NCBI GenBank assembly: GCA_026415715.1
Contig: JAOAGO010000003.1
Location: forward strand, 24,204-88,203
Origin: Chitinophagaceae bacterium
Lineage (GTDB): Bacteria; Bacteroidota; Bacteroidia; Chitinophagales; Chitinophagaceae
Reading direction: 5' to 3'
DNA length: 64,000 nt
This document shows, in pieces, positions 1 to 64,000 of the stretch. The position numbers were made by a program, and so were the translations under genes. A model generated the notes under the pieces. That model saw only the letters and a list, made by a program, of their open reading frames with translations, was not told where the DNA came from and did not search any database. Position 1 is the first letter of the stretch. Each line of letters opens with the position of its first letter.

Positions 1-497
1 TCATTCAGCACTTTAGCCATTGGGGCCAGGCAATTGGTCGTGCAGGAGGCGCAGGAAATAATGGTTTCCGAACCGTCAAGAATGTCATGATTTACGTTAA
101 ATACAATGGTTTTCAGATCGCCGGTGGCCGGTGCGGAAATAACAACCCGTTTGGCTCCGGCCGTAAGATGTGCCGCGGCTTTTTCCTTGTCGGTAAAGAA
201 CCCGGTACTTTCAATGACCACATCCACATCATGGTCTTTCCAGGGTATATCGGCGGGATTTTTCTGCGCATAAATGCGTAATTCATCCCCATTTACGATG
301 ATAGCGTTTTCCGTGTATTTTATATCGGCATCAAATCGTTTCTGGGCGCTGTCGTATTTCAGCAAATGGGCCAGCATTTTGGGGCTGGTGAGGTCGTTCA
401 CGGCAACTACGTCAATGCCGGGCATATTATATATCTGACGATATACCAAACGACCGATACGGCCGAAACCGTTAATGGCGACTTTGATGGTGCTCAT
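1..497 (-). CDS. gap: Glyceraldehyde-3-phosphate dehydrogenase, N-terminal part (3' end lies outside window)
   Basis: Minus-strand translation from ATG at 495-497 reads [23 protein letters not shown]...[20 protein letters not shown]. This shows the Rossmann GxGxxG N-terminus and the catalytic SCTTNC motif. The frame is still open at position 1, so it is absent from the ORF track. Confidence 0.9.
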
Positions 498-613
498 GGT
501 GGTTTGATTTTACTTTTAAAAAATTCGGGTGCGAAGGTAAGAAATGAGCAACGTTATTTAAAGAAATAATGAGATGTGGTTAAATAGAAACATAAGAGAA
601 ATGGCAAAAAGTT

Positions 614-644
614 TTGGCGGTGCAAACTTCTACACGTATCTTTG
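614..644 (+). promoter_or_regulatory. Candidate Bacteroidota-type promoter for tRNA-Glu (-33 TTG, -7 TATCTTTG)
   Basis: TATCTTTG at 637-644 matches the TAnnTTTG -7 consensus exactly. TTG at 614-616 lies about 20 nt upstream, and the tRNA starts at 669. Confidence 0.45.
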
Positions 645-668
645 CCGGCCATTGAATAAAAATTTCAT

Positions 669-740
669 GGCCCGTTCGTCTAAGGGCTAGGACACCACCC
701 TTTCACGGTGGCGATACGGGTTCGAATCCCGTACGGGCTA
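669..740 (+). tRNA. tRNA-Glu (anticodon UUC)
   Basis: The cloverleaf is readable by eye. Acceptor is GGCCCGT/ACGGGCT, and the anticodon stem is CCACC/GGTGG with loop CTTTCAC (anticodon TTC at 702-704). The T arm is ACGGG-TTCGAAT-CCCGT, the discriminator is A, length is 72 nt, and no CCA is encoded. Confidence 0.9.
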
Positions 741-744
741 CAAA

Positions 745-770
745 AGTTCTGAGACATCAGAACTTTTTTT
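745..770 (+). terminator. Rho-independent terminator after tRNA-Glu
   Basis: Stem AGTTCTGA / TCAGAACT with loop GACA, followed by a run of 7 T. Confidence 0.75.
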
Positions 771-775
771 GTTTT

Positions 776-1030
776 ATGGTTTATGTGTATGTCATAGAAA
801 GCCTGGCCGATACAACTTGGTATGTGGGAATGGCCCGGGATGTCAACAACCGACTTAAGGAACATAATAAAGGGAAAAACCGTTTTACCAAGGGACACCG
901 GCCATGGAAAATCATTTATACGGAAGCTTTTCCCGACTGGAAATCAGCAAGACAAAAAGAAAAATATCTCAAAACGGCTGCAGGAAAAAAATGGTTGAAA
1001 AAATTTTTGGCTGCTCACCCCCTGCTTTGA
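776..1030 (+). CDS. GIY-YIG nuclease family minigene (84 aa)
   Basis: Translation MVYVYVIESLADTTWYVGMARDVNNRLKEHNKGK... carries the GIY (VYV)/YVG motifs and the R..EH block of small GIY-YIG (UPF0213-like) proteins. It lies immediately downstream of a tRNA. Confidence 0.8.
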   Translation: MVYVYVIESLADTTWYVGMARDVNNRLKEHNKGKNRFTKGHRPWKIIYTEAFPDWKSARQKEKYLKTAAGKKWLKKFLAAHPLL

Positions 1031-1077
1031 CCCGAAAAGCAGTTCGCTACTTTGCTTTATGTTCAAAAACTCTTCTT

Positions 1078-1146
1078 CTTTCACGGAGGCGATACGGATT
1101 CCCTGCCTGACTGCGTCACGCAGGCAGGGAATCCCGTACGGGCTAC
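1078..1146 (+). pseudogene. Displaced 3' half of tRNA-Glu (anticodon loop to 3' end) with palindrome inserted in the T-loop
   Basis: CTTTCACGGaGGCGATACGG...AATCCCGTACGGGCTACA matches 700-741 of the intact tRNA. There is one substitution, and the T-loop is replaced by a 14-bp-stem hairpin (1096-1134). No 5' half is present. Confidence 0.8.
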
Positions 1147-1149
1147 AAA

Positions 1150-1175
1150 AGTTCTGAGACATCAGAACTTTTTTT
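1150..1175 (+). terminator. Second copy of the tRNA-Glu terminator
   Basis: Identical hairpin AGTTCTGA-GACA-TCAGAACT plus T-run, as at 745-770. Confidence 0.7.
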
Positions 1176-1180
1176 GTTTT

Positions 1181-1332
1181 ATGGTTTACCTTATGTGATA
1201 GAAAGCTTTGCCGATAAAATCCGGTACACCGGAATGGCTTTGAATGTGATTCAGAAACTCAAAGAGCATCATCCGGGAAAAACCCATAAAGTAACCCTAA
1301 CACCCTTCGTTCTCCCTTTCATTAAGAATTGA
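1181..1332 (+). pseudogene. Degenerate GIY-YIG minigene (frameshifted after codon 3)
   Basis: It starts with the same ATGGTTTA as the intact copy but stops after MVYLM. Shifting one nt gives YVIESFADKIRYTGMALNVIQKLKEHHPGK..., parallel to YVIESLADTTWYVGMARDVNNRLKEHNKGK of the 776-1030 gene. Confidence 0.55.
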
Positions 1333-1377
1333 AGCCGGTAAACCTTATATGCCGGCAGTCATCATTTAAAAGTATAT

Positions 1378-1505
1378 CTCCCTTCACCCCCTCTGCTGAA
1401 GAAAAGGGGGCCGGGGGGTGAGGTGAAAATTCACTGATGTAATCCAACCCGCATCAGGCTATTGAAGCTGAACAGAAAATCAGCAGATGATAAGTCCTGT
1501 GGTAT
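1378..1505 (-). repeat. Decayed copy (E) of the GC-rich intergenic element, minus orientation
   Basis: The reverse complement of 1381-1428 (CACCTCACCCCCCGGCCCCCTTTTCTTCAGCAGAGGGGG) aligns closely with the tail module of copy D (58763-58800). AAGCTGAACAG...GATGATAAGTCC at 1465-1496 parallels AAGCTGAACAG...GATGACAGCCCC of copy C. Confidence 0.4.
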
Positions 1506-1559
1506 CACGAAGATGGATTTTCTTCTCACCTGCCTGAAAAATTCCTGACAACAAAATGA

Positions 1560-2219
1560 TCAGACGTTGAGGCAAACGGATTTTAAAGCAGAGATGGTCT
1601 TTATTGGATCGGGCGAACGAAATACCGTATTACCGGCTACCAGCACATCGGCGCCGGCCGAAACAATTTCGGCCGCATTTTCTAACGTCACGCCGCCATC
1701 CACTTCTATCAGCACATTCAGCATGCGTTCGGCAACCATTTGGCGAAGCTGTCTTATTTTATGCAGTGTATGCGGTATGAATTGCTGCCCCCCGAAACCG
1801 GGATTTACACCCATTAAGCAAACCAGGTCTATTTCGTTCAAAATTTCCTGAATGGCTGATAAAGGCGTGTGCGGATTTACGGCCACTCCGGCCTTCATGC
1901 CAAGATTTTTAATTTGTTGAATGTTGCGGTGCAGATGCCGGCAGGCTTCCACATGAACCGTAAGTATATCGGCACCGGCCTGATGAAACATTTCGGCATA
2001 GCGCTCCGGCTCTTCTATCATCAAATGCACATCGCATGTTTTTGAAGTAGCCTTGCGAAAAAAAGCCACCAGCATCGGGCCAAAGCTGATGTTCGGCACA
2101 AAGCGCCCGTCCATCACATCCAAATGATACCAGTCGGCTTCACTTTTGTTCAGCATCCGGCACTCGGCTTCCAGATTCAGAAAGTTGGCTGATAACAAAG
2201 ATGGGGCTACAATTGGCAT
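1560..2219 (-). CDS. rpe: Ribulose-phosphate 3-epimerase
   Basis: 219 aa. MPIVAPSLLSANF...HLDVMDGRFVPN...GVNPGFGGQQF...EVDGG are canonical Rpe motifs. Confidence 0.92.
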   Translation of the reverse strand: MPIVAPSLLSANFLNLEAECRMLNKSEADWYHLDVMDGRFVPNISFGPMLVAFFRKATSKTCDVHLMIEEPERYAEMFHQAGADILTVHVEACRHLHRNIQQIKNLGMKAGVAVNPHTPLSAIQEILNEIDLVCLMGVNPGFGGQQFIPHTLHKIRQLRQMVAERMLNVLIEVDGGVTLENAAEIVSAGADVLVAGNTVFRSPDPIKTISALKSVCLNV

Positions 2220-2243
2220 GGCGTAAAGGTAATTATTTCCGTT

Positions 2244-3272
2244 TCATTGCAATTTGTCGGCCGCTTCTCTGGCCCGGGTGAATGTTTTGTCTAACTGATA
2301 CGCCTTCAGATAATTTTGGCGGGCTTCTTCTTTTTTTCCTTCGGCTTCCAGACACCGCGCTAACCAATAGTAGGCATCGGCATAAGCCGGCGAAACCGCA
2401 AGTGCCAGTTCAAAGGTTTTCCGCGCCTCGGCAACGTTTTTCATTTCAAAATACAAAGCCCCTTTTTCAATATACGCTTCCACAAAATGATAATCGGCCC
2501 GTATAGCTTCATTAAACTGTTGCAGCGCTTTGGTTTTATCGTTAATGCGAACGTAATAAATGCCTTTATAGTAATAGGGTTCAGGTTCGGGATTGGCAGA
2601 CTGGGTGCGAATCAAAGAGTCGCACAGCGGCAGAATTTTTTTATTTCCCGCCTCTGCCCATTGAAGAGCCAGCATATAGCACAACTCTTTGTCGGCAGGA
2701 GCAAACCGGAAAGCCTGTTCAAGCATCTCAAAAGCCTTTGCCGTGTCTTTCTTTTGCATATACAGCCGCGCCATCATTTTCCGCGCTTCCGGCATGGCCG
2801 GTTGCTGCAACGTGATGCGCTCACAAAAAGCCAGCGCTTTATCCGTTTGGCCGGCTGCTTCGTAACTCTGCGCCAGCAGAAGCATAAGCGCAATATCATT
2901 GCTATGCACGTTGACGGCTTTTTCAAGAAAAGAAACGGCAGAGTCAGGCTTTATTTCCAATAACAATTCTCCCGCCGACAGCGCATATTCCGGTTTTTGT
3001 TTTAATCTCCAGGCTGTTTTAAAATCGTCAGCGGCGGGTTCGTCGTAATTTCTTGCCAGCAACAACTGGCCTCTGCGGAAATATAAATCATCGTTTTCAG
3101 GAAAACGGGCTATACTGTCGGTGAGTCCCGAAAATGGCAAAGCCCGGAGCACTTCTTCATAAGGCGACTTATCCTTACGGTTTTTACATCCGTAAACCAG
3201 TATTATCACACTATTGCATAATACAAGCAGATTTTTTTGAAACGTCGTGATAAATATCTTCCTGTCGGGCAT
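2244..3272 (-). CDS. TPR-repeat lipoprotein
   Basis: 342 aa. N-terminal hydrophobic segment ends in LVYGC (lipobox-like). Repeated A/Y/L-rich 34-aa TPR-like periodicity throughout. Appears co-oriented in an operon with rpe. Confidence 0.65.
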   Translation of the reverse strand: MPDRKIFITTFQKNLLVLCNSVIILVYGCKNRKDKSPYEEVLRALPFSGLTDSIARFPENDDLYFRRGQLLLARNYDEPAADDFKTAWRLKQKPEYALSAGELLLEIKPDSAVSFLEKAVNVHSNDIALMLLLAQSYEAAGQTDKALAFCERITLQQPAMPEARKMMARLYMQKKDTAKAFEMLEQAFRFAPADKELCYMLALQWAEAGNKKILPLCDSLIRTQSANPEPEPYYYKGIYYVRINDKTKALQQFNEAIRADYHFVEAYIEKGALYFEMKNVAEARKTFELALAVSPAYADAYYWLARCLEAEGKKEEARQNYLKAYQLDKTFTRAREAADKLQ

Positions 3273-3339
3273 GATTTACAATTTTCTGACAATATCTAAG
3301 CGCCCCAAAGATAACTTTGCCGGTCTTTTGAAAAACGTT

Positions 3340-4434
3340 ATGAAAGTGGCCGTTATTATTTTACTGATTTGGCTAATTGCCGCATGTTCCGGTTCAAACC
3401 CGGTTTCTACATCAAAAGAAACCGTTCCTGACTCATTGATTTATCCCGATGAAATACATTTTAAAAATATTCGTCAGCTCACATTTGGCGGCGATAATGC
3501 GGAGGCCTACTGGAGCTACGACGGCCGGTATCTTGTCTTTCAGCGTACCAGCCTGAAAGACGGCATACCCTGTGACCAGATTTTTGTCGGCAAAGTGCCC
3601 CGAAAGAAAAATGAACCGTTCACTTTCCGAAGGGTCAGCACCGGCAAAGGCCGCACCACCTGCGCTTTTTTCACCAAAGACGGCAAGCATATTATTTACG
3701 CCTCCACCCATCTGGCAGGCGACAGTTGTCCTCCCCTGCCCGACCGCTCAAAATACGGCAATCGTTACATCTGGCCGCTTTACGACAGTTATGATATTTT
3801 CATGGCCGACCTGAATGGCAACATCGTCAAAAGACTCACCCATTCGCCCGGCTACGATGCCGAAGCCACACTCTCGCCCGACGGAAAAAAAATGATTTAC
3901 ACCAGCATCAAAAACGGCGACCTTGACCTGTACATCATGAATCTGGAAACCGGCGAAGAAAAACAAATCACAAACGAATTAGGATACGACGGCGGCGCCT
4001 GGTTCAGTCCCGACGGAAAAAAAATCGTATGGCGGGCCAGTCGTCCGAAAACAGAACAGGAAATCAAAGAATACAAAGAATTACTGGCCGATCATCTGGT
4101 AGCCCCCGGCAAAATGGAAGTGTGGGTGGCCAATGCCGACGGCACACAGGCCAGGCAGGTTACCTCGCTGGGACAGGCCAACTGGGCGCCGGTCTTTATG
4201 CCCGACAGCAAGCGCATTATTTTCGCCAGCAATCACGAATACAAAAGAGGTTTCCCCTTTAACATGTACATCATTCACGAAGACGGAACCGGACTGAAAA
4301 AAATCAGCCGCGACAACGGTTTCGATGCCTTCCCCATGTTTTCGCCCGACGGAAAGCGCATTGTCTTTTGCAGCAACCGCAACAATGGCGGCACCCGCGA
4401 CACCAATATTTTCATTGCAGATTGGGTAGAATAA
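3340..4434 (+). CDS. TolB-like / PD40 beta-propeller repeat protein (lipoprotein signal)
   Basis: Start moved to ATG 3340, giving MKVAVIILLIWLIAACSG. Repeated SPDGK motifs (LSPDGKKMIY, FSPDGKKIVW, FSPDGKRIVF) are typical of PD40/WD40-like propellers. Confidence 0.8.
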   Translation: MKVAVIILLIWLIAACSGSNPVSTSKETVPDSLIYPDEIHFKNIRQLTFGGDNAEAYWSYDGRYLVFQRTSLKDGIPCDQIFVGKVPRKKNEPFTFRRVSTGKGRTTCAFFTKDGKHIIYASTHLAGDSCPPLPDRSKYGNRYIWPLYDSYDIFMADLNGNIVKRLTHSPGYDAEATLSPDGKKMIYTSIKNGDLDLYIMNLETGEEKQITNELGYDGGAWFSPDGKKIVWRASRPKTEQEIKEYKELLADHLVAPGKMEVWVANADGTQARQVTSLGQANWAPVFMPDSKRIIFASNHEYKRGFPFNMYIIHEDGTGLKKISRDNGFDAFPMFSPDGKRIVFCSNRNNGGTRDTNIFIADWVE

Positions 4435-4489
4435 TCAGCCTTCATATTTTCCTGCAAATGACTCGTTTCGTTTTGTTGTGATTTTATTT

Positions 4490-4697
4490 TTGGGGCTGTC
4501 ATCGTCCCGCCTGCGGCGGGCAAGTCCGCTGTTCATCGCCGGTCCGGTGTCCTTCGGGCTGTCGGTGCTCACACCCCCGCGCAAGGCTGAACAACGTTCG
4601 CACCCTGCCAATCGGGCAGGCCCTTCGGCCACCGCAGCCCTTCACCTCTCAGCTCGCTGTTCATCTTTTATTCCTCGCCCGCAAAACCAACCGCTAC
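4490..4697 (+). repeat. GC-rich intergenic element, copy A
   Basis: Head GGGGCTGTCATCG at 4492-4504, hairpin CCCGCC-TGC-GGCGGG at 4506-4520, hairpin CCTGCC-AATCG-GGCAGG at 4604-4620, and GCAGCCCTTCACC at 4634-4646. The same block order occurs at 58605-58850 and, inverted, at 56055-56250. Confidence 0.7.
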
Positions 4698-4788
4698 TAA
4701 AAAATTGAATACCCTTAACGTGATTTTACCATAACCAAATCCCCTACTTTTGCTGCAATACCAAAAAATTCTGCTATTTCCGAATACC

Positions 4789-5250
4789 ATGCCAAGAATT
4801 TCGCTTTCCGTTCCGTCTTCTTTTCCTTTTCAATGCATCATTCCCGTACGCATCACCGACCTGAACTATGGCGGACATGTAGGAAACGATGCCTTGTTTT
4901 CATTGATTCACGAAGCCCGCATCCGTTTTTTAAGACAGGCCGGCTTTGAAAGCGAAATAAATCCGGAAGGTTTCGGTTTCATCATGGCCGATGCCGCCGT
5001 GCAGTTTAAAAAAGAAATCTTTTACGGCGACGAACTGCTTGTTTCGGTTTGCATCAGCGAAATGGAAAAATACGGATTCGATTTATTTTACAAGCTGGAT
5101 ATCAAACGGGAATCGGAAGAAATAACTGCGGCCCTTGCCAAAACAGGAATGGTTTGTTTCGATTACACGCAACGTAAAATAATTAAGCTGCCCGATCAAC
5201 TTGTAAAGGTATTTAATGCTTATCTGTCACCGGTTCACACAAAATCCTGA
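4789..5250 (+). CDS. Hot-dog fold acyl-CoA thioesterase (4HBT-like)
   Basis: Start taken at ATG 4789 (the track start is TTG). IIPVRITDLNYGGHVGNDALFSLIHEARIRFL resembles the thioesterase superfamily N-terminus. Confidence 0.6.
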   Translation: MPRISLSVPSSFPFQCIIPVRITDLNYGGHVGNDALFSLIHEARIRFLRQAGFESEINPEGFGFIMADAAVQFKKEIFYGDELLVSVCISEMEKYGFDLFYKLDIKRESEEITAALAKTGMVCFDYTQRKIIKLPDQLVKVFNAYLSPVHTKS

Positions 5251-5266
5251 GTAAAAAATTTTTTTG

Positions 5267-6523
5267 CTATTGTTTTACAAAGCGGATTTGCAGTGTCTCG
5301 CCGTCTTCTTTACGGGATCTGAGAAAATACACACCGGCAGGCAAGTGTTTTACCGAAAAAGAAACCAGAGAGCTTCGAACAGGAATAAGGGATAACAACC
5401 GGCCGTTGCTGTTTATGAGTTGTATGGTTTTACCTGTCCACCTGCTGTCGTAAGTCAAATCAAGATGAATCACGTCGTATGCGGGGTTGGGAAAAAGTTG
5501 AGGATATAACCATTTCGGGTCTTCTTCCGGAAGAGGTATTTCAGAATAAAGCGGTGGCTCAAGTCCTTTGGATTGTAAGAGGCTGCTTCGTAGTCCGCCG
5601 GGCGTAAACAACGAACGCATTTTTTCCATTTGCCCTTTGGTGAAAAGATTCACGCAGGCATCATGCGTCAAATCCATATAGTTCATATACATGTCGCCAT
5701 ACGGAGCATTTCCGCAGGAAACACGAATACCTGTCGGGCAGCCCACGGTATATCCGGATTGTTTAGGGGTGTCTTGCACATCATCATCGCCGCAATAACG
5801 ATCGCCCCAAATATGTTTCAGCCCCAGCCAGTGACCCGCCTCATGAACAAGCGTTTTCCCGAGGTCATAACCATTGTTAAGTCCTGTAAGGCCAAAAGCT
5901 TCCATATCAATCACAATGCCGTCTAATGCAGGATGATCGCCGGGAAGGCTGGAGTAGCCGGCCGTTCGTTCCAGATTACAAACCCAGATGTTCAGGTAGC
6001 TTTTCGAATCCCATGCATCACTGCCCATACTGGCGGAAAATTTCATCTTGTCATCATTATTCCAGTATTTAACCGGAGTATATTTTCTGACTATTCCTTG
6101 TGTGGACCGACGCCGCGGATCGGATTTGGCCAAATGAAACTCAATGCGGCAATCGGCAGCCAGCGGTCGGAAATATTGAGGTGTATTAACCGTATCGGCA
6201 TTTTTTCTTCGGAAACACTCATTCAGAATCTCAATTTGCCGCATAATATATGAATCGCTGAGTTTTTCATAAGGAAAGTGATATAACACATGTACAACTA
6301 CGGGAATTTGAATAACCGGCGGCTCCGCACCCGAAACCGAATCGGTTCGTAATGTTTCATTTTGCTCAGCAAAATTTATCAGGCGTTCATGATACAACGA
6401 TGGATTTTTTTTCAAACGTTCTACGGCATATTCCTGAAATCCGCAACTCCTTTGCGCATGAATGTTTAACCCTGCTACAGAGAATAAGCTAACAAGAAGA
6501 TATTTCCGTACTGACTGATTCAT
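5267..6523 (-). CDS. Secreted M43-like zinc metalloprotease with T9SS C-terminal sorting domain
   Basis: Signal peptide, HEAGHWLGLKHIWGD zinc motif, and a C-terminal ~80 aa (...FPNPAYDVIHLDL...GVYFLRS...IRFVKQ) typical of Por/T9SS CTDs. Confidence 0.8.
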   Translation of the reverse strand: MNQSVRKYLLVSLFSVAGLNIHAQRSCGFQEYAVERLKKNPSLYHERLINFAEQNETLRTDSVSGAEPPVIQIPVVVHVLYHFPYEKLSDSYIMRQIEILNECFRRKNADTVNTPQYFRPLAADCRIEFHLAKSDPRRRSTQGIVRKYTPVKYWNNDDKMKFSASMGSDAWDSKSYLNIWVCNLERTAGYSSLPGDHPALDGIVIDMEAFGLTGLNNGYDLGKTLVHEAGHWLGLKHIWGDRYCGDDDVQDTPKQSGYTVGCPTGIRVSCGNAPYGDMYMNYMDLTHDACVNLFTKGQMEKMRSLFTPGGLRSSLLQSKGLEPPLYSEIPLPEEDPKWLYPQLFPNPAYDVIHLDLTYDSRWTGKTIQLINSNGRLLSLIPVRSSLVSFSVKHLPAGVYFLRSRKEDGETLQIRFVKQ

Positions 6524-6731
6524 TTTATTTTTGATACAGGCTTTTCAGCAAAACAACTTTTTACCGGATTAGGTTTGACAGGCGGATATCGGAGAAAGAG
6601 AATTCTAAAGCAGATGAACGGTAATGCTCAAAATTATTTTTTATTCTGAATAAAAAACAAAAACAGGGCATAGTAAATCTACGATGGTCCTGAAATGGCA
6701 AATGTTTAACAATTTAAATAGCAGGTCATTT

Positions 6732-6739
6732 TACTTTTG
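6732..6739 (+). promoter_or_regulatory. Candidate -7 promoter box TACTTTTG
   Basis: Exact TAnnTTTG match 18 nt upstream of ATG 6757. No clear -33 TTG. Confidence 0.35.
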
Positions 6740-6756
6740 TATAAAATAATTTTTCC

Positions 6757-7545
6757 ATGCAAAGAGTTTGGTTTCTTATCATCGTGTTGTTGTTCGTGGG
6801 ATGTAAGTCCGGGAAACAAAAAGAAAATCCTGATTCAAAAAAATCTTCCGTCAAACCGCTGGGTTTTACCATATTGAATACCTATCCGCACGATACATCT
6901 TCCTATACGCAGGGCCTGGCTGTATATAACGGCGAACTGTATGAAGGAACGGGTAATTACGGCCAGTCGCAGCTCCGTAAAGTTGATCTGAAAACCGGCA
7001 AAGCCCTGTTCCAGATTCCGTTGGATAAAAATTATTTCGGCGAGGGTATCGCTATTCTTCGGGACACCTTATATCAGCTTACCTGGAAAGAAAAAAAAGT
7101 GTTTGTATATTCGGTAAAGCCCCTGAAAAAAGTAAAAGAATATACCCTTTCCGGCGAGGGCTGGGGCTTAACCACCGACGGAACACATCTGATTGTATCA
7201 GACGGAAGCAGCAAATTATCTTTCCATGATCCTTCAACGTTCCGGCAGATAAAAACCCTTGACGTTACGGAAGACGGCAACCTGGTATTCAACCTGAATG
7301 AACTGGAATTCATCCGGGGTTTTATTTACGCCAACCAATACCAGTATCCTTATATTCTGAAAATTGATCCGGCAAGCGGCCAGGTTACGGGAAAACTGGA
7401 TGTAAGCAACCTGTGGCAGCGGGCTCAGCAAATTTATCGCTATGCCGAGGTACCCAACGGTATTGCCTACGATGAACGCAATGATAAAATTTATATCACC
7501 GGAAAATGGTGGCCGGAGTTGTACGAAATCCGTATCAGCGAATAA
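6757..7545 (+). CDS. Glutaminyl-peptide cyclotransferase (beta-propeller type)
   Basis: 262 aa with a lipoprotein-like signal (LLFVGC). YTQGL...YEGTGNYGQSQLRKVDLKTGK...GIAYD...IYITGKWWP matches bacterial/plant glutamine cyclotransferases. Confidence 0.85.
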   Translation: MQRVWFLIIVLLFVGCKSGKQKENPDSKKSSVKPLGFTILNTYPHDTSSYTQGLAVYNGELYEGTGNYGQSQLRKVDLKTGKALFQIPLDKNYFGEGIAILRDTLYQLTWKEKKVFVYSVKPLKKVKEYTLSGEGWGLTTDGTHLIVSDGSSKLSFHDPSTFRQIKTLDVTEDGNLVFNLNELEFIRGFIYANQYQYPYILKIDPASGQVTGKLDVSNLWQRAQQIYRYAEVPNGIAYDERNDKIYITGKWWPELYEIRISE

Positions 7546-7562
7546 TCGGAAAAAAAATATTT

Positions 7563-8498
7563 TCAACCCGCTTCAGCCACATACGTCAGCGAACTGCACC
7601 GCAAACGGTTTATCCACGCAGTGAGGTTTGACCGGAGTCCGTTAAGTACCGCCGCAGGATAATTCACATATCCGTTTTTATAACGACTGCTGATCATGGA
7701 AATATAAAAACTGTCGTACCACATCGGATAAATTTGACGAATCCGAAAACCATGCAAGCCAAGAAGAACTTGCATCGCCTCGGGTGAAAAATGATACAAA
7801 TGGCGGGGCACATCCCATGCGGCCCAGTATTCTCTGTATATCCGGGCATCAAGAGAGGTATAGTTGGGTACGGCTATAATCAGTTTACCTTCGGGCTTCA
7901 GGATGCGTTTGAAATTTTTTAGATAATCATGCACCGCATGGATATGCTCTAAAACATGCCATAGCGTAATGACATCAAAGGCCATTGTAGGCAATTGAAA
8001 AAATGAATCCATAGGCTCCAGCCGAAGACCGTATTTTCTTAAAGCCGTATCACGGGCTGCTTCTTCCGGTTCCAGGCCGGTAACTTCCCAGCCCGAGCGC
8101 TTCATGAAATGAACAAAGGCGCCGGTACCGCTTCCTACATCCAGCAAACGGCCACTGTCTGATCCCGTACTTTGCTCAATCCATTTTTTTTTCTTAACCA
8201 GTGTAACACCGCGAACGCGATGATATAATTTATTGATTAACCCTTTTCGGGTTTCGGTATGCGAAATGTAGTTTTCAAAATGATAAAACCTTGCCATATC
8301 GGTTTCGGCCGGCGCATGTTGTGTAAAACGTAATGTGCAGCCCTGGCAATGCCACACGGGAAAATCCATTCCCGTTACTGCAAAATCACGGGTGGTCAAT
8401 GCAGGACTGATTTGTTCTGAACCGCATAAGGGACAATCAGGGTAAGTAATTGTTTTCAATGAATTTTCAACGGTATTAAAAGCCGGAGGATGTTGCAT
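7563..8498 (-). CDS. Class I SAM-dependent methyltransferase with N-terminal zinc ribbon
   Basis: CPLCGSEQ...CQGC cysteine pairs followed by SAM motif I LLDVGSGTGAF. Last gene of a tightly packed four-gene minus-strand cluster. Confidence 0.75.
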   Translation of the reverse strand: MQHPPAFNTVENSLKTITYPDCPLCGSEQISPALTTRDFAVTGMDFPVWHCQGCTLRFTQHAPAETDMARFYHFENYISHTETRKGLINKLYHRVRGVTLVKKKKWIEQSTGSDSGRLLDVGSGTGAFVHFMKRSGWEVTGLEPEEAARDTALRKYGLRLEPMDSFFQLPTMAFDVITLWHVLEHIHAVHDYLKNFKRILKPEGKLIIAVPNYTSLDARIYREYWAAWDVPRHLYHFSPEAMQVLLGLHGFRIRQIYPMWYDSFYISMISSRYKNGYVNYPAAVLNGLRSNLTAWINRLRCSSLTYVAEAG

Positions 8499-8499
8499 T

Positions 8500-9126
8500 T
8501 TATTTGCGATAGGAGGTCTGATATTCTATTGCTTTCAACGGATTCAGGTTGCCGGTTGCTCCAGGATTCATTCCATGTTTTATGAAATGAACCACAATAA
8601 AAGTGATGCTTAACACGGATAAAACCGAAACCATGAGCCAATATGCGGTTCGATGTTTTCTGGCCGGGTGAATTTGGTTTCCCGAATCAACTTGCCCCCT
8701 CCGAACATCGGCCATCCATGTATTGTCGTTTTTTATAATTCGCTCAACGGTTATTTCTTTTTCATGCTGAGTTATATGCTCAGGTATAAATGTTACACCG
8801 CCGTCTTTGGCCTTACTGAACACACCAACTCCTTTCCATTCAAGCGTGTGCCCGGTTTCAAATTGCATTTTCAGCTTAAGTACAAATTCATTGAAACGGC
8901 TTACGGCATCTTCTTCCGTAAGATTCATTTTGCCGGCCAGCCATTGAAAAAATCGTTGTTCAGGAATTTCGTTTTTCTTTTCCCAGGTCAGCGAATAGTC
9001 GGGCGGAAAAACGGTTCCGGATGATGAATCATAACGGGCAGGCGAACGTTGAAGGGTCAGCGTACCCAGGCCCGGTAAAGAAACTTTTTGATGCGTCAGC
9101 AGATATTGTGCCAGCTCGCGATACAT
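8500..9126 (-). CDS. HU/IHF-fold domain membrane-anchored protein, function unknown
   Basis: N-terminus ...LPGLGTLTLQRSPARYD is HU-like. There is a single C-terminal TM helix (YWLMVSVLSVLSITFIVVHFI). ATG at 9124-9126 overlaps the upstream stop by 1 nt, and the track's first M is TTG. Confidence 0.55.
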   Translation of the reverse strand: MYRELAQYLLTHQKVSLPGLGTLTLQRSPARYDSSSGTVFPPDYSLTWEKKNEIPEQRFFQWLAGKMNLTEEDAVSRFNEFVLKLKMQFETGHTLEWKGVGVFSKAKDGGVTFIPEHITQHEKEITVERIIKNDNTWMADVRRGQVDSGNQIHPARKHRTAYWLMVSVLSVLSITFIVVHFIKHGMNPGATGNLNPLKAIEYQTSYRK

Positions 9127-10784
9127 CAAGGCGCTTTTTGGTCAAACGAAAATACAACACCGCCCAGAAAATTAAAGCCGTAAACAGGATATTGATTCCA
9201 GCGCTGATATTCTCTGTTCAGCAAATTATTGAATTGCGCCCAAACCGAAACATTCCGGTGTACCCTGAATTCAAATCCCGAACTCAAATCCATTACACCT
9301 TCTGTTTTCGCAGCGCTGCCGTCTTTTTTGCGATAGAACGGGGCGCTCCATCCGAATACATCGGTCTTAAACCAAAAATCCCGTAACAACAAAAGCCGCA
9401 TTGAGGTTTTAAACTCTAAAGGGAAAAGTCCCCAGGCTTTCAGATTGTCTTTTAATCCTGAAAACTGGTTAACCTGAAGATTTGCCGAAATGGAAAATTT
9501 TTCCTGAAGGGTATATACAAATTCAGATCCCCAGTTTAATACATTAATCCGGCTCTCATTTACCACACGAAACGATTTGAATCCCAGAGCCGCCGTGGTG
9601 TCATTCACAAACAAGGGCTGATTGTTGAGGATATTGTACGCCACTTTCAATCCGTATGTAAAATGATTTCCGGCCGTTCCTTTAAATCCGGCATAGCGCT
9701 CTTCTATCAAAGTGTTTTTCAGCGAAGCGGGAGCCCATAACCATGGATTTTGCGACGCCAGATACATATAGTTTGTTTTGCGGGCATAGCCGGTCCAGCC
9801 CAGCTGAAATACAAAGCGATCATCCTTTGTTGAAAATTCGGCCAGCACATTCGGAAACAGTTTAAAATTTTTATTGTCCCAGGTTGGACGGATACCGGCC
9901 TGTACCGATGCCTTTTCCGTCTCATAAATAAATGAAGGTGACAAAGAAAAAATATTGTTGTTGATAACGGGTTTTTTGTCCGGCGAAAAACGGGTAAAAT
10001 CCAGATGCAAACCTACGCGTATGGCAAACGCTTCCCCCGCACTTTTCTGCACCGGCACATTCAGCTTCGCATTGCTTTCGGAATTTCCGTTTTTGTCGCT
10101 GAATATATCGGCAATAAATTCAGGATGGTAAGAGATTCCGATTTCATTTTTTTTCGTATTCCTGAATCCGACCCTGGCGCTGATGGTTTGAAATCGTTGT
10201 TTAACTGAATCGTCAGGAAATTGCAGCGTGGCGGGAATAAAACCGTATTTATAATATTTTTCCTGTTTCAGTCCGGCAGAGGCTGTCCAAAGCGTTTGAT
10301 TCAAGGTTTTAAAATATCCTTTCAGACTAAAGTCCGTATTTGAAAAATGCTGGAATTTTCGTTTTCCTTCCGATGAAATATGCCGGGCATATACATTCAT
10401 TCCTGCCGTAGAACCGTTTCCTAAACTAATGCTCGCCTGCACAAATGGGGTTTTCAGATTGCCGTAGCCTGCCTTAACAAATGAACTGTTATGAAATTTA
10501 CCGCCGGTGTCAATATCCAGAGCCAAAGGCTTTAGCGTTCCGGGCTGAAAGGAAAACGTCAGATTTTGATTCGGCACATCGTAATTGAATTTCAGGCGCG
10601 ACGTATCTGCAGGAGCCGGGGAAGCGCTGAAATTGATTTTGGCCGTTTGCCTGAGCACCGGCTTAAAAGCCGAGATGATATCTACGCTGCCTCGCCCGGT
10701 TGTGTCTTTTTTCTGGGCAAAAAAAGGAAGCGAGATAATGAAAAAAATGAATAATAATAAAGAAGGTTTATTCATAGCCGACAT
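9126..10784 (-). CDS. Outer-membrane beta-barrel protein (putative porin-like), function unknown
   Basis: Signal peptide MNKPSLLLFIFFIISLPFFAQ, alternating-hydrophobicity strands, and an aromatic C-terminal strand (GGVVFSF). An alternative ATG lies at 10775. The family assignment is from memory only. Confidence 0.55.
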   Translation of the reverse strand: MSAMNKPSLLLFIFFIISLPFFAQKKDTTGRGSVDIISAFKPVLRQTAKINFSASPAPADTSRLKFNYDVPNQNLTFSFQPGTLKPLALDIDTGGKFHNSSFVKAGYGNLKTPFVQASISLGNGSTAGMNVYARHISSEGKRKFQHFSNTDFSLKGYFKTLNQTLWTASAGLKQEKYYKYGFIPATLQFPDDSVKQRFQTISARVGFRNTKKNEIGISYHPEFIADIFSDKNGNSESNAKLNVPVQKSAGEAFAIRVGLHLDFTRFSPDKKPVINNNIFSLSPSFIYETEKASVQAGIRPTWDNKNFKLFPNVLAEFSTKDDRFVFQLGWTGYARKTNYMYLASQNPWLWAPASLKNTLIEERYAGFKGTAGNHFTYGLKVAYNILNNQPLFVNDTTAALGFKSFRVVNESRINVLNWGSEFVYTLQEKFSISANLQVNQFSGLKDNLKAWGLFPLEFKTSMRLLLLRDFWFKTDVFGWSAPFYRKKDGSAAKTEGVMDLSSGFEFRVHRNVSVWAQFNNLLNREYQRWNQYPVYGFNFLGGVVFSFDQKAP

Positions 10785-10789
10785 AACAT

Positions 10790-13700
10790 TTATTGATTTA
10801 TTTTTCCCGATTTTGCTTCTTCTTCCTTCACTGCATTCAGTTTGGCTGATGCTTCTTTCCGTAACTCTTCATAAGCCGCATTTTCAGCAACGCTCTGATA
10901 CGTTGCCTTGGCGTTGAAGTAATCTTTTTGTTTAAAGAATATATCGCCGAGCAGCAGATATGCCTTTCCAATCCAGAAATCATAAGACCCCGATTTATTG
11001 ATGGTTTCAAAAGCTGCTTTTTCTGCTTCGTTCAGCCGGTTTAGCTGAAAAAGGCAATATGCCGTTTCATAACGGGCTTCTGCCGCCAGCGCCGATTTAT
11101 TCAGCTGAACCACGGAACGATAATGGCCTATGGCCTCTTGATAACGGGCAGCCGACTGATGGCTTTTCGCCAGCACCAGATTGGCCAGCGCCTTATCATC
11201 GGCGGTGCTTCCTTTTGTTTCAGATAGTTCACGGGCATTGGTTGCCCCTTCTTCCCATTTTTTTAAATGATACTGACAGCGCAATAAACCCCGCATGGCT
11301 TCGAGCCGGTTTTCCTGCGTGCCGGCAAAGCGCTTGAGTTCTTTAAAGAAAAATTCTGCTTTCTGATAGTCTTTAAATTCAAAAAAGCTGAGTCGGGCGG
11401 CTATCAGGGCAGACCTTTCGGCAAAAGCATTCGGCGCCAGGGAAACCACTTTTTCATAAGACGGCAGTGCGTTGGCCCAGTCTTTCTGTCCATAATAAAT
11501 TTCAGCTATGTTGAAGTAGGCTTCGGTAATATGAGCGCCGTCGGGAAATTTTTGCAGATATTGCTGATAAGCCTGTAAAGCCTCGCGAAGTTTCTGATCA
11601 TCGTGCAGCTTTTGTGCCGCTGCCCAGGCCATTTCATCTTCGGTATTTCTGCTCAGCGGTTTCCCGATTTTCCGCATAAAGGCAGAATACTCATCCGGCT
11701 TTCCGGTTTCTATATAAATGTTTTTGATGTTTTCAATGGCATCTTCGGCTTCCGGTGCGTTGGGAAAATTTTCGGCCAGCGTTTTGAAATACGTCAGCGC
11801 CTCCTGATTGTTGTCAAGATTATAATAAGCCGTACCTAATTTTAAATAAGCCTGGGGTATAAAAGCAGTATTTTGCTCATACCCGATTATGGTTTTCAGA
11901 TATGGAATGGCTTCGCGGTATTTTTCATTGGCCATGTAGGTTTTGGCAATTTCCATATGCGCATCCGGAAAATGCGGCGACTGGGGAAATTTGCGAATGA
12001 GCTGATTCAGGATCTGAATTTTTTCGTTGGCATTTTTGATTCCCGCAATCATGGCTAACTGTAACAGGGCATAATCTTCCGAAGGCCAGGAAAAACGCAG
12101 AGCCGCTTCGTACATGGATTTTGCCTTATCAAAATTCCGCAGCATATAATAATTATCAGCCGTTCGCATATAGATATCCTGCGAAAGCAAATCACTGTTC
12201 TGTGCGGGTGTTTTCACCAGCGGTTCAAAATAACTGAGAGAGAGTTTGTAATTTTCTTTTCGTAAGTAAGCATATCCCAGATTATATCGGGCCTGAAGCG
12301 GAGCGGCTTCACCGGCAGTTGGCGCCCCGGCGTCCAGATAAGCATGAAAATAACGGATGGCCGTATCCAACTGATGAAAGCGATATCCGATTTCTCCTTT
12401 CCAGAAATAAACCAAAGGCAAAACCTGACGATTGTACGGCAGCGACAGAATCTGCGATAAAAGCGCATCGGCCTCGCGAAGCCGACCGTCATTCATCAGC
12501 TCGGCAGCCCTACCGAATAAAATTTTCGGATAGATTCTCCGGATATTTTCCGAAGGACCGGAAAGCCCTTCAATCATAGCCATGGCATCTTTATAATTGT
12601 TGGTTCCGGCCAGTAAATGAATCATGATTTCCTGCGCTTCGTTTCGATAAGACGACGCCGGATAAGCCGAAATAAACTGACTGAGACTATTCAGTGCCTC
12701 ATCCTGAAAGCCGAGCTCGTAGGATAGCTTAGCATATAAAAATGACGAGATTTCTTTCTGAACGGAATTGCTGCTGTTGGTTGCGCAAAATAAAAATGCA
12801 TTTCTGGCATTGGCTTTCTGGCCTGTTTTCAAATAAGCATCGCCGAGAAGATACATGGCATGCTGACTCAATGAATCCTGGCCGCCGCTCAGTTGTTTAA
12901 ATCCTTCAATTGCTTTAGTATAATTTTTTAAAATATAGTAACAGTAAGCCAACTCATACAAATCCTCACGTCTTACCTTTTCGGCTACATGAATATAATC
13001 TTCCAGATAAGGCAAGGCCCTGGAAAATTCTTTTTTTTCAAAATAGGCATGGCCCAGAAGTTGTTTCAGTTCGGGCTCATAGTATTGTTTTGCACCGCCT
13101 GACCTCAGTATATTTTCAACATACGAGATGGCCTGTTCCTTTTTTCCCTGCAAATAGTAAATCTGAGCTATATAATAAGGCACCAGGGCGCTGTATTTAT
13201 TGTCCTTTTCCGCTATCTGAAATGCATTGAACGCTTCCTGGTATTGCCTGTCGCGATAGGCAAGCCAACCGTAATAATAATTGGCGTCAACATAATTCGG
13301 GTCATTCGGAATGCTTTTTATCGCCTGAAACAAAGGTTTGGCCTTTTCAAACCGTTGCAGTACAAAGTAGGAATAACCCTGATGAAATTTCATGTCGGCA
13401 ATTTCACGGTTGCTGAGATTGGCCATATGCGTTTCTTCATAATGACGTACGGCTTCCGGAAATTTTTCCTGCCTGAAATAATACTCTCCCAGATGAAAAT
13501 GCATCATTTGCGTGCGGGGCGTATTTTTCCTGCTTGTTACAAACTTCAGTGCCTGTTGCTCTGCCAGGGATTCATTTTTTTTTAGTCCGCAAACCAGCGT
13601 GTAATATTCAATTTCCTGAACAGTAACCGGTAAATTTACTTTCCGGGTTTCCTGCATTTCATTCCATAATTCCAGAAAAAGCGGATAGGCCAGGCTGTAT

Positions 13701-13831
13701 TGTTCTTTTTGAAAGTATTCTTTTGCATCGTGAAACTTCGACAAAGGATCGGTATAAACGGCGGTTTGCTGTGCGTTGAAAAATTTCGGGAATATCAAAA
13801 TAACAAAGAATAGTAGCTTGCCTTTTTTCAT
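10790..13831 (-). CDS. Large secreted TPR-repeat protein (~1013 aa)
   Basis: Start taken at ATG 13831, giving signal peptide MKKGKLLFFVILIFPKFFNAQQ. The body is dozens of TPR-like repeats (A..Y..G..Y...A periodicity). Confidence 0.75.
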   Translation of the reverse strand: MKKGKLLFFVILIFPKFFNAQQTAVYTDPLSKFHDAKEYFQKEQYSLAYPLFLELWNEMQETRKVNLPVTVQEIEYYTLVCGLKKNESLAEQQALKFVTSRKNTPRTQMMHFHLGEYYFRQEKFPEAVRHYEETHMANLSNREIADMKFHQGYSYFVLQRFEKAKPLFQAIKSIPNDPNYVDANYYYGWLAYRDRQYQEAFNAFQIAEKDNKYSALVPYYIAQIYYLQGKKEQAISYVENILRSGGAKQYYEPELKQLLGHAYFEKKEFSRALPYLEDYIHVAEKVRREDLYELAYCYYILKNYTKAIEGFKQLSGGQDSLSQHAMYLLGDAYLKTGQKANARNAFLFCATNSSNSVQKEISSFLYAKLSYELGFQDEALNSLSQFISAYPASSYRNEAQEIMIHLLAGTNNYKDAMAMIEGLSGPSENIRRIYPKILFGRAAELMNDGRLREADALLSQILSLPYNRQVLPLVYFWKGEIGYRFHQLDTAIRYFHAYLDAGAPTAGEAAPLQARYNLGYAYLRKENYKLSLSYFEPLVKTPAQNSDLLSQDIYMRTADNYYMLRNFDKAKSMYEAALRFSWPSEDYALLQLAMIAGIKNANEKIQILNQLIRKFPQSPHFPDAHMEIAKTYMANEKYREAIPYLKTIIGYEQNTAFIPQAYLKLGTAYYNLDNNQEALTYFKTLAENFPNAPEAEDAIENIKNIYIETGKPDEYSAFMRKIGKPLSRNTEDEMAWAAAQKLHDDQKLREALQAYQQYLQKFPDGAHITEAYFNIAEIYYGQKDWANALPSYEKVVSLAPNAFAERSALIAARLSFFEFKDYQKAEFFFKELKRFAGTQENRLEAMRGLLRCQYHLKKWEEGATNARELSETKGSTADDKALANLVLAKSHQSAARYQEAIGHYRSVVQLNKSALAAEARYETAYCLFQLNRLNEAEKAAFETINKSGSYDFWIGKAYLLLGDIFFKQKDYFNAKATYQSVAENAAYEELRKEASAKLNAVKEEEAKSGKINQ

Positions 13832-14183
13832 GGGATCCGCTGTTGAATTGTTCAGATTGACGTTGCGAAGATTCAAATTATTTCAGCATTCCCCAAACTT
13901 CATTCCAAACAGGTGTGGATAATTCATAACTCAACCGGGCTTTAACATTTTATTACCTTTTTTAAACGGTTGAGATACTCTGTTTGATGATTTACATTAT
14001 ATTTAAAAGTAAAACTAAAAACAGGCGCACTTGTTCTGAGAATTGTTTTTTGCAAATAAATGTAAAAAAAATTAAAAGGGCGATTAAACTGAATGGGTTT
14101 TTATTCTGCCCTTTACGCAAACATAAATTTCGATTGGATATCTGAATTATGCCCGAAATTCTTTCTTTTGTGTATCTGAAATA

Positions 14184-14214
14184 TTTGTAAAACTTAAAAC
14201 CTCAGATACATTTG
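14184..14214 (+). promoter_or_regulatory. Candidate Bacteroidota promoter (-33 TTTG, -7 TACATTTG)
   Basis: TACATTTG at 14207-14214 and TTTG at 14184-14187 with a 19-nt spacer. ATG at 14231. Confidence 0.5.
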
Positions 14215-14230
14215 TTTTTCAAAATAAGTT

Positions 14231-14644
14231 ATGTTTACTTCAGAAACGAAAATCAGAGTGCGATACAGCGAAACCGACAAAATGGGAGTCGTATATCACA
14301 GTCATTACTTCGCATACTTTGAGTCGGCCCGGGCCGAAGCAATACGTCAACTGGGTTATACCTATGCGGAAATGGAGCGTGAAGGAATTCTGATGCCCGT
14401 AACTGAAGTGCAATGCCGTTACCTGAAACCCGCACGTTATGACGACTTGCTGACGATTCAGACCAAACTGAATGACGTGCCACTAGGCAGCAGAATAACA
14501 TTTGAACATGAAGTGTTCAACGAAAATGGTGATATTCTGGCTAAAGCTTCCGTTACTTTATATTTCCTGCAGGCAGCTACCCTGCGCCCGGTGCAGATGC
14601 CGGAAAAGCTGCGAAAGGTTTTGTTCCCTTTTTTTAAAAAATAA
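14231..14644 (+). CDS. YbgC-type acyl-CoA thioesterase (4HBT hot-dog fold)
   Basis: 137 aa. IRVRYSETDKMGVVYHSHYFAYFESARAEAIR is the classic YbgC/4-hydroxybenzoyl-CoA thioesterase N-terminus with the catalytic Asp. Confidence 0.85.
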   Translation: MFTSETKIRVRYSETDKMGVVYHSHYFAYFESARAEAIRQLGYTYAEMEREGILMPVTEVQCRYLKPARYDDLLTIQTKLNDVPLGSRITFEHEVFNENGDILAKASVTLYFLQAATLRPVQMPEKLRKVLFPFFKK

Positions 14645-14649
14645 TTTAC

Positions 14650-15672
14650 ATGGAACTGTATAAAGAATCTTCGCCGGAAGAGCAGCGCTCTGCATCTTCA
14701 CCGATTCCGGAAAGCAAACAAAAAATCACTCCGAAATTTCAGAAAACGGATAATCCATCCGGCCGGGTGCTTCGATCGCTGGTCAGCCTCGGCCTATATC
14801 TGATGATCGGTTTTTACATTTTTCCCAGTCCGAAAATTCTGTTACTTCTTACCGTTATCATTCTCATTCACGAAGCCGGCCATTTTCTGGCCATGAAATA
14901 TTTCGGCTATCAAGACCTGGGTATTTTTTTTATTCCTCTTCTGGGAGCTTTTGTAGCCGGCGCTAAGAGAGAAGTTTCTCAAAAAGAATCCGCCGTCATC
15001 ATTTTAGCCGGACCGTTGCCGGGAATTTTTCTGGGTATCCTTTTTCACAAAATGAGCATTTGGAGTAATTATGAAGGCCATATTGCCGGAATTCCGTTTT
15101 TTTTAATCGGGCAGTTTTTTCTTTTGCTGAATCTCATCAACCTCCTGCCGATTTATCCGCTGGATGGCGGACAATTACTGAACCGTATTTTTCTTAATGA
15201 GCATCGGCTGCTGGAAAAAATATTTATCATCGCTTCCGCCGCACTGCTTACATGGTTTGCACTGTTTGCCGGAAGCAGGCCTTATTATGTTTTACTGATC
15301 CTTCCGTTACTTATACTGTTCAGGTTGTTTGAAAATAAAGAATTAAAACAGGCGGAACAAAAAATAACCGAAGCCGGCATTTCAACCGATTGCGACTATG
15401 AAGATTTGTCCGATGAAGACTATTGGAAAATCAGAAATATTCTGATAGAACAGATTTCGTCACTTCGTGACGTACCGCCATCACCGCCCTACGTATATCA
15501 TGAAAAAGAAGAACGAATAGCCTTGATAATTGAAGGACTGCTGCAGCGCTATTTAATACAAGACCTTTCTCCGGCCGGCAAAACGGGTATTTTACTGCTA
15601 TGGATTCTGGCATTATTATCACCCTGGCTGGCCGATATAAGTTTCATTCTTTTCAAAAGGGTTGGTTTTTAA
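14650..15672 (+). CDS. M50 (site-2 protease-like) membrane metalloprotease
   Basis: HEAGHFLAM (HExxH) lies within a TM segment, and NLLPIYPLDGG is the LDG motif. Multiple TM helices. Confidence 0.75.
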   Translation: MELYKESSPEEQRSASSPIPESKQKITPKFQKTDNPSGRVLRSLVSLGLYLMIGFYIFPSPKILLLLTVIILIHEAGHFLAMKYFGYQDLGIFFIPLLGAFVAGAKREVSQKESAVIILAGPLPGIFLGILFHKMSIWSNYEGHIAGIPFFLIGQFFLLLNLINLLPIYPLDGGQLLNRIFLNEHRLLEKIFIIASAALLTWFALFAGSRPYYVLLILPLLILFRLFENKELKQAEQKITEAGISTDCDYEDLSDEDYWKIRNILIEQISSLRDVPPSPPYVYHEKEERIALIIEGLLQRYLIQDLSPAGKTGILLLWILALLSPWLADISFILFKRVGF

Positions 15673-15728
15673 AATCCGGTTGAATGTTTGTACCTCCCGC
15701 AGGATTAATAAACCCGAATTCAGGCGAT

Positions 15729-17114
15729 TTATCGTTTCAACTGATCCAGAACCTTGTACATTTTTAACACCAGATCGGAAGTTTTGCCGTTGTAATTATT
15801 TACCAGAAACGTGAACAGATATTCATTTCCTGAATTTGACTTGTGATAACCGCAAAAGCCTTTGACGTCTCTTATCGTTCCGCTTTTCATCTTCATGCCG
15901 TTGTATTCAGGAAAAGCATTTAGCAAAAGGGAAAATTCTTCTTTCTTATACAGATAAAAAAGCGCCTGAGTTAATGCCCGGGTGGTAATCCGGTTTTGAG
16001 GCGATAATCCGGAACCGTCATACAGATTCAGTTCGTGAGGGGGTATGCCTTTAGATTTCCAGAATTCCTGCATCACGGCTATACCGCTGTCGGTATCGGT
16101 TTGTTTTTTATATTTAAATGCCATGGCTTTCAGCAGCGCTTCACCATAAAGGTTAATGCTTTTTTTATTGAACCAATAAATGATGGAATCCAGTGCAGGA
16201 GAACGGTGAATATAAAGCGTTTTATAATCTGCAACCTGTTCTTTTTGAAATGCAGCCAACTCATAAGCGCCTTGCGACAGTGAATGTTCCAATATACCTC
16301 TGTTTCTCAAATAATTTGAAAAATCAGAACATAAGGTTTGAGCAGGATTTTGGTCGGAGGCATATATCACAAAATTGTCTTCATTTACCGGTATGGTGCC
16401 GGATAGCAAACCGTCAAAATAAACGTAGGCATTATCTCCCGTTCCGGCCCGTGCTGACCGAAGTTCATTTTTAAATAAACGAGCAGGCTTGATTATCTGA
16501 ACCGAATCTCCTACCCTGCCCCCTGAACGTAAATGAACGGAAAATTTATTTTCCTTCCAGTTTAAAGAATGTGCCGGAGCGCCGTAATAGTTTCCGATAT
16601 CCTGCCAAATCCACCCGTCAGGAATGGTTTTTAACGTAGTACCCTGATGGACATACTGCACCGTGCCCTCAACCTTTTCAATACCGTTACGGATTAATGC
16701 TTCTGCCCAGGTTTTCATCAAAACACTGTCTTTTGTAAAGGGCCATCGTTCGCTGCCTAAGGTAGGATCAAAGCTTCCGAAAAATAAAAGACGACCTTTC
16801 AGTTTATTTTGAAGCCGGAAACCCTGAAAGCCGAATTCCGTGTGGAAACGAAAATCTTTACCCAGCATTTCCAGCGCTGTTACCGACGTCAGCACTTTCA
16901 ATGTAGAGGCCGGCGCCAATCCGATGCCAGCGTTTTTTTCAAAGACAATCTTTCCGCTCTTTGCCTCAACAACGTAAAGAGAAGCTATGGCGGAACGCAA
17001 TTGTTCATCCCTTTCAAAATCCAGAAATGCTTTACGAAGCCGGGCTGTAATCTCTTGTGTGAATACGGTATGAATGATAAATAAATAAAGGAAAAAGAAT
17101 AAAACTTTTTTCAT
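15729..17114 (-). CDS. dacB: D-alanyl-D-alanine carboxypeptidase/endopeptidase (PBP4, S13 family)
   Basis: Start at ATG 17114 gives signal MKKVLFFFLYLFIIHTVFTQ. The SxxK motif is in PASTLKVLTS, and length and layout are typical of PBP4. Confidence 0.8.
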   Translation of the reverse strand: MKKVLFFFLYLFIIHTVFTQEITARLRKAFLDFERDEQLRSAIASLYVVEAKSGKIVFEKNAGIGLAPASTLKVLTSVTALEMLGKDFRFHTEFGFQGFRLQNKLKGRLLFFGSFDPTLGSERWPFTKDSVLMKTWAEALIRNGIEKVEGTVQYVHQGTTLKTIPDGWIWQDIGNYYGAPAHSLNWKENKFSVHLRSGGRVGDSVQIIKPARLFKNELRSARAGTGDNAYVYFDGLLSGTIPVNEDNFVIYASDQNPAQTLCSDFSNYLRNRGILEHSLSQGAYELAAFQKEQVADYKTLYIHRSPALDSIIYWFNKKSINLYGEALLKAMAFKYKKQTDTDSGIAVMQEFWKSKGIPPHELNLYDGSGLSPQNRITTRALTQALFYLYKKEEFSLLLNAFPEYNGMKMKSGTIRDVKGFCGYHKSNSGNEYLFTFLVNNYNGKTSDLVLKMYKVLDQLKR

Positions 17115-17174
17115 ATGCCGGGGTTGATAACTTTGTCGAAAATTAGGTTTTTTTTTATTACTGAAATTGAATGT

Positions 17175-18446
17175 ATGATTCAATGTTCAATTATAACTAT
17201 AGGCAACGAATTGCTGATAGGCCAAACCATAGATACAAATTCGGCTTTTATTTCAAAAACGCTCAATGACGCCGGCGTATGGGTACATCGTAAAGTATCG
17301 GTAGGCGATAATTATCAGGATATCCGAAAAGCGCTCGACAATGAATTATCCGAATCGGATATTGTGATTATGACAGGAGGATTAGGTCCTACGGCAGATG
17401 ATATCACCAAACCTTTGCTTTGTGAATATTTCGGAGGAAAGTTAATATTAAACGAAGAAGTACTGGAGCATATTAAATATCTTTTTGAACATGTCCTGAA
17501 ACGTAAAGGGCCTTTACTTGAACGAAACATCAGGCAGGCTGAAGTACCCGATAACTGCACCGTGCTTTTCAACAACAGAGGAACAGCCCCCGGAATGTTA
17601 TTTCTTAAAGACCATAAAATGATTTTTTCATTACCCGGAGTGCCCTATGAAATGACTGCATTAATGACGGAAGAAGTGGTACCCCGGATAAAAAAACATT
17701 TTCAGCTACCCGTTATTTTGCACAAAACATTAATCACGGCCGGCGCCGGCGAGTCTTATGTGGCCGAAAAAGTGAAGGATTTTGAGAATGAATTGCCCGA
17801 AAACATTCGTTTAGCTTACCTTCCCCAGCACGGCATTGTGCGTTTACGCCTTACGGCTACCGGAAATGAAAAAGAGGCTTTACAAAAACTGACAGAACAT
17901 TATTTTAACCGGTTAAAAGAAAATGTAAAAGATATTCTGGTACACGATGAAGATGAAAATATGGAATACATTGTAGGCCGGATGCTGAAAGAAAAAAACC
18001 TAACTCTGGGCACTGCCGAAAGTTGTACGGGAGGATATATTGCTCATTTGATTACCTCAGTGCCCGGCTCATCGGCTTATTTTAAAGGAAGTATCGTCAG
18101 TTATTCCAATGAAATAAAAGAAAAAGTTTTAGGGGTTAAAACAGAAACATTGAAAAATTTTGGTGCCGTAAGTGAGCAAACGGTAATTGAAATGGTGAAT
18201 GGGGCTCTGAAAACACTTGAGTGTGATTATACTCTTGCCGTATCCGGTATTATGGGGCCTGATGGCGGAAGCACGGAAAAACCGGTAGGTACCGTATGGG
18301 TAGCCGCAGGCGCCATGAAAAACAGTGAGCTGAGAACGGAAACGAAATTATTTCAATTTCGTTACGACAGAAAAAAAAATATTGAGGTAACGGCCATCCA
18401 GGCGCTGAATTTCCTGAGATCTTTTATTTTGAAAAACCAGGCTTAA
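17175..18446 (+). CDS. cinA: CinA family protein (MoCF-like domain + NMN amidohydrolase PncC domain)
   Basis: Start at ATG 17175 (MIQCSIITIGNELLIGQTIDTNS). The C-terminal half has LGTAESCTGG...GPDGG, typical of the PncC domain. Confidence 0.88.
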   Translation: MIQCSIITIGNELLIGQTIDTNSAFISKTLNDAGVWVHRKVSVGDNYQDIRKALDNELSESDIVIMTGGLGPTADDITKPLLCEYFGGKLILNEEVLEHIKYLFEHVLKRKGPLLERNIRQAEVPDNCTVLFNNRGTAPGMLFLKDHKMIFSLPGVPYEMTALMTEEVVPRIKKHFQLPVILHKTLITAGAGESYVAEKVKDFENELPENIRLAYLPQHGIVRLRLTATGNEKEALQKLTEHYFNRLKENVKDILVHDEDENMEYIVGRMLKEKNLTLGTAESCTGGYIAHLITSVPGSSAYFKGSIVSYSNEIKEKVLGVKTETLKNFGAVSEQTVIEMVNGALKTLECDYTLAVSGIMGPDGGSTEKPVGTVWVAAGAMKNSELRTETKLFQFRYDRKKNIEVTAIQALNFLRSFILKNQA

Positions 18447-18522
18447 GCTTACGAATGGTTGTGTCCGGAAAATTATACCTTTGAAGCCGGATTTACAGTT
18501 TTTATAGTAAAATCAAATTATT

Positions 18523-19896
18523 ATGTCTTTAGTTGATTTAGTATTGCCCAAAATGGGAGAAAGTATAATGGAAGCTACTATACTGAAATGGCTGAAGCAG
18601 CCGGGAGATACGGTAGCCGCCGATGAACCGGTAGTAGAAATTGCAACCGACAAAGTGGATAGTGAAGTGCCCAGTACGGTATCCGGAACAATAGAAGAAA
18701 TTTTATACAAAGTAAATGATGTGGTGCCGGTGGGCGCCACAATAGCCCGAATCCGGACAGCACAACATCAACCTTCAGCGAATATTTATCCTTCCCAACC
18801 GGCAAGTCAATTTGAATCAACGGCACCCCGGGGATATGAGGAAAAAGAAGAGGTAAAAGAAAGTATCGGAGGTGCCGGGTTGCAAACAAACTTTAATAAA
18901 CAGAGCGCCGGTTCAACACAAAGATTTTATTCACCGCTGGTTTTAAATATTGCAGCCAGCGAAGGAATTTCAATGGCAGAATTGGAAACCATTCCTGGCA
19001 CCGGAAATGAAGGACGGGTAACCAAAAAGGATATTTTGCAATACATAAGCCAAAAGAAAAATGCCGCTACTTCCGCACCTCAGCCTGAAAAACCCAAAAC
19101 CGAACTGGTCGTTCCGCTAAGCAAAGTGGATACCATAACGGAAACGACAGAGGTATCGCAGGAAAAAATGCTGACACCATATTCCGGAAATGTGGAAATT
19201 ATTGAAATGGACAGAATGCGAAAGCTGATTGCGGAACATATGGTGCGAAGTAAACAAATCAGCCCTCATGTAACCAGCTTTACCGAGGCCGACGTGACCA
19301 ATATGGTTATGTGGCGCGAAAAAATCAAAAAAGAATTTGAAAAAAGAGAAGGAACCAAAATCACTTATACCCCGTTGTTCATTGAAGCGCTGGTCAGGTG
19401 CATAAAAAAATTTCCGTTAATCAACAGTTCAGTTGAAGGCGATAAAATTATCGTAAAAAAAGACATTCATATCGGAATGGCCACTGCCCTGCCGAACGGG
19501 AATCTGATAGTGCCTGTTATTAAACATGCCGACCAACTGAATCTTGTGGGCCTGACCAGGCAGGTAAATATGCTGGCAGAAAATGCACGAAACGGTAAGC
19601 TCAGACCCGACGATACACAAGGCGGCACTTTTACCATAACGAACGTCGGTATTTTCGGAAGCCTGATGGGAACCCCTATCATCAACCAGCCACAGGTAGC
19701 CATTTTAGCTACCGGAGCCATAAAAAAACGGCCGGTAGTAGTGGAAACACCGGCAGGCGACAGCATTGCCATACGTCATATCATTTATCTGAGTCTCAGT
19801 TACGACCACAGAATCATTGACGGAAGCCTGGGCGCTACATTTCTTTCCGCATTTGCCAGAGAACTGGAAAATTTCAATGCGGACAGAGAACTCTGA
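18523..19896 (+). CDS. 2-oxoacid dehydrogenase complex E2 (dihydrolipoyllysine-residue acyltransferase)
   Basis: Lipoyl domain with EIATDKVDSEVPS, a subunit-binding domain (SPLVLNIAASEGI), and a catalytic domain with SYDHRIIDG. Substrate specificity cannot be assigned from sequence alone. Confidence 0.88.
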   Translation: MSLVDLVLPKMGESIMEATILKWLKQPGDTVAADEPVVEIATDKVDSEVPSTVSGTIEEILYKVNDVVPVGATIARIRTAQHQPSANIYPSQPASQFESTAPRGYEEKEEVKESIGGAGLQTNFNKQSAGSTQRFYSPLVLNIAASEGISMAELETIPGTGNEGRVTKKDILQYISQKKNAATSAPQPEKPKTELVVPLSKVDTITETTEVSQEKMLTPYSGNVEIIEMDRMRKLIAEHMVRSKQISPHVTSFTEADVTNMVMWREKIKKEFEKREGTKITYTPLFIEALVRCIKKFPLINSSVEGDKIIVKKDIHIGMATALPNGNLIVPVIKHADQLNLVGLTRQVNMLAENARNGKLRPDDTQGGTFTITNVGIFGSLMGTPIINQPQVAILATGAIKKRPVVVETPAGDSIAIRHIIYLSLSYDHRIIDGSLGATFLSAFARELENFNADREL

Positions 19897-20215
19897 TGCT
19901 GTTCCGGATATAGTTTTTTCCGAATTTCTCATGCTCAGGAAAATGAAAGTGTGTGGATTATTTATTCCTCCTTTCATCAGAACATTTTTTATCTAAAAAT
20001 TCCGTTTTCCCTTTTTAAACATTTTTGCGCTGAACCTACCTACCGCCATTTTATTATATTCAAAAGTCTTTATCTTTTTCCAAAAAAATCGGCAATATTT
20101 CAGGTAAAAACGTTTCAAATTGTAGTATCTTTTCTAGTTCTTTAACGTTCTTTAAGCAACCCGATTTGTAAATCAAGTGTCTTTTCAGTAATTTAGTTAA
20201 CAAAAATTGATAACT

Positions 20216-20932
20216 ATGAAAACGTTATCCGAAACCTGGTTTGCCGAAGGACGAATTGATTTTGAATTAAAAAAATATATTCTGCTGGCTTACCTGCAGG
20301 AGGTTAATAAATATTTTAATGAAAACAAATTATATCCTCAACTGGCCGATATTATATTCCATTACAACAATCTGGTAGCGTTTCGTGAAAATAAAAAATA
20401 TCTCCAGGAACATTTTCCCAGAAAATTATCAGGCATCCAGCTGGAAAAACTGCAACTGCTCTATGAAAAAATGATTGACGATGATGAGCTGATGCAGGAA
20501 CTGGAAAATATCATCCACTATGCGGTAAAAAAACTGAAGGGAACGATACAAAGCGGAACCGATATTTATGAATATGTTGAAGAAAATATAACCATTGAAC
20601 CGGTAGGATTGATTCCGATTCATACCCACGAGGGATATTTTTTCCTTACCCCGGGAAATACCCATGCCACTTATGTTTATGAATACCGTCTGTCCTTTTT
20701 TGAAAAGCATGATGAAAAATACCGCACTATACGCACGTTGTATTTAGACCGGTGGATGCGTTCCATTGCCTGCACGTATGAACACATCAAGGCAGAACTG
20801 ATACGACGGAGAAAAGAATTGCCCAATCCGGCTGTTTATTCCATTGAATCCAAAATACTGTTTCCGGTTGATGAAACCCTGTTGCCGGTAGCGAAAAGAA
20901 GTTTAGTAAAATATATTTCGGTAGCGGCGTAA
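20216..20932 (+). CDS. Hypothetical protein (238 aa), no recognisable motif
   Basis: Long ORF with ordinary composition. ATG at 20216 is preferred over the TTG at 20207. No signal peptide or catalytic motif recognised. Confidence 0.5.
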   Translation: MKTLSETWFAEGRIDFELKKYILLAYLQEVNKYFNENKLYPQLADIIFHYNNLVAFRENKKYLQEHFPRKLSGIQLEKLQLLYEKMIDDDELMQELENIIHYAVKKLKGTIQSGTDIYEYVEENITIEPVGLIPIHTHEGYFFLTPGNTHATYVYEYRLSFFEKHDEKYRTIRTLYLDRWMRSIACTYEHIKAELIRRRKELPNPAVYSIESKILFPVDETLLPVAKRSLVKYISVAA

Positions 20933-20943
20933 GGGAGTGTAAT

Positions 20944-23904
20944 TCAATCTTTGTCAATCTCCAGTCCTAAATCCTGCCCTTTTCTGACTGCCGGAACACC
21001 TTGTGTAATCCACCGGGCTGGTTTTTCATTTTTCAGCATATAATCAAAAAATTGCTGCATGCGGATTTGATAATCTTTCATGTCTTTTCGTTGTGTAAGG
21101 CCATGTCCTTGCCCGTTGTAATTCAGCATCCATACTTTTTTACCCAATCTTCTGAGTGCGGTAAATAATTCAATACCCTGAGACCAGGGTACAGCCCCGT
21201 CGTTGTCGTTATGCATGACTACGATCGGCGCGGTGACTTTATTTAATTGGAACAAGGGAGAGTTTTTCAGATACAACTCAGGTTTCTCCCACAAGCTGGC
21301 GCCAAGGCGGCTTTGCGTTTTTTCGTACTGAAACTGACGGCTTACCCCGGATTCCCAACGAATACCCCCGTAAGCGCTGGTCATATTAACCACCGGAGCA
21401 CCGGCCCAAACTGCTTTAAATAAGTTGGTCATTGTGGCCAATTGTACTACCTGGTATCCGCCCCAGCTATGTCCCTGAATACCGATTCGTGTACTGTCAA
21501 TTCTTTCCTGTTTCAGTAAGGCTCTCACACCGCTTACCACGTAATCATAAGCGCTTTGTGCGGGCGCACCCACTTTATATTCAATATCGGGCAAAAAAAC
21601 AAAGTATCCGTTACTGACGAAATACGTTACATTCAGCGAACTGCGGGAGGGTGCCGGCTGACGATACTGATGAAGATTATCGCTCAGTCTTTCATAGATG
21701 TAAACCAAAAGCGGATATTTTTTTGAGTGATGTACATTTTCAGGACGAAATAAAATTCCCGTTCCCTCTTTGTTATTATAGGCTTTCCAGCGAAACAATT
21801 CAGCGGTGCCCCAAAAGTATTTATCCTGTTGAGGATTCAGCGATGTCAGTTTCTGCTCAATTTGACTGTTGAGATTTACATAATACAAATCTGGCGATTG
21901 CCGAAAGGATTCTTTGGTAAAAAGGAAGGCCTCTGTGTTTCGCGCCTTTTGTACTCCGGAAATCCAATAAGGGCCTACCGGAGTCAATTCCGAAAATTCA
22001 AGCAATCCCTTTGCGTCCGGAGAGTAAACCGCTTTCCATAAACCGGTTTCTTTGGTATTTTCATTGAATGATGAAAAGACCATGGTTTGCCCCTTGCGAA
22101 GAAAAAGTTCCTCAGGGTCGGTTTGTATATAGCGGTAACGGATCTTTTTTTCACGGTTACCGGCGATTAATATCGCCGGCTTGTCCTCATTAACCGGAAG
22201 TTTCCACACTCCATAGCGATCGTAAATTAAAACATGAGTATCGTTTTCATCCCATTTTACAATACCGTAATTATTCGGATCGTCCGGCATATCCCAGTTT
22301 TCCTGATAAAAAGCAGCTTTAACATTTTTTGTCAGGTTTCGAATCTGTTTACCATCCCACAAAAAGTAATGTTTTTCTTTTCTGTCATACCACAAAATAT
22401 ATTTTCCTGTTGAAGAAGGATAAACAGTACCGTGCAGATCTTGCTTAATACGCCGGGTTTTCCCTTCAGCTACATCAATTGCATAAACATCTTTTCGTGT
22501 AGTTCCCAGCCATTGTCCCTCAGCTCGTTTACCAAAGTCGGTTATTCCAATGAAAATGTTTCCATCTCCCTCACCGGTTACGGTTACCTGAGGAATCTGC
22601 CGGCTACCTAGTTGTTTCAGGGTTTTTGTTTCCGGATTGTATAAGGTCAGATAATTTTCCTCCTTTGCGGCTTTTAGACGAGCAGGAAAAGTCTGAACGG
22701 TTTGCAAATAATCATCATTATAGTGCCAGATATCGAGTTTGGGCGTTTCCGTTTCTTCAATGGTTGTATCTTTCGGAACAGGAATTGGCGAAGAACCGAA
22801 AAATATTCTTTTTCCGCTTTTACTGAAAAACACCTGTCCATGCTCGCTGACGGTCATGCCCACTTTCATGCCCGGTGTATTCTTATCAACTATGGTCACG
22901 GCGCTGTCCATTCCTTTGCGGTAATATTTCAGTTTATGAAATTTTACCTGTATTTTAGGATAAGATTCCGTTTCAGTTATAAATACCCATTGAGTGTCGT
23001 CGTAGCTTGATGCAAATTGTTTGTAGTCATTTCCCCCCTTGCTCAGCAACAAAGATTTGTTTTCCGCAAGATGATGTACGGTCAGTTTTTTTTGTTTAAT
23101 CGAATCAGAAACAGACACGAGTTGTTCTACCAGAATTGATTCGCCGTTTTTGCTGAATTCATAATCCAGTACATCTGAAAAAATCATCTCTTTTCCGGAA
23201 GCCAGGTGAAGTACAAATAAATCGGAAGGTTTTTCCTGTGTTAAGGTTGCTTCATCTTCCTGATCAGCATCGGCTGCTTCATACAAATCGTTGTATTTCA
23301 TGAAATCTTCTGTTTCATCTTTTATCCTTTTTTTCAGCTTTTGTTGTTCAATACTTCTTTTCAACGAATCCGTTACTTTTAGCAGGCTGTCAACTTTTTT
23401 CTGCAGCCCTGTCTCCGCAGCAGAAGAAATTTTAGAAGTTTCCGGTTTTTTGTCCAACTGATAAGCTATGTAATGATGTTGTTTATGTGGAATTTTAAAA
23501 TTTTTCAGGTTTGCTTTTTTCAGCATACTGTCACTGCCTAATTCCATTATAACCAGCGTATCTTTGGGCATATCGGCTGGTTTTTTCTTTTTTATTCTGG
23601 CTTCGCGAAGATCCTTATACAGAGGTTTGATTTTAAAAATGACATAACGGCTGTTTTCGGTAATGACGGGACTGTAACCCCTGGGAATAGTTTTTTTAAA
23701 GGAATTGTCAGACGCCTGGATTATAAGGCGCCCATCGCCTTCCTGCGGGTCAATGGTGTAAACCAGCCATTTACCGTCATGGCTCATCACTTTATCCCCA
23801 ACATGTTCCCATTCATCATAGACGGAATGATCCAAAGATTTTTTTTGTGCTGATGAATGGTAAAAAAACAGAAGCAAAATCCCCGTCAATAAAACGTTTC
23901 TCAT
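20944..23904 (-). CDS. S9 prolyl oligopeptidase-family serine peptidase (986 aa)
   Basis: Signal peptide, long propeller-like N-terminal region, and a C-terminal alpha/beta hydrolase with nucleophile elbow GHSWGGY and downstream D/H (HNDNDGAV, GQGHGL). Confidence 0.85.
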   Translation of the reverse strand: MRNVLLTGILLLFFYHSSAQKKSLDHSVYDEWEHVGDKVMSHDGKWLVYTIDPQEGDGRLIIQASDNSFKKTIPRGYSPVITENSRYVIFKIKPLYKDLREARIKKKKPADMPKDTLVIMELGSDSMLKKANLKNFKIPHKQHHYIAYQLDKKPETSKISSAAETGLQKKVDSLLKVTDSLKRSIEQQKLKKRIKDETEDFMKYNDLYEAADADQEDEATLTQEKPSDLFVLHLASGKEMIFSDVLDYEFSKNGESILVEQLVSVSDSIKQKKLTVHHLAENKSLLLSKGGNDYKQFASSYDDTQWVFITETESYPKIQVKFHKLKYYRKGMDSAVTIVDKNTPGMKVGMTVSEHGQVFFSKSGKRIFFGSSPIPVPKDTTIEETETPKLDIWHYNDDYLQTVQTFPARLKAAKEENYLTLYNPETKTLKQLGSRQIPQVTVTGEGDGNIFIGITDFGKRAEGQWLGTTRKDVYAIDVAEGKTRRIKQDLHGTVYPSSTGKYILWYDRKEKHYFLWDGKQIRNLTKNVKAAFYQENWDMPDDPNNYGIVKWDENDTHVLIYDRYGVWKLPVNEDKPAILIAGNREKKIRYRYIQTDPEELFLRKGQTMVFSSFNENTKETGLWKAVYSPDAKGLLEFSELTPVGPYWISGVQKARNTEAFLFTKESFRQSPDLYYVNLNSQIEQKLTSLNPQQDKYFWGTAELFRWKAYNNKEGTGILFRPENVHHSKKYPLLVYIYERLSDNLHQYRQPAPSRSSLNVTYFVSNGYFVFLPDIEYKVGAPAQSAYDYVVSGVRALLKQERIDSTRIGIQGHSWGGYQVVQLATMTNLFKAVWAGAPVVNMTSAYGGIRWESGVSRQFQYEKTQSRLGASLWEKPELYLKNSPLFQLNKVTAPIVVMHNDNDGAVPWSQGIELFTALRRLGKKVWMLNYNGQGHGLTQRKDMKDYQIRMQQFFDYMLKNEKPARWITQGVPAVRKGQDLGLEIDKD

Positions 23905-23946
23905 TTGTTTTCTATTTTGGTAAATATAGTGAAATCAAAAAGGTTT

Positions 23947-24801
23947 TCATCCAATGATCATTCCATATTGCCAGAGATTTTTTTTCAGGCCTAAGTACTG
24001 ATAACGACAAGCTTCAATATTCTTTTTTTGAAAGTCGGTAGGTTTATTATTAAAAAATATTTTTTTCCAGATAAGATACAGGCGGGCTAAAAAATAAAAA
24101 CGATATAACCGAAGCGAAGACTTTTTAACTTCACAGCTGATATTTTGATACCGGATATCCCGAAAGCCGGCCTGATGCATAAATTCGGCAAAGCGGTCGG
24201 GTGTTTTCAGATAGTTTACGTTCCACCCGTCAAGCCAGTTCCGGATGACCGGTTGTTTGTTATTTTCAAAATGGCTGACAAATCCGTCTGCTACCACCAG
24301 CCTGCCGCCGGGCTTTAAAATACGGTATGCTTCCCTGATAAACTGTTTTTTACTTTTTGCATAGCATACGCTTTCACACCCCCAAACCACGGTAAATGTT
24401 TCATCAGGAAAAGTAGTGTTTTCGTAATCCATTACCAGAAATTCCGTAAGCAGTTCCGTTCTTTTTGTTTTTGCCAGCTCTGTCGCCTTCTTTGCCTGTT
24501 TTTCACTGAGCGTTATACCTGTAATTTTACAATGAAACTGTGCAGCTAAAAAAAAACTACTGCCGCCAATACCGCATCCCGCATCCAAAACATAATCCGA
24601 CGACTTGATGTGAGCCAGCTCTGCCATAATTTCATTCATTCGCTGCAATGAGCTTCTGAAATTCCTGGCTTTTTTATCTGAATATCCGTAGTGAATAGCC
24701 AGGCTATGATTTAAATCCCAAGCATCCTTGTAAGAGTTTTCCGTTTCTTCATAATACCGGATAATTTGCTGATGATAATCATTGGGAAATAAGGAACTCA
24801 T
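23947..24801 (-). CDS. Class I SAM-dependent methyltransferase
   Basis: SAM motif I VLDAGCGIGGSS and post-I acidic residue. Substrate unknown. Confidence 0.75.
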   Translation of the reverse strand: MSSLFPNDYHQQIIRYYEETENSYKDAWDLNHSLAIHYGYSDKKARNFRSSLQRMNEIMAELAHIKSSDYVLDAGCGIGGSSFFLAAQFHCKITGITLSEKQAKKATELAKTKRTELLTEFLVMDYENTTFPDETFTVVWGCESVCYAKSKKQFIREAYRILKPGGRLVVADGFVSHFENNKQPVIRNWLDGWNVNYLKTPDRFAEFMHQAGFRDIRYQNISCEVKKSSLRLYRFYFLARLYLIWKKIFFNNKPTDFQKKNIEACRYQYLGLKKNLWQYGMIIG

Positions 24802-25028
24802 TCTTGTTTCCGTTTTTTATAAATTCCATTAATTTTAATTCATCTGTCTGACAGACGAATTTCTGCTTTTCAGGAAAGCTTTAAAAGATGTTTTTTTAAA
24901 AACAAATATAAATCTGTGATAATCAAAAATTAAATCAGGTAAAAAACATACTTAAAAAATTTCAGATTTGTTAAAGAAAATTATTTTTCGTCATCGGATA
25001 CAATTGCGTAATTTTAAAAAAAAAATTT

Positions 25029-26408
25029 ATGAGAATTCTCGGTGTAATTTTCGGACTGCTTTTTATTTGGCCCGCCTCTGAAGGGCAGATACTCAAAAAT
25101 ATGGGTAAACGAATTGAGCAAAAAGTGAAACAAAGGGCTGAGCGAAAAGTGGATCAAACCATAGATAAAGGATTGGATAAAATAGAAGGCAAAGCCGAAG
25201 ACGCCGTTGAAGGGAATAAAAATGCAAACAACAAACAGGGGGACAACCCAAATGAGAATGCAAACCCCCAGGGTAAGACTACGGGAAAAGGTAACAGTAA
25301 ATCGGGTAATGAAACCGGTGCAGAAAGTAGCGGCGGAAATGAAAATTTTACTTCATTAAAAGTGGACAGCAAATTTGATTTTGTACCCGGTGAAAAAGTG
25401 GTTTTGTTTGAAGACTTCAGCAAAGACAATATCGGAGATTTTCCTCACCGTTGGAATACCAATGGAAGCGGTGAAGTGGTTACAACGAATAAAGCGGAAG
25501 GCCGGTTTCTGGAAACCCGGAAAGAAACCGTTTTTTATCCGGAATGGGTCAAATCGCTTCCCGATAATTTTACCCTTGAGTTTGACTTGATGAGCACGGA
25601 TAAATTCAGTTATTACTCAGAGTCATTTACTGTAGGATTTACCACAAATGCGAATATCGGAAAGAACTGGGCCCGTTTCGGACGCTTTGGAAACGGCGGA
25701 GACAATGATTTTACAATTGAAATGCATTTCGACCCGACCAGCGCCGGCTTGCAACAAGGAGAAAGCGGCATAGAGGTGTTTAACAAAGGAAGCAGAATCC
25801 TGAATCAGTCTGTCGAACAAAATATTTTCAAAACAAAAGACGGTAGCACGAAAACACACATTTCCATCTGGAGACAAAAACAGCGCATCAGGGTTTATAT
25901 TAATGATAAGAAGGTTTGGGATTTGCCCCGGGCTATTGAAGAAAATGTGTCCTTTAAGTCATTGTATTTCAGAAATAGCGGCGCGTCAAATGAAAACGAT
26001 GCTTATTATATAGGAAATATCAGGCTGGCTGTAGGGCAACCGGACACCCGTAATAAACTCATTACGGAAGGCCGGTTCAGCACAGTAGGCATTTTGTTTA
26101 ATGTGAACAGTGATAAGATTAAGCCCGAAAGTTATGGCACCTTGAAAGAAATCGCCAATCTTCTTTCCGAAAATCCTCAGGTTAGAGTAAAAATAATTGG
26201 TCATACCGACAGCGACGGCGATGATGCTTTTAATATGGAACTCAGTAAACGGAGGGCGCAATCCGTAAAAAATGCGCTCAGCAGCATATTCGGAATAGAT
26301 GCTTCCCGGATGGAAACCGAGGGTAAAGGCGAGTCCCAACCGATGGCTCCAAATGATACACCTGAAAACAAAGCCCAAAACAGAAGAGTAGAATTTTTGA
26401 AGTTGTAA
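25029..26408 (+). CDS. OmpA-family protein with low-complexity N-terminal region
   Basis: Signal peptide, K/E/N/G-rich segment, and a C-terminal OmpA-like domain (KIIGHTDSDGDDAFNMELSKRRAQSV...NRRVEFLKL). Confidence 0.85.
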   Translation: MRILGVIFGLLFIWPASEGQILKNMGKRIEQKVKQRAERKVDQTIDKGLDKIEGKAEDAVEGNKNANNKQGDNPNENANPQGKTTGKGNSKSGNETGAESSGGNENFTSLKVDSKFDFVPGEKVVLFEDFSKDNIGDFPHRWNTNGSGEVVTTNKAEGRFLETRKETVFYPEWVKSLPDNFTLEFDLMSTDKFSYYSESFTVGFTTNANIGKNWARFGRFGNGGDNDFTIEMHFDPTSAGLQQGESGIEVFNKGSRILNQSVEQNIFKTKDGSTKTHISIWRQKQRIRVYINDKKVWDLPRAIEENVSFKSLYFRNSGASNENDAYYIGNIRLAVGQPDTRNKLITEGRFSTVGILFNVNSDKIKPESYGTLKEIANLLSENPQVRVKIIGHTDSDGDDAFNMELSKRRAQSVKNALSSIFGIDASRMETEGKGESQPMAPNDTPENKAQNRRVEFLKL

Positions 26409-26450
26409 ACCGAGTTCTCCTTTTAAAGGACAATTAATAAGTTTCTGAGA

Positions 26451-27263
26451 TTATTTATTTGTTTCGGGAAATATTCTATCGGGTAATTTCTGAGATACCA
26501 TGTCAGAAGAAGAGATGGAGTATTTTGCTGAGAATCTTTTTTTGTAATTGGTAAAAATGCTCAGGTATTTCAGCTTCAAAACCCCTAATATGCCTTCTGT
26601 GATTATTCCTTTATTCATTTTAGATGAACCATACTTTCTGTCCTGAAAAATGATAGGAACCTCTTTCAGTTTAAATCCGAGTTTCCATGCCGTATATTTC
26701 ATGGCAATCTGAAAAGCGTAACCCACAAAGGGGATTTTGTCTAAATGAATTGCTTCAAGCACTTCTCTTTTATAGCAAATAAAACCGGCAGTAGGATCTT
26801 TCACCGGCATACAGGTAAGTATGCGGGTGTAGAGTGAGGCTCCTTTGGATAAAATTATCCGATTCCCGGGCCAGTTTACAACCCCCCCGTTTTTCACATA
26901 ACGGGAGCCGATAGCCACATCCGCACCGTTTCCGGAACAGGCGTCGAATAACCGGAGTAAATCGCCAGGATTATGGGAAAAGTCAGCATCTATTTCAAAA
27001 ATATAATCATAACCACGTGCCAAAGCCCATTTGAACCCGTGTATATAAGCTGTGCCCAGCCCTTGTTTACCTTTTCTGACTTCCAGAAAAATTCGTTCAG
27101 GATATTCTTTTTGCACTAAGGCAACGCTCTCTGCCGTTCCGTCAGGCGAATTATCATCTACAACCAAAACATGAAAATTCCCCGAAAGATTCATGATGGA
27201 TTTCAGCATCACGGGGATATTTTCCTTTTCGTTATAGGTAGGTATGATAACTAATTTTTCCAA
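26451..27263 (-). CDS. GT2 glycosyltransferase (polyprenol-phosphate mannosyltransferase-like)
   Basis: VIIPTYNEKENI, VVDDNSPDGT and EIDADFSH (DxD) are motifs of DPM1/Ppm1-type GT-A enzymes. Confidence 0.8.
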   Translation of the reverse strand: MEKLVIIPTYNEKENIPVMLKSIMNLSGNFHVLVVDDNSPDGTAESVALVQKEYPERIFLEVRKGKQGLGTAYIHGFKWALARGYDYIFEIDADFSHNPGDLLRLFDACSGNGADVAIGSRYVKNGGVVNWPGNRIILSKGASLYTRILTCMPVKDPTAGFICYKREVLEAIHLDKIPFVGYAFQIAMKYTAWKLGFKLKEVPIIFQDRKYGSSKMNKGIITEGILGVLKLKYLSIFTNYKKRFSAKYSISSSDMVSQKLPDRIFPETNK

Positions 27264-27386
27264 TGATATAAAAATAGAATTCCGAAAATAATATGAAAAT
27301 AAATACCCGTTCTGTTAAATATTATGATTTGTTTTTTGCGTTTTCTTTATTTGATATTTGTTTATTATGAACTGGAACGAGCAAAA

Positions 27387-28163
27387 TCATGCATTAATTT
27401 TCCTCATGAGTTTCATCCGGGTATAAATTTCCGTTAATTTTTGCTTTGTATATAAAGGAAAATCGCCGCGCATCATCCAGTCGTAATACTGAGGTTCCTG
27501 TCGCAAAACATCAATAACCGGCTTTCCTTTGTGTTTACCGAAATTAAAAATTTCAACTCCGTTTTCCATGATGATGCGTCGGGCCAGATCCACATAATTA
27601 TCTTCTCCGATAAATTTCTGAATAGCCTCCGGCGTATTGCCCATTTCAGGATATTTTTCAACCTGTGCCAGAAGTATTTCCAGGGCGGCTACCGCATCCA
27701 CCTCTGCACTGTGGGCCCCTTCGAGTGCTTTATTGCAATAAAATTTATAGGCAGCTTCAAGCGTCCGGGGCTCCATTTTGTGATAAATGCTTTGAATGTC
27801 TATTAATTTCCTGTTTTTTATATCAAACTCAACTTCCGCTCTCAAAAATTCTTCAACTAAAATGGGAACATCAAATTTGTTGCAATTAAATCCGGCCAGG
27901 TCACATCCGTCAAGAATCTGCTTTATTTCATGAGCCACTTGCTTAAATGTCGGGGCATTTTTAACCATTTCATCCGTGATGCCATGCACTTCAGTGACCG
28001 CAGCAGGTATTGGCATTTCCGGATTTATCAGTTTTCGCTTTATGCTTCGGTTTCCGTCGGGTAGCAGTTTAACTATAGCTATCTCAACTATCCGATCCAC
28101 ACCGGGATTCGTGCCTGTTGTTTCCAGATCAATGACGGCAAGCGGTTTTTTCAGATTCAGCAT
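27387..28163 (-). CDS. DEDDh 3'-5' exonuclease (DnaQ-like) with C-terminal extension
   Basis: Exo I is VIDLETTG. Exo III is HSAEVD (H-x4-D). 258 aa. Confidence 0.8.
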   Translation of the reverse strand: MLNLKKPLAVIDLETTGTNPGVDRIVEIAIVKLLPDGNRSIKRKLINPEMPIPAAVTEVHGITDEMVKNAPTFKQVAHEIKQILDGCDLAGFNCNKFDVPILVEEFLRAEVEFDIKNRKLIDIQSIYHKMEPRTLEAAYKFYCNKALEGAHSAEVDAVAALEILLAQVEKYPEMGNTPEAIQKFIGEDNYVDLARRIIMENGVEIFNFGKHKGKPVIDVLRQEPQYYDWMMRGDFPLYTKQKLTEIYTRMKLMRKINA

Positions 28164-28335
28164 GTCGTTATTTATTTAATAGAACCGTTCAAAATTACAT
28201 TTTTAAAAAAAATATGTACAAAAAGTTAAAAATTCTACAGAAATTTCCTGTCGCTCATTACAATGAAAAAACATTTACTCTTCTTCATCTGCAATAATTT
28301 ATTTGTAACTTGCGTTTTATCAGAAATTCGAAAAT

Positions 28336-28467
28336 ATGAAAAAGCCCATATTTCTTGTCTTACTTTCTTGCGTCATTTTATTGTTTGCTTCCTGTGCCAC
28401 TCAAAAGTATGGCTGTCCTCAGCCTAAAGTTTATTTTCCTAAAAGCAACACCATTTTTCTTTCATAA
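28336..28467 (+). CDS. Possible small lipoprotein (43 aa)
   Basis: MKKPIFLVLLSCVILLFASCATQKYGCPQPKVYFPKSNTIFLS has a signal-peptide-like N-terminus with the lipobox-like ...FASC. It is below the ORF-track cutoff and competes with an overlapping 54-aa ORF at 28263-28427. Confidence 0.35.
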   Translation: MKKPIFLVLLSCVILLFASCATQKYGCPQPKVYFPKSNTIFLS

Positions 28468-28535
28468 ATGTTCAGGTTTGGTTGAATACTGATTAAATTG
28501 TCTGGCCAAATATTTCTTTTTTAAAAAAAATCATC

Positions 28536-28543
28536 TATTTTTG
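28536..28543 (+). promoter_or_regulatory. Candidate -7 promoter box TATTTTTG ahead of his leader
   Basis: Exact TAnnTTTG match ending 7 nt before the leader ATG (28551). This would imply a leaderless or near-leaderless leader-peptide mRNA. Confidence 0.35.
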
Positions 28544-28550
28544 CAACACG

Positions 28551-28601
28551 ATGAAAATTTTTGCACATACACATCATCATGACTTTACTCCGCCGGAGTA
28601 G
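28551..28601 (+). CDS. his operon leader peptide (16 aa, MKIFAHTHHHDFTPPE)
   Basis: 4 His in 16 codons, including 3 consecutive CAT codons at 28572-28580. It is followed by alternative hairpins and a terminator directly upstream of hisG. Confidence 0.65.
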   Translation: MKIFAHTHHHDFTPPE

Positions 28602-28633
28602 GCCTTGATATGTGTATGTAACTATAAATAATT

Positions 28634-28668
28634 TCAGGGGCTTACTCCGGTAAGCCCCTGATTTTTTT
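28634..28668 (+). terminator. his attenuator terminator
   Basis: TCAGGGGCTTAC-TCCG-GTAAGCCCCTGA followed by 7 T. The 5' arm and loop (28639-28650) can instead pair with CCGGAGTAGGCC at 28593-28604. Confidence 0.75.
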
Positions 28669-28679
28669 AATCTTAATTT

Positions 28680-29531
28680 ATGCTGAAAATCGCCATTCAA
28701 AAATCAGGTCGTCTTCATGAAGGTTCCCTTAAACTGCTGAAAGAGTGCGGAATTGATATTTCCAACGGGAACAATCAGCTTCGAGTGCGTAGTTCCAACT
28801 TTGAAGCCGAAATCTTTTTTTTAAGAGATGATGATATACCGGAATATGTTCAGGACCGGGTAGCCGATGCGGGCATTGTGGGTGAAAATATTGTATATGA
28901 AACACAAAAAAAGGTGACCGTTGTTGAAAAGCTTGGCTTTGCCAAATGTCGCCTGAGCCTTGCCGTGCCTCGTTATGAACAGTATAAAGATATAACCGAT
29001 CTTCAGGGAAAACGGATTGCCACTTCTTATCCGAATATTCTGGAAAAATTCCTGAAGGAAAAAGGTGTACAAGCCGCCATTCATACCATAAGCGGTTCCG
29101 TGGAAATAGCGCCCCGCATTGGCCTGGCCGACGCAATTTGTGATTTGGTCAGTTCGGGAAGCACTTTATTTCTGAATGAACTGAGAGAAGTGCAAACCAT
29201 CCTGCATTCTGAGGCCGTACTCATAACCCATCCGCAACTCAATGAAGAGAAGCTGGCTGTACTGGAAAGTCTGTTGTTTCGCATTCGGGCCGTAAACAAG
29301 GCAAAAGACAATAAATATGTTTTGCTTAATGCACCCAATCATTGTTTGCCGCAAATCATTAAGCTCTTGCCGGGCATGCGCAGTCCCACAGTAGTTCCAC
29401 TTGCCGAACCCGGCTGGAGCTCCGTTCATTCGGTTATCAGCGAAAATGATTTCTGGAAAGTGATTGAACAACTGAAAGCCAACGGTGCAGAAGGTATTTT
29501 GATTCTCCCCATTGAAAAAATGATATTATGA
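28680..29531 (+). CDS. hisG: ATP phosphoribosyltransferase (long form)
   Basis: 283 aa. MLKIAIQKSGRLHEGSLKLL... N-terminus with a C-terminal regulatory domain. First gene of the his operon. Confidence 0.92.
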   Translation: MLKIAIQKSGRLHEGSLKLLKECGIDISNGNNQLRVRSSNFEAEIFFLRDDDIPEYVQDRVADAGIVGENIVYETQKKVTVVEKLGFAKCRLSLAVPRYEQYKDITDLQGKRIATSYPNILEKFLKEKGVQAAIHTISGSVEIAPRIGLADAICDLVSSGSTLFLNELREVQTILHSEAVLITHPQLNEEKLAVLESLLFRIRAVNKAKDNKYVLLNAPNHCLPQIIKLLPGMRSPTVVPLAEPGWSSVHSVISENDFWKVIEQLKANGAEGILILPIEKMIL

Positions 29532-30805
29532 TACGGATTCTCCATTATAATAAACTGCCAAAAAAAGCGGATATGTTCCGACGCCCGGTTTCCGATCTTT
29601 CTAAAATTAAAAAAATTGTCCAACAAATTTTAAACGATGTAAAAAAAGAGGGAGACAAAGCTTTAATGAAATATGCCAAGAAATTTGAGGGCGCTGCGCC
29701 GGACCGCCTGGTGGTTTCGCCTTATGAAATCCGCTTATCATCAAATCATCTGTCACCGGCACTGAAAAAAGCAATTAAAGAGGCTTATGCGAATATATAC
29801 ACATATCATGCACATCAAAAAAATAAAACAGAAATCATACAAACACAGCCGGGAATACGGTGTTGGCAAGCCGTAACTCCCGTTGAAAAAGTGGGCCTTT
29901 ACATTCCGGGTGGAACGGCGCCTCTTTTTTCAACGGTTTTAATGTTGGGCATACCGGCCAAAATTGCGGGATGTAAAGAGATTATACTTTGTAGTCCCGG
30001 GAATCATGCCGGAGACATTCATCCGGCAATTTTATACAGCGCTTCACTATGTGGCATAAAAAAAATTTTCAGGGTTGGCGGAGCGCAGGCAATAGCCGCC
30101 ATGGCCTATGGTACAACTTCCGTTCCGGCAGTATATAAAATTTTCGGACCCGGCAATCCTTATGTCACGGCAGCTAAAATGCTTGTACAGCAGGAAGGGG
30201 TAGCAATTGATATGCCCGCAGGGCCTTCCGAAATACTCATTATTGCCGATGACAGCGCCCCGCCGGATTATATCGCCGCCGACTTACTGGCCCAGGCCGA
30301 ACACGGACCGGATTCGCAGGTTCTATTAATTACTCCTGATTTTACGTGGGCCCGGAAAGTAGCAGAAGAAGTTAAACGACAACTTGAAGATTTGCCACGA
30401 AAAAAAATTGCCGCCGAAGCATTAAAAAACAGTTGTATTCTTATCGTACGCGATATGATGCAAGCCCTTGATTTGTCAAACCGTTACGCCCCCGAACATC
30501 TGATGCTTTGCTGCCGGAATTACTCCCGACTAATCAAAAAAATAGCTAATGCGGGTTCTGTTTTTCTGGGAAAGTATTCCCCCGAGAGCGCCGGAGATTA
30601 TGCCTCGGGCACAAACCACACACTCCCCACCGGCGGATATGCCAGAGCCTTTTCGGGAGTTTCGCTGGATAGCTTTCAGAAAAAAATAAATTTTCAGCAG
30701 TTGAGCCGTAAGGGTCTGTTGCAAATTGCAAATACCGTAATGACCATGGCCGAAACCGAACAACTCGAAGCGCATAAAAGATCTGTTTCCATCCGGTTAA
30801 AGTAA
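29528..30805 (+). CDS. hisD: Histidinol dehydrogenase
   Basis: 425 aa. ATGA overlap with hisG. QAEHGPDSQ and GDY..GTNHTLPT motifs. Confidence 0.92.
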   Translation: MIRILHYNKLPKKADMFRRPVSDLSKIKKIVQQILNDVKKEGDKALMKYAKKFEGAAPDRLVVSPYEIRLSSNHLSPALKKAIKEAYANIYTYHAHQKNKTEIIQTQPGIRCWQAVTPVEKVGLYIPGGTAPLFSTVLMLGIPAKIAGCKEIILCSPGNHAGDIHPAILYSASLCGIKKIFRVGGAQAIAAMAYGTTSVPAVYKIFGPGNPYVTAAKMLVQQEGVAIDMPAGPSEILIIADDSAPPDYIAADLLAQAEHGPDSQVLLITPDFTWARKVAEEVKRQLEDLPRKKIAAEALKNSCILIVRDMMQALDLSNRYAPEHLMLCCRNYSRLIKKIANAGSVFLGKYSPESAGDYASGTNHTLPTGGYARAFSGVSLDSFQKKINFQQLSRKGLLQIANTVMTMAETEQLEAHKRSVSIRLK

Positions 30806-30816
30806 AATGATCAATA

Positions 30817-31863
30817 ATGAATATAGACTTACTAATTCGGGAAAATATAAAAAAAATGAAACCCTACCCGGCGGCCCGGCATGAATTTTCCGGAGCAGCT
30901 GAAATTTTGCTTGACGCCAATGAAAATTCTCTGGGTAGTATTTTGAATAAGAAAAAACTGAACCGTTATCCCGACCCCTTACAGGAAAAATTAAAAAAAG
31001 CCCTTTCCGGATTATATAAAGTAAAACCGGAAAACCTTTTTTTGGGAAACGGAAGCGACGAAGCCATAGATCTGATTCTCCGAATCAGTTGTGAACCCGG
31101 AAAAGACGGGATTCTTACAATGCCCCCCACTTACGGGATGTATGAAATTTGCGCCGAAATAAACAATGTTCGTGTGGTTCAGATTCCGTTAAACCGGAAT
31201 TTTCAGCCTGATACGGAAAAAATTGCTGCATCTACCGGTCATCATATAAAAGTGATTTTTATCTGTTCACCCAATAATCCCTCAGGCAACCTTATTGCAA
31301 AAAGTGAAATTGAACGAATACTTGAATTTTTCAACGGGCTGGTAGTGATAGATGAAGCGTATGGCGACTTTTCAACCGAAGAAAGCTGGATAACCCGACT
31401 TGAGAAATATCCAAATCTAATTGTGCTGAAAACTTTCTCAAAAGCCTGGGGCCTGGCCGGCATTCGCCTTGGAATGGCCTTTGCGGAAAAGCAAATTATT
31501 TCGTATCTGAACAAAATAAAATATCCGTACAACATAAATACCCTGACAGCCCATGCGGCTTTAAAAGCTCTTCGCTATAAGAAAGAATTAAAAAAGAAAA
31601 TTAACGTTCTGATCAGCGAAAGAAAAAAACTTTCACAAAAACTCAGTGAATTGCCCTGTGTGGAAAAAGTATTTCCCTCGGATGCCAATTTTCTGTTGGT
31701 ACAATTTAAGGATGCCCGCCGCACGTATGAATTTCTGAAAAGTAAAGGCATTATTGTAAGAGACCGGAGCAGAGAAATACACTGTACAAATTGCCTTCGG
31801 ATTACAGTGGGCTCGCCCGAAGAAAACGAAACATTAATGAAACAGCTTAAAAAATTAAAGTAA
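30817..31863 (+). CDS. hisC: Histidinol-phosphate aminotransferase
   Basis: 348 aa. Class II aminotransferase with the PLP lysine context TFSKAWGLAG. Position within the operon supports the call. Confidence 0.9.
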   Translation: MNIDLLIRENIKKMKPYPAARHEFSGAAEILLDANENSLGSILNKKKLNRYPDPLQEKLKKALSGLYKVKPENLFLGNGSDEAIDLILRISCEPGKDGILTMPPTYGMYEICAEINNVRVVQIPLNRNFQPDTEKIAASTGHHIKVIFICSPNNPSGNLIAKSEIERILEFFNGLVVIDEAYGDFSTEESWITRLEKYPNLIVLKTFSKAWGLAGIRLGMAFAEKQIISYLNKIKYPYNINTLTAHAALKALRYKKELKKKINVLISERKKLSQKLSELPCVEKVFPSDANFLLVQFKDARRTYEFLKSKGIIVRDRSREIHCTNCLRITVGSPEENETLMKQLKKLK

Positions 31864-31864
31864 A

Positions 31865-33007
31865 ATGAAAAAAATATTATTTATTGACAGAGACGGAACC
31901 TTAATCAGGGAGGCGCCCCCCTCCTATCAGATAGATAGCTTCGAAAAACTGGAGTTTTATCCCGGTGTATTTACCTGGCTGGGGAAAATATGCGCCGAAA
32001 TGTCTTATTTATTGGTTATGGTAAGCAATCAGGACGGATTAGGCACGGCATCGTTTCCTGAAGAAAAATTTGAAAATATACAGCGATTTATCCTGAAGTC
32101 ACTGGAAAATGAGGGTATCCGATTTCACAAAATTCTTATAGACAACAGCTTTCCGGAAGAAAAAAAAGAAACCCGAAAACCCGGTATCGGTTTAATTCAA
32201 CAGTTCCTGAAAAATCCGGAATATGACATTTCATCTTCTTTTGTAATCGGCGACAGAATTACCGATGTGATGCTTGCCCGCAATGCCGGTTGTAAGGCCA
32301 TCTGGCTGAAAAATGATCCCCGGTTAGGCATGAAAGAAGTGAATACAGAACCCGCATCGCTGAAAGAAACGATAGTGCTGGAAACACAAAGCTGGAAAGA
32401 CATTTATTACTTTCTGAAATCGCATGACAGGATGATTCAGCATGAGCGAAAAACAAGAGAGACTTTTATTCGCATTAAACTGAATCCGGACGGGACCGGT
32501 AAAACGAAGATCCGTACCGGCCTGCATTTTCTGGATCATATGCTGGAGCAGTTGGGCAGACACAGTGGATTTGATATAGAGATAGAGGCTAACGGTGATT
32601 TGCATATTGACGAACATCATACCATAGAAGATGTGGCCATCACACTTGGTGAAGCGTTATACAAAGCATTGCATAACAAAATAGGAATGGAGCGATATGG
32701 CTTTATGTTACCCATGGATGATGCGCTGGCACAGGCAGCCGTTGATTTTGGCGGACGCTGCTGGCTTTCGTGGAATGTGGATTTTAAAAGAGAAAAAATT
32801 GGCGATGTACCGACGGAAATGTTTTTTCATTTTTTTAAATCACTATCCGATGCAGCCCGTTGCAACATTCATATCAGGGCCGAAGGTGAAAACGAGCACC
32901 ACAAAATAGAAGCCGTATTTAAAGCGTTTGCGAGGGCATTGAAAACGGCAGTCAGAAGAAATGAACAGGAAACAGAATTGCCCAGCACAAAAGAGTTTTT
33001 GGCATAA
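31865..33007 (+). CDS. hisB: Bifunctional histidinol-phosphatase / imidazoleglycerol-phosphate dehydratase
   Basis: 380 aa. N-terminal HAD motif FIDRDGT and a C-terminal IGPD domain (HIDEHHTIEDV, ENEHHKIEA). Confidence 0.92.
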   Translation: MKKILFIDRDGTLIREAPPSYQIDSFEKLEFYPGVFTWLGKICAEMSYLLVMVSNQDGLGTASFPEEKFENIQRFILKSLENEGIRFHKILIDNSFPEEKKETRKPGIGLIQQFLKNPEYDISSSFVIGDRITDVMLARNAGCKAIWLKNDPRLGMKEVNTEPASLKETIVLETQSWKDIYYFLKSHDRMIQHERKTRETFIRIKLNPDGTGKTKIRTGLHFLDHMLEQLGRHSGFDIEIEANGDLHIDEHHTIEDVAITLGEALYKALHNKIGMERYGFMLPMDDALAQAAVDFGGRCWLSWNVDFKREKIGDVPTEMFFHFFKSLSDAARCNIHIRAEGENEHHKIEAVFKAFARALKTAVRRNEQETELPSTKEFLA

Positions 33008-33027
33008 AAAAGAGCATTGCAAACAAA

Positions 33028-33624
33028 ATGAACGTCGTAATTATAAAATATAATGCCGGAAATATCCTTTCGGTTTATTATGCGCTGAAGCGACTCGGAA
33101 TTACGGCCCAAATCAGCGATATATCCGAAGTCATCCTGAAAGCGGATAAAGTAATTTTTCCCGGTGTGGGTGAAGCCTCTTCGGCCATGGATTATCTGAA
33201 AAGAAAGAATCTGGATCAGGTCATCTGTTCACTGCAAAAGCCGGTGTTGGGCATCTGCCTGGGCATGCAGTTATTTTGTGAATATTCGGAAGAAAAAAAT
33301 ACACAATGCCTGGGCATATTCAGTAATATTCAGGTCAGAAAATTCATCAGCCCAAGCGGTAATTTCAAAATACCCAAAATCGGATGGGATGTGATTTATC
33401 AATGTAATTCCCGATTATTTCACGGTATAAACGATTTCCAGTATGTGTATTTTGTGCACGGTTATTTTGTAGAAAAAAATCAGTTCTGCTCAGCCTTGTC
33501 ATCGTTTGACTCTTTTGATTATTGTGCCGCCATGGAAAAGGATAATTTTTTCGGCGTACAGTTTCATCCGGAAAAGTCGGGACGAACCGGAGAGAAAATA
33601 CTTCAGAATTTTCTTTCGTTGTAA
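33028..33624 (+). CDS. hisH: Imidazole glycerol phosphate synthase, glutaminase subunit
   Basis: 198 aa. Class I amidotransferase with nucleophile GICLGMQ and the C-terminal FHPEKS. Confidence 0.92.
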   Translation: MNVVIIKYNAGNILSVYYALKRLGITAQISDISEVILKADKVIFPGVGEASSAMDYLKRKNLDQVICSLQKPVLGICLGMQLFCEYSEEKNTQCLGIFSNIQVRKFISPSGNFKIPKIGWDVIYQCNSRLFHGINDFQYVYFVHGYFVEKNQFCSALSSFDSFDYCAAMEKDNFFGVQFHPEKSGRTGEKILQNFLSL

Positions 33625-33635
33625 AAAAACTACTT

Positions 33636-34397
33636 ATGAAAACACATGAAATGAAATTATCAAAAGCTGAACTTCGGGAAATAATAATCCCCGCCATGGA
33701 TATTATGGAAGGCCAGTGTGTACGTTTGGAGCAGGGAGACTACGGCCGGAAAAAAATGTATGATGAAGACCCCATAGATGCCGCGCTTCGCTTTGAAGAT
33801 GCGGGTTTCAGCAGATTGCATCTGGTAGATCTGGACGGTGCCCGTGAACGAAAAGTATTGAACTGGAAAACCCTGGAAAAAATAGCGGGAAAAACTTCTT
33901 TGAAAATAGATTTCAGCGGCGGCATTCATCATCTTGATGATGTGAAAATAGCGTTGAATTCGGGAGCTTCTTTTTTATGTATCGGTACCATTGCAGCCGA
34001 AGAGCCTGAAACCATGAAACAGTGGATTTCGATTTATTCACCCGAGCTTTTTATACTCAGTGCAGACGTAAAAAATGAACATATCGCCGTCAGAGGATGG
34101 GAGAAAGATACCGGACTTCCGGTTGATGAATTCATTGGCGCATATCATAAGCAAGGCATAAATAAATTTCTTTGTACCGATATTTTTCGGGATGGTATGC
34201 TGCAGGGGCCTTCGTTCGAACTCTATGAAAAGCTACTGGAAAAGCATAAAGAAATAGAATTAATCGCATCCGGAGGAGTACGTTCTGTAAACGATGTTGA
34301 ACGGCTGATATATACAGGTTGCAAGGGAGTCATTATCGGAAAAGCATTATACGAACAAAAAATTCACATTGAAGATTTGACTAAACTTTTTTTATGA
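33636..34397 (+). CDS. hisA: 1-(5-phosphoribosyl)-5-[(5-phosphoribosylamino)methylideneamino]imidazole-4-carboxamide isomerase
   Basis: The conserved IIPAMDI start of the HisA barrel is preceded by about 17 extra residues. No in-frame ATG lies closer, so the exact start is uncertain. The C-terminus carries GVIIGKALY. Confidence 0.88.
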   Translation: MKTHEMKLSKAELREIIIPAMDIMEGQCVRLEQGDYGRKKMYDEDPIDAALRFEDAGFSRLHLVDLDGARERKVLNWKTLEKIAGKTSLKIDFSGGIHHLDDVKIALNSGASFLCIGTIAAEEPETMKQWISIYSPELFILSADVKNEHIAVRGWEKDTGLPVDEFIGAYHKQGINKFLCTDIFRDGMLQGPSFELYEKLLEKHKEIELIASGGVRSVNDVERLIYTGCKGVIIGKALYEQKIHIEDLTKLFL

Positions 34398-35149
34398 TAG
34401 CCAAACGGATAATCCCTTGCCTGGATATACAAAACGGAAGAACCGTAAAAGGCATACGATTTGAGCAGTTGAGAGATGCCGGCGACCCGGTAGAACTTGC
34501 GGTAAGATACTGTGAAGAGGGTGCTGATGAACTGGTTTTTCTGGATATCACGGCCACGCGGGAAAACCGGAAAACGTTTTCTGATTTGGTAAACCGCATT
34601 GCACTGCACATCAACATCCCGTTTACGGTGGGGGGCGGAATAAAAAATAAAGAAGACGTGAAACTGTTACTGGACAACGGAGCCGATAAAATTTCCATCA
34701 ACACGGCAGCCGTACTGAACCCGCCGCTGATTTCAGAACTGGCCGAACAATTCGGCAGTCAGTGCATTGTTGTGGCTATTGATACAAAAAGAGAAAAGGG
34801 AGAATGGCGGGTGGCAACTCATGCCGGAACCCGCATTACCGATATCCCAGCAATTGGCTGGGCACAAACGGCTGTACGGTACGGAGCGGGAGAAATTTTG
34901 CTGACTTCTATGGAACATGACGGAACGCAACAGGGTTTTGCCCTTGACATTACCAAAGAAATATCCCAAAGCGTATCCGTGCCGGTGATAGCATCCGGAG
35001 GCGCAGGAAGCGCGGAAGATTTTCTTACCGTATTCCGCGACGGTTGTGCCGATGCGGCGCTGGCAGCCGGGTTATTTCATTTCGGAAAATTATCCATTCC
35101 GGAGTTGAAATCTTTTTTAAAACAACATCAAATTCCCGTACGATCATGA
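34394..35149 (+). CDS. hisF: Imidazole glycerol phosphate synthase, cyclase subunit
   Basis: 251 aa. [12 protein letters not shown]...[10 protein letters not shown]...ASGGAG motifs. ATGA overlap with hisA. Confidence 0.93.
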
Positions 35150-35736
35150 GTGAAGTATTTTTTAAAGACGAACAACAACTTATTCCGGCTATTATTCAGG
35201 ACTTTTATACCGGAAAAGTATTGATGCTGGGTTATATGAATGAGGAAGCATACCATAAAACGAAGCACGAAAAAAAGGTGACATTTTACAGCCGATCCCG
35301 CAAAAGATTATGGACCAAAGGCGAAACCTCAGGTCATTTTTTATCTGTGATTGAAATGCTTTCGGATTGTGATCAGGATACTTTATTAATCAAAGTAAAA
35401 CCCGAAGGACCCGTTTGTCACACCGGGTCTGATACTTGTTTTAATGAAGAAAACCCGCAGTTTTCTTTGTTAAAACTGGAAGAAGTTATTGGAGACAGAA
35501 TAAAAAACCCGAAAAGCGAGTCCTACGTATCCGGACTGGCTGCAAAAGGAATAAAACGGGTTGCTCAAAAAACCGGAGAAGAAGCCGTGGAGCTGATTCT
35601 GGAGTCTCCGTATGACAACCCGGATACATTTTTAAATGAAGCGGCTGATTTATTATTTCATTTTTTGATTTTACTGAAAACGAAAGGATATTCCATCAGG
35701 GATGTAGAAAAAGTGTTAGCGAAACGGCACCGATAA
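35146..35736 (+). CDS. hisIE: Bifunctional phosphoribosyl-AMP cyclohydrolase / phosphoribosyl-ATP pyrophosphatase
   Basis: Start at ATG 35146 (ATGA overlap with the hisF stop). LIPAIIQD...[16 protein letters not shown]...CHTG is HisI, followed by the HisE helical domain. Confidence 0.9.
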
Positions 35737-35834
35737 AAGCAATTATCTGAAAACTGAAAAATCATATTGAATCAGATTTCTGCTTATTTGATGATAAATT
35801 TTTTTTTGAATCTTTCCTTTTAAAATCATTAGTT

Positions 35835-36230
35835 ATGACAATAAAAAACACTAACGAGATTCATAAACAAAATTTGAAAAAGGGTGAAAAATTTGCCATA
35901 TTTATTACCGAGAAAGTAGGGACTTTAGGTTTTTTTGCAATAATTTTCTTTTGGACTCTCACATGGCTTGGATGGAATACGTTGGCGCCGAAACATCTGC
36001 GGTTTGACCCCTATCCGGCATTTGTTTTATGGTTGTTTTTATCAAATATGATTCAGATTTTCTTGATGCCTTTACTTATGATTGGCCAGAATCTGCAGGG
36101 CAAACATGCGGAAATCAGGGCAGAAAATGACTATCAGATTAATCTTAAGGCAGAAAAAGAAATCAACGAATTAAAAAATGAAATCCGTGAAATAAAGGAA
36201 TTGCTGAAAAGTTTATCTGCAAAACATTGA
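35835..36230 (+). CDS. DUF1003-like small membrane protein
   Basis: 131 aa with two TM helices followed by a coiled tail. FDPYPAFVLWLFLSNMIQIFLMPLLMIGQN resembles DUF1003 proteins (from memory). Confidence 0.6.
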   Translation: MTIKNTNEIHKQNLKKGEKFAIFITEKVGTLGFFAIIFFWTLTWLGWNTLAPKHLRFDPYPAFVLWLFLSNMIQIFLMPLLMIGQNLQGKHAEIRAENDYQINLKAEKEINELKNEIREIKELLKSLSAKH

Positions 36231-36301
36231 ATAATAACAGTTGCTGAAATAAATTATTATGGCCGGATGAACAAAGCCTGTATCATGGATGAAGTTCAGA
36301 T

Positions 36302-37906
36302 TCAGATTTGTCCGGTCGTTTGCAGCAATGCTTTCAAATCCTGAAGCGTATTGGCTTCTCTTACGGTTTTATCTTTTCGCCAGCGTGAAATGCGCGGAAA
36401 GCGCAAGGCAACGCCGGATTTGTGCCGGGTGCTTTGCTGAATGCCTTCAAAAGCCAGTTCAAATACATGAAACGGTTCAACGCTGCGTACCGGACCGAAT
36501 TTTTCTATCGTATGCTTTTTTATCCACTTGTCCAGTTCGGTAATTTCTTCATTAGTTAAACCGGAATAGGCTTTGGCTACAGGCACAAGCTGATGTTCGT
36601 TCCAAACGGCAAACGTATAATCGGTAAGCAGTCCGGCTCTTCGTCCATGTCCGTATTGCGCATAAATAAGTACCGCATCAATCGTAAACGGATCCAATTT
36701 CCACTTCCACCAGTTTCCTTTTTTTCGGCCGGTTTCGTATGGAGAATTTGTTTTTTTCAGCATAAGCCCCTCGCTTCCGTTTCCCTTACAAAGACTTTTG
36801 AAATGCAGAACCTGATCCCATGTTTCTGCGTTCATAACCGGTGAATACAGCAGCGCAGGCGAATGAACGGAACTGACCAGTCCATAGAGAATTTCTTTTC
36901 TTTCGCTTAAGGGTTTATTTCTGATGTCAAGTCCCTGCCACTCCGTGATATCATAAGCCATAAAAATGACGGGGATTTCGGAAAGCAAGCTTCGGGTCAA
37001 TGTTTTTCTTCCGATTCTTTTTTGTAAGAGCTGAAAAGAAAGAGGCTTATTTTCTTTCCATGCCAGCAATTCACCGTCCAGCACGGTTCCGTCTGGTAAA
37101 ACGTCTTTTAAAAAATGTAATTCAGGATAGCGGTCAGTTACCAACTCTTCACCGCGTGACCATATAAAAAGTTCTTTTTTTCTCTGAATGATTTGAGCCC
37201 GGATGCCATCCCATTTAAATTCAATCAACCACCCGGATAAATTGTTTTTAATGTCTGTTTCCTCTTCCAAAGGATATGCCAGATAAAAAGGATAAGGTTT
37301 GGCGATATTATCATTTTCTCCGGGCTGCAGAATCAGCTCTTTAAAAGTAGTGGTGAAAGGATCCCACTGCCCCATGATTCTTCTGGAGATAACTTCTTCG
37401 GGAATCTGAAAGGCATGATGAATGGCTTTCACCAGCAAACCTTGTGAAACCCCCAGTCGAAGGCTTCCGGCACAGAGTTTATTAAAAACAAGCCTTTCTT
37501 TCCGACTCAGTGATTTCCAGATGGCGGTAACCTTTCGTTCTTTTTCGGAATCATCTTTCAGAGATTGAATGGTAACTATCTGATGAATCATTTCGTGAAG
37601 CGTACCCTGATTCCGGTTATTTTCTGAAGTATCGGGAATGATACCGGCTAATGTTTCACCCAGGTCGCCAACGGTATGCCAGGTTTCTTCTACAAGCCAG
37701 ACAGGCAAACCGGCACAACGGGCCGCCCATTGGCGCATGAGAGTTGTATGGGCGATGCGGGGCGGTTTTCTTCCCGTAAAAAGGGCAATAGCCCATAACT
37801 TATCTTCATCGCAAGCCTGCTGAAGATAATCTGCAATCAATTGAATCTTTTCCAACGTCTTGTTGGTTTGATCCAGTCGCTCAAACAATTCGGCAAATTG
37901 TTTCAT
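36302..37906 (-). CDS. ATP-dependent DNA ligase (ligase-associated damage-response type)
   Basis: Start at ATG 37906 (4-nt overlap with the upstream exonuclease gene). Adenylation motif I KxDG lies in IEFKWDGIRAQ, and the OB-fold C-terminus is present. Confidence 0.85.
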   Translation of the reverse strand: MKQFAELFERLDQTNKTLEKIQLIADYLQQACDEDKLWAIALFTGRKPPRIAHTTLMRQWAARCAGLPVWLVEETWHTVGDLGETLAGIIPDTSENNRNQGTLHEMIHQIVTIQSLKDDSEKERKVTAIWKSLSRKERLVFNKLCAGSLRLGVSQGLLVKAIHHAFQIPEEVISRRIMGQWDPFTTTFKELILQPGENDNIAKPYPFYLAYPLEEETDIKNNLSGWLIEFKWDGIRAQIIQRKKELFIWSRGEELVTDRYPELHFLKDVLPDGTVLDGELLAWKENKPLSFQLLQKRIGRKTLTRSLLSEIPVIFMAYDITEWQGLDIRNKPLSERKEILYGLVSSVHSPALLYSPVMNAETWDQVLHFKSLCKGNGSEGLMLKKTNSPYETGRKKGNWWKWKLDPFTIDAVLIYAQYGHGRRAGLLTDYTFAVWNEHQLVPVAKAYSGLTNEEITELDKWIKKHTIEKFGPVRSVEPFHVFELAFEGIQQSTRHKSGVALRFPRISRWRKDKTVREANTLQDLKALLQTTGQI

Positions 37907-38919
37907 GATTCCTCGGCCGTTTCGGTTTCCGTTGTTTGTTCGCCGGTATATTGGGAATGGAGTACTGCTGCCGGTATTCCGTTTTCGCAAAGCCATCGGC
38001 TAAACGTTTCAGTATATCCGTGCGTCACAAAAACTTTTCCGGCGCCGGTACCTTTCACTACGGCATTTAATGCGTTCCAGTCTGCATGATCACTTAACAC
38101 AAAACCTCTGTCGGCTGCCTGCCATCTCCGGGCTCCTCTTAATGCCATCCATCCGCTCACAATAGCAGTACGGTAGGGACCAAAACGCCTCAGCCATGGG
38201 GTGCCGTTTGCCGAAGAGGGAGCTATAACCAGGGCGCCTTTAAAAAGTCTGTTATCATATACTTCGCTTACCCGTAAGGTTTCGGGCAATTTGATGCCCG
38301 CTGCTTTGCAGGCCTCATTCATGGTGTGAACCGCTCCGTGTACAAAAACAGGCGAATCGGAAATTTGAAGATGAGCCAGCAGTCGTTGTGCTTTACCTAA
38401 CGAATAGGCAAACAGGATGGAACTTACTCCTTCACTTTTATTTTTCATCCACCAGCGCTGAATTTCCTGAAAAACCTGATCAGGAGGCGGCCATTGAAAA
38501 AAAGGAAGACCAAACGTAGACTCACTGATGAATACATGACATGGTGTTAATTCAAAATTTGTACTGATGCCATCATGATGCAGTTTATAATCGCCTGAAA
38601 ACACCCAGACTTTACCCTGATATTCAATCCGAATCTGAGCAGAACCCGGTATATGTCCGGCCGGATGAAGTGAAATCGTTACGCCATTAATGATAATTTT
38701 TTCATTGTATTCTACACTCTGAACATTAATGTCACCGAGTCGGGCTTTCAGGAGGGGTTTGGCATGATGATGACAAAGATAAGAACCGCAACCGCGACGG
38801 GCATGATCGGAATGGGCATGGGTGATTATTGCTTTAGGTACACTTTGCCAGGGATCGAGAAAAATGTCAGCCGGTTCGCAGTAGAGTCCATAAGGAGTGG
38901 AAATAATCAAATCTGACAT
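37903..38919 (-). CDS. Metallo-beta-lactamase fold exonuclease (ligase-associated DNA damage response exonuclease-like)
   Basis: 338 aa. HAHSDH (HxHxDH) motif and beta-CASP-like layout. Translationally coupled to the downstream ATP-dependent ligase. Confidence 0.75.
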   Translation of the reverse strand: MSDLIISTPYGLYCEPADIFLDPWQSVPKAIITHAHSDHARRGCGSYLCHHHAKPLLKARLGDINVQSVEYNEKIIINGVTISLHPAGHIPGSAQIRIEYQGKVWVFSGDYKLHHDGISTNFELTPCHVFISESTFGLPFFQWPPPDQVFQEIQRWWMKNKSEGVSSILFAYSLGKAQRLLAHLQISDSPVFVHGAVHTMNEACKAAGIKLPETLRVSEVYDNRLFKGALVIAPSSANGTPWLRRFGPYRTAIVSGWMALRGARRWQAADRGFVLSDHADWNALNAVVKGTGAGKVFVTHGYTETFSRWLCENGIPAAVLHSQYTGEQTTETETAEES

Positions 38920-38993
38920 GCAGTGAAAACGATTAAAAAAACAGAAAGTTCAGCTTTGATGTAAGGATATACTTAATGACATAAAATCAACAG

Positions 38994-39066
38994 AGCGGAA
39001 GACGGGACTCGAACCCGCTACCTACAGCTTGGGAAGCTGTCGCTCTACCTGGTGAGCTACTTCCGC
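38994..39066 (-). tRNA. tRNA-Gly (anticodon CCC)
   Basis: The reverse complement GCGGAAGTAGCTCACCAGGTAGAGCGACAGCTTCCCAAGCTGTAGGTAGCGGGTTCGAGTCCCGTCTTCCGCT folds as a cloverleaf. The anticodon loop is TTCCCAA and the T-loop is TTCGAGT. Confidence 0.88.
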
Positions 39067-39079
39067 TGGATTTCTAAAG

Positions 39080-39595
39080 TTACAAATTTACCGGCGAAAA
39101 ATACTTTTTAAACAGCCAACTTTCTCTTACCGGTATAATCCATTGTTCTTCCAGCTCTTTTTTGTTTTGTACAAGATTATTGAAGTATAATGTATCTTCC
39201 CGGATAAATCCGTTTTGAATGGCATAAGGCAACTGGGAAATGGGCAAAATTTCAATTTTGTCGTTCCTGTAAAATGCCAGGAGGCTGCGATTCATCAGCG
39301 AAACAGAAAACTGATTTTCTAAATCCCTGATAAATCTTACCGAACTGTCGGTACTGCATCCGCTTACTTCTGTTATTCGTGTATCTGCCATTAGAATGAT
39401 AAAATGGCCAAAAAAAATGTAAAAAGCCGAACGAACCGGCCGGCCGTGGCTGTGCCAGTTGGCAGTAAAATGTTTCAATTGTTCTTCCATCTGAAACATT
39501 TCGGGCAGGGTTAGCAACCGGTTGGATTGATAGACCCATACCCTTGCTTCAGACGAAAATGCAGGATCCAGAAGGTTTCGGAATTCAAGATTCAT
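39080..39595 (-). CDS. Hypothetical protein (171 aa)
   Basis: Clean ORF with an ATG start. No motif I can assign. Confidence 0.5.
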   Translation of the reverse strand: MNLEFRNLLDPAFSSEARVWVYQSNRLLTLPEMFQMEEQLKHFTANWHSHGRPVRSAFYIFFGHFIILMADTRITEVSGCSTDSSVRFIRDLENQFSVSLMNRSLLAFYRNDKIEILPISQLPYAIQNGFIREDTLYFNNLVQNKKELEEQWIIPVRESWLFKKYFSPVNL

Positions 39596-39615
39596 GGTAC
39601 AAAATTAAAAAAGGC

Positions 39616-40410
39616 TTACCGTTCATCATCTTCAACAAGATTTTCGGCAATCAGTTCGGCTACATCTTTCACCACAATTTCATTTTCTTTTTCGGCATGC
39701 TTTACACCGTCGGTCAGCATAGTGTTGCAGAACGGGCAGGCAGCCGCAATGGTTTTGGCTCCGGTTTCCAGTGCTTCTTTCGTTCTTTCAAAATTGATGC
39801 GGGTAATTCCCTTTTCCTCTTCTTTAAACATTTGAGCGCCGCCGGCGCCGCAACATAATCCTCGGGATCGGCAATGTTTCATTTCACGCAGTTCGGCTTT
39901 CAGCGCTTCTATCAATTTTCGCGGGGCCTCATAAATTTTATTGGCCCGCCCCAGATAACAACTGTCATGATAGGTAACGGCCCCGCCGTTCAGAGAGCGA
40001 TTTTCCCGAATCTTTATTTTTCCGTCTTCAATCAACTGATTCAGAAATACCGAGTGGTGAATGACTTCATATCGTCCGCCCAGAGGGGGATATTCATTTT
40101 TTAAAATATTGAAACAATGAGGGCACGCCGTCACAATTTTTTTTATATTATAACCATTAAGAATCTGAATATTCTGATATGCCATCATCTGAAACAAAAA
40201 TTCATTTCCTGCCCGGCGCACCGGGTCGCCGGTACAGAGTTCTTCTTTTCCTAATATGGCAAACGATATCCCTGCTTTTTGCAGAATATAAGCAAAAGCT
40301 CTGGTTATTTTCTGCGCTCTTTGATCGAACGAACCGGCGCAACCTACCCAAAATAGGATTTCCGGTGTTTTTCCTTCTGCCGCAAGGCTTGCCAGAGTGG
40401 GTATTTGCAT
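39616..40410 (-). CDS. (Fe-S)-binding protein with CCG-type cysteine-rich domains (heterodisulfide reductase/GlpC-like subunit)
   Basis: 264 aa. Cys motifs FWVGCAGSFD, TACPHCFN, LCCGAGGA and AACPFCNTML. No partner 4Fe-4S subunit is adjacent. Confidence 0.75.
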   Translation of the reverse strand: MQIPTLASLAAEGKTPEILFWVGCAGSFDQRAQKITRAFAYILQKAGISFAILGKEELCTGDPVRRAGNEFLFQMMAYQNIQILNGYNIKKIVTACPHCFNILKNEYPPLGGRYEVIHHSVFLNQLIEDGKIKIRENRSLNGGAVTYHDSCYLGRANKIYEAPRKLIEALKAELREMKHCRSRGLCCGAGGAQMFKEEEKGITRINFERTKEALETGAKTIAAACPFCNTMLTDGVKHAEKENEIVVKDVAELIAENLVEDDER

Positions 40411-40522
40411 AATTTTTTTCCAAACATACAGAAACTAAAGCAGATATTTTTTCTGTGTGCAGTAAAACAGCGGCTTTTTAAAATTTTAAATCCCGCAATC
40501 TTTTTTTATTTTGTCGCCTTTT

Positions 40523-41569
40523 ATGATGTGGAAAAAATTTTTTCAGAAGCTATTCAACTGGGAACTATGGAATTTTTATGTTCTTTACTTTCCCCTGGGT
40601 CCGGTTTGGTTATGGTATTGCCTCAGGAGCCGTTCATTCTGGTTTTTCAGTACATCCAATCCCACTATTACTTTTGGCGGGTTTGAGGGGGAAGGCAAAA
40701 AAGAAATATACGACCAGCTTCCGCCGCATCTGGTACCTAAAACTATATATATCCGGCACGACTGGCCTTTTGAGAAGGTAGTCCAAACCATTCGTGAATC
40801 AGGATTTGAGTTTCCGTTTGTGGTAAAGCCCGATATAGGCATGAAAGGAATTCTGTTTCGAAAAATAGACCGTGAAGAACAGCTCAGAAAATATCATGAA
40901 CGGATACCGGTGGAATATATTGTACAGGATCTGGTAACTCTTCCGGTAGAAGTCAGCGTGTTTTACTTTCGTTATCCCTGGGAAGAGAAAGGAACCGTAT
41001 CGGGATTCATTTTAAAGGAACTTTTGCAGGTTAAAGGCGACGGAACATCCACCCTGAAAGAACTTATACTGAAGCATCCCCGGGCAAAATTCAGAATGGC
41101 AGAAATGCAAAGAAGACATGGCCACCGCTTTGATCGTGTTATTCCGGACGGTGAAATTTTTTATTTGTCTTATGCCGGAAATCATAACCGCGGTGCACAT
41201 TTTACAAATCTGAACAACGAAATTGACGAAAACCTTTGTCGGGTATTTGACGATCTCAGCCACTACAACGGCAACTTTTATTACGGACGTTATGATATTA
41301 AAACCACTTCCATAGATGATTTAAAGCAAGGAAAAAATTTTTTGATACTGGAATTTAACGGCTGCGGCGCCGAACCGAATCATATTTATGACTGCGGAAT
41401 GAGTATCTGGCAGGCCTACGGTGAAATATTACGCCACTGGAAAGCTTTGTACAAAATCAGCCGATACAATCATCTGAACGGAACGCCTTACTGGCCTTTC
41501 TTTAAGGGATGGAAATATCTTTCGGATGCCAAAAAGCATTTTCGCCTGTTGGAAAAATTTGATATCTGA
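40523..41569 (+). CDS. ATP-grasp-like protein with N-terminal hydrophobic segment, function unknown
   Basis: ATG at 40523 preferred over TTG 40511. FPFVVKPDIGMKGILFRKI...EYIVQDLV...LEFNG resembles the ATP-grasp nucleotide-binding core. The assignment is tentative. Confidence 0.5.
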   Translation: MMWKKFFQKLFNWELWNFYVLYFPLGPVWLWYCLRSRSFWFFSTSNPTITFGGFEGEGKKEIYDQLPPHLVPKTIYIRHDWPFEKVVQTIRESGFEFPFVVKPDIGMKGILFRKIDREEQLRKYHERIPVEYIVQDLVTLPVEVSVFYFRYPWEEKGTVSGFILKELLQVKGDGTSTLKELILKHPRAKFRMAEMQRRHGHRFDRVIPDGEIFYLSYAGNHNRGAHFTNLNNEIDENLCRVFDDLSHYNGNFYYGRYDIKTTSIDDLKQGKNFLILEFNGCGAEPNHIYDCGMSIWQAYGEILRHWKALYKISRYNHLNGTPYWPFFKGWKYLSDAKKHFRLLEKFDI

Positions 41570-41605
41570 TTTGAATTGATTTTTGCTTACATTGCAAAAC
41601 AGCTT

Positions 41606-42316
41606 ATGCATCCGCTTTTCAGAATATTTGTTGTTGGCATGCTGGTGAGTTTTTTAGGCTCGCTTCCGCTGGGTACGCTGAATGTGGCTGCCATGCAAAT
41701 CTCCATATCCAGCGGCATCATTTCGGCTATGTTGTTTTCTGCCGGTTCGCTCACGGCAGAAATCATATATGTTCGTATTTCGCTGGTAGCCATTGACTGG
41801 ATCCGGAAACAGGAAAAAATACTAAAGGCGTTGGAGTGGATCAGCCTGATCATCGTCGTCAGCTTGGCTTTTTTCAGTTTTTACTCCGCTTTACATCCAA
41901 AAGTACAAAAGCACATCGTGTTGGATAGCCCCCTACCGAAATATCTGCTCGGATTATTCATGAGCGCCGTCAATCCGGTACAGATTCCTTTTTGGTTTGG
42001 CTGGAGTACGGTCCTGTTTTCCAAAAAAATTCTGATTCCCGAAGCGAATCATTATAATATTTATATCATAGGCATCGGACTGGGCACTTTTATCGGAAAT
42101 TGTATATTTATATTTGGCGGCCAACTATTGGCAGGAAGCATCCGGAACAATCAGGATATGATTCATTGGATTATTGGCGGTGTTTTTACCTTAACAGCTT
42201 TGATTCAGATTTGGAGAATACTTACCAAAAAAGATCCCGTACACCAACTGGAACATCCTGAAGATGAAATTCCCGAATTTGAGAAAAAACTGATTGAAAA
42301 AAATCTGAAATTATAA
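41606..42316 (+). CDS. LysE/RhtB-like membrane translocator
   Basis: ATG at 41606. About 6 TM helices. The N-terminal GSLPLGTLN motif resembles LysE-type exporters. Confidence 0.55.
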   Translation: MHPLFRIFVVGMLVSFLGSLPLGTLNVAAMQISISSGIISAMLFSAGSLTAEIIYVRISLVAIDWIRKQEKILKALEWISLIIVVSLAFFSFYSALHPKVQKHIVLDSPLPKYLLGLFMSAVNPVQIPFWFGWSTVLFSKKILIPEANHYNIYIIGIGLGTFIGNCIFIFGGQLLAGSIRNNQDMIHWIIGGVFTLTALIQIWRILTKKDPVHQLEHPEDEIPEFEKKLIEKNLKL

Positions 42317-42699
42317 CAGTATCTCCGGCTCTTTTTCCTTAACATCACGACAATATAATATATACCCTATTCAGGGTATTGTGGCTTAGAATTTCTGACG
42401 GTAATTTTATTCCGTAATTTCTTTTTCATTTACATAAAAATAATATCGCAATATATACAGTTAGCCATACATTTTTATCTTCCGACCCTGTCAAGGAAAG
42501 CCGCTACAGAATCACGGATGTCGTGTTGTTTAGCTGTAAAACCATTAAAGTGAACCGTATTGAAAGCGAAAGTGCATTCTACGCTCTTAAATTTTTGGCT
42601 GTTTACCGATACCTATTGAATACGGAGTTGGAGTTTTATCGTTGAGCATTTATCTGAAAGTATTCAAATCAATATAATTTTTATTGAAATGGAGAAGTG

Positions 42700-42725
42700 C
42701 CGGTCTGTCATGACCGGTTTTTTTT
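42700..42725 (+). terminator. Rho-independent terminator (+ strand polarity)
   Basis: CCGGTC-TGTCAT-GACCGG followed by 8 T. There is no A-run on the 5' side, so it is directional for + strand transcripts. It lies 384 nt after the nearest + strand stop codon. Confidence 0.6.
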
Positions 42726-42726
42726 A

Positions 42727-43263
42727 TCAGAGCCCTAATATTTTTGCATCAATGAAAAGCACGGTATTAATCTGAATTACATGGTCTGTTGTAATGAGCT
42801 GGTCGGTACGGGTTACCACTTTAATTTTAAATTTATCTTTCCTGATGTAATCTTTCAGATCTTCACCGGCTATATCACAGGTAAAAGTGTTCGTATTTTC
42901 GGGTACCGGTTGTTTCCAGGCTATTTTTCTTTCGGCCAGCCCTTCGGCCTGAATATAAAGTTCTATGGAGTTCAGAAAATTAAAATTTCCTCCCGATGGC
43001 GATTTCAATTGAAAAGTAATTTGTTTCAACACGGCCTTTTCCACCAGCTCTTTTTTGGTGTTGTTATTCTGAAATTCCGTCTCCGAAGCGGTGTTGATTT
43101 CAGGGGTAAAAATTTCAAACGGCACATGTACCGGAAAAGAACTGCGAATGACCACTTCGCTGTCAACGGAAAGATCAAATTGGGTCAGTTCGTCCAACTT
43201 TTTACAGGATACAAGGTTTATGACTAAAAATACAGAGACAAAAAAAATACTCTTAAATATCAT
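42727..43263 (-). CDS. Hypothetical lipoprotein
   Basis: Start at ATG 43263 gives MIFKSIFFVSVFLVINLVSCKK (lipobox-like). No recognisable domain. Confidence 0.55.
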   Translation of the reverse strand: MIFKSIFFVSVFLVINLVSCKKLDELTQFDLSVDSEVVIRSSFPVHVPFEIFTPEINTASETEFQNNNTKKELVEKAVLKQITFQLKSPSGGNFNFLNSIELYIQAEGLAERKIAWKQPVPENTNTFTCDIAGEDLKDYIRKDKFKIKVVTRTDQLITTDHVIQINTVLFIDAKILGL

Positions 43264-43369
43264 AGGAAATAATGGCTCAAATTTTATGCCAAAACATCTC
43301 ATCCTCAATCAACTTTGTCCGCTGATTTATCCATAATCAGTTTTCCTTAATTTTACCGAAAAATCTGTC

Positions 43370-43864
43370 TTGAAAATCTCATTAGTAGTAGCCGCAGCCC
43401 ATAACAATGTGATCGGAATAAACGGTAAAATACCGTGGCGTTTACCGAACGACATGAAACATTTCAAAAATATCACCTGGGGACTGCCGTTAATTATGGG
43501 ACGAAAAACTTTTGAATCATTAGGCCGGCCACTGCCCGGCCGAAAAAATATTATTCTTTCCCGCACTCCCCACCATTCCCATGAGAATGCCCTGTTTGTT
43601 AAAACCGTAAAAGATGCGCTGTTTGTAGCAGCACAAACAGATGCCAGAGAGGTGATGATTATCGGCGGCGGTGAAATTTATAAGTTATTTTTTAATAAAG
43701 CGAAAAGAATTTATCTGACCCGTGTGGATGACTCGCCGAAAGGTGATACATATTTCCCGGCCCTTTCGCCCAAATCATGGAAACTTGTCCATCAACAAAA
43801 TCACGAAGCAGATGATAAAAATCCGTTTAATCATTCCTTTCAGGTGTGGGAACGCATAAATTAA
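43370..43864 (+). CDS. folA: Dihydrofolate reductase
   Basis: VAAAHNNVIGINGKIPW, LIMGRKTFESLG and MIIGGGEIY motifs. A TTG start at 43370 is required, because no in-frame ATG lies upstream of the conserved N-terminus. Confidence 0.9.
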   Translation: MKISLVVAAAHNNVIGINGKIPWRLPNDMKHFKNITWGLPLIMGRKTFESLGRPLPGRKNIILSRTPHHSHENALFVKTVKDALFVAAQTDAREVMIIGGGEIYKLFFNKAKRIYLTRVDDSPKGDTYFPALSPKSWKLVHQQNHEADDKNPFNHSFQVWERIN

Positions 43865-43879
43865 CTTCCTGTTTTCGGC

Positions 43880-44677
43880 ATGATCAACACATACCTTGCG
43901 ACCCGTTTTTTGCAGCATTTCTTTTCTTCAAAAAGTAAAAAAGGCCACGGCATTCATTCGCCTTTTATGTACCATCTGGTAACTGAAGTGATGAACGATA
44001 AAACGGATTACCCGGAATTTACGGAAATAGAAAAGCTGAGGCTTCGATTGCTGGCCGATAAAAGACACATTACCGTAGAAGACTTTGGTGCCGGATCCCT
44101 CAGGCTTTCCCTGAATTCCCGTCGCAGAATCTGTGATATAGCCCGAACGGCATTGAAACCCCGCCGACAAGCTCAACTGCTTTATCGTTTGGTAAAATTT
44201 TTTAAACCCGGGCACATGATTGAACTGGGTACTTCATTCGGTATCACCACCTGTTATTTATCTCTGGCAAATCCTGAAAGTAAATTATATACTCTTGAAG
44301 GCGCAGCAGAAGTACTGGAAATAGCTAAAGAACATTTTCAATTGCTCGGAATTTCAAATATTACAGCCATACCCGGCCGTTTTGACGAAACCTTGCCCTC
44401 GCTTCTCGATAACTGTGAAAAGGTGGATTTTGCATTTTTAGACGGCAACCACCGGAAAGAACCAACGCTGAAATATTTTACCATGCTGGCCAAAAAATCT
44501 ACTGATGAAACAATAATCGTTACGGATGATATTTACTGGAGCGCTGAAATGACGGAAGCCTGGTATCATATTCAACATCATCCCTTGGTAACCGGCACTC
44601 TTGACTTTTTTCATTTCGGAATCGTTTTTTTCCGAAAAGATTTTCTGGCTCCGTGCCATGTGAAAGTGAGGTTATAG
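43880..44677 (+). CDS. Class I SAM-dependent (O-)methyltransferase
   Basis: 265 aa. Motif I-like IELGTSFGITT and FLDGNH typical of O-methyltransferase family 3-like proteins. Confidence 0.65.
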   Translation: MINTYLATRFLQHFFSSKSKKGHGIHSPFMYHLVTEVMNDKTDYPEFTEIEKLRLRLLADKRHITVEDFGAGSLRLSLNSRRRICDIARTALKPRRQAQLLYRLVKFFKPGHMIELGTSFGITTCYLSLANPESKLYTLEGAAEVLEIAKEHFQLLGISNITAIPGRFDETLPSLLDNCEKVDFAFLDGNHRKEPTLKYFTMLAKKSTDETIIVTDDIYWSAEMTEAWYHIQHHPLVTGTLDFFHFGIVFFRKDFLAPCHVKVRL

Positions 44678-44864
44678 ATAATTTTTTCTGAACGTTTTTT
44701 TCAGAAACTCATAAACCGCTGATAAAAATTAACATCCGTTCAAAAGAATTTTTTCATATCCAAAATCTTTTTTCAATAAATATATCCGGCAACGATTCCG
44801 TAAATCATAAAGTATTTTGTATGAATTTTGCTTGCGGGAAAAATTTTTCTCAACTATGAATATA

Positions 44865-44872
44865 TATATTTG
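44865..44872 (+). promoter_or_regulatory. Candidate -7 promoter box TATATTTG upstream of pntAA
   Basis: Exact TAnnTTTG match 23 nt upstream of ATG 44895. Confidence 0.35.
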
Positions 44873-44894
44873 TGATATATAATTATCTATACGC

Positions 44895-46010
44895 ATGATT
44901 CTGGGTATATTAAGAGAACCGGAATTTGAGTCAAGGGTTTCAATGACGGACGAATCCGTTTCACAATTAACCAAAAAAGGAATTCAGGTATATGTTGAAA
45001 AACAAGCCGGCGCAAAAGCATTTTGCGAAGACGCACAATACGAAGCGGCCGGAGCCCGTTTGCATGACAGAGCTGATATTCTGAAACAAAGCGATTTGCT
45101 TTTATCTATTCATCCCCCCGTCGAAAATGAAATTTCACTGCTTAACAAAAAAGTTCTGGTCGGTGTTTATCAGCCCTTATATCATCCGCAAATCATGAAA
45201 GCCTGGGCCTCTGCCGGACTTACCGTGTTTTCCTTAGACATGCTGCCCCGCACCACAAGAGCACAGGCAATGGACATACTCAGTTCGCAGGCAAATATTG
45301 CAGGTTATAAAGCAGTCATACTGGCGGCTCAGCTATACCCGCGGTATTTTCCCATGTTTATGACTGCTGCCGGAAGTATTAAACCCGCAAAAGTACTGGT
45401 GTTGGGCGCAGGAGTAGCCGGACTACAAGCTATTGCCACAGCCCGTCGGTTGGGCGCCGTAGTAGAAGTGTTTGATACCCGACCTGTCGTAAAAGAAGAA
45501 GTTATGAGCCTGGGCGCAAAATTTATAGAAGTAGAAGGAGCCGCCGATGCCAGCGCAGCCGGCGGTTATGCCGTGGAGCAATCTGAAGAATATCAGCGCA
45601 GGCAAAAACAAAAAATTGCCGAATCTATCGCAAAGGCAGATATTGTCATTACAACAGCTCAGATACCCGGAAAAAAGGCGCCGGTTCTCATTACGGAAGA
45701 AATGCTGAACACCATGCGAAAAGGATCTGTGATTATAGATATTGCTGCAGCTACGGGCGGAAACACGCCATTTACCAAAAACAATGAAATCATTAACTAC
45801 AATGGAATTACCATTGTGGGTAATTCAAATCTGGCGGCCACAATGCCTTACGATGCCAGCCGGCTGTACGGAAAAAACGTGTTGAATTTTCTTCAACTGA
45901 TCATTGAAAACGGACAGTTGCGGATAAACCGGGATGACGATCTGGTGGCAGGTTGTTGCATAACGCATAACGGAGAAGTGGTTCATGAAAAAATAAAATC
46001 ATTGTTATAA
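44895..46010 (+). CDS. pntAA: NAD(P) transhydrogenase subunit alpha, part 1
   Basis: 371 aa. Alanine dehydrogenase/PNT fold with NAD-binding VLVLGAGVAGLQAI. Confidence 0.9.
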   Translation: MILGILREPEFESRVSMTDESVSQLTKKGIQVYVEKQAGAKAFCEDAQYEAAGARLHDRADILKQSDLLLSIHPPVENEISLLNKKVLVGVYQPLYHPQIMKAWASAGLTVFSLDMLPRTTRAQAMDILSSQANIAGYKAVILAAQLYPRYFPMFMTAAGSIKPAKVLVLGAGVAGLQAIATARRLGAVVEVFDTRPVVKEEVMSLGAKFIEVEGAADASAAGGYAVEQSEEYQRRQKQKIAESIAKADIVITTAQIPGKKAPVLITEEMLNTMRKGSVIIDIAAATGGNTPFTKNNEIINYNGITIVGNSNLAATMPYDASRLYGKNVLNFLQLIIENGQLRINRDDDLVAGCCITHNGEVVHEKIKSLL

Positions 46011-46018
46011 ATTTTATT

Positions 46019-46327
46019 ATGGAAAATTTTCTTCAATGGATTTCGGCCAATGAGCAATTGCTGTATATTTTGGTGCTGGTCATTTTTCTGGGTTTTGTAG
46101 TCATCAGCAGAGTGCCAACTATATTACACACGCCGCTCATGAGTCATGCCAACGCCATCAGCGGAGTGGTTATCATCGGCGCCATCATTGTGATGGGTCG
46201 TGTGGAACCTGATAATTATGTGGCGCTGGCCCTGGGCTTACTGGCGGTAATAGCCGGCACGATAAACGTGGTGGGCGGATTTGTGGTTACCGACCGAATG
46301 ATGGAGATGTTTAAAAAGAAAAAATAA
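46019..46327 (+). CDS. pntAB: NAD(P) transhydrogenase subunit alpha, part 2 (membrane)
   Basis: 102 aa, about 3 TM helices. It sits between pntAA and pntB as in split-alpha transhydrogenases. Confidence 0.85.
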   Translation: MENFLQWISANEQLLYILVLVIFLGFVVISRVPTILHTPLMSHANAISGVVIIGAIIVMGRVEPDNYVALALGLLAVIAGTINVVGGFVVTDRMMEMFKKKK

Positions 46328-46360
46328 GTCAAAAGATTCAGAAGACAACAAAAACATTTT

Positions 46361-47773
46361 ATGGGTGTTTCCGTTCTCAGCGTCATTTACATTCTTTCTG
46401 CCATAACTTTTATTCTGGGATTAAAACTCATGTCAAATCCCGTTACCGCCCGTAAGGGAAATCAACTGGCGGGAGCAGGGATGTTTGCGGCCGTTATCGG
46501 AACCATTTTTTTGTTTCGCGACAGCAATGGCGAGTTGCTCAGAAATCATATCTGGATTTTTTCGGGCATTGCCATTGGTTCCATTGTTGGCGTTTTGGCG
46601 GCCAAAAAAGTAAAAATGACGGCCATGCCCGAAATGGTGAGTTTGTTTAACGGCCTCGGCGGTGCCAGCGCATCCCTTATTGCACTCATTGAATTTTTAC
46701 ATCTTAAAAATTCCGGATTTCCGGCAGATCAGTCAGGTCCGGGTATTCTGGCTATTATTTTTTCAGGCATCATACTGGGAAATATCACTTTTTCGGGAAG
46801 CGTAATAGCCTGGGGAAAACTCAGCGGTAAAGTAAAAGATTTTATTTTTAAAGGGCAGCATATCGTAAATCTTATTCTTCTGGCCGCCGGTATTTTGCTG
46901 GCAGCGCTTATCATCTCAAATGTACGCTCAGGCACGGCTTCGGTTCTGTTCTGGCTGGTGTTTTTCATTTCTCTTTTGTACGGTGTACTTTTTGTAATGC
47001 CGATAGGCGGAGCCGATATGCCGGTTGTTATTTCGCTTCTCAACTCGCTGAGCGGTTTATCGGCTGCCACCGGCGGATTTCTGTATAACAACAAAGCCGT
47101 TTACACCGCAGGGATATTGGTAGGTGCGGCGGGCACCATCCTTACCGTATTAATGTGTAAGGCAATGAACCGTTCCTTAATGAACGTATTGATAGGCGCC
47201 TTTGGAGGTGGCGGCAGCCAAGCGGGAACTAAAGAACAGGGAACGTATAAAGAAATTTCACTGAACGACGCTGCTGTTTTATTGAGTTACGCCAACAAAG
47301 TGATGGTAGTGCCGGGATACGGACTGGCGGTTGCGCAGGCGCAACATGCCTGTCATGATCTGGAAAAACTGTTGGAAAGTAAAGGGGTAGAAGTTAAATA
47401 TGCCATTCACCCCGTAGCGGGAAGAATGCCGGGACACATGAACGTACTTTTAGCCGAAGCCGATGTGTCGTACGATAAACTGCTGGAAATGGAGCCGGCG
47501 AATGAAGAATTTCCATCTACTGATGTGGTATTGGTACTGGGAGCAAATGACGTAGTGAATCCGGCGGCCAAAAATGACCCCTCCTCCCCCATTTACGGGA
47601 TGCCGATTCTGGATGTAGGTGCGGCGAAACACTGTATCGTGGTAAAACGAAGTATGAAACCCGGATACGCCGGCATTGAGAATGATTTATTTTTCCAGCC
47701 GAAAACGTCAATGCTTTTCGGCGATGCCAAAAAAGTATTGCAGGAACTGTCAAATGAAATCAAAAACATATAA
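46361..47773 (+). CDS. pntB: NAD(P) transhydrogenase subunit beta
   Basis: 470 aa. Polytopic N-terminus with a C-terminal dIII NADP(H) domain (VPGYGLAVAQAQ..., GANDVVNPAA). Confidence 0.92.
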   Translation: MGVSVLSVIYILSAITFILGLKLMSNPVTARKGNQLAGAGMFAAVIGTIFLFRDSNGELLRNHIWIFSGIAIGSIVGVLAAKKVKMTAMPEMVSLFNGLGGASASLIALIEFLHLKNSGFPADQSGPGILAIIFSGIILGNITFSGSVIAWGKLSGKVKDFIFKGQHIVNLILLAAGILLAALIISNVRSGTASVLFWLVFFISLLYGVLFVMPIGGADMPVVISLLNSLSGLSAATGGFLYNNKAVYTAGILVGAAGTILTVLMCKAMNRSLMNVLIGAFGGGGSQAGTKEQGTYKEISLNDAAVLLSYANKVMVVPGYGLAVAQAQHACHDLEKLLESKGVEVKYAIHPVAGRMPGHMNVLLAEADVSYDKLLEMEPANEEFPSTDVVLVLGANDVVNPAAKNDPSSPIYGMPILDVGAAKHCIVVKRSMKPGYAGIENDLFFQPKTSMLFGDAKKVLQELSNEIKNI

Positions 47774-47793
47774 ACCCTGAAAAGAGAATTACA

Positions 47794-49134
47794 GTGCAAC
47801 TGCCGGAGCTTCTGTTAACCTCGCTGGAAGGACTGCCCGGTTATCATCGTGAATCTTTCCTGCAAGCCCATGCGGAAGAAAAAATGATTACGGCCATTCG
47901 CTTACATCCCTTTAAAACTTGCGACAAACTTCCCGATTCCATCCGAAAAATTCCATGGACAACCCAGGGTTTTTTGCTTCGAGAACGACCAAACTTTACG
48001 CTCGACCCGTATTTTCATGCCGGTAGTTATTATGTACAGGAACCCAGCAGTATGTTTCTTGAAGAAGCGCTGAAACAATGCGTTGATTTGAATAAGCCTT
48101 TAAAAGTGCTTGACCTGTGCGCTGCACCGGGTGGAAAATCTACACATCTTCAATCACTCATCTCGCCGCAAAGTTTACTGGTGAGCAATGAAATTATCCG
48201 TTCGCGGGCTGTGGTTCTAAGAGAAAACATTATAAGATGGGGTTGCGAAAACGTACTGGTAACCCAAAACGATCCCAGGGCGTTTTCAACACTTACAGGT
48301 TATTTTGATGTACTGCTGATAGATGCGCCATGCAGCGGAAGCGGCATGTTCAGAAAATGGCCGGAAACCATTAAAGAATGGAGCAAACCGGCTGTAACGC
48401 TGTGCAGCCAACGGCAAAAACGCATTATTGCCGACGCCTGGCCTTCGCTGAAAAAAGAGGGAGTACTCATTTATGCTACGTGTTCTTACTCAAAGGAGGA
48501 AAATGAAGATATTGTGTCCTGGATTTTAAAAACTTTTCCTGCCGAACAGATTTCGCTTTCCATACCTGCCGAGTGGGGTATTATACCGGCCGGTTTCGGA
48601 TACCGATTCTGGCCCGACAGGGTAACCGGAGAAGGATTTTATTTATGTTGCATCCGGAAAAAAGAAGAAACGCAACCTGCGGTGAAAAAAACAAAAATAA
48701 AGTTAAATGCCCCATCAAAACACAAATTACCGATAGATTCAGTCCTTAACAGCGAAGGCCTGGTAGCCGTCCGGCGAAGCGATGAAATCATTTTGTACCC
48801 CGAACGGTTGTTGCCCGATTTTCAGTTTCTTGAAACTTATCTGAATGGTATTTATTCAGCGCTTGAAGCAGGAAAAATCGTTAAAAACAAATTAATTCCA
48901 TCTCATGCATTAGCCATGAGCCTTCGCTGTTCCGATAAAGTGCCGCGAATTGCCGTTGATTTGGAAACATCATTAAATTATTTGAGCAAAAAACAATTCA
49001 GACTGCCTGATTCACCGAAGGGATGGGTATTGATATGCTATGGTTCTCAGGCATTGGGCTGGGCACATGTATTGCCTCAACGCATCAATAATTATTATCC
49101 TAAAAACTTACGAATCCTCTCTATGCCGGATTAA
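47794..49134 (+). CDS. rRNA cytosine-C5 methyltransferase, RsmB/RsmF family
   Basis: GTG start. DLCAAPGGKST (SAM), DAPCSGSGM and YATCS catalytic cysteine motifs. The C-terminal RsmF-like extension is present. Confidence 0.85.
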   Translation: MQLPELLLTSLEGLPGYHRESFLQAHAEEKMITAIRLHPFKTCDKLPDSIRKIPWTTQGFLLRERPNFTLDPYFHAGSYYVQEPSSMFLEEALKQCVDLNKPLKVLDLCAAPGGKSTHLQSLISPQSLLVSNEIIRSRAVVLRENIIRWGCENVLVTQNDPRAFSTLTGYFDVLLIDAPCSGSGMFRKWPETIKEWSKPAVTLCSQRQKRIIADAWPSLKKEGVLIYATCSYSKEENEDIVSWILKTFPAEQISLSIPAEWGIIPAGFGYRFWPDRVTGEGFYLCCIRKKEETQPAVKKTKIKLNAPSKHKLPIDSVLNSEGLVAVRRSDEIILYPERLLPDFQFLETYLNGIYSALEAGKIVKNKLIPSHALAMSLRCSDKVPRIAVDLETSLNYLSKKQFRLPDSPKGWVLICYGSQALGWAHVLPQRINNYYPKNLRILSMPD

Positions 49135-49171
49135 GCAAAAAATTCTCATCTTTGAAAGCGAAATAAAGCAT

Positions 49172-50134
49172 ATGATGAAAAGATATTTCTGTTTGCTTTT
49201 TCTTTTTATTGCACCATCTGCATTTTGTCAAACTGCGAAATACATAGTAAAATCAGACACGAATAACCAATTGTATCTGGAACATAAGGTTGCTCCGAAA
49301 GAAACATTTTTTTCCGTAGGGAGAATGTACAATCTTCATCCAAGGCAAATTGCTGCTTTTAATCATCTGGACATGAATAAAGGCCTGCAGAAAGATCAGG
49401 TCGTGCGAATTCCTTTGCTGGATACCAACTTTACGCAGAAAGCCAAAACAAACATACCGATTTATTATATTGTGGGAGAAAACGAGGGGCTGCTCTCCGT
49501 AAGTAAAAAAAATAATAACGTATTGCTTTCCCATCTCAGGGAGTGGAATAATCTTTCATCCGATCGTTTACAAAAAGGCGCAGCAATTATCATTGGTTAT
49601 CTTATTAGTTCGGCTCCGGCTAATGAAACCGTAAAAAATGAACCGGAAAACACGCCGGTTCCTACAACAGAAATCAAGCCGGCGCCACAGCCCAAACCGG
49701 AAACGACAGAAAAAAAACCGGAAGAAAAACCAATGCCCGTTGTTGTGAAAGAAAGTGATAATAAGAAGAAAAATGAAGAAGCACCGGCGGTCAGTGCAAA
49801 TCAGCCTACCGGTGAAGGCTACTTTAAAGCGCAATATGAGCAACAAATCAAGATGAATCCCGTATCTAAAAACGAAACCGTAACCTCAGGAATTTTTAAA
49901 ACTTTAAGCGGATGGGATGACGGAAAATATTACATGCTGATGGATCAGGTGAATCCCGGCACAATTGTAAAAGTGATAAATCCTGCCAATAACAAAGCCA
50001 TTTACGCCAAAGTGCTGGGCGCCATGGCGGGCATCCGTCAAAATCAGGGATATAATATCCGCATCAGTAATGCAGCGGCAGCCGCGCTGAATGTTGAGGA
50101 TACGGAAAAATTTATTGTGAAAATTATTTATTGA
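49172..50134 (+). CDS. LysM-domain peptidoglycan-binding protein with P/E/K-rich linker
   Basis: Start at ATG 49172 gives signal MMKRYFCLLFLFIAPSAFCQ. Two LysM-like repeats, a PEPKPETTEKKPEEKP linker, and a C-terminal small beta-barrel-like domain. Confidence 0.75.
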   Translation: MMKRYFCLLFLFIAPSAFCQTAKYIVKSDTNNQLYLEHKVAPKETFFSVGRMYNLHPRQIAAFNHLDMNKGLQKDQVVRIPLLDTNFTQKAKTNIPIYYIVGENEGLLSVSKKNNNVLLSHLREWNNLSSDRLQKGAAIIIGYLISSAPANETVKNEPENTPVPTTEIKPAPQPKPETTEKKPEEKPMPVVVKESDNKKKNEEAPAVSANQPTGEGYFKAQYEQQIKMNPVSKNETVTSGIFKTLSGWDDGKYYMLMDQVNPGTIVKVINPANNKAIYAKVLGAMAGIRQNQGYNIRISNAAAAALNVEDTEKFIVKIIY

Positions 50135-50139
50135 AACAA

Positions 50140-50345
50140 GCCCCCCATTCTCTTCGAGGAGAAGGGGGAGAAAAAAAGTAGAGAGTTATTTAAGACGAAT
50201 AACTGCCTGACTCATCCGCCTGCGGGCGGATCGTGGTGTGAAGCCCCTGCTTTACTGCAAAGGAAAAGCAAAGAGCGGAAAGCAAAGATGAATTTGTATA
50301 ATGAGCCTGTCCGCTGCAGACGGGCAGAAGTAATCTGTGAATAAT
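50140..50345 (-). repeat. Decayed copy (B) of the GC-rich intergenic element, minus orientation
   Basis: Hairpin CCCCC-ATTCTC...GAGAA-GGGGG at 50141-50168 resembles the tail hairpin of copies D and E. Other GC-rich hairpins include TCCGCC-TGCG-GGCGGA at 50216-50231, and CTGCCTGACT at 50203-50212 is shared with 1103-1112. Similarity to the head is weak. Confidence 0.35.
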
Positions 50346-50433
50346 ATTACAAATTATCACCGATGGCTGATTTACGACTAAAAACTCAACTTTAAGTTAA
50401 ATCTCATCTTTACAATATTTGTGAACCCATTCC

Positions 50434-53046
50434 TCATCCTTCTATTTTCTCCGCCTTTTCATTTCTGAACACCACAAAATTATCAAATACATCAATCAAA
50501 AGAGGCTTTGTTTTATCCACTTCGCCGGCAAGAATTTTCTTCGACAGGCTGTTCACGATTTCTTTCTGAATGAGTCGTTTCAGCGGCCGTGCACCAAATT
50601 GCGGGTCAAAGCCGTGCTCGCACAAATAGTCAACGAGATAATCCGTATAATCGAGCTGGATATTTGATTCTTCTAGTATTTTCTTTAAATGATTCAACTG
50701 GATTTTTACAATTTCCCGGATTTCTTTCTTCATCAACGGCCTGAACATAATGATTTCATCCACACGGTTCAGAAATTCAGGCCGGATGGTTTGCCGTAAC
50801 AGATTCATGACTTCCACTTTTGTCTTTTCGGTTATTTCTTCCACATTTTTTTCATTCACTTTTTCAAACGCTTCCTGAATGATGTGGCTGCCGATATTGC
50901 TGGTCATGATGATAATGGTGTTTTTGAAATTCACGACACGACCTTTGTTGTCGGTAAGGCGGCCGTCGTCAAGCACCTGCAGCAGCACATTCCATACGTC
51001 GGGATGCGCTTTTTCTATTTCATCGAGTAGCACAACGCTGTAGGGTTTTCGTCTGACGGCTTCGGTAAGCTGTCCGCCTTCATCGTAACCCACATAGCCG
51101 GGCGGGGCGCCCACCAGTCGGGAAACGGTGTGCTTTTCCTGATATTCGCTCATGTCAATGCGGGTCATCATGGATTCGTCATCAAATAAAAATTCAGCCA
51201 GCGCTTTGGCCAGTTCCGTTTTTCCCACACCGGTTGTACCCAAAAAGATGAACGAGCCAATAGGACGTTTGGGGTCGTGAAGACCGGCGCGGCTTCTTCT
51301 GATGGCATCGGCTACCGCAGGGATCGCTTCATCTTGCCCAATTACCCGCTGATGCGGGGGTTCTTCCAGGTGAAGCAGTTTTTCTTTTTCGCTTTGCAGC
51401 ATTTTGCTTACGGGAATACCCGTTGCCCTGGAAATATTTTCGGCAATATCCTCGGCATCTACCTCTTCTTTCAACAGTCTTTTTTCGGATGTATTTTGAA
51501 GTTGTTGTGTCAGTTCCGCAATGATTTTTTCCTGTTCTTTAATTTTGCCGTAACGTATTTCGGCTACTTTTCCGTAATCTCCTTCTCTTTCGTAACGGTC
51601 GGCCTGTTGCTTCAACTCTTCTACCTTGGCTTTAGCCTGCTGTATTTTTTCCACCAGTTCCTTTTCCTGCAGCCATCGTGCTTTCAGGGTATCCCTTTCT
51701 ACAAGCAGGTTGGCGATTTCCGTATTCAGCTCATTCAGTTTTTGTTCATCATTTTCCCGTTTGATGGCTTCTCTTTCAATTTCAAGCTGACGGATTTGCC
51801 GCTCCAGGGTGTCCAGCTCTTCGGGCATGCTGTTCATTTCCAGTCGCAGCTTAGCGGCGCTTTCGTCAATCAGATCAATTGCCTTATCGGGCAAAAAACG
51901 GTCGGTAATGTAGCGATGCGAAAGTTCTACGGCGGCAATAATGGCTTCGTCTTTTATTCTGACATGATGATGTGTTTCATAACGTTCTTTCAGCCCCCGC
52001 AGAATAGAGATAGCATCTTCCACGGAAGGTTCATCAATCATTACTTTTTGAAACCGACGCTCCAGCGCTTTGTCTTTCTCAAAGTATTTTTGGTATTCAT
52101 TAAGTGTAGTGGCCCCTATGGCCCGCAATTCGCCCCGGGCCAGCGCCGGTTTTAAAATGTTGGCGGCATCCATAGCGCCTTCGCCACCGCCGGCGCCTAC
52201 CAGTGTATGAATTTCGTCAATAAACAAAATGATTTCGCCTTCGCTGGAAGTCACCTCCTTAATTACCGCTTTCAGTCTTTCTTCGAATTCGCCTTTGTAT
52301 TTTGCTCCCGCAATGAGCAATCCCATATCGAGCGCATAGATGGTTTTGGATTTCAGATTTTCAGGCACATCTCCGTTCACAATCCGGTGTGCAATGCCTT
52401 CGGCAATTGCCGTTTTGCCAACCCCCGGTTCGCCTACGAGTATCGGATTATTTTTTGTTCTGCGGGAAAGAATATGTAAGGTGCGGCGAATTTCTTCATC
52501 TCTTCCGATAACCGGATCCAGCTTGCCCTGACGGGCCAGTTCATTAAGGTTTTTGGCGTATTTATTCAGTGCATTAAATTCCTGCGATTGAGTTTGCGAA
52601 GTAACCCGTTCGCCTTTGCGAAGTTCTTTAATACCGGCAACCAGCCCTTTTTCTGTCAGACCGGCATCTTTCAGTAAACGGCCCGTAGAATCGTTGCCCT
52701 GAACCAATGCCAGCAACAGATGTTCGGGCGTGACAAACTCATCAGCAAACTGCTTTAAAGAAGCTCCGGCACGAAGAATCATATTGTTTACTTCGCGGCT
52801 GATTTGCTGAGCGGCATCACCTGATGTTTTGGGCAGCTTGCTGATCATCTCATCCAGTTTGCCGGATAAGAAGCGCAGATTCACATTATTCTTTTTGAGC
52901 AGATACTCAACTGGCGAATCTTCCTGTTCCAGCAATGCTTTCAGCACATGCTCGGTTTCAATGTTGAGATTTCCGGCATTAAAAGCAATTTGCTGAGCAG
53001 CCTGAATGGCTTCTGCCGCTTTTATCGTAAAATTTCCGAGATTCAT
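50434..53046 (-). CDS. clpB: ATP-dependent chaperone ClpB
   Basis: 870 aa. Clp N-domain, two AAA+ modules (Walker A GEPGVGKT and GTTGVGKT), and a long coiled-coil M-domain between them. Confidence 0.95.
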
Positions 53047-53297
53047 AATTCTGTATTGAATTTAAACCAAACGAAAGCTACAAAAATTATTCTTAGTAAT
53101 TATAACAACTGATGTAATGAAAGGATGGCAGTAAAAAAAATAAAAAACTGAATGAAAGTCATTTTACATTAAAAAAAACTGAAAAAATTACAGTTTAAAA
53201 GAGATGATATGTTATACACAATTATTAGTAATGCTGAAATTTTTTTACAAAAAATGGTGTGGGGTTTATCGTTATGAAGTAAAAAAGAATGTAAATT

Positions 53298-54674
53298 TTA
53301 TAACGATTGCCAAACCGTTTCGGCAAAATGCTGCAGGGAAGGATCTCTTGCACCCATGAGTAAAACCACGCAATCCGGTGTAAGGCGTGACTTCAGTTGT
53401 TTGGAAAAATCGTTTCGGTTTTCAATAAAATAAGCGTTGCGTCCTGCCTCGCGAAGGTCATGAATCAGATCGGCGGCAGAGATATCTTTTTGGGCCGTAC
53501 CGCCGGCGTAAAAAATTTCGCTCATCCATATTTCATCGTTATCACGGAGAGCTGCTGAAATGTGTTTTACATATTCGTGCCGCAGAAATTTGGTGGGTTT
53601 ATACCCGTGCGGTTGAAACCAGGCGATCATTCGGGGCGCCACGGGATGACAGGCCTTTAACGCAGCGGCGCATTTTACCGGATTATGCGCATAATCGTCA
53701 ATAAGCCATACGCCGTTTTTTTGTCCGTATATCTGCATTCGCCGATATATTCCCTCATAATGCTTCAGCGCTTCGGCGGATTGTTGAGGAGAAATACCAA
53801 CAAATTTCGCCGCCGCCACAGCTGCCAACGCATTTTCCATATTGTGTCTTCCTAAGGCATTTAACGTAAATAGGGCTTCATTCACTTTAAACCGTATCTG
53901 TACACCCTGCTGAACAAATTCCGTTGCCGTTATTCCGGCAGGCTTTTCTTTTTCGGCAGAAAAATCAAACAAAGCGTTTAGCGATAAGGTAGCGGCTTCG
54001 GGGTGAGATGCATTTACGATAAATGATTTACAGCGGCTCCGAAAAGTGTGAAAGATATTTTTCAGTTCTTCCACTTCATAATGGTCTTTATCTATGTTCA
54101 GCAGCACGCCCAGTTCAGGCTCATACTGAACCAGCGAGCCGTCGCTCTCATCGGCTTCGATGACAAGCCACTCGCCGCGGCCGCGACAGGCATTTCCGAT
54201 TTTTCCTTTTCGTATCATGCGGGTAAGCCCCGCCCCGCTGATGATGCCGGGCTGTAACCCTGCAAAATCAAGTATGTCAAACAACATTGCGGCGGTTGTA
54301 CTTTTTCCGCTGGTGCCGGCTATGGCTATCGTCTTTCGGCTTTTCACAATCAGAGAAAGCAATTCGGAACGTTTCAGCAACGGAATACCGCGCTGCCGGG
54401 CCAGTTGCACTTCAGTAACCGTATCTTCCACTGCTGAGGAAGCCACAACCAGGTCAATATCATCCCCCATACCGCTGCCGTCCTGCGGATAGCAGCGGAT
54501 GCCCAACGCTTCCAGTTTTTCAAGGGTATCTTTATTTTCTCCGAGGGAAAAAAACCGGTCGCTGCCCGAAATGAGTTTACCTTCTTCATGCAGGTACTGT
54601 GCCAGTGCACTCATTCCGCTTCCGGCAATGCCGATAAAAAAAATATGCTTTGCATCCTGAAGAGATGGAATCAT
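53298..54674 (-). CDS. Mur ligase family protein (MurC/Mpl-like UDP-N-acetylmuramate ligase)
   Basis: 458 aa. N-terminal FFIGIAGSGMSALA, P-loop AGTSGKSTT, and the C-terminal Mur ligase domain. It is not in a dcw cluster here, so I cannot distinguish MurC from Mpl. Confidence 0.75.
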   Translation of the reverse strand: MIPSLQDAKHIFFIGIAGSGMSALAQYLHEEGKLISGSDRFFSLGENKDTLEKLEALGIRCYPQDGSGMGDDIDLVVASSAVEDTVTEVQLARQRGIPLLKRSELLSLIVKSRKTIAIAGTSGKSTTAAMLFDILDFAGLQPGIISGAGLTRMIRKGKIGNACRGRGEWLVIEADESDGSLVQYEPELGVLLNIDKDHYEVEELKNIFHTFRSRCKSFIVNASHPEAATLSLNALFDFSAEKEKPAGITATEFVQQGVQIRFKVNEALFTLNALGRHNMENALAAVAAAKFVGISPQQSAEALKHYEGIYRRMQIYGQKNGVWLIDDYAHNPVKCAAALKACHPVAPRMIAWFQPHGYKPTKFLRHEYVKHISAALRDNDEIWMSEIFYAGGTAQKDISAADLIHDLREAGRNAYFIENRNDFSKQLKSRLTPDCVVLLMGARDPSLQHFAETVWQSL

Positions 54675-55211
54675 TATGCAAAGAACGGAAAACTTAGAAA
54701 TTAAAACGGAAACGGTTAAATACGGGTCTGAAGTTACAATATCTTTTTTATATAAAATATTTCAGTTACAACGATTAATTAAATTCCAATTTTTAGTTTT
54801 TCAGATTCTCATGTATTAATTTTTTATTCTTTAACTGAGCAGATTGTTGTGATTATTTTCAGGTAATCATGAAAAAAAAAGATTACGGAAACAGAGATTT
54901 TGTTTAAACTTTTGCTGCATTTTATTAGGTTAATTAGAATTATACTCTTTACATAAAATTCATTTTTGCCGTTGAGCATCATAAGTGATTAAGTTCTAAT
55001 TTCCGTAAAATCAAAGGCTTAACATGACAAAAACTAAGTTTGATTTCAAATCTGAAACAAAGAATTGATTTGACTGCCTGCGGTGTGCCGCTTTAGTTTT
55101 GCGTCAGTTTCTTAGTTCATGCTTCATTGATTTTTCCGGATTGCTTCGCCCGTTGTTTGCCGGAAACCTGACTCTTGCCTGCGAAAACTTAGTCACCAAA
55201 AACTAAACAAT

Positions 55212-55625
55212 ATGAAACCACATGTAATCATGACCCGATGGATGTCTCTTTTCGTTGGAATGCTGATGTCTTTTCCGGCGCTGGCCAAAGATACCGTTCA
55301 GGTAAAACAAGAAAAGGCTTTGACGCTGCAACACATCGGCATGTACAAAGAATATCCGGTCTTTGAACTGAAAATGGTTTCGGGCGAAAAAGACGACCTG
55401 TTCACCATTGTAATTACTGACGAGGCCGGTAACGAACTGTACCGGGAAAAGACTACCGGTTGGGATTTGCCGAAAAAGTATATGCTGAAAAATGACGAAA
55501 CAGAAGAATACCGGTTAATCTTCAAGGTGTATAGCCGCAACGCAAAAAAGAGCTATGTATTCAATGTGGACCGGGAAATCAGGCTGGTCAATGAATCGGT
55601 GATATCGGTAGTAGCCAAAAAATAA
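55212..55625 (+). CDS. Small secreted hypothetical protein (137 aa)
   Basis: Signal peptide (MSLFVGMLMSFPALA) followed by a beta-rich body. No known motif. Confidence 0.55.
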   Translation: MKPHVIMTRWMSLFVGMLMSFPALAKDTVQVKQEKALTLQHIGMYKEYPVFELKMVSGEKDDLFTIVITDEAGNELYREKTTGWDLPKKYMLKNDETEEYRLIFKVYSRNAKKSYVFNVDREIRLVNESVISVVAKK

Positions 55626-55675
55626 AAACTAAGATATTCGGAAATCGGCACATTCCCGCCCCATGAAAATTTAAG

Positions 55676-55714
55676 CCGGAGCATCGAAGTTAATTCGGAT
55701 GTTCCGGTTTTTTT
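55676..55714 (+). terminator. Rho-independent terminator
   Basis: 10-bp stem CCGGAGCATC / GATGTTCCGG (one G-U pair), 12-nt loop, then 7 T. Confidence 0.7.
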
Positions 55715-55761
55715 ACTAACTAATACAGAAAACCCGTATCGTTACGGTAACCCTACTTTTT

Positions 55762-55983
55762 TTACAAATAATACCACGGATTTCTTCGGGCGGCCCACAT
55801 GTAGCGCCGCATATTTTTCCAGAAGGCCAGAATAAGATAAATAATAACCGGCGAACCCATGGTCAGTATGGACGTATAAATAAAATACTGGCGTATTTTG
55901 CTGGTAGAGATACCCAGATGTTCGCCGATGGCACTGCATACGCCAAAGGCATTCCACTCTACGATACGTCGCAGGCGATTCAT
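55762..55983 (-). CDS. PspC-domain membrane protein
   Basis: Start at ATG 55983. MNRLRRIVEWNAFGVCSAIGEHLGISTSKIRQYFIY...: a PspC-like N-terminal motif followed by a TM helix. Confidence 0.7.
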   Translation of the reverse strand: MNRLRRIVEWNAFGVCSAIGEHLGISTSKIRQYFIYTSILTMGSPVIIYLILAFWKNMRRYMWAARRNPWYYL

Positions 55984-56054
55984 AATGCTAATATATGAAG
56001 TAACTGAAAATGTAACAAGCACCTTATGCCGCAAGGCGTCTTTTTTTGTAACTT

Positions 56055-56250
56055 CGCCGCGCCGCCGGGTAAAAGGCAGGGCCGGATGAAAAAAAGCCCG
56101 GAAGCGTGATGCCGGCGAAGGGCTGCGCCGACCGGAAGGCGAACGAAGTGAGGCCGGTCAGCCTGCGGCTGACCGGCCGAAGCGACAGCGAAGCCTGCAG
56201 GGCGGCGAACCAAAGCTGAACAGCAAACCGGAACGATGACAGCCCCAAAT
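56055..56250 (-). repeat. GC-rich intergenic element, copy C (inverted)
   Basis: The reverse complement begins TTGGGGCTGTCATCG (56235-56249). It contains hairpin CCGGTCAGC-CTGCG-GCTGACCGG (56155-56177) and the GCAGCCCTTCGCC block (56125-56137 on the opposite strand). Confidence 0.7.
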
Positions 56251-56288
56251 CATCATAAAACATTTTAAACAGTTAAATACTTTTTTTT

Positions 56289-58556
56289 ATGTTGTTTGAC
56301 CTGGATGTAATTCAAAAAGTATATGCTTCGCTGCCCGAAAAAGTGAATGCTGCCAGACGATTGCTGGGCAGACCCATGACGCTGAGCGAAAAAATTTTAT
56401 ACAGCCATCTTTCGGGTGCGCTGCCCGAAAAGCCTTATGAGCGGGGAAAAGATTATGTGGACTTTGCGCCTGACCGAGTTGCGATGCAGGATGCCACTGC
56501 ACAAATGGCCCTGCTGCAGTTTATGACCTGCGGAAGAAATAAAGTGGCGGTGCCCACAACGGTGCACTGCGACCATCTGATTCAAGCTAAAGCGGGCGCC
56601 AAACAAGACCTGGCCGCCGCACTGGAAACCAACAAGGAAGTGTACGATTTTCTTTCCAGCATTTCCAACAAATACGGCATCGGATTCTGGAAACCCGGCG
56701 CCGGTATCATTCATCAGGTTATTCTGGAAAACTATGCCTTTCCCGGCGGCATGATGATTGGCACCGACAGCCATACTCCAAACGCCGGCGGACTGGGAAT
56801 GATTGCCATTGGCGTGGGGGGCGCCGATGCCGTGGATGTAATGGCCGGACTGCCCTGGGAACTGAAAATGCCGAAGCTGATTGGCGTAAAACTGACCGGA
56901 CGACTGAACGGCTGGGCATCGCCGAAAGACGTGATTTTGTGGGTGGCCGGACAACTGACGGTAAAAGGCGGCACCGGAGCCATTGTGGAATATTTCGGTC
57001 CGGGCGCAGACAGCATCAGCGCTACCGGCAAGGGCACCATTTGCAACATGGGCGCCGAAATTGGCGCTACCTGCTCCATTTTTGCCTACGACGAAAAAAT
57101 GAGCGCCTACCTGAAAGCTACCGGCCGTGAAGAAGTGGCTGCCCTGGCCGACGCCATTAAAGAGCACCTGCGTCCTGACGACGATGTGTATGCCCATCCC
57201 GAAAAATATTACGACCAACTGCTGGAACTGAACCTGGATGAACTGGAGCCTTATGTAAACGGCCCCTTTACGCCCGACCTGGCTACGCCGATTTCCAAAC
57301 TGAAAGAGGCCGTAGAAAAAAACGGCTGGCCTCCGCGCCTGGAAGTGGCCCTGATCGGAAGCTGTACCAACTCGTCATACGAAGATATCAGCCGCAGCGC
57401 TTCCATTGTAAAAGATGCGCTGGAAAAAGGGCTGAAAGCGCAATCGGAATTTACCATTACCCCCGGCAGCGAACAGGTGCGCTACACGATAGAGCGTGAC
57501 GGATTTATTAAACTGTTTGAAGAAGCCGGCGGGGTGGTGCTGGCTAATGCCTGCGGCCCCTGCATAGGCCAATGGGCCAGGCATATAGACGACCCGAACC
57601 GCAAAAACACCATCATCACTTCATTTAACCGAAACTTTGCCAAGCGCAACGACGGGCTGGCTTCAACGCATGCTTTCGTAGCCTCGCCCGAAATAGTTAC
57701 CGCCATGGCGCTGGCGGGGACCATAGCGTTTAATCCGCTGAAAGATAAAATTAAAAACAGCCGGGGCGAAGAGGTGATGCTGAAAGAACCTCAGGGGTAT
57801 GAACTGCCGCCCAAAGGTTTTGCGGTGGAAGACCCGGGCTATCAGCCGCCCGCCGAAGACGGCAGCAACATAGAAGTCATAGTACGGCCCGACAGCGAAC
57901 GCCTGCAACTGCTGCAACCCTTTCCCGCCTGGGAAGGCACTGACCTGAAAGGACTGAAACTGCTGATTAAAGTAAAAGGCAAATGCACCACCGACCATAT
58001 CAGTATGGCAGGCCCCTGGCTGAAATACCGCGGCCATCTGGACAATATCAGCAACAACCTGCTCATCGGCGCCGTGAATTATTTTAACGACAAAACCAAT
58101 CTGGTAAAAAATCAGCTTAGCGGCAACTATGGTCCCGTGCCTGAAACCCAACGGGCTTACAAGGCCGCCGGCATTGGCACCGTGGTGGTAGGCGACGAAA
58201 ACTACGGCGAAGGGTCATCCCGCGAACATGCCGCCATGGAGCCCCGCCATCTGGGCGTAAGAGCCATACTGGTAAAAAGTTTTGCCCGCATTCACGAAAC
58301 CAACCTGAAAAAACAAGGTATGCTGGCGCTCACCTTTGCCAACAAAGACGACTACGACAAAGTGCAGGAAGACGACACAATAGACATTCTGGGGCTTACG
58401 GAATTTGCACCCGGCCGCCCGCTCACCATCGTACTGCATCACAGCGACGGAAGCCGCGACGAAATTCCTGCACTGCACTCGTACAATGAGCAACAAATTG
58501 AGTGGTTCAAAGCCGGCAGCGCCCTCAATCTTATCCGCAAACAGATAAGCGGATAA
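56289..58556 (+). CDS. acnA: Aconitate hydratase (monomeric ~755-aa type)
   Basis: Aconitase family motifs include Fe-S ligand contexts IGSCTNSS and [10 protein letters not shown], plus the C-terminal swivel domain. It is visibly richer in G+C and C-ending codons than neighbouring genes. Confidence 0.93.
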
Positions 58557-58604
58557 TTGCAAAAGCTGACTTGTTGGCGTTAAAACACCGGAAGAATTTT
58601 TTTT

Positions 58605-58850
58605 GAGGGGCTGTCATCGGCCCGCCTCCGGCCCGCCTGCGGCCCGCCTGCGGCGGGCAGGTTCTCTGCTCAGCTGCAGTTCCGGCTGCTTCGGGCTTCG
58701 GTACGCCTGCGGCGTACTACCCCTCCGCATCCGGCAGCCTTTCGGCGATAGCAATTCTTATCAACCTCACCCCCCTGCCCCCTCTCCTTTAGTAGAGGGG
58801 AGAACGTGAAATTATTTATTAAAAGAAAATGATTTTTAAGGGGGTGAGGT
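58605..58850 (+). repeat. GC-rich intergenic element, copy D
   Basis: Head GGGGCTGTCATCG at 58607-58619, an 11-nt unit CCCGCCTSCGG x3 at 58621-58653, GCAGCCTTTCGGC at 58734-58746, and a tail with ACCTCACCCCC (58764-58774) / GGGGGTGAGGT (58840-58850) enclosing hairpin CCCCTCT/AGAGGGG (58779-58800). Confidence 0.7.
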
Positions 58851-58922
58851 AAATCTGTTTCCGAAGAAATCTCTGATAGCAGTTTGGGGAAATCTACTGT
58901 TTTATAGGCTTTTTCAACAGAA

Positions 58923-59559
58923 CTAATAAGCTTTTAAATTCCGGGCTTTAATCTTGGCTATCTCCCCCTCCTGATGCAACACCCCTATGCCCCGCTCTAC
59001 CGCCATCTCCTCCACCTCCGACGGAATGGACATCCCCCCTATGGCCAAATACACTTTATGACGCTTGTACTGTGGAAACAGTGCTCGAAACGTTTTTTAA
59101 CTTCCTCGTGTATAGTTCGGTAATGTCTTTCGGGTGTGCTTTATGCTTTATCTCAATAAGCGCCACACTGTCGCCGTTTACCAGCAACAGGTCAAACTCC
59201 CCTGCCAGCTTGCCCGACTTCTTATACACACGCCGTAATACTTCATCAAATTTAATACCTGCCAACTCAGGCTTTTTCTTAAACGTATTATAAAAAAGCT
59301 CCTCCGCCGTTTGCCCCAAGTTTATTCCTATATTGCTGAGAATCTTAGCGGTTTCTTTCAGCTTCGCATCTGTCTTGGAAAACTGTGCATCTGTCTTGGC
59401 TAATTGCGCATCCGTCTTGGGTAGTTTCGCATTAGTCTTGGCTAATTGTGCATCAATCCGCTCCTGTGCCGCACGCAATTTCGCTATCTGCGCATCGGTT
59501 TTTAGCTGGTTTTCCGACACCTTTTTTAAAATAGCGTGTATTTCTTCAAATCCTTTCAT
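58923..59559 (-). pseudogene. Frameshifted coiled-coil + PD-(D/E)XK-like nuclease-fold gene
   Basis: The N-terminal ORF (59056-59559) has heptad repeats and a D...E-x-K pattern (FDLLLVNGDSVALIEIKHK). After the A6 run (complement of T6 at 59093-59098), the +1 frame continues KTFRALFPQYKRHKVYLAIGGMSIPSEVEEMAVERGIGVLHQEGEIAKIKARNLKAY to the stop at 58923-58925. Confidence 0.6.
59361..59465 (-). repeat. 21-nt tandem repeat (x4-5) inside the coiled-coil coding region
   Basis: GCATCTGTCTTGG recurs at 59366, 59387, 59408 (GCATCCGTCTTGG) and 59429 (GCATTAGTCTTGG), with a degenerate copy at 59450. It encodes (A)KTDAQL(A)-type heptads. Confidence 0.8.
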
Positions 59560-59749
59560 AATCTTATTTACAAAATTAACAAAAAAATTTAAGGAAAAAG
59601 TTAACCATTACACCAATTCATTATCCAGTACTAATGGAGCGCTAATGCGCAACAGCCCTGCCCCCAAAAATTGTAGGTAATCATTTTCGGGCGGATTTTT
59701 GGAAAAAAATTTCTGAAAAATTGCACTTATTTGTTGAACACAGCTTTGT

Positions 59750-60706
59750 TTATGATTCCCAAATCAGTGCGCTGGCGCCGAGAATGGCGGCATCGGATTC
59801 GGGAAGTTCACTGAACATCAGCTTTACTTTTCCTTTAAATATCTGAATCAGATGGGCTTCCATGGCTTCCCGTGTGGGTCGCATAATCAAATCACCGGCT
59901 TTGGTGAGTCCGCCAAAAAGAATAATGGCTTCCGGCGAGGAAAACATCACAAAGTTTGCCAGCGCTTCGCCTAAAATTTGTCCGGTAAACTGAAAAACTT
60001 CATTGGCAATTTTATCGCCTTTTGTGGCGCACTCATACACCGTTTGGCTGGTAATCAGGTCGTTGATGGAATAATCGCGGAGCAGGCTTTCCACGTCGGG
60101 ATTTTCAGTCAGCATTTCGAGGGCCGTTTCCCTTACGCCGGTTGCGGAGGCATAAGCTTCCAGCGAACCGCGGATGCCCGTGCCTTTGTGCAGTCGTCCG
60201 CCGGGCCGAACAATCACATGTCCCAGCTCGCCGGCAAAACCGTCATGACCCAGTAAAATTTTTCCGTCAATAACTATACCGCTTCCCACGCCGGTGCCCA
60301 GTGTAATGACGATAAAGTGTTTCATTCCTCTGGCGCAGCCGTACATCATTTCGCCTACGGCCGCTGCGTTGGCATCGTTGGTGAGGCGGGCCGGTAAACC
60401 GAATTTTTCTGAAATCAGTTTGGCCAGGGGAATAATTCCTTTCCATTTCAGATTCGGCGCATATTCAATGGTGCCGGTATAATAGTTTCCGTTTGGCGCG
60501 CCGATGCCGATGCCGGCAATATTTTTTTTACCGGCTTCTTCTATCATTGGTTCCAGTTTTTCAGCTAATTCTTCAATGAAATCCTGCACCTGATCATGTT
60601 TGCTGGTCAGCAGGCGATCCTGCACAACAATTTTTCCATCACGGCTTACGATACCGAATTTCGTGTTGGTGCCGCCGATGTCGATGCCGATTGCAAATTT
60701 TGCCAT
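59750..60706 (-). CDS. ROK family sugar kinase (glucokinase-like)
   Basis: Start at ATG 60706 (MAKFAIGIDIGGTNTKFG, ATP-binding motif). ROK-type GHDGFAGELGH region. The long upstream extension in the track overlaps the transporter gene and is rejected. Confidence 0.85.
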   Translation of the reverse strand: MAKFAIGIDIGGTNTKFGIVSRDGKIVVQDRLLTSKHDQVQDFIEELAEKLEPMIEEAGKKNIAGIGIGAPNGNYYTGTIEYAPNLKWKGIIPLAKLISEKFGLPARLTNDANAAAVGEMMYGCARGMKHFIVITLGTGVGSGIVIDGKILLGHDGFAGELGHVIVRPGGRLHKGTGIRGSLEAYASATGVRETALEMLTENPDVESLLRDYSINDLITSQTVYECATKGDKIANEVFQFTGQILGEALANFVMFSSPEAIILFGGLTKAGDLIMRPTREAMEAHLIQIFKGKVKLMFSELPESDAAILGASALIWES

Positions 60707-60716
60707 AGTAAACCGT

Positions 60717-62342
60717 TTAATGTCCGCCGCCGATTTGTGTGTCATAATCCAATCCTTGGCGCTTGAGTACTTTACGGGTTTGCCAGGCATGCCAGGCCAG
60801 ATACAGGAAGCAGGCAACAGCCAGATAATATGAATCATGGATGCCGATACGAGTATCGGCCAGCGCTCCCTGCGCCGGCGGAATAATGGCTCCTCCAAGA
60901 ATCATCATAATCAGAAAAGCAGACCCTTCACTGGTGTATTTTCCCAGTCCGGCAACGGCCAGCGCAAAGATGCAGGGCCACATCACGGAACAAAACAATC
61001 CGCCGCTCATGAAGGCGTAAGTTGCAACCATTCCTTTTGTAAAAATTCCGACCAGCATGGCAATGGCACCCAGGATACCCAGCGTAAGCAGGGTTTTGGC
61101 CGGTTTTTCCTGCCCGTAAAAAATGCCGGCAATCAGTACAAGAATGCAAAAGATATACAGGTAAAGATTACTAACTTCATTGCCACGCAAAATATTTACC
61201 AGCAAAATGATGCCGAATGCCACCACAGGAACGATAATGGTCAGCAGTTGCCTTGTCTTTTTTTCCAGGTTAAATACCGTAATGGCGCCCGTCCAGCGCC
61301 CGATCATCAGACTGCCCCAGTATAGCGAGATGAAAGAAGAAATATATTTTTCATCCATGTTACCGAAAGCTTCGGTTTTCAGCAAAGCTCCCATATTACT
61401 TTGAATGGTTACTTCCACACCCACATACACAAAAATGGCAACCATGCCCAGCACCAACTGCGGAAATTGCATGGCGCCCCAGCCGGTTTTGTCCCGTTTG
61501 GCCATTTCCATGGAAATAAATAAAATCAGCAGCGTGATGGCCAGCATGCCCATCACCATATAGGGCCTGACGGAATCGGAAAACAGGTTATTGGCGAATA
61601 GAAGAATGGCCGCCGGTATGGCTATCAGGATCAGGGCTACGGTGGCTTTCGGGCTTTTTTCAATATGCTCTTCGTTGGTTCCTTTTGGAAGTTTTTTGCT
61701 AACGGCAAAAAAGAGGGCCACAAGGGCAAACAAGGCCCCGAGTATAAGCCAGAGCAATTTGATATTTCCCAATGAAGGTTCTTTTCCGGTTCCTTTCAGG
61801 CTGCCAAACAAAACTATACTTACAATCAGCGGGCCGAGCAAAGTGCCGAATGAGTTTACTCCGCCTGCCAGATTCAGCCGGTGCGCACCGGTTGACGGGT
61901 CGCCAAGCGCCAGGGCAAAAGGCTGAGCCGCCGTTTGCTGAAGTGAAAAACCCAGGGCCACAACAAAAAAAGCCGCCAATACCCAACCAAACCGGGCGCC
62001 GGTATGTGTGGAAATAAAAGCAAGCAATACGGCCCCCAGCAAAGAAATAATCAATCCCCAGATAATTCCCTTTTTATATCCGATGCGGTTCAGCAGGTCA
62101 ATGCCGCGAAACTGGGAAATGAAATACAGAAACAAAGAACCGTAAAAATAAGCGCCGTAATAGGCCGTGTCAATGAGCTGCGACTGAAACTGATTCAATT
62201 GAAAATGCGTTTTGCAAAAAGGGATAAAGATGCCGTTTCCGGCGGCTACGAATCCCCAGAAAAAGAAAACGGTAATCAGTGTGGTCAGCGCTCCGTAATT
62301 GGTAGGTATCCTTTTTTCCGGATTCTCGTCAAATAATTTCAT
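60717..62342 (-). CDS. Sugar MFS transporter (glucose/galactose/fucose:H+ symporter family)
   Basis: 541 aa with 12 or more TM helices. N-terminal FFFWGFVAAGNGIFIPFCK is typical of the FucP/GluP family. It is longer than I would expect for the family. Confidence 0.8.
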   Translation of the reverse strand: MKLFDENPEKRIPTNYGALTTLITVFFFWGFVAAGNGIFIPFCKTHFQLNQFQSQLIDTAYYGAYFYGSLFLYFISQFRGIDLLNRIGYKKGIIWGLIISLLGAVLLAFISTHTGARFGWVLAAFFVVALGFSLQQTAAQPFALALGDPSTGAHRLNLAGGVNSFGTLLGPLIVSIVLFGSLKGTGKEPSLGNIKLLWLILGALFALVALFFAVSKKLPKGTNEEHIEKSPKATVALILIAIPAAILLFANNLFSDSVRPYMVMGMLAITLLILFISMEMAKRDKTGWGAMQFPQLVLGMVAIFVYVGVEVTIQSNMGALLKTEAFGNMDEKYISSFISLYWGSLMIGRWTGAITVFNLEKKTRQLLTIIVPVVAFGIILLVNILRGNEVSNLYLYIFCILVLIAGIFYGQEKPAKTLLTLGILGAIAMLVGIFTKGMVATYAFMSGGLFCSVMWPCIFALAVAGLGKYTSEGSAFLIMMILGGAIIPPAQGALADTRIGIHDSYYLAVACFLYLAWHAWQTRKVLKRQGLDYDTQIGGGH

Positions 62343-62517
62343 GGAAAATACGATTTGATTTTAACGCGTTGAAAGTAATACAAAAATTTAATTTGCAAAA
62401 AAAGGAGAATTTGTTTTGTGAATTCCGCGTTTGAAAAAAATCCTCTTACTTTTAAGGGAAAAATCTGACTGTTTTACTGAAGAATATATCAGCTGGCCAT
62501 TTCAACAAAATGAAAAT

Positions 62518-63942
62518 ATGGAAATACTTCATGTAGCGGCGGAATGTTTTCCGGTAGCAAAGGTTGGAGGACTGGGCGATGTAGTGGGTGCGCTTCCCAA
62601 ATATCAGGCCCGTGCGGGACATTTTGTAAAAGTGATTATACCGATGTATCGAACCCGTTTTCTTTACGAAAATCAGTGGGAACTGGTGCATGAAGGCGGA
62701 CAGCATATCGGGCCTTATCATTTTCACTACAGCATCATCAAAGAAAAAACCAACAAGCTGGGATTTGATATGTATTTGCTGGACATTCACGGGTTGCTGG
62801 ACAGGGAAAAAGTTTACGGCTATCAAGACGATACCGAACGATTTCTTGCCTTTCAGGTGGCCGTGTGCGACTGGCTGAATAAATGGCAACACAAAACCGA
62901 TGTGGTCCATTGTCATGATCACCACACGGGACTGATTCCCTTTTTTATGAAATATGCCCTGGAATTTCGTCAGAAACTTTCCGATATACCCACCGTTTTT
63001 ACCATACACAATGCACAGTATCAGGGCTGGATGAGTTGGGATAAATATTATCTGCTTCCGCCATTTGATACCTGGAAATGGGGTATGCTGGACTGGGACA
63101 ATATGATAAACCCTTTAGCGGCCGGAATTAAATCGGCCTGGAGAGTAACCACCGTAAGCCACAGTTATCTTGACGAACTGAAAAGCAACGCCAACGGATT
63201 GGAAAAACTGTTTGAATACGAAAAAGGAAAAAGCACAGGTATTCTGAACGGAATTGATACGCAGATATGGAATCCCGAAACCGATTCGCTTATCGTCAGC
63301 AACTATAACGAAGAAATAGTAACCGAGGGCAAACTAAAAAATAAAAAAGAACTGGCCGGCCATTTTGGGTTAGATCCGCAAAAGCCCATTATCTCTTTTA
63401 TCGGAAGACTGGTAGGTGAAAAAGGGGCCGACCTGTTGCCTGATGCCATCAGTCACGCTCTTTATCAGTATAACGGGGATATAAATTTTCTGGTGCTTGG
63501 TTCGGGCGAACCGCATCTGGAGCATACGCTTCATGAAATGAAGCATCGCTTTAGCGGATTTTACAATTCTTATATCGGCTACCACGAGCCCCTCAGCCAC
63601 CTGATATATGCCGGGTCTGATTTTTTGCTGATGCCGAGCCGCGTAGAGCCCTGTGGTTTGAATCAAATGTATGCGCTACGTTACGGCACAATACCTATGG
63701 TGCGAAGCGTTGGCGGACTGAAAGATACCGTGAAAGACATGGGCGAATGGCAAGGCTTCGGGATTCGCTTCCATCAGCCGTCGGTATGGGATATTTCTTA
63801 CTCGGTAGGGCGAGCCCTTGATTTATATTACAACCGGAAAGAACAATTTGACTGGATGAAAAAATTCAGTATGCAGATTGACCACAGTTGGGATAAATCC
63901 GCTCAACAATATATAGATTTGTACAAAAGCCTGAAATCATAA
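62518..63942 (+). CDS. glgA: Glycogen synthase (GT5, ADP/UDP-glucose dependent)
   Basis: Start at ATG 62518 (MEILHVAAECFPVAKVGGLGDVVGALPK, the KVGGLGDV motif). C-terminal PSRVEPCGLNQMYALRYGTIP. Confidence 0.88.
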   Translation: MEILHVAAECFPVAKVGGLGDVVGALPKYQARAGHFVKVIIPMYRTRFLYENQWELVHEGGQHIGPYHFHYSIIKEKTNKLGFDMYLLDIHGLLDREKVYGYQDDTERFLAFQVAVCDWLNKWQHKTDVVHCHDHHTGLIPFFMKYALEFRQKLSDIPTVFTIHNAQYQGWMSWDKYYLLPPFDTWKWGMLDWDNMINPLAAGIKSAWRVTTVSHSYLDELKSNANGLEKLFEYEKGKSTGILNGIDTQIWNPETDSLIVSNYNEEIVTEGKLKNKKELAGHFGLDPQKPIISFIGRLVGEKGADLLPDAISHALYQYNGDINFLVLGSGEPHLEHTLHEMKHRFSGFYNSYIGYHEPLSHLIYAGSDFLLMPSRVEPCGLNQMYALRYGTIPMVRSVGGLKDTVKDMGEWQGFGIRFHQPSVWDISYSVGRALDLYYNRKEQFDWMKKFSMQIDHSWDKSAQQYIDLYKSLKS

Positions 63943-63953
63943 ATAAGCGCTCT

Positions 63954-64000
63954 ATGGCGAATCAGATTACCAACTCCAGACAAATTCTTGCCGTAATATT
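63954..64000 (+). CDS. 5' end of an unidentified ORF (MANQITNSRQILAVI...), possibly glucose-1-phosphate adenylyltransferase
   Basis: ATG lies 12 nt after the glgA stop and only 15 codons are visible. The glgC guess rests on position and the ...ILAVI(LGGG) expectation only. Confidence 0.25.
   Translation, partial: MANQITNSRQILAVI

Follow-up and report, generated by a model that had tools for sequence, protein, structure and literature searches.

Three intergenic stretches within the 64,000-nucleotide piece of Chitinophagaceae DNA analysed here (the window) are far more GC-rich than their surroundings, and since a preliminary description took them for copies of an unrecognised family, this locus raises the question of whether they are really related to each other, what they form and whether a known family includes them. 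The three stretches correspond to the top three 100-nt GC windows of the 64 kb, with GC contents of 0.70, 0.73 and 0.76 (the stretches are named copies A, B and C below), compared to a mean of 0.43 (sd 0.076) for 100-nt windows over the whole 64 kb. The 13-mer with which each was said to begin, GGGGCTGTCATCG, is found exactly three times in the window: at 4492-4504 and 58607-58619 on the plus strand, as described, and at 56234-56246 on the minus strand, rather than at 56235-56247. A search allowing up to two mismatches returned four matches, which are the three copies and a one-mismatch site inside an ORF (30247-30259), while shuffles gave 0.88 matches on average and none out of 100 reached four.

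In the window, a profile built only from five copies of other genomes then matched precisely the three stretches, copies A, B and C, and the next match had an E-value of 8.3, which is more than chance resemblance. The E-values of this HMM were 1.1e-8 for copy C, which was aligned from head to tail, 4.8e-6 for copy A and 7.3e-6 for copy B. When the head was taken out of this profile, copy C was still detected (E = 2.6e-7), while copy A gave E = 0.066 and copy B no match. An HMM from ten copies gave E = 2.1e-19 for copy A and E = 3.1e-17 for copy B, and no further copies were found with it over 346 kb. The copies are 65-85% alike and differ by substitutions and indels, in agreement with their description as old paralogues. 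The view that they share no reading frame also holds, as the head-to-tail distance varies from 92 to 176 nt with differences that are not multiples of three, which supports the non-coding status of the three stretches. Altogether, these results confirm that the three stretches are true copies of one folded, dispersed and intergenic repeat family, whose members are about 105-190 nt long and have a GC content of 60-75%, compared to 38-43% for the host genomes.

The family had been thought not to belong to any named one, and this needs to be corrected: it is related to Flavo-1 (RF01705; Weinberg et al. 2010, PMC2864571), a Bacteroidota motif that entered Rfam in 2010 and counts hundreds of copies, but has no assigned function. 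The Flavo-1 model of Rfam gave no match to copies A, B and C at E-values up to 10, while two members from outside the window scored just below its gathering threshold of 42 bits: L126 with 33.1 bits (E = 0.002 in a 40-kb search against all families) and L141a with 39.8 bits (E = 1.7e-5). Both matches lie on the strand opposite to the head-first strand that was initially chosen, meaning that the described "head" is in fact the 3' tail of a Flavo-1-type fold; likewise, the "CTTCGG" blocks of that description are the reverse complement of the Flavo-1 GAAGC/CGAAG loop sequences. When aligned with 12 published Flavo-1 sequences, L126 and L141a have in common with them ..AGC-CCnGAUUGnAGCGG..GAUAnAGCGGAnAGCnGGAA. 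We then used a model (R1) made of the published Flavo-1 sequences together with L126 and L141a. Its best match in the whole window was copy C (58675-58743, minus strand), at a marginal 13.7 bits and E of about 0.09, and it did not find copies A and B there, while L125, which is not part of its seed, scored 18.2 bits (E = 0.016). Considering that copies A and B lack model matches, their link to Flavo-1 rests on the shared tail and on the architecture.

On the Flavo-1-type strand, the three copies consist of the following features, where P0 to P3 are the helices described below:

4492-4649, minus strand: copy A, whole element (from the HMMs; helix coordinates from alignment A2)
4492-4509, minus strand: copy A, conserved tail ...CGGGACGATGACAGCCCC, including the P0 3' arm CAGCC (4494-4498)
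4506-4520, minus strand: copy A, insertion within the tail hairpin, forming a perfect hairpin (CCCGCC-TGC-GGCGGG)
4545-4558, minus strand: copy A, core 3' strand: P3 CCC, loop GAA, P2 GGA, C, P1 ACCG
4604-4620, minus strand: copy A, distal hairpin CCTGCC-AATCG-GGCAGG
4621-4634, minus strand: copy A, core 5' strand: P1 CGGT, G, P2 GCC, loop GAA, P3 GGG (pairs with 4545-4558)
4635-4639, minus strand: copy A, P0 5' arm GGCTG (pairs with 4494-4498; pairs invariant in 8/8 copies)
56111-56246, plus strand: copy B, whole element (from the HMMs of the outside copies and of ten copies)
56121-56139, plus strand: copy B, P0 5' arm GGCTG (56121-56125), then core 5' strand: P1 CGCC, G, P2 ACC, loop GGA, P3 AGG
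56152-56178, plus strand: copy B, perfect 12-bp distal hairpin GGCCGGTCAGCC-TGC-GGCTGACCGGCC
56194-56207, plus strand: copy B, core 3' strand: P3 CCT, loop GCA, P2 GGG, C, P1 GGCG
56229-56246, plus strand: copy B, conserved tail CGGAACGATGACAGCCCC, including the P0 3' arm CAGCC (56240-56244)
58607-58751, minus strand: copy C, whole element (from the HMM of the outside copies and model R1)
58607-58624, minus strand: copy C, conserved tail CGGGCCGATGACAGCCCC, including the P0 3' arm CAGCC (58609-58613)
58620-58660, minus strand: copy C, ~11-nt unit (GCAGGCGGGCC, minus strand) repeated three times in tandem, which expands the tail hairpin and includes the hairpin at 58643-58657
58682-58695, minus strand: copy C, core 3' strand: P3 CCC, loop GAA, P2 GCA, G, P1 CCGG
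58701-58717, minus strand: copy C, distal hairpin GTACGCC-TGC-GGCGTAC
58721-58739, minus strand: copy C, P0 5' arm GGCTG (58735-58739) and core 5' strand: P1 CCGG, A, P2 TGC, loop GGA, P3 GGG

Of the sequence blocks described previously, CCCGCCTGCGGCGGG is found at 4506-4520 and 58643-58657 as claimed, and the presence of hairpins at 4604-4620 and 56155-56177 is confirmed. GCTGTTCA is present at 4528-4535 and at 56217-56224 (minus strand), but copy C carries TCTGCTCA and not GCTGCTCA; CTTCGGGCT is found at 4552-4560 and 58689-58697. The GCAGCC(C)TTCRSC block was correctly placed in copy A (GCAGCCCTTCACC, 4634-4646) and in copy C (58734-58746, as GCAGCCTTTCGGC); in copy B, it lies at 56114-56126 (minus strand) and not at 56125-56137. 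The unit of the copy A hairpin at 4506-4520 is the one that is tandemly repeated in copy C, and the distal hairpin of copy A at 4604-4620 resembles a second 5'-core segment (CCCGATTGGCAGGG).

When given an unstructured MAFFT alignment, RNAalifold predicted P0, P1, P2 and P3 unaided. Pairs were counted in an eight-sequence alignment (A2) out of the 11 copies available in total, and this alignment was preferred to a ten-sequence MAFFT alignment (A3) because the latter misplaces copy A onto its own internal pseudo-core. In A2, P1 (columns 20-23 with 155-158) is Watson-Crick in all eight copies with five different sequences, namely CCCG/CGGG, CCGG/CCGG, CACC/GGUG, CGCC/GGCG (copy B) and CGGU/ACCG (copy A). 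Paired cells amounted to 87.5% and the covariation score was 0.332, compared to 0.100 for shuffles, none of which reached 0.332 out of 500, and to 0.03-0.13 when partners were slid. The closing stem (G)GGCTG with CAGCC(C) that had been suggested earlier is supported and corresponds to P0 (GGCUG/CAGCC), with pairs G-C, G-C, C-G, U-A and G-C that are invariant in 8/8 copies. The position above P1 is A/G in copy C and four outside copies, and a G-C pair in copies A, B and L128. Above it, the three window copies all carry a GNA/GNA 3x3 loop between P2 and P3: P2 is GCC/GGA with one G.A, the loop GAA/GAA and P3 GGG/CCC in copy A; ACC/GGG with one A.G, GGA/GCA and AGG/CCU in copy B; UGC/GCA, GGA/GAA and GGG/CCC in copy C. 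The distal parts are different in every copy. The tail, of ~45 nt, ends with ...CGGGACGAUGACAGCCCC, holds a small insertion-tolerant hairpin and is strongly conserved over ~20 nt; since P0 and the tail do not vary, no covariation signal can come from them. The folding energy of the whole element compared to shuffles was inconsistent (z from +0.5 to -3.8) and is not usable as evidence. The part of the previous description that proposed a structured element stands, as both RNAalifold and the pair counts recover covarying helices, while the definitions of a MITE or a REP, also proposed, do not apply to it.

The architecture of the family is close to that of Flavo-1 in several respects. Both are restricted to Bacteroidota, multi-copy and intergenic, with a distal hairpin of variable length. 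Both have a basal helix with an invariant outer C-G (published as C10-G115) and covarying inner pairs, which in copy C and four outside copies is followed by an A/G position as in Flavo-1. A short second helix comes next (UU/AA or UG/CA, among others), before a symmetric 3x3 loop of the GNA/GNA type and a short G-C helix. The Flavo-1 subtype 'UAGCC-CCGAUU...AGCGGGAA' is the closest known system. L126 and L141a carry the Flavo-1 boxes GAUUGCAGCGG and UAUAGCGGAAAGCGGGAA, and the boxes GAU(U), (G)AGCGG, (U)AGCGGA and AAGCnGGAA are present in these two members; copy C has kept GGAUG and GCAGCCGGAAC, and copies A and B only ..GGAC / ..CGAAC after the basal helix. Unlike Flavo-1, the window copies are mostly without AGCGG boxes, their P2 and P3 are one pair longer, and the A.G position is a G-C pair in copies A and B. 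In addition, the 5' UAGCC box of Flavo-1 is replaced by GGCUG, which pairs with CAGCC ~45 nt past the Flavo-1 3' end, and the family thereby gains a closing helix as well as a conserved tail (...GAAC..CGGGACGAUGACAGCCCC), neither of which we found in the first 200 of the 438 supplementary files of 2010 (PMC2864571). The element also differs from Flavo-1 in being GC-rich and in being hosted by Chitinophagaceae instead of Flavobacteriia. We consider a relationship with Flavo-1 to be very probable, and the family is a divergent, extended and previously undescribed branch of it. Compared to Flavo-1, the new features are the closing helix, the ~20-nt conserved tail as a candidate recognition site and an orthologous copy with a compensatory change, described below, and with this branch, which escapes the Rfam model, the range of Flavo-1 now includes Chitinophagaceae.

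At least eight further copies (L095, L125, L126, L128, L129, L141a, L141b and L144) were identified, coming from three or four related, Terrimonas-like Chitinophagaceae genomes. Six known copies are distributed across PJTT01 and L141/L142, which we take to be possibly one organism, and three are in the 64 kb. In a scan of genome contigs with GGGGCTGTCATCGNNCCG (16 specified bases), only L095 was real among the at least 118 stretches listed, nearly all the remaining listed matches being chance matches in coding DNA of GC-rich genomes. A scan of metagenomes with a TTT-prefixed pattern gave four real and two chance matches, a sample that is biased to intact heads, and the viral contigs scanned gave chance matches only. 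We found no mention of the 13-mer in the literature, whether as DNA or as RNA text. The genes next to the copies are unrelated housekeeping genes (encoding a PD40 protein, a thioesterase, PspC, aconitase, Obg, PurK, EtfA and RpoN), and the downstream genes are also unrelated (encoding a thioesterase, PspC, a secreted protein, an SMI1-type protein and unknown proteins), with copy C located between convergent genes. The aconitase encoded in the window has no exact match on record. In the nearest relatives (86-88% protein identity), the PspC-aconitase locus lacks copies B and C, but its intergenic DNA is too diverged for an empty site to be defined.

In L141 and L144, two genomes at 93% identity, one copy occupies an orthologous site downstream of rpoN, and it is absent from this site in relatives at 86-87% identity. 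Between L141 and L144, this copy is 81% identical, compared to 79% for the 3' coding part of rpoN, 60% for the spacer and 46% for the downstream DNA. The two orthologues differ in their P1 helix, CCCG/CGGG versus CCGG/CCGG, which is a compensatory change, although gene conversion by a paralogue is another possible source of it. An orthologous copy that is kept while its flanks decayed argues that the fold is selected in place, which is hard to square with a purely selfish repeat, and we consider that the fold is probably under selection.

The explanation that we propose, and that we hold as a whole to be slightly better than an even bet, is that the family is a dispersed element of the Flavo-1 branch that acts as a folded single strand. 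Its closing helix GGCUG/CAGCC encloses two parts: a Flavo-1-type imperfect hairpin (a 4-bp helix, the A.G or G-C position, 3 bp, the 3x3 purine loop, 3 bp and the distal hairpin) and the ~45-nt tail ending with ...CGGGACGAUGACAGCCCC and its small hairpin. Copies would arise via occasional insertion or duplication into intergenic DNA, and selection for the fold would then maintain them. RNA would be the most likely folded form, probably from the Rfam strand, and it might correspond to a small non-coding RNA or to a protein-binding RNA module, while the invariant tail may be the site at which a partner (protein or complementary RNA) recognises it. Taken separately, the choice of RNA rather than DNA is evenly balanced. 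On the Rfam strand, L128 has two U.G pairs in P2 and the tail helix has a U.G in six copies and a C-G in two; the folding energy is also lower on this strand in six of eight copies. These wobble pairs and lower energies favour the Rfam strand, which is antisense to both neighbour genes in all four independent co-directional contexts. No promoter or terminator was apparent on either strand of the copies, the sigma-70 scan being uninformative. Copy A is the only one preceded by an intact Bacteroidota -7 box (TAnnTTTG), and the upstream sequences of the opposite strand have no conserved element.

The strongest alternative, which we consider possible but rather unlikely, is a non-autonomous REP- or MITE-like mobile DNA, whose hairpin and tail would be recognised on single-stranded DNA by a transposase acting in trans, such as an HUH/Y1 enzyme; the covariation would then reflect what mobilisation needs at insertion and not a function in place. 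The multiplicity of the copies, their intergenic location beside unrelated housekeeping genes and its absence from relatives at both the B/C locus and the rpoN site are all expected of such DNA. The same applies to the two different subtypes located ~150 nt upstream of obg in two genomes with unrelated next genes, and to the internal tandem duplications and inserted perfect palindromes seen in copies. Published Flavo-1 sets hold near-identical copies within one genome, and the Flavo-1 matches of Flavobacterium psychrophilum lie in sense, in antisense or outside of transcribed regions (PMC9723704), an indifference to orientation that is equally compatible with a DNA-level element and with an RNA. 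Bacteroidota also encode RAYTs of subclass 2.6 with 'atypical' REPs (PMC6006769), and movement through the lagging-strand template would also be expected to produce an orientation bias relative to genes. The opposite orientation of copy B relative to A and C within 64 kb, however, shows that there is no strict replication-strand rule, and the suggestion that the element is mobile comes from its patchy presence only. The element does resemble REPs and BIMEs in being short, GC-rich, hairpin-forming, multi-copy and intergenic, with arms that covary between subfamilies and with copies that are at times tandem or composite. REPs are nevertheless simple palindromes of 20-40 nt with a foot GTAG, CGTC or, for subclass 2.6, GCTAG/GCTG (PMC6006769), whereas the element measures 105-190 nt and has several helices, purine internal loops and an asymmetric conserved tail. 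The REPs listed for Bacteroidota RAYTs are simple hairpins unlike its fold, and it was not identified as one of the 'atypical REPs' of subclass 2.6 either, as the structures in Table S1 of that study (PMC6006769) are different and the element has no GTAG, CGTC or GCTAG foot. With MITEs it shares being non-coding, dispersed and patchy among relatives, with conserved ends and a variable middle, but it differs from them by the absence of long terminal inverted repeats, of a demonstrable target-site duplication, of a related full-length IS and of recent near-identical copies. Indeed, its terminal inverted repeats are only 5-7 bp long (GGGGCTG/CAGCC(C/T)(C/T)) with ends that are otherwise unlike, no direct repeat flanks the copies, and no transposase gene, RAYT and Y1 genes included, was seen beside any copy (from Pfam searches on the genes flanking the three window copies and from precomputed Pfam marks elsewhere). 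The copies are old and show no recent burst, and the conservation of the rpoN copy at the level of coding DNA is unexpected of a dead insertion.

A second alternative, which we find improbable, is that the head-first strand is the functional one, either as an mRNA-stabilising or processing structure in the 3' UTR of the upstream gene or the 5' UTR of the downstream gene, or as an sRNA with an invariant 5' end, GGGGCUGUCAUCG, as a seed pairing with start-codon regions (CGAUGACAGCCCC). This strand is the sense strand in the four independent co-directional contexts (A, L126, L129 and L141b/L144), but four out of four only corresponds to a one-sided p of about 0.06, and all copies except C point at the start of a downstream gene. 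The neighbouring genes have no function in common, which does not fit a riboswitch-type leader. TTTG (TTG in L144) is found directly before the head in 10 of 11 copies, with TTTGA in copy C, and copy A has the full TATTTTTG box; however, TTT before the head was required by the pattern that found five of the outside copies, and copies other than A lack the TA of the -7 box. No part of the element is better conserved than the head, which includes the complement of AUG, but it has diverged in L141a, L141b and L144, and its sole near-complement in the window, at 30247-30259, is inside an ORF and out of frame. In addition, no terminator follows the element, and the wobble pairs and purine loops fit the opposite, Rfam strand.

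That the stretches are nothing specific, namely GC-rich hairpins arisen by chance, intrinsic terminators of the ordinary kind or short remnants of GC-rich coding sequence, is almost certainly wrong: GC-rich hairpins are common after genes and a 76-codon ORF spans copy A, but an exact 13-mer shared three times is unexpected by chance, the profile from other genomes finds only these sites and the helices covary, which practically refutes it. More precisely, an intrinsic terminator does not fit, as no U-run follows the element ends and terminator-like sites are below the shuffle expectation; neither does a small ORF, as the ATG frames differ between copies and the 'MTAP..' reading of the tail runs into random sequence; and neither does a riboswitch or another cis-acting leader, as downstream genes are unrelated and copy C lies between convergent genes. 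To our knowledge, integron attC sites, retrons, ribozymes and tmRNA- or SRP-like 5' ends do not fit either, and no Rfam match supports any of them.

A bolder reading, which we put forward as speculative, is that Flavo-1-class elements, including this branch, are Bacteroidota-wide structured repeats that spread via a folded single strand recognised by a partner, with the invariant 20-nt tail of the branch, CGGGACGAUGACAGCCCC, as the recognition or cleavage site of this partner. If so, they would represent a novel non-autonomous mobile element or a protein-bound RNA rather than a conventional small RNA. A family-specific model would in turn allow the annotation of GC-rich intergenic islands in these genomes.

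Three intergenic elements, whose neighboring genes have no function in common, contain the highest GC fractions measured over 100 nt anywhere in the 64 kb (0.70, 0.73 and 0.76; mean 0.43, sd 0.076):

4492-4649 (-): copy A, flanked by two + strand genes, for a PD40-repeat protein and a 4HBT thioesterase
56111-56246 (+): copy B, in the spacer separating the PspC gene from the divergent aconitase gene
58607-58751 (-): copy C, between the aconitase gene and a convergent gene

The best relatives of the aconitase (56289-58556), at 86-88% identity, belong to uncultured Chitinophagaceae. The 13-mer GGGGCTGTCATCG, described as the "head" of the elements when they were first noticed on the opposite strand, was found exactly three times in the window, at 4492-4504 (+), 58607-58619 (+) and 56234-56246 (-), the last being one base away from its initial assignment. 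With up to two mismatches allowed, one more site appeared, within an ORF and with a single mismatch; such a total of four was reached in 0/100 dinucleotide shuffles. The other blocks of the preliminary description were also present, with the tail block of copy B at 56114-56126 instead of 56125-56137 and copy C reading TCTGCTCA instead of GCTGCTCA. The copies are 65-85% alike and their head-to-tail distances differ by non-multiples of three; they are old, non-coding paralogues, as had been proposed. In two of them the loop of the tail hairpin carries an insertion:

4506-4520: copy A, a single ~11-nt unit of the kind repeated in copy C, forming a perfect hairpin
58620-58660: copy C, three tandem units of ~11 nt (GCAGGCGGGCC on the - strand), which look like local slippage expanding a hairpin

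Outside the window, a pattern scan of a genome collection gave one real copy among the matches listed (locus L095, Chitinophagaceae bacterium UBA4857); the pattern was too short and the other matches listed were almost all due to chance, in coding DNA. A metagenome scan added four copies (L125, L126, L128 and L129), all from WGS set PJTT01, and viral contigs scanned by pattern gave chance matches only. Walking from rpoN and from obg, which lies beside L095, gave three more, two in locus L141 and one in L144; since the head has diverged in all three (GGGGCTGTCAGC.., GGGGCTTTCATC..), pattern searches using the exact head undercount the family. A profile built solely from five outside copies recovered precisely the three window copies (E = 1.1e-8 for C, 4.8e-6 for A and 7.3e-6 for B; next match, E = 8.3), showing that the copies align beyond chance. 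With the head removed from that profile, copy C was still recovered at E = 2.6e-7 and copy A at 0.066, and copy B was not. A ten-copy profile found no additional member over 346 kb (window and fetched loci).

We aligned eight copies in one orientation (that of Rfam family Flavo-1, see below) using MAFFT with no structure supplied, and RNAalifold predicted five helices unaided.

Helices predicted from the eight-copy alignment
P0, closing helix: GGCUG/CAGCC, invariant in 8/8 copies
P1: 4 bp, Watson-Crick in 8/8 copies with five sequences (CCCG/CGGG, CCGG/CCGG, CACC/GGUG, CGCC/GGCG, CGGU/ACCG)
P2: 3 bp
P3: 3 bp
Small tail helix: CUG/CGG, with U.G in 6 copies and C-G in 2

Pair counting showed that 87.5% of cells were paired, with both-side changes in six pairs. 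The covariation score was 0.332 versus 0.100 in column shuffles, 0/500 of which were as high, and 0.03-0.13 when partners were slid by 1-3 columns. All window copies display a symmetric 3x3 GNA/GNA loop between P2 and P3 (GAA/GAA in copy A, GGA/GCA in copy B and GGA/GAA in copy C). Folding energies of whole elements compared with shuffles were mixed (z from +0.5 to -3.8), with 6/8 copies reaching somewhat lower values on the Flavo-1 strand.

Rfam at gathering thresholds detected two tRNAs and nothing else in the whole window, and scanning by E-value, for the copies and for the window as a whole, returned nothing relevant. The elements had not been recognized at first as a named family, but two outside members matched Flavo-1 (RF01705) below its threshold of 42 bits, on the strand opposite to that first read: L126 at 33.1 bits (E = 0.002; 40 kb, all 4227 families) and L141a, one of the L141 copies, at 39.8 bits (E = 1.7e-5; 21 kb, all 4227 families). 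Both share ..AGC-CCnGAUUGnAGCGG...GAUAnAGCGGAnAGCnGGAA with twelve sequences from the original Flavo-1 alignment (Weinberg et al. 2010 supplement, PMC2864571), and these fourteen sequences were used to build a covariance model, R1. Its best match in the whole window was the core of copy C (58675-58743 (-), 13.7 bits, E about 0.09), and it scored L125, absent from its seed, at 18.2 bits (E = 0.016); copies A and B were found neither with R1 nor with the Rfam Flavo-1 model. L129 also carries a canonical-type Flavo-1 at 2065-2168 (+) (GGGAUAAAAGCGG...UAUAGCGGUUAGCCCGACC; 35.9 bits for a threshold of 42, and 21.4 bits with R1); since it shares a genome set with four members of the new branch, both types coexist. 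The GNA/GNA loop matches the GaA/GgA loop of Flavo-1, and the "CTTCGG" blocks first described are the complement of its loop sequences GAAGC/CGAAG. In contrast, the window copies score below Rfam membership and have lost most Flavo-1 sequence boxes, while the branch has GGCUG in place of the 5' UAGCC box and a ~45-nt conserved tail, ending with the head, that extends past the 3' end of the Flavo-1 model. Since the tail CAGCC pairs with this GGCUG, the two branch-specific features pair with each other. The window copies have also gained the closing helix and the conserved tail, neither of which was found in the searched part (first 200 of 438) of the 2010 Flavo-1 supplementary files. We conclude that the element works in the way Flavo-1 does, and that it derives either from Flavo-1 or from an ancestor common to both. 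Next to copy B lie ~85 more GC-rich bases (56026-56110); they include GGCCGGATGAAAAAAAGCCCGGAAGCG, which looks like a second, reduced core of Flavo-1 type in tandem, but R1 gave no significant match there.

The three genomes nearest to that of the window have a PspC-aconitase spacer of ~200 bp without any element, and nothing resembling copy C after aconitase; neither the profile nor R1 found a member in these loci or in those of the Terrimonas rubra group. The copy downstream of rpoN is found at one and the same site in L141 and L144 (93% identity between their rpoN proteins), and the two are orthologous since the upstream spacer holds a shared block.

Nucleotide identity between L141 and L144
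Element: 81%
rpoN 3' coding sequence: 79%
Spacer upstream of the element: 60%
DNA downstream of the element: 46%

P1 of this copy differs between the two genomes (CCCG/CGGG versus CCGG/CCGG). Relatives at 86-87% rpoN identity have no element there, as the next gene begins ~40 nt past rpoN. About 150 nt upstream of obg, L095 (about 5042) and L141 (about 9855) carry different element subtypes; the Obg proteins are 96% identical and unrelated genes lie past the element, which therefore marks a synteny break. The PspC-aconitase and rpoN comparisons suggest that copies are gained or lost between genera and that at least one, once present, is maintained by selection acting on its sequence as well as its pairing. 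Downstream of obg, the same two related genomes contain palindromic Acido-Lenti-1 matches on both strands (L095 6503-6545 and L141 11314-11363; 24-25 bits, below the threshold of 37).

Altogether, these elements form a multi-copy family with a conserved, covarying Flavo-1-type fold, a patchy distribution and one copy conserved in place. The element probably acts as a folded single strand. We favor RNA on the Flavo-1 strand as its active form because wobble pairs occur only on that strand, because its internal loops are purine-rich and because the tail helix shows a change on one side only, U.G to C-G, consistent with RNA pairing there; the invariant tail would then likely be a contact site for a partner. 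Counting against RNA, neither strand of the element shows a promoter or terminator, the Flavo-1 strand is antisense to its neighbors in 4/4 independent co-directional gene contexts, and Flavo-1 matches in Flavobacterium psychrophilum may be in sense or antisense orientation or fall outside transcribed regions (PMC9723704). The main alternative is a DNA repeat resembling REPs or MITEs and mobilized via a single-stranded hairpin, which explains the patchy distribution, the unrelated neighboring genes and the internal duplications, but leaves the orthologous conservation unexplained; moreover, this option of the preliminary description does not stand up to the formal criteria of MITEs or REPs, and the fold does not resemble the REPs listed for Bacteroidota RAYT subclass 2.6 (PMC6006769). 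As a third reading, the sense-strand transcript could be active, either as a structured UTR or as a small RNA whose seed lies at the 5' end, to which a weak orientation bias and the TTTG preceding the head point.

After copy A, 4650-4700 (GCTGTTCATCTTTTATTCCTCGCCC) is similar to the sequence lying just within the tail of copy B (56224-56200; 20/25 bases, E = 0.68); it may be a piece of a further copy or a chance match. A 167-codon ORF with a 43-codon ORF directly behind (58923-59559 (-)), neither with a Pfam match, look like one gene broken by a frameshift or stop. Finally, a second small palindromic repeat (CCTCACCCCCC..CCCCCTCT..AGAGGGG.., with GGGGGTGAGG on the other side) occupies intergenic positions 58757-58850, directly after copy C, and 1378-1425, the two being inverted and matching at 86% over 37 nt.
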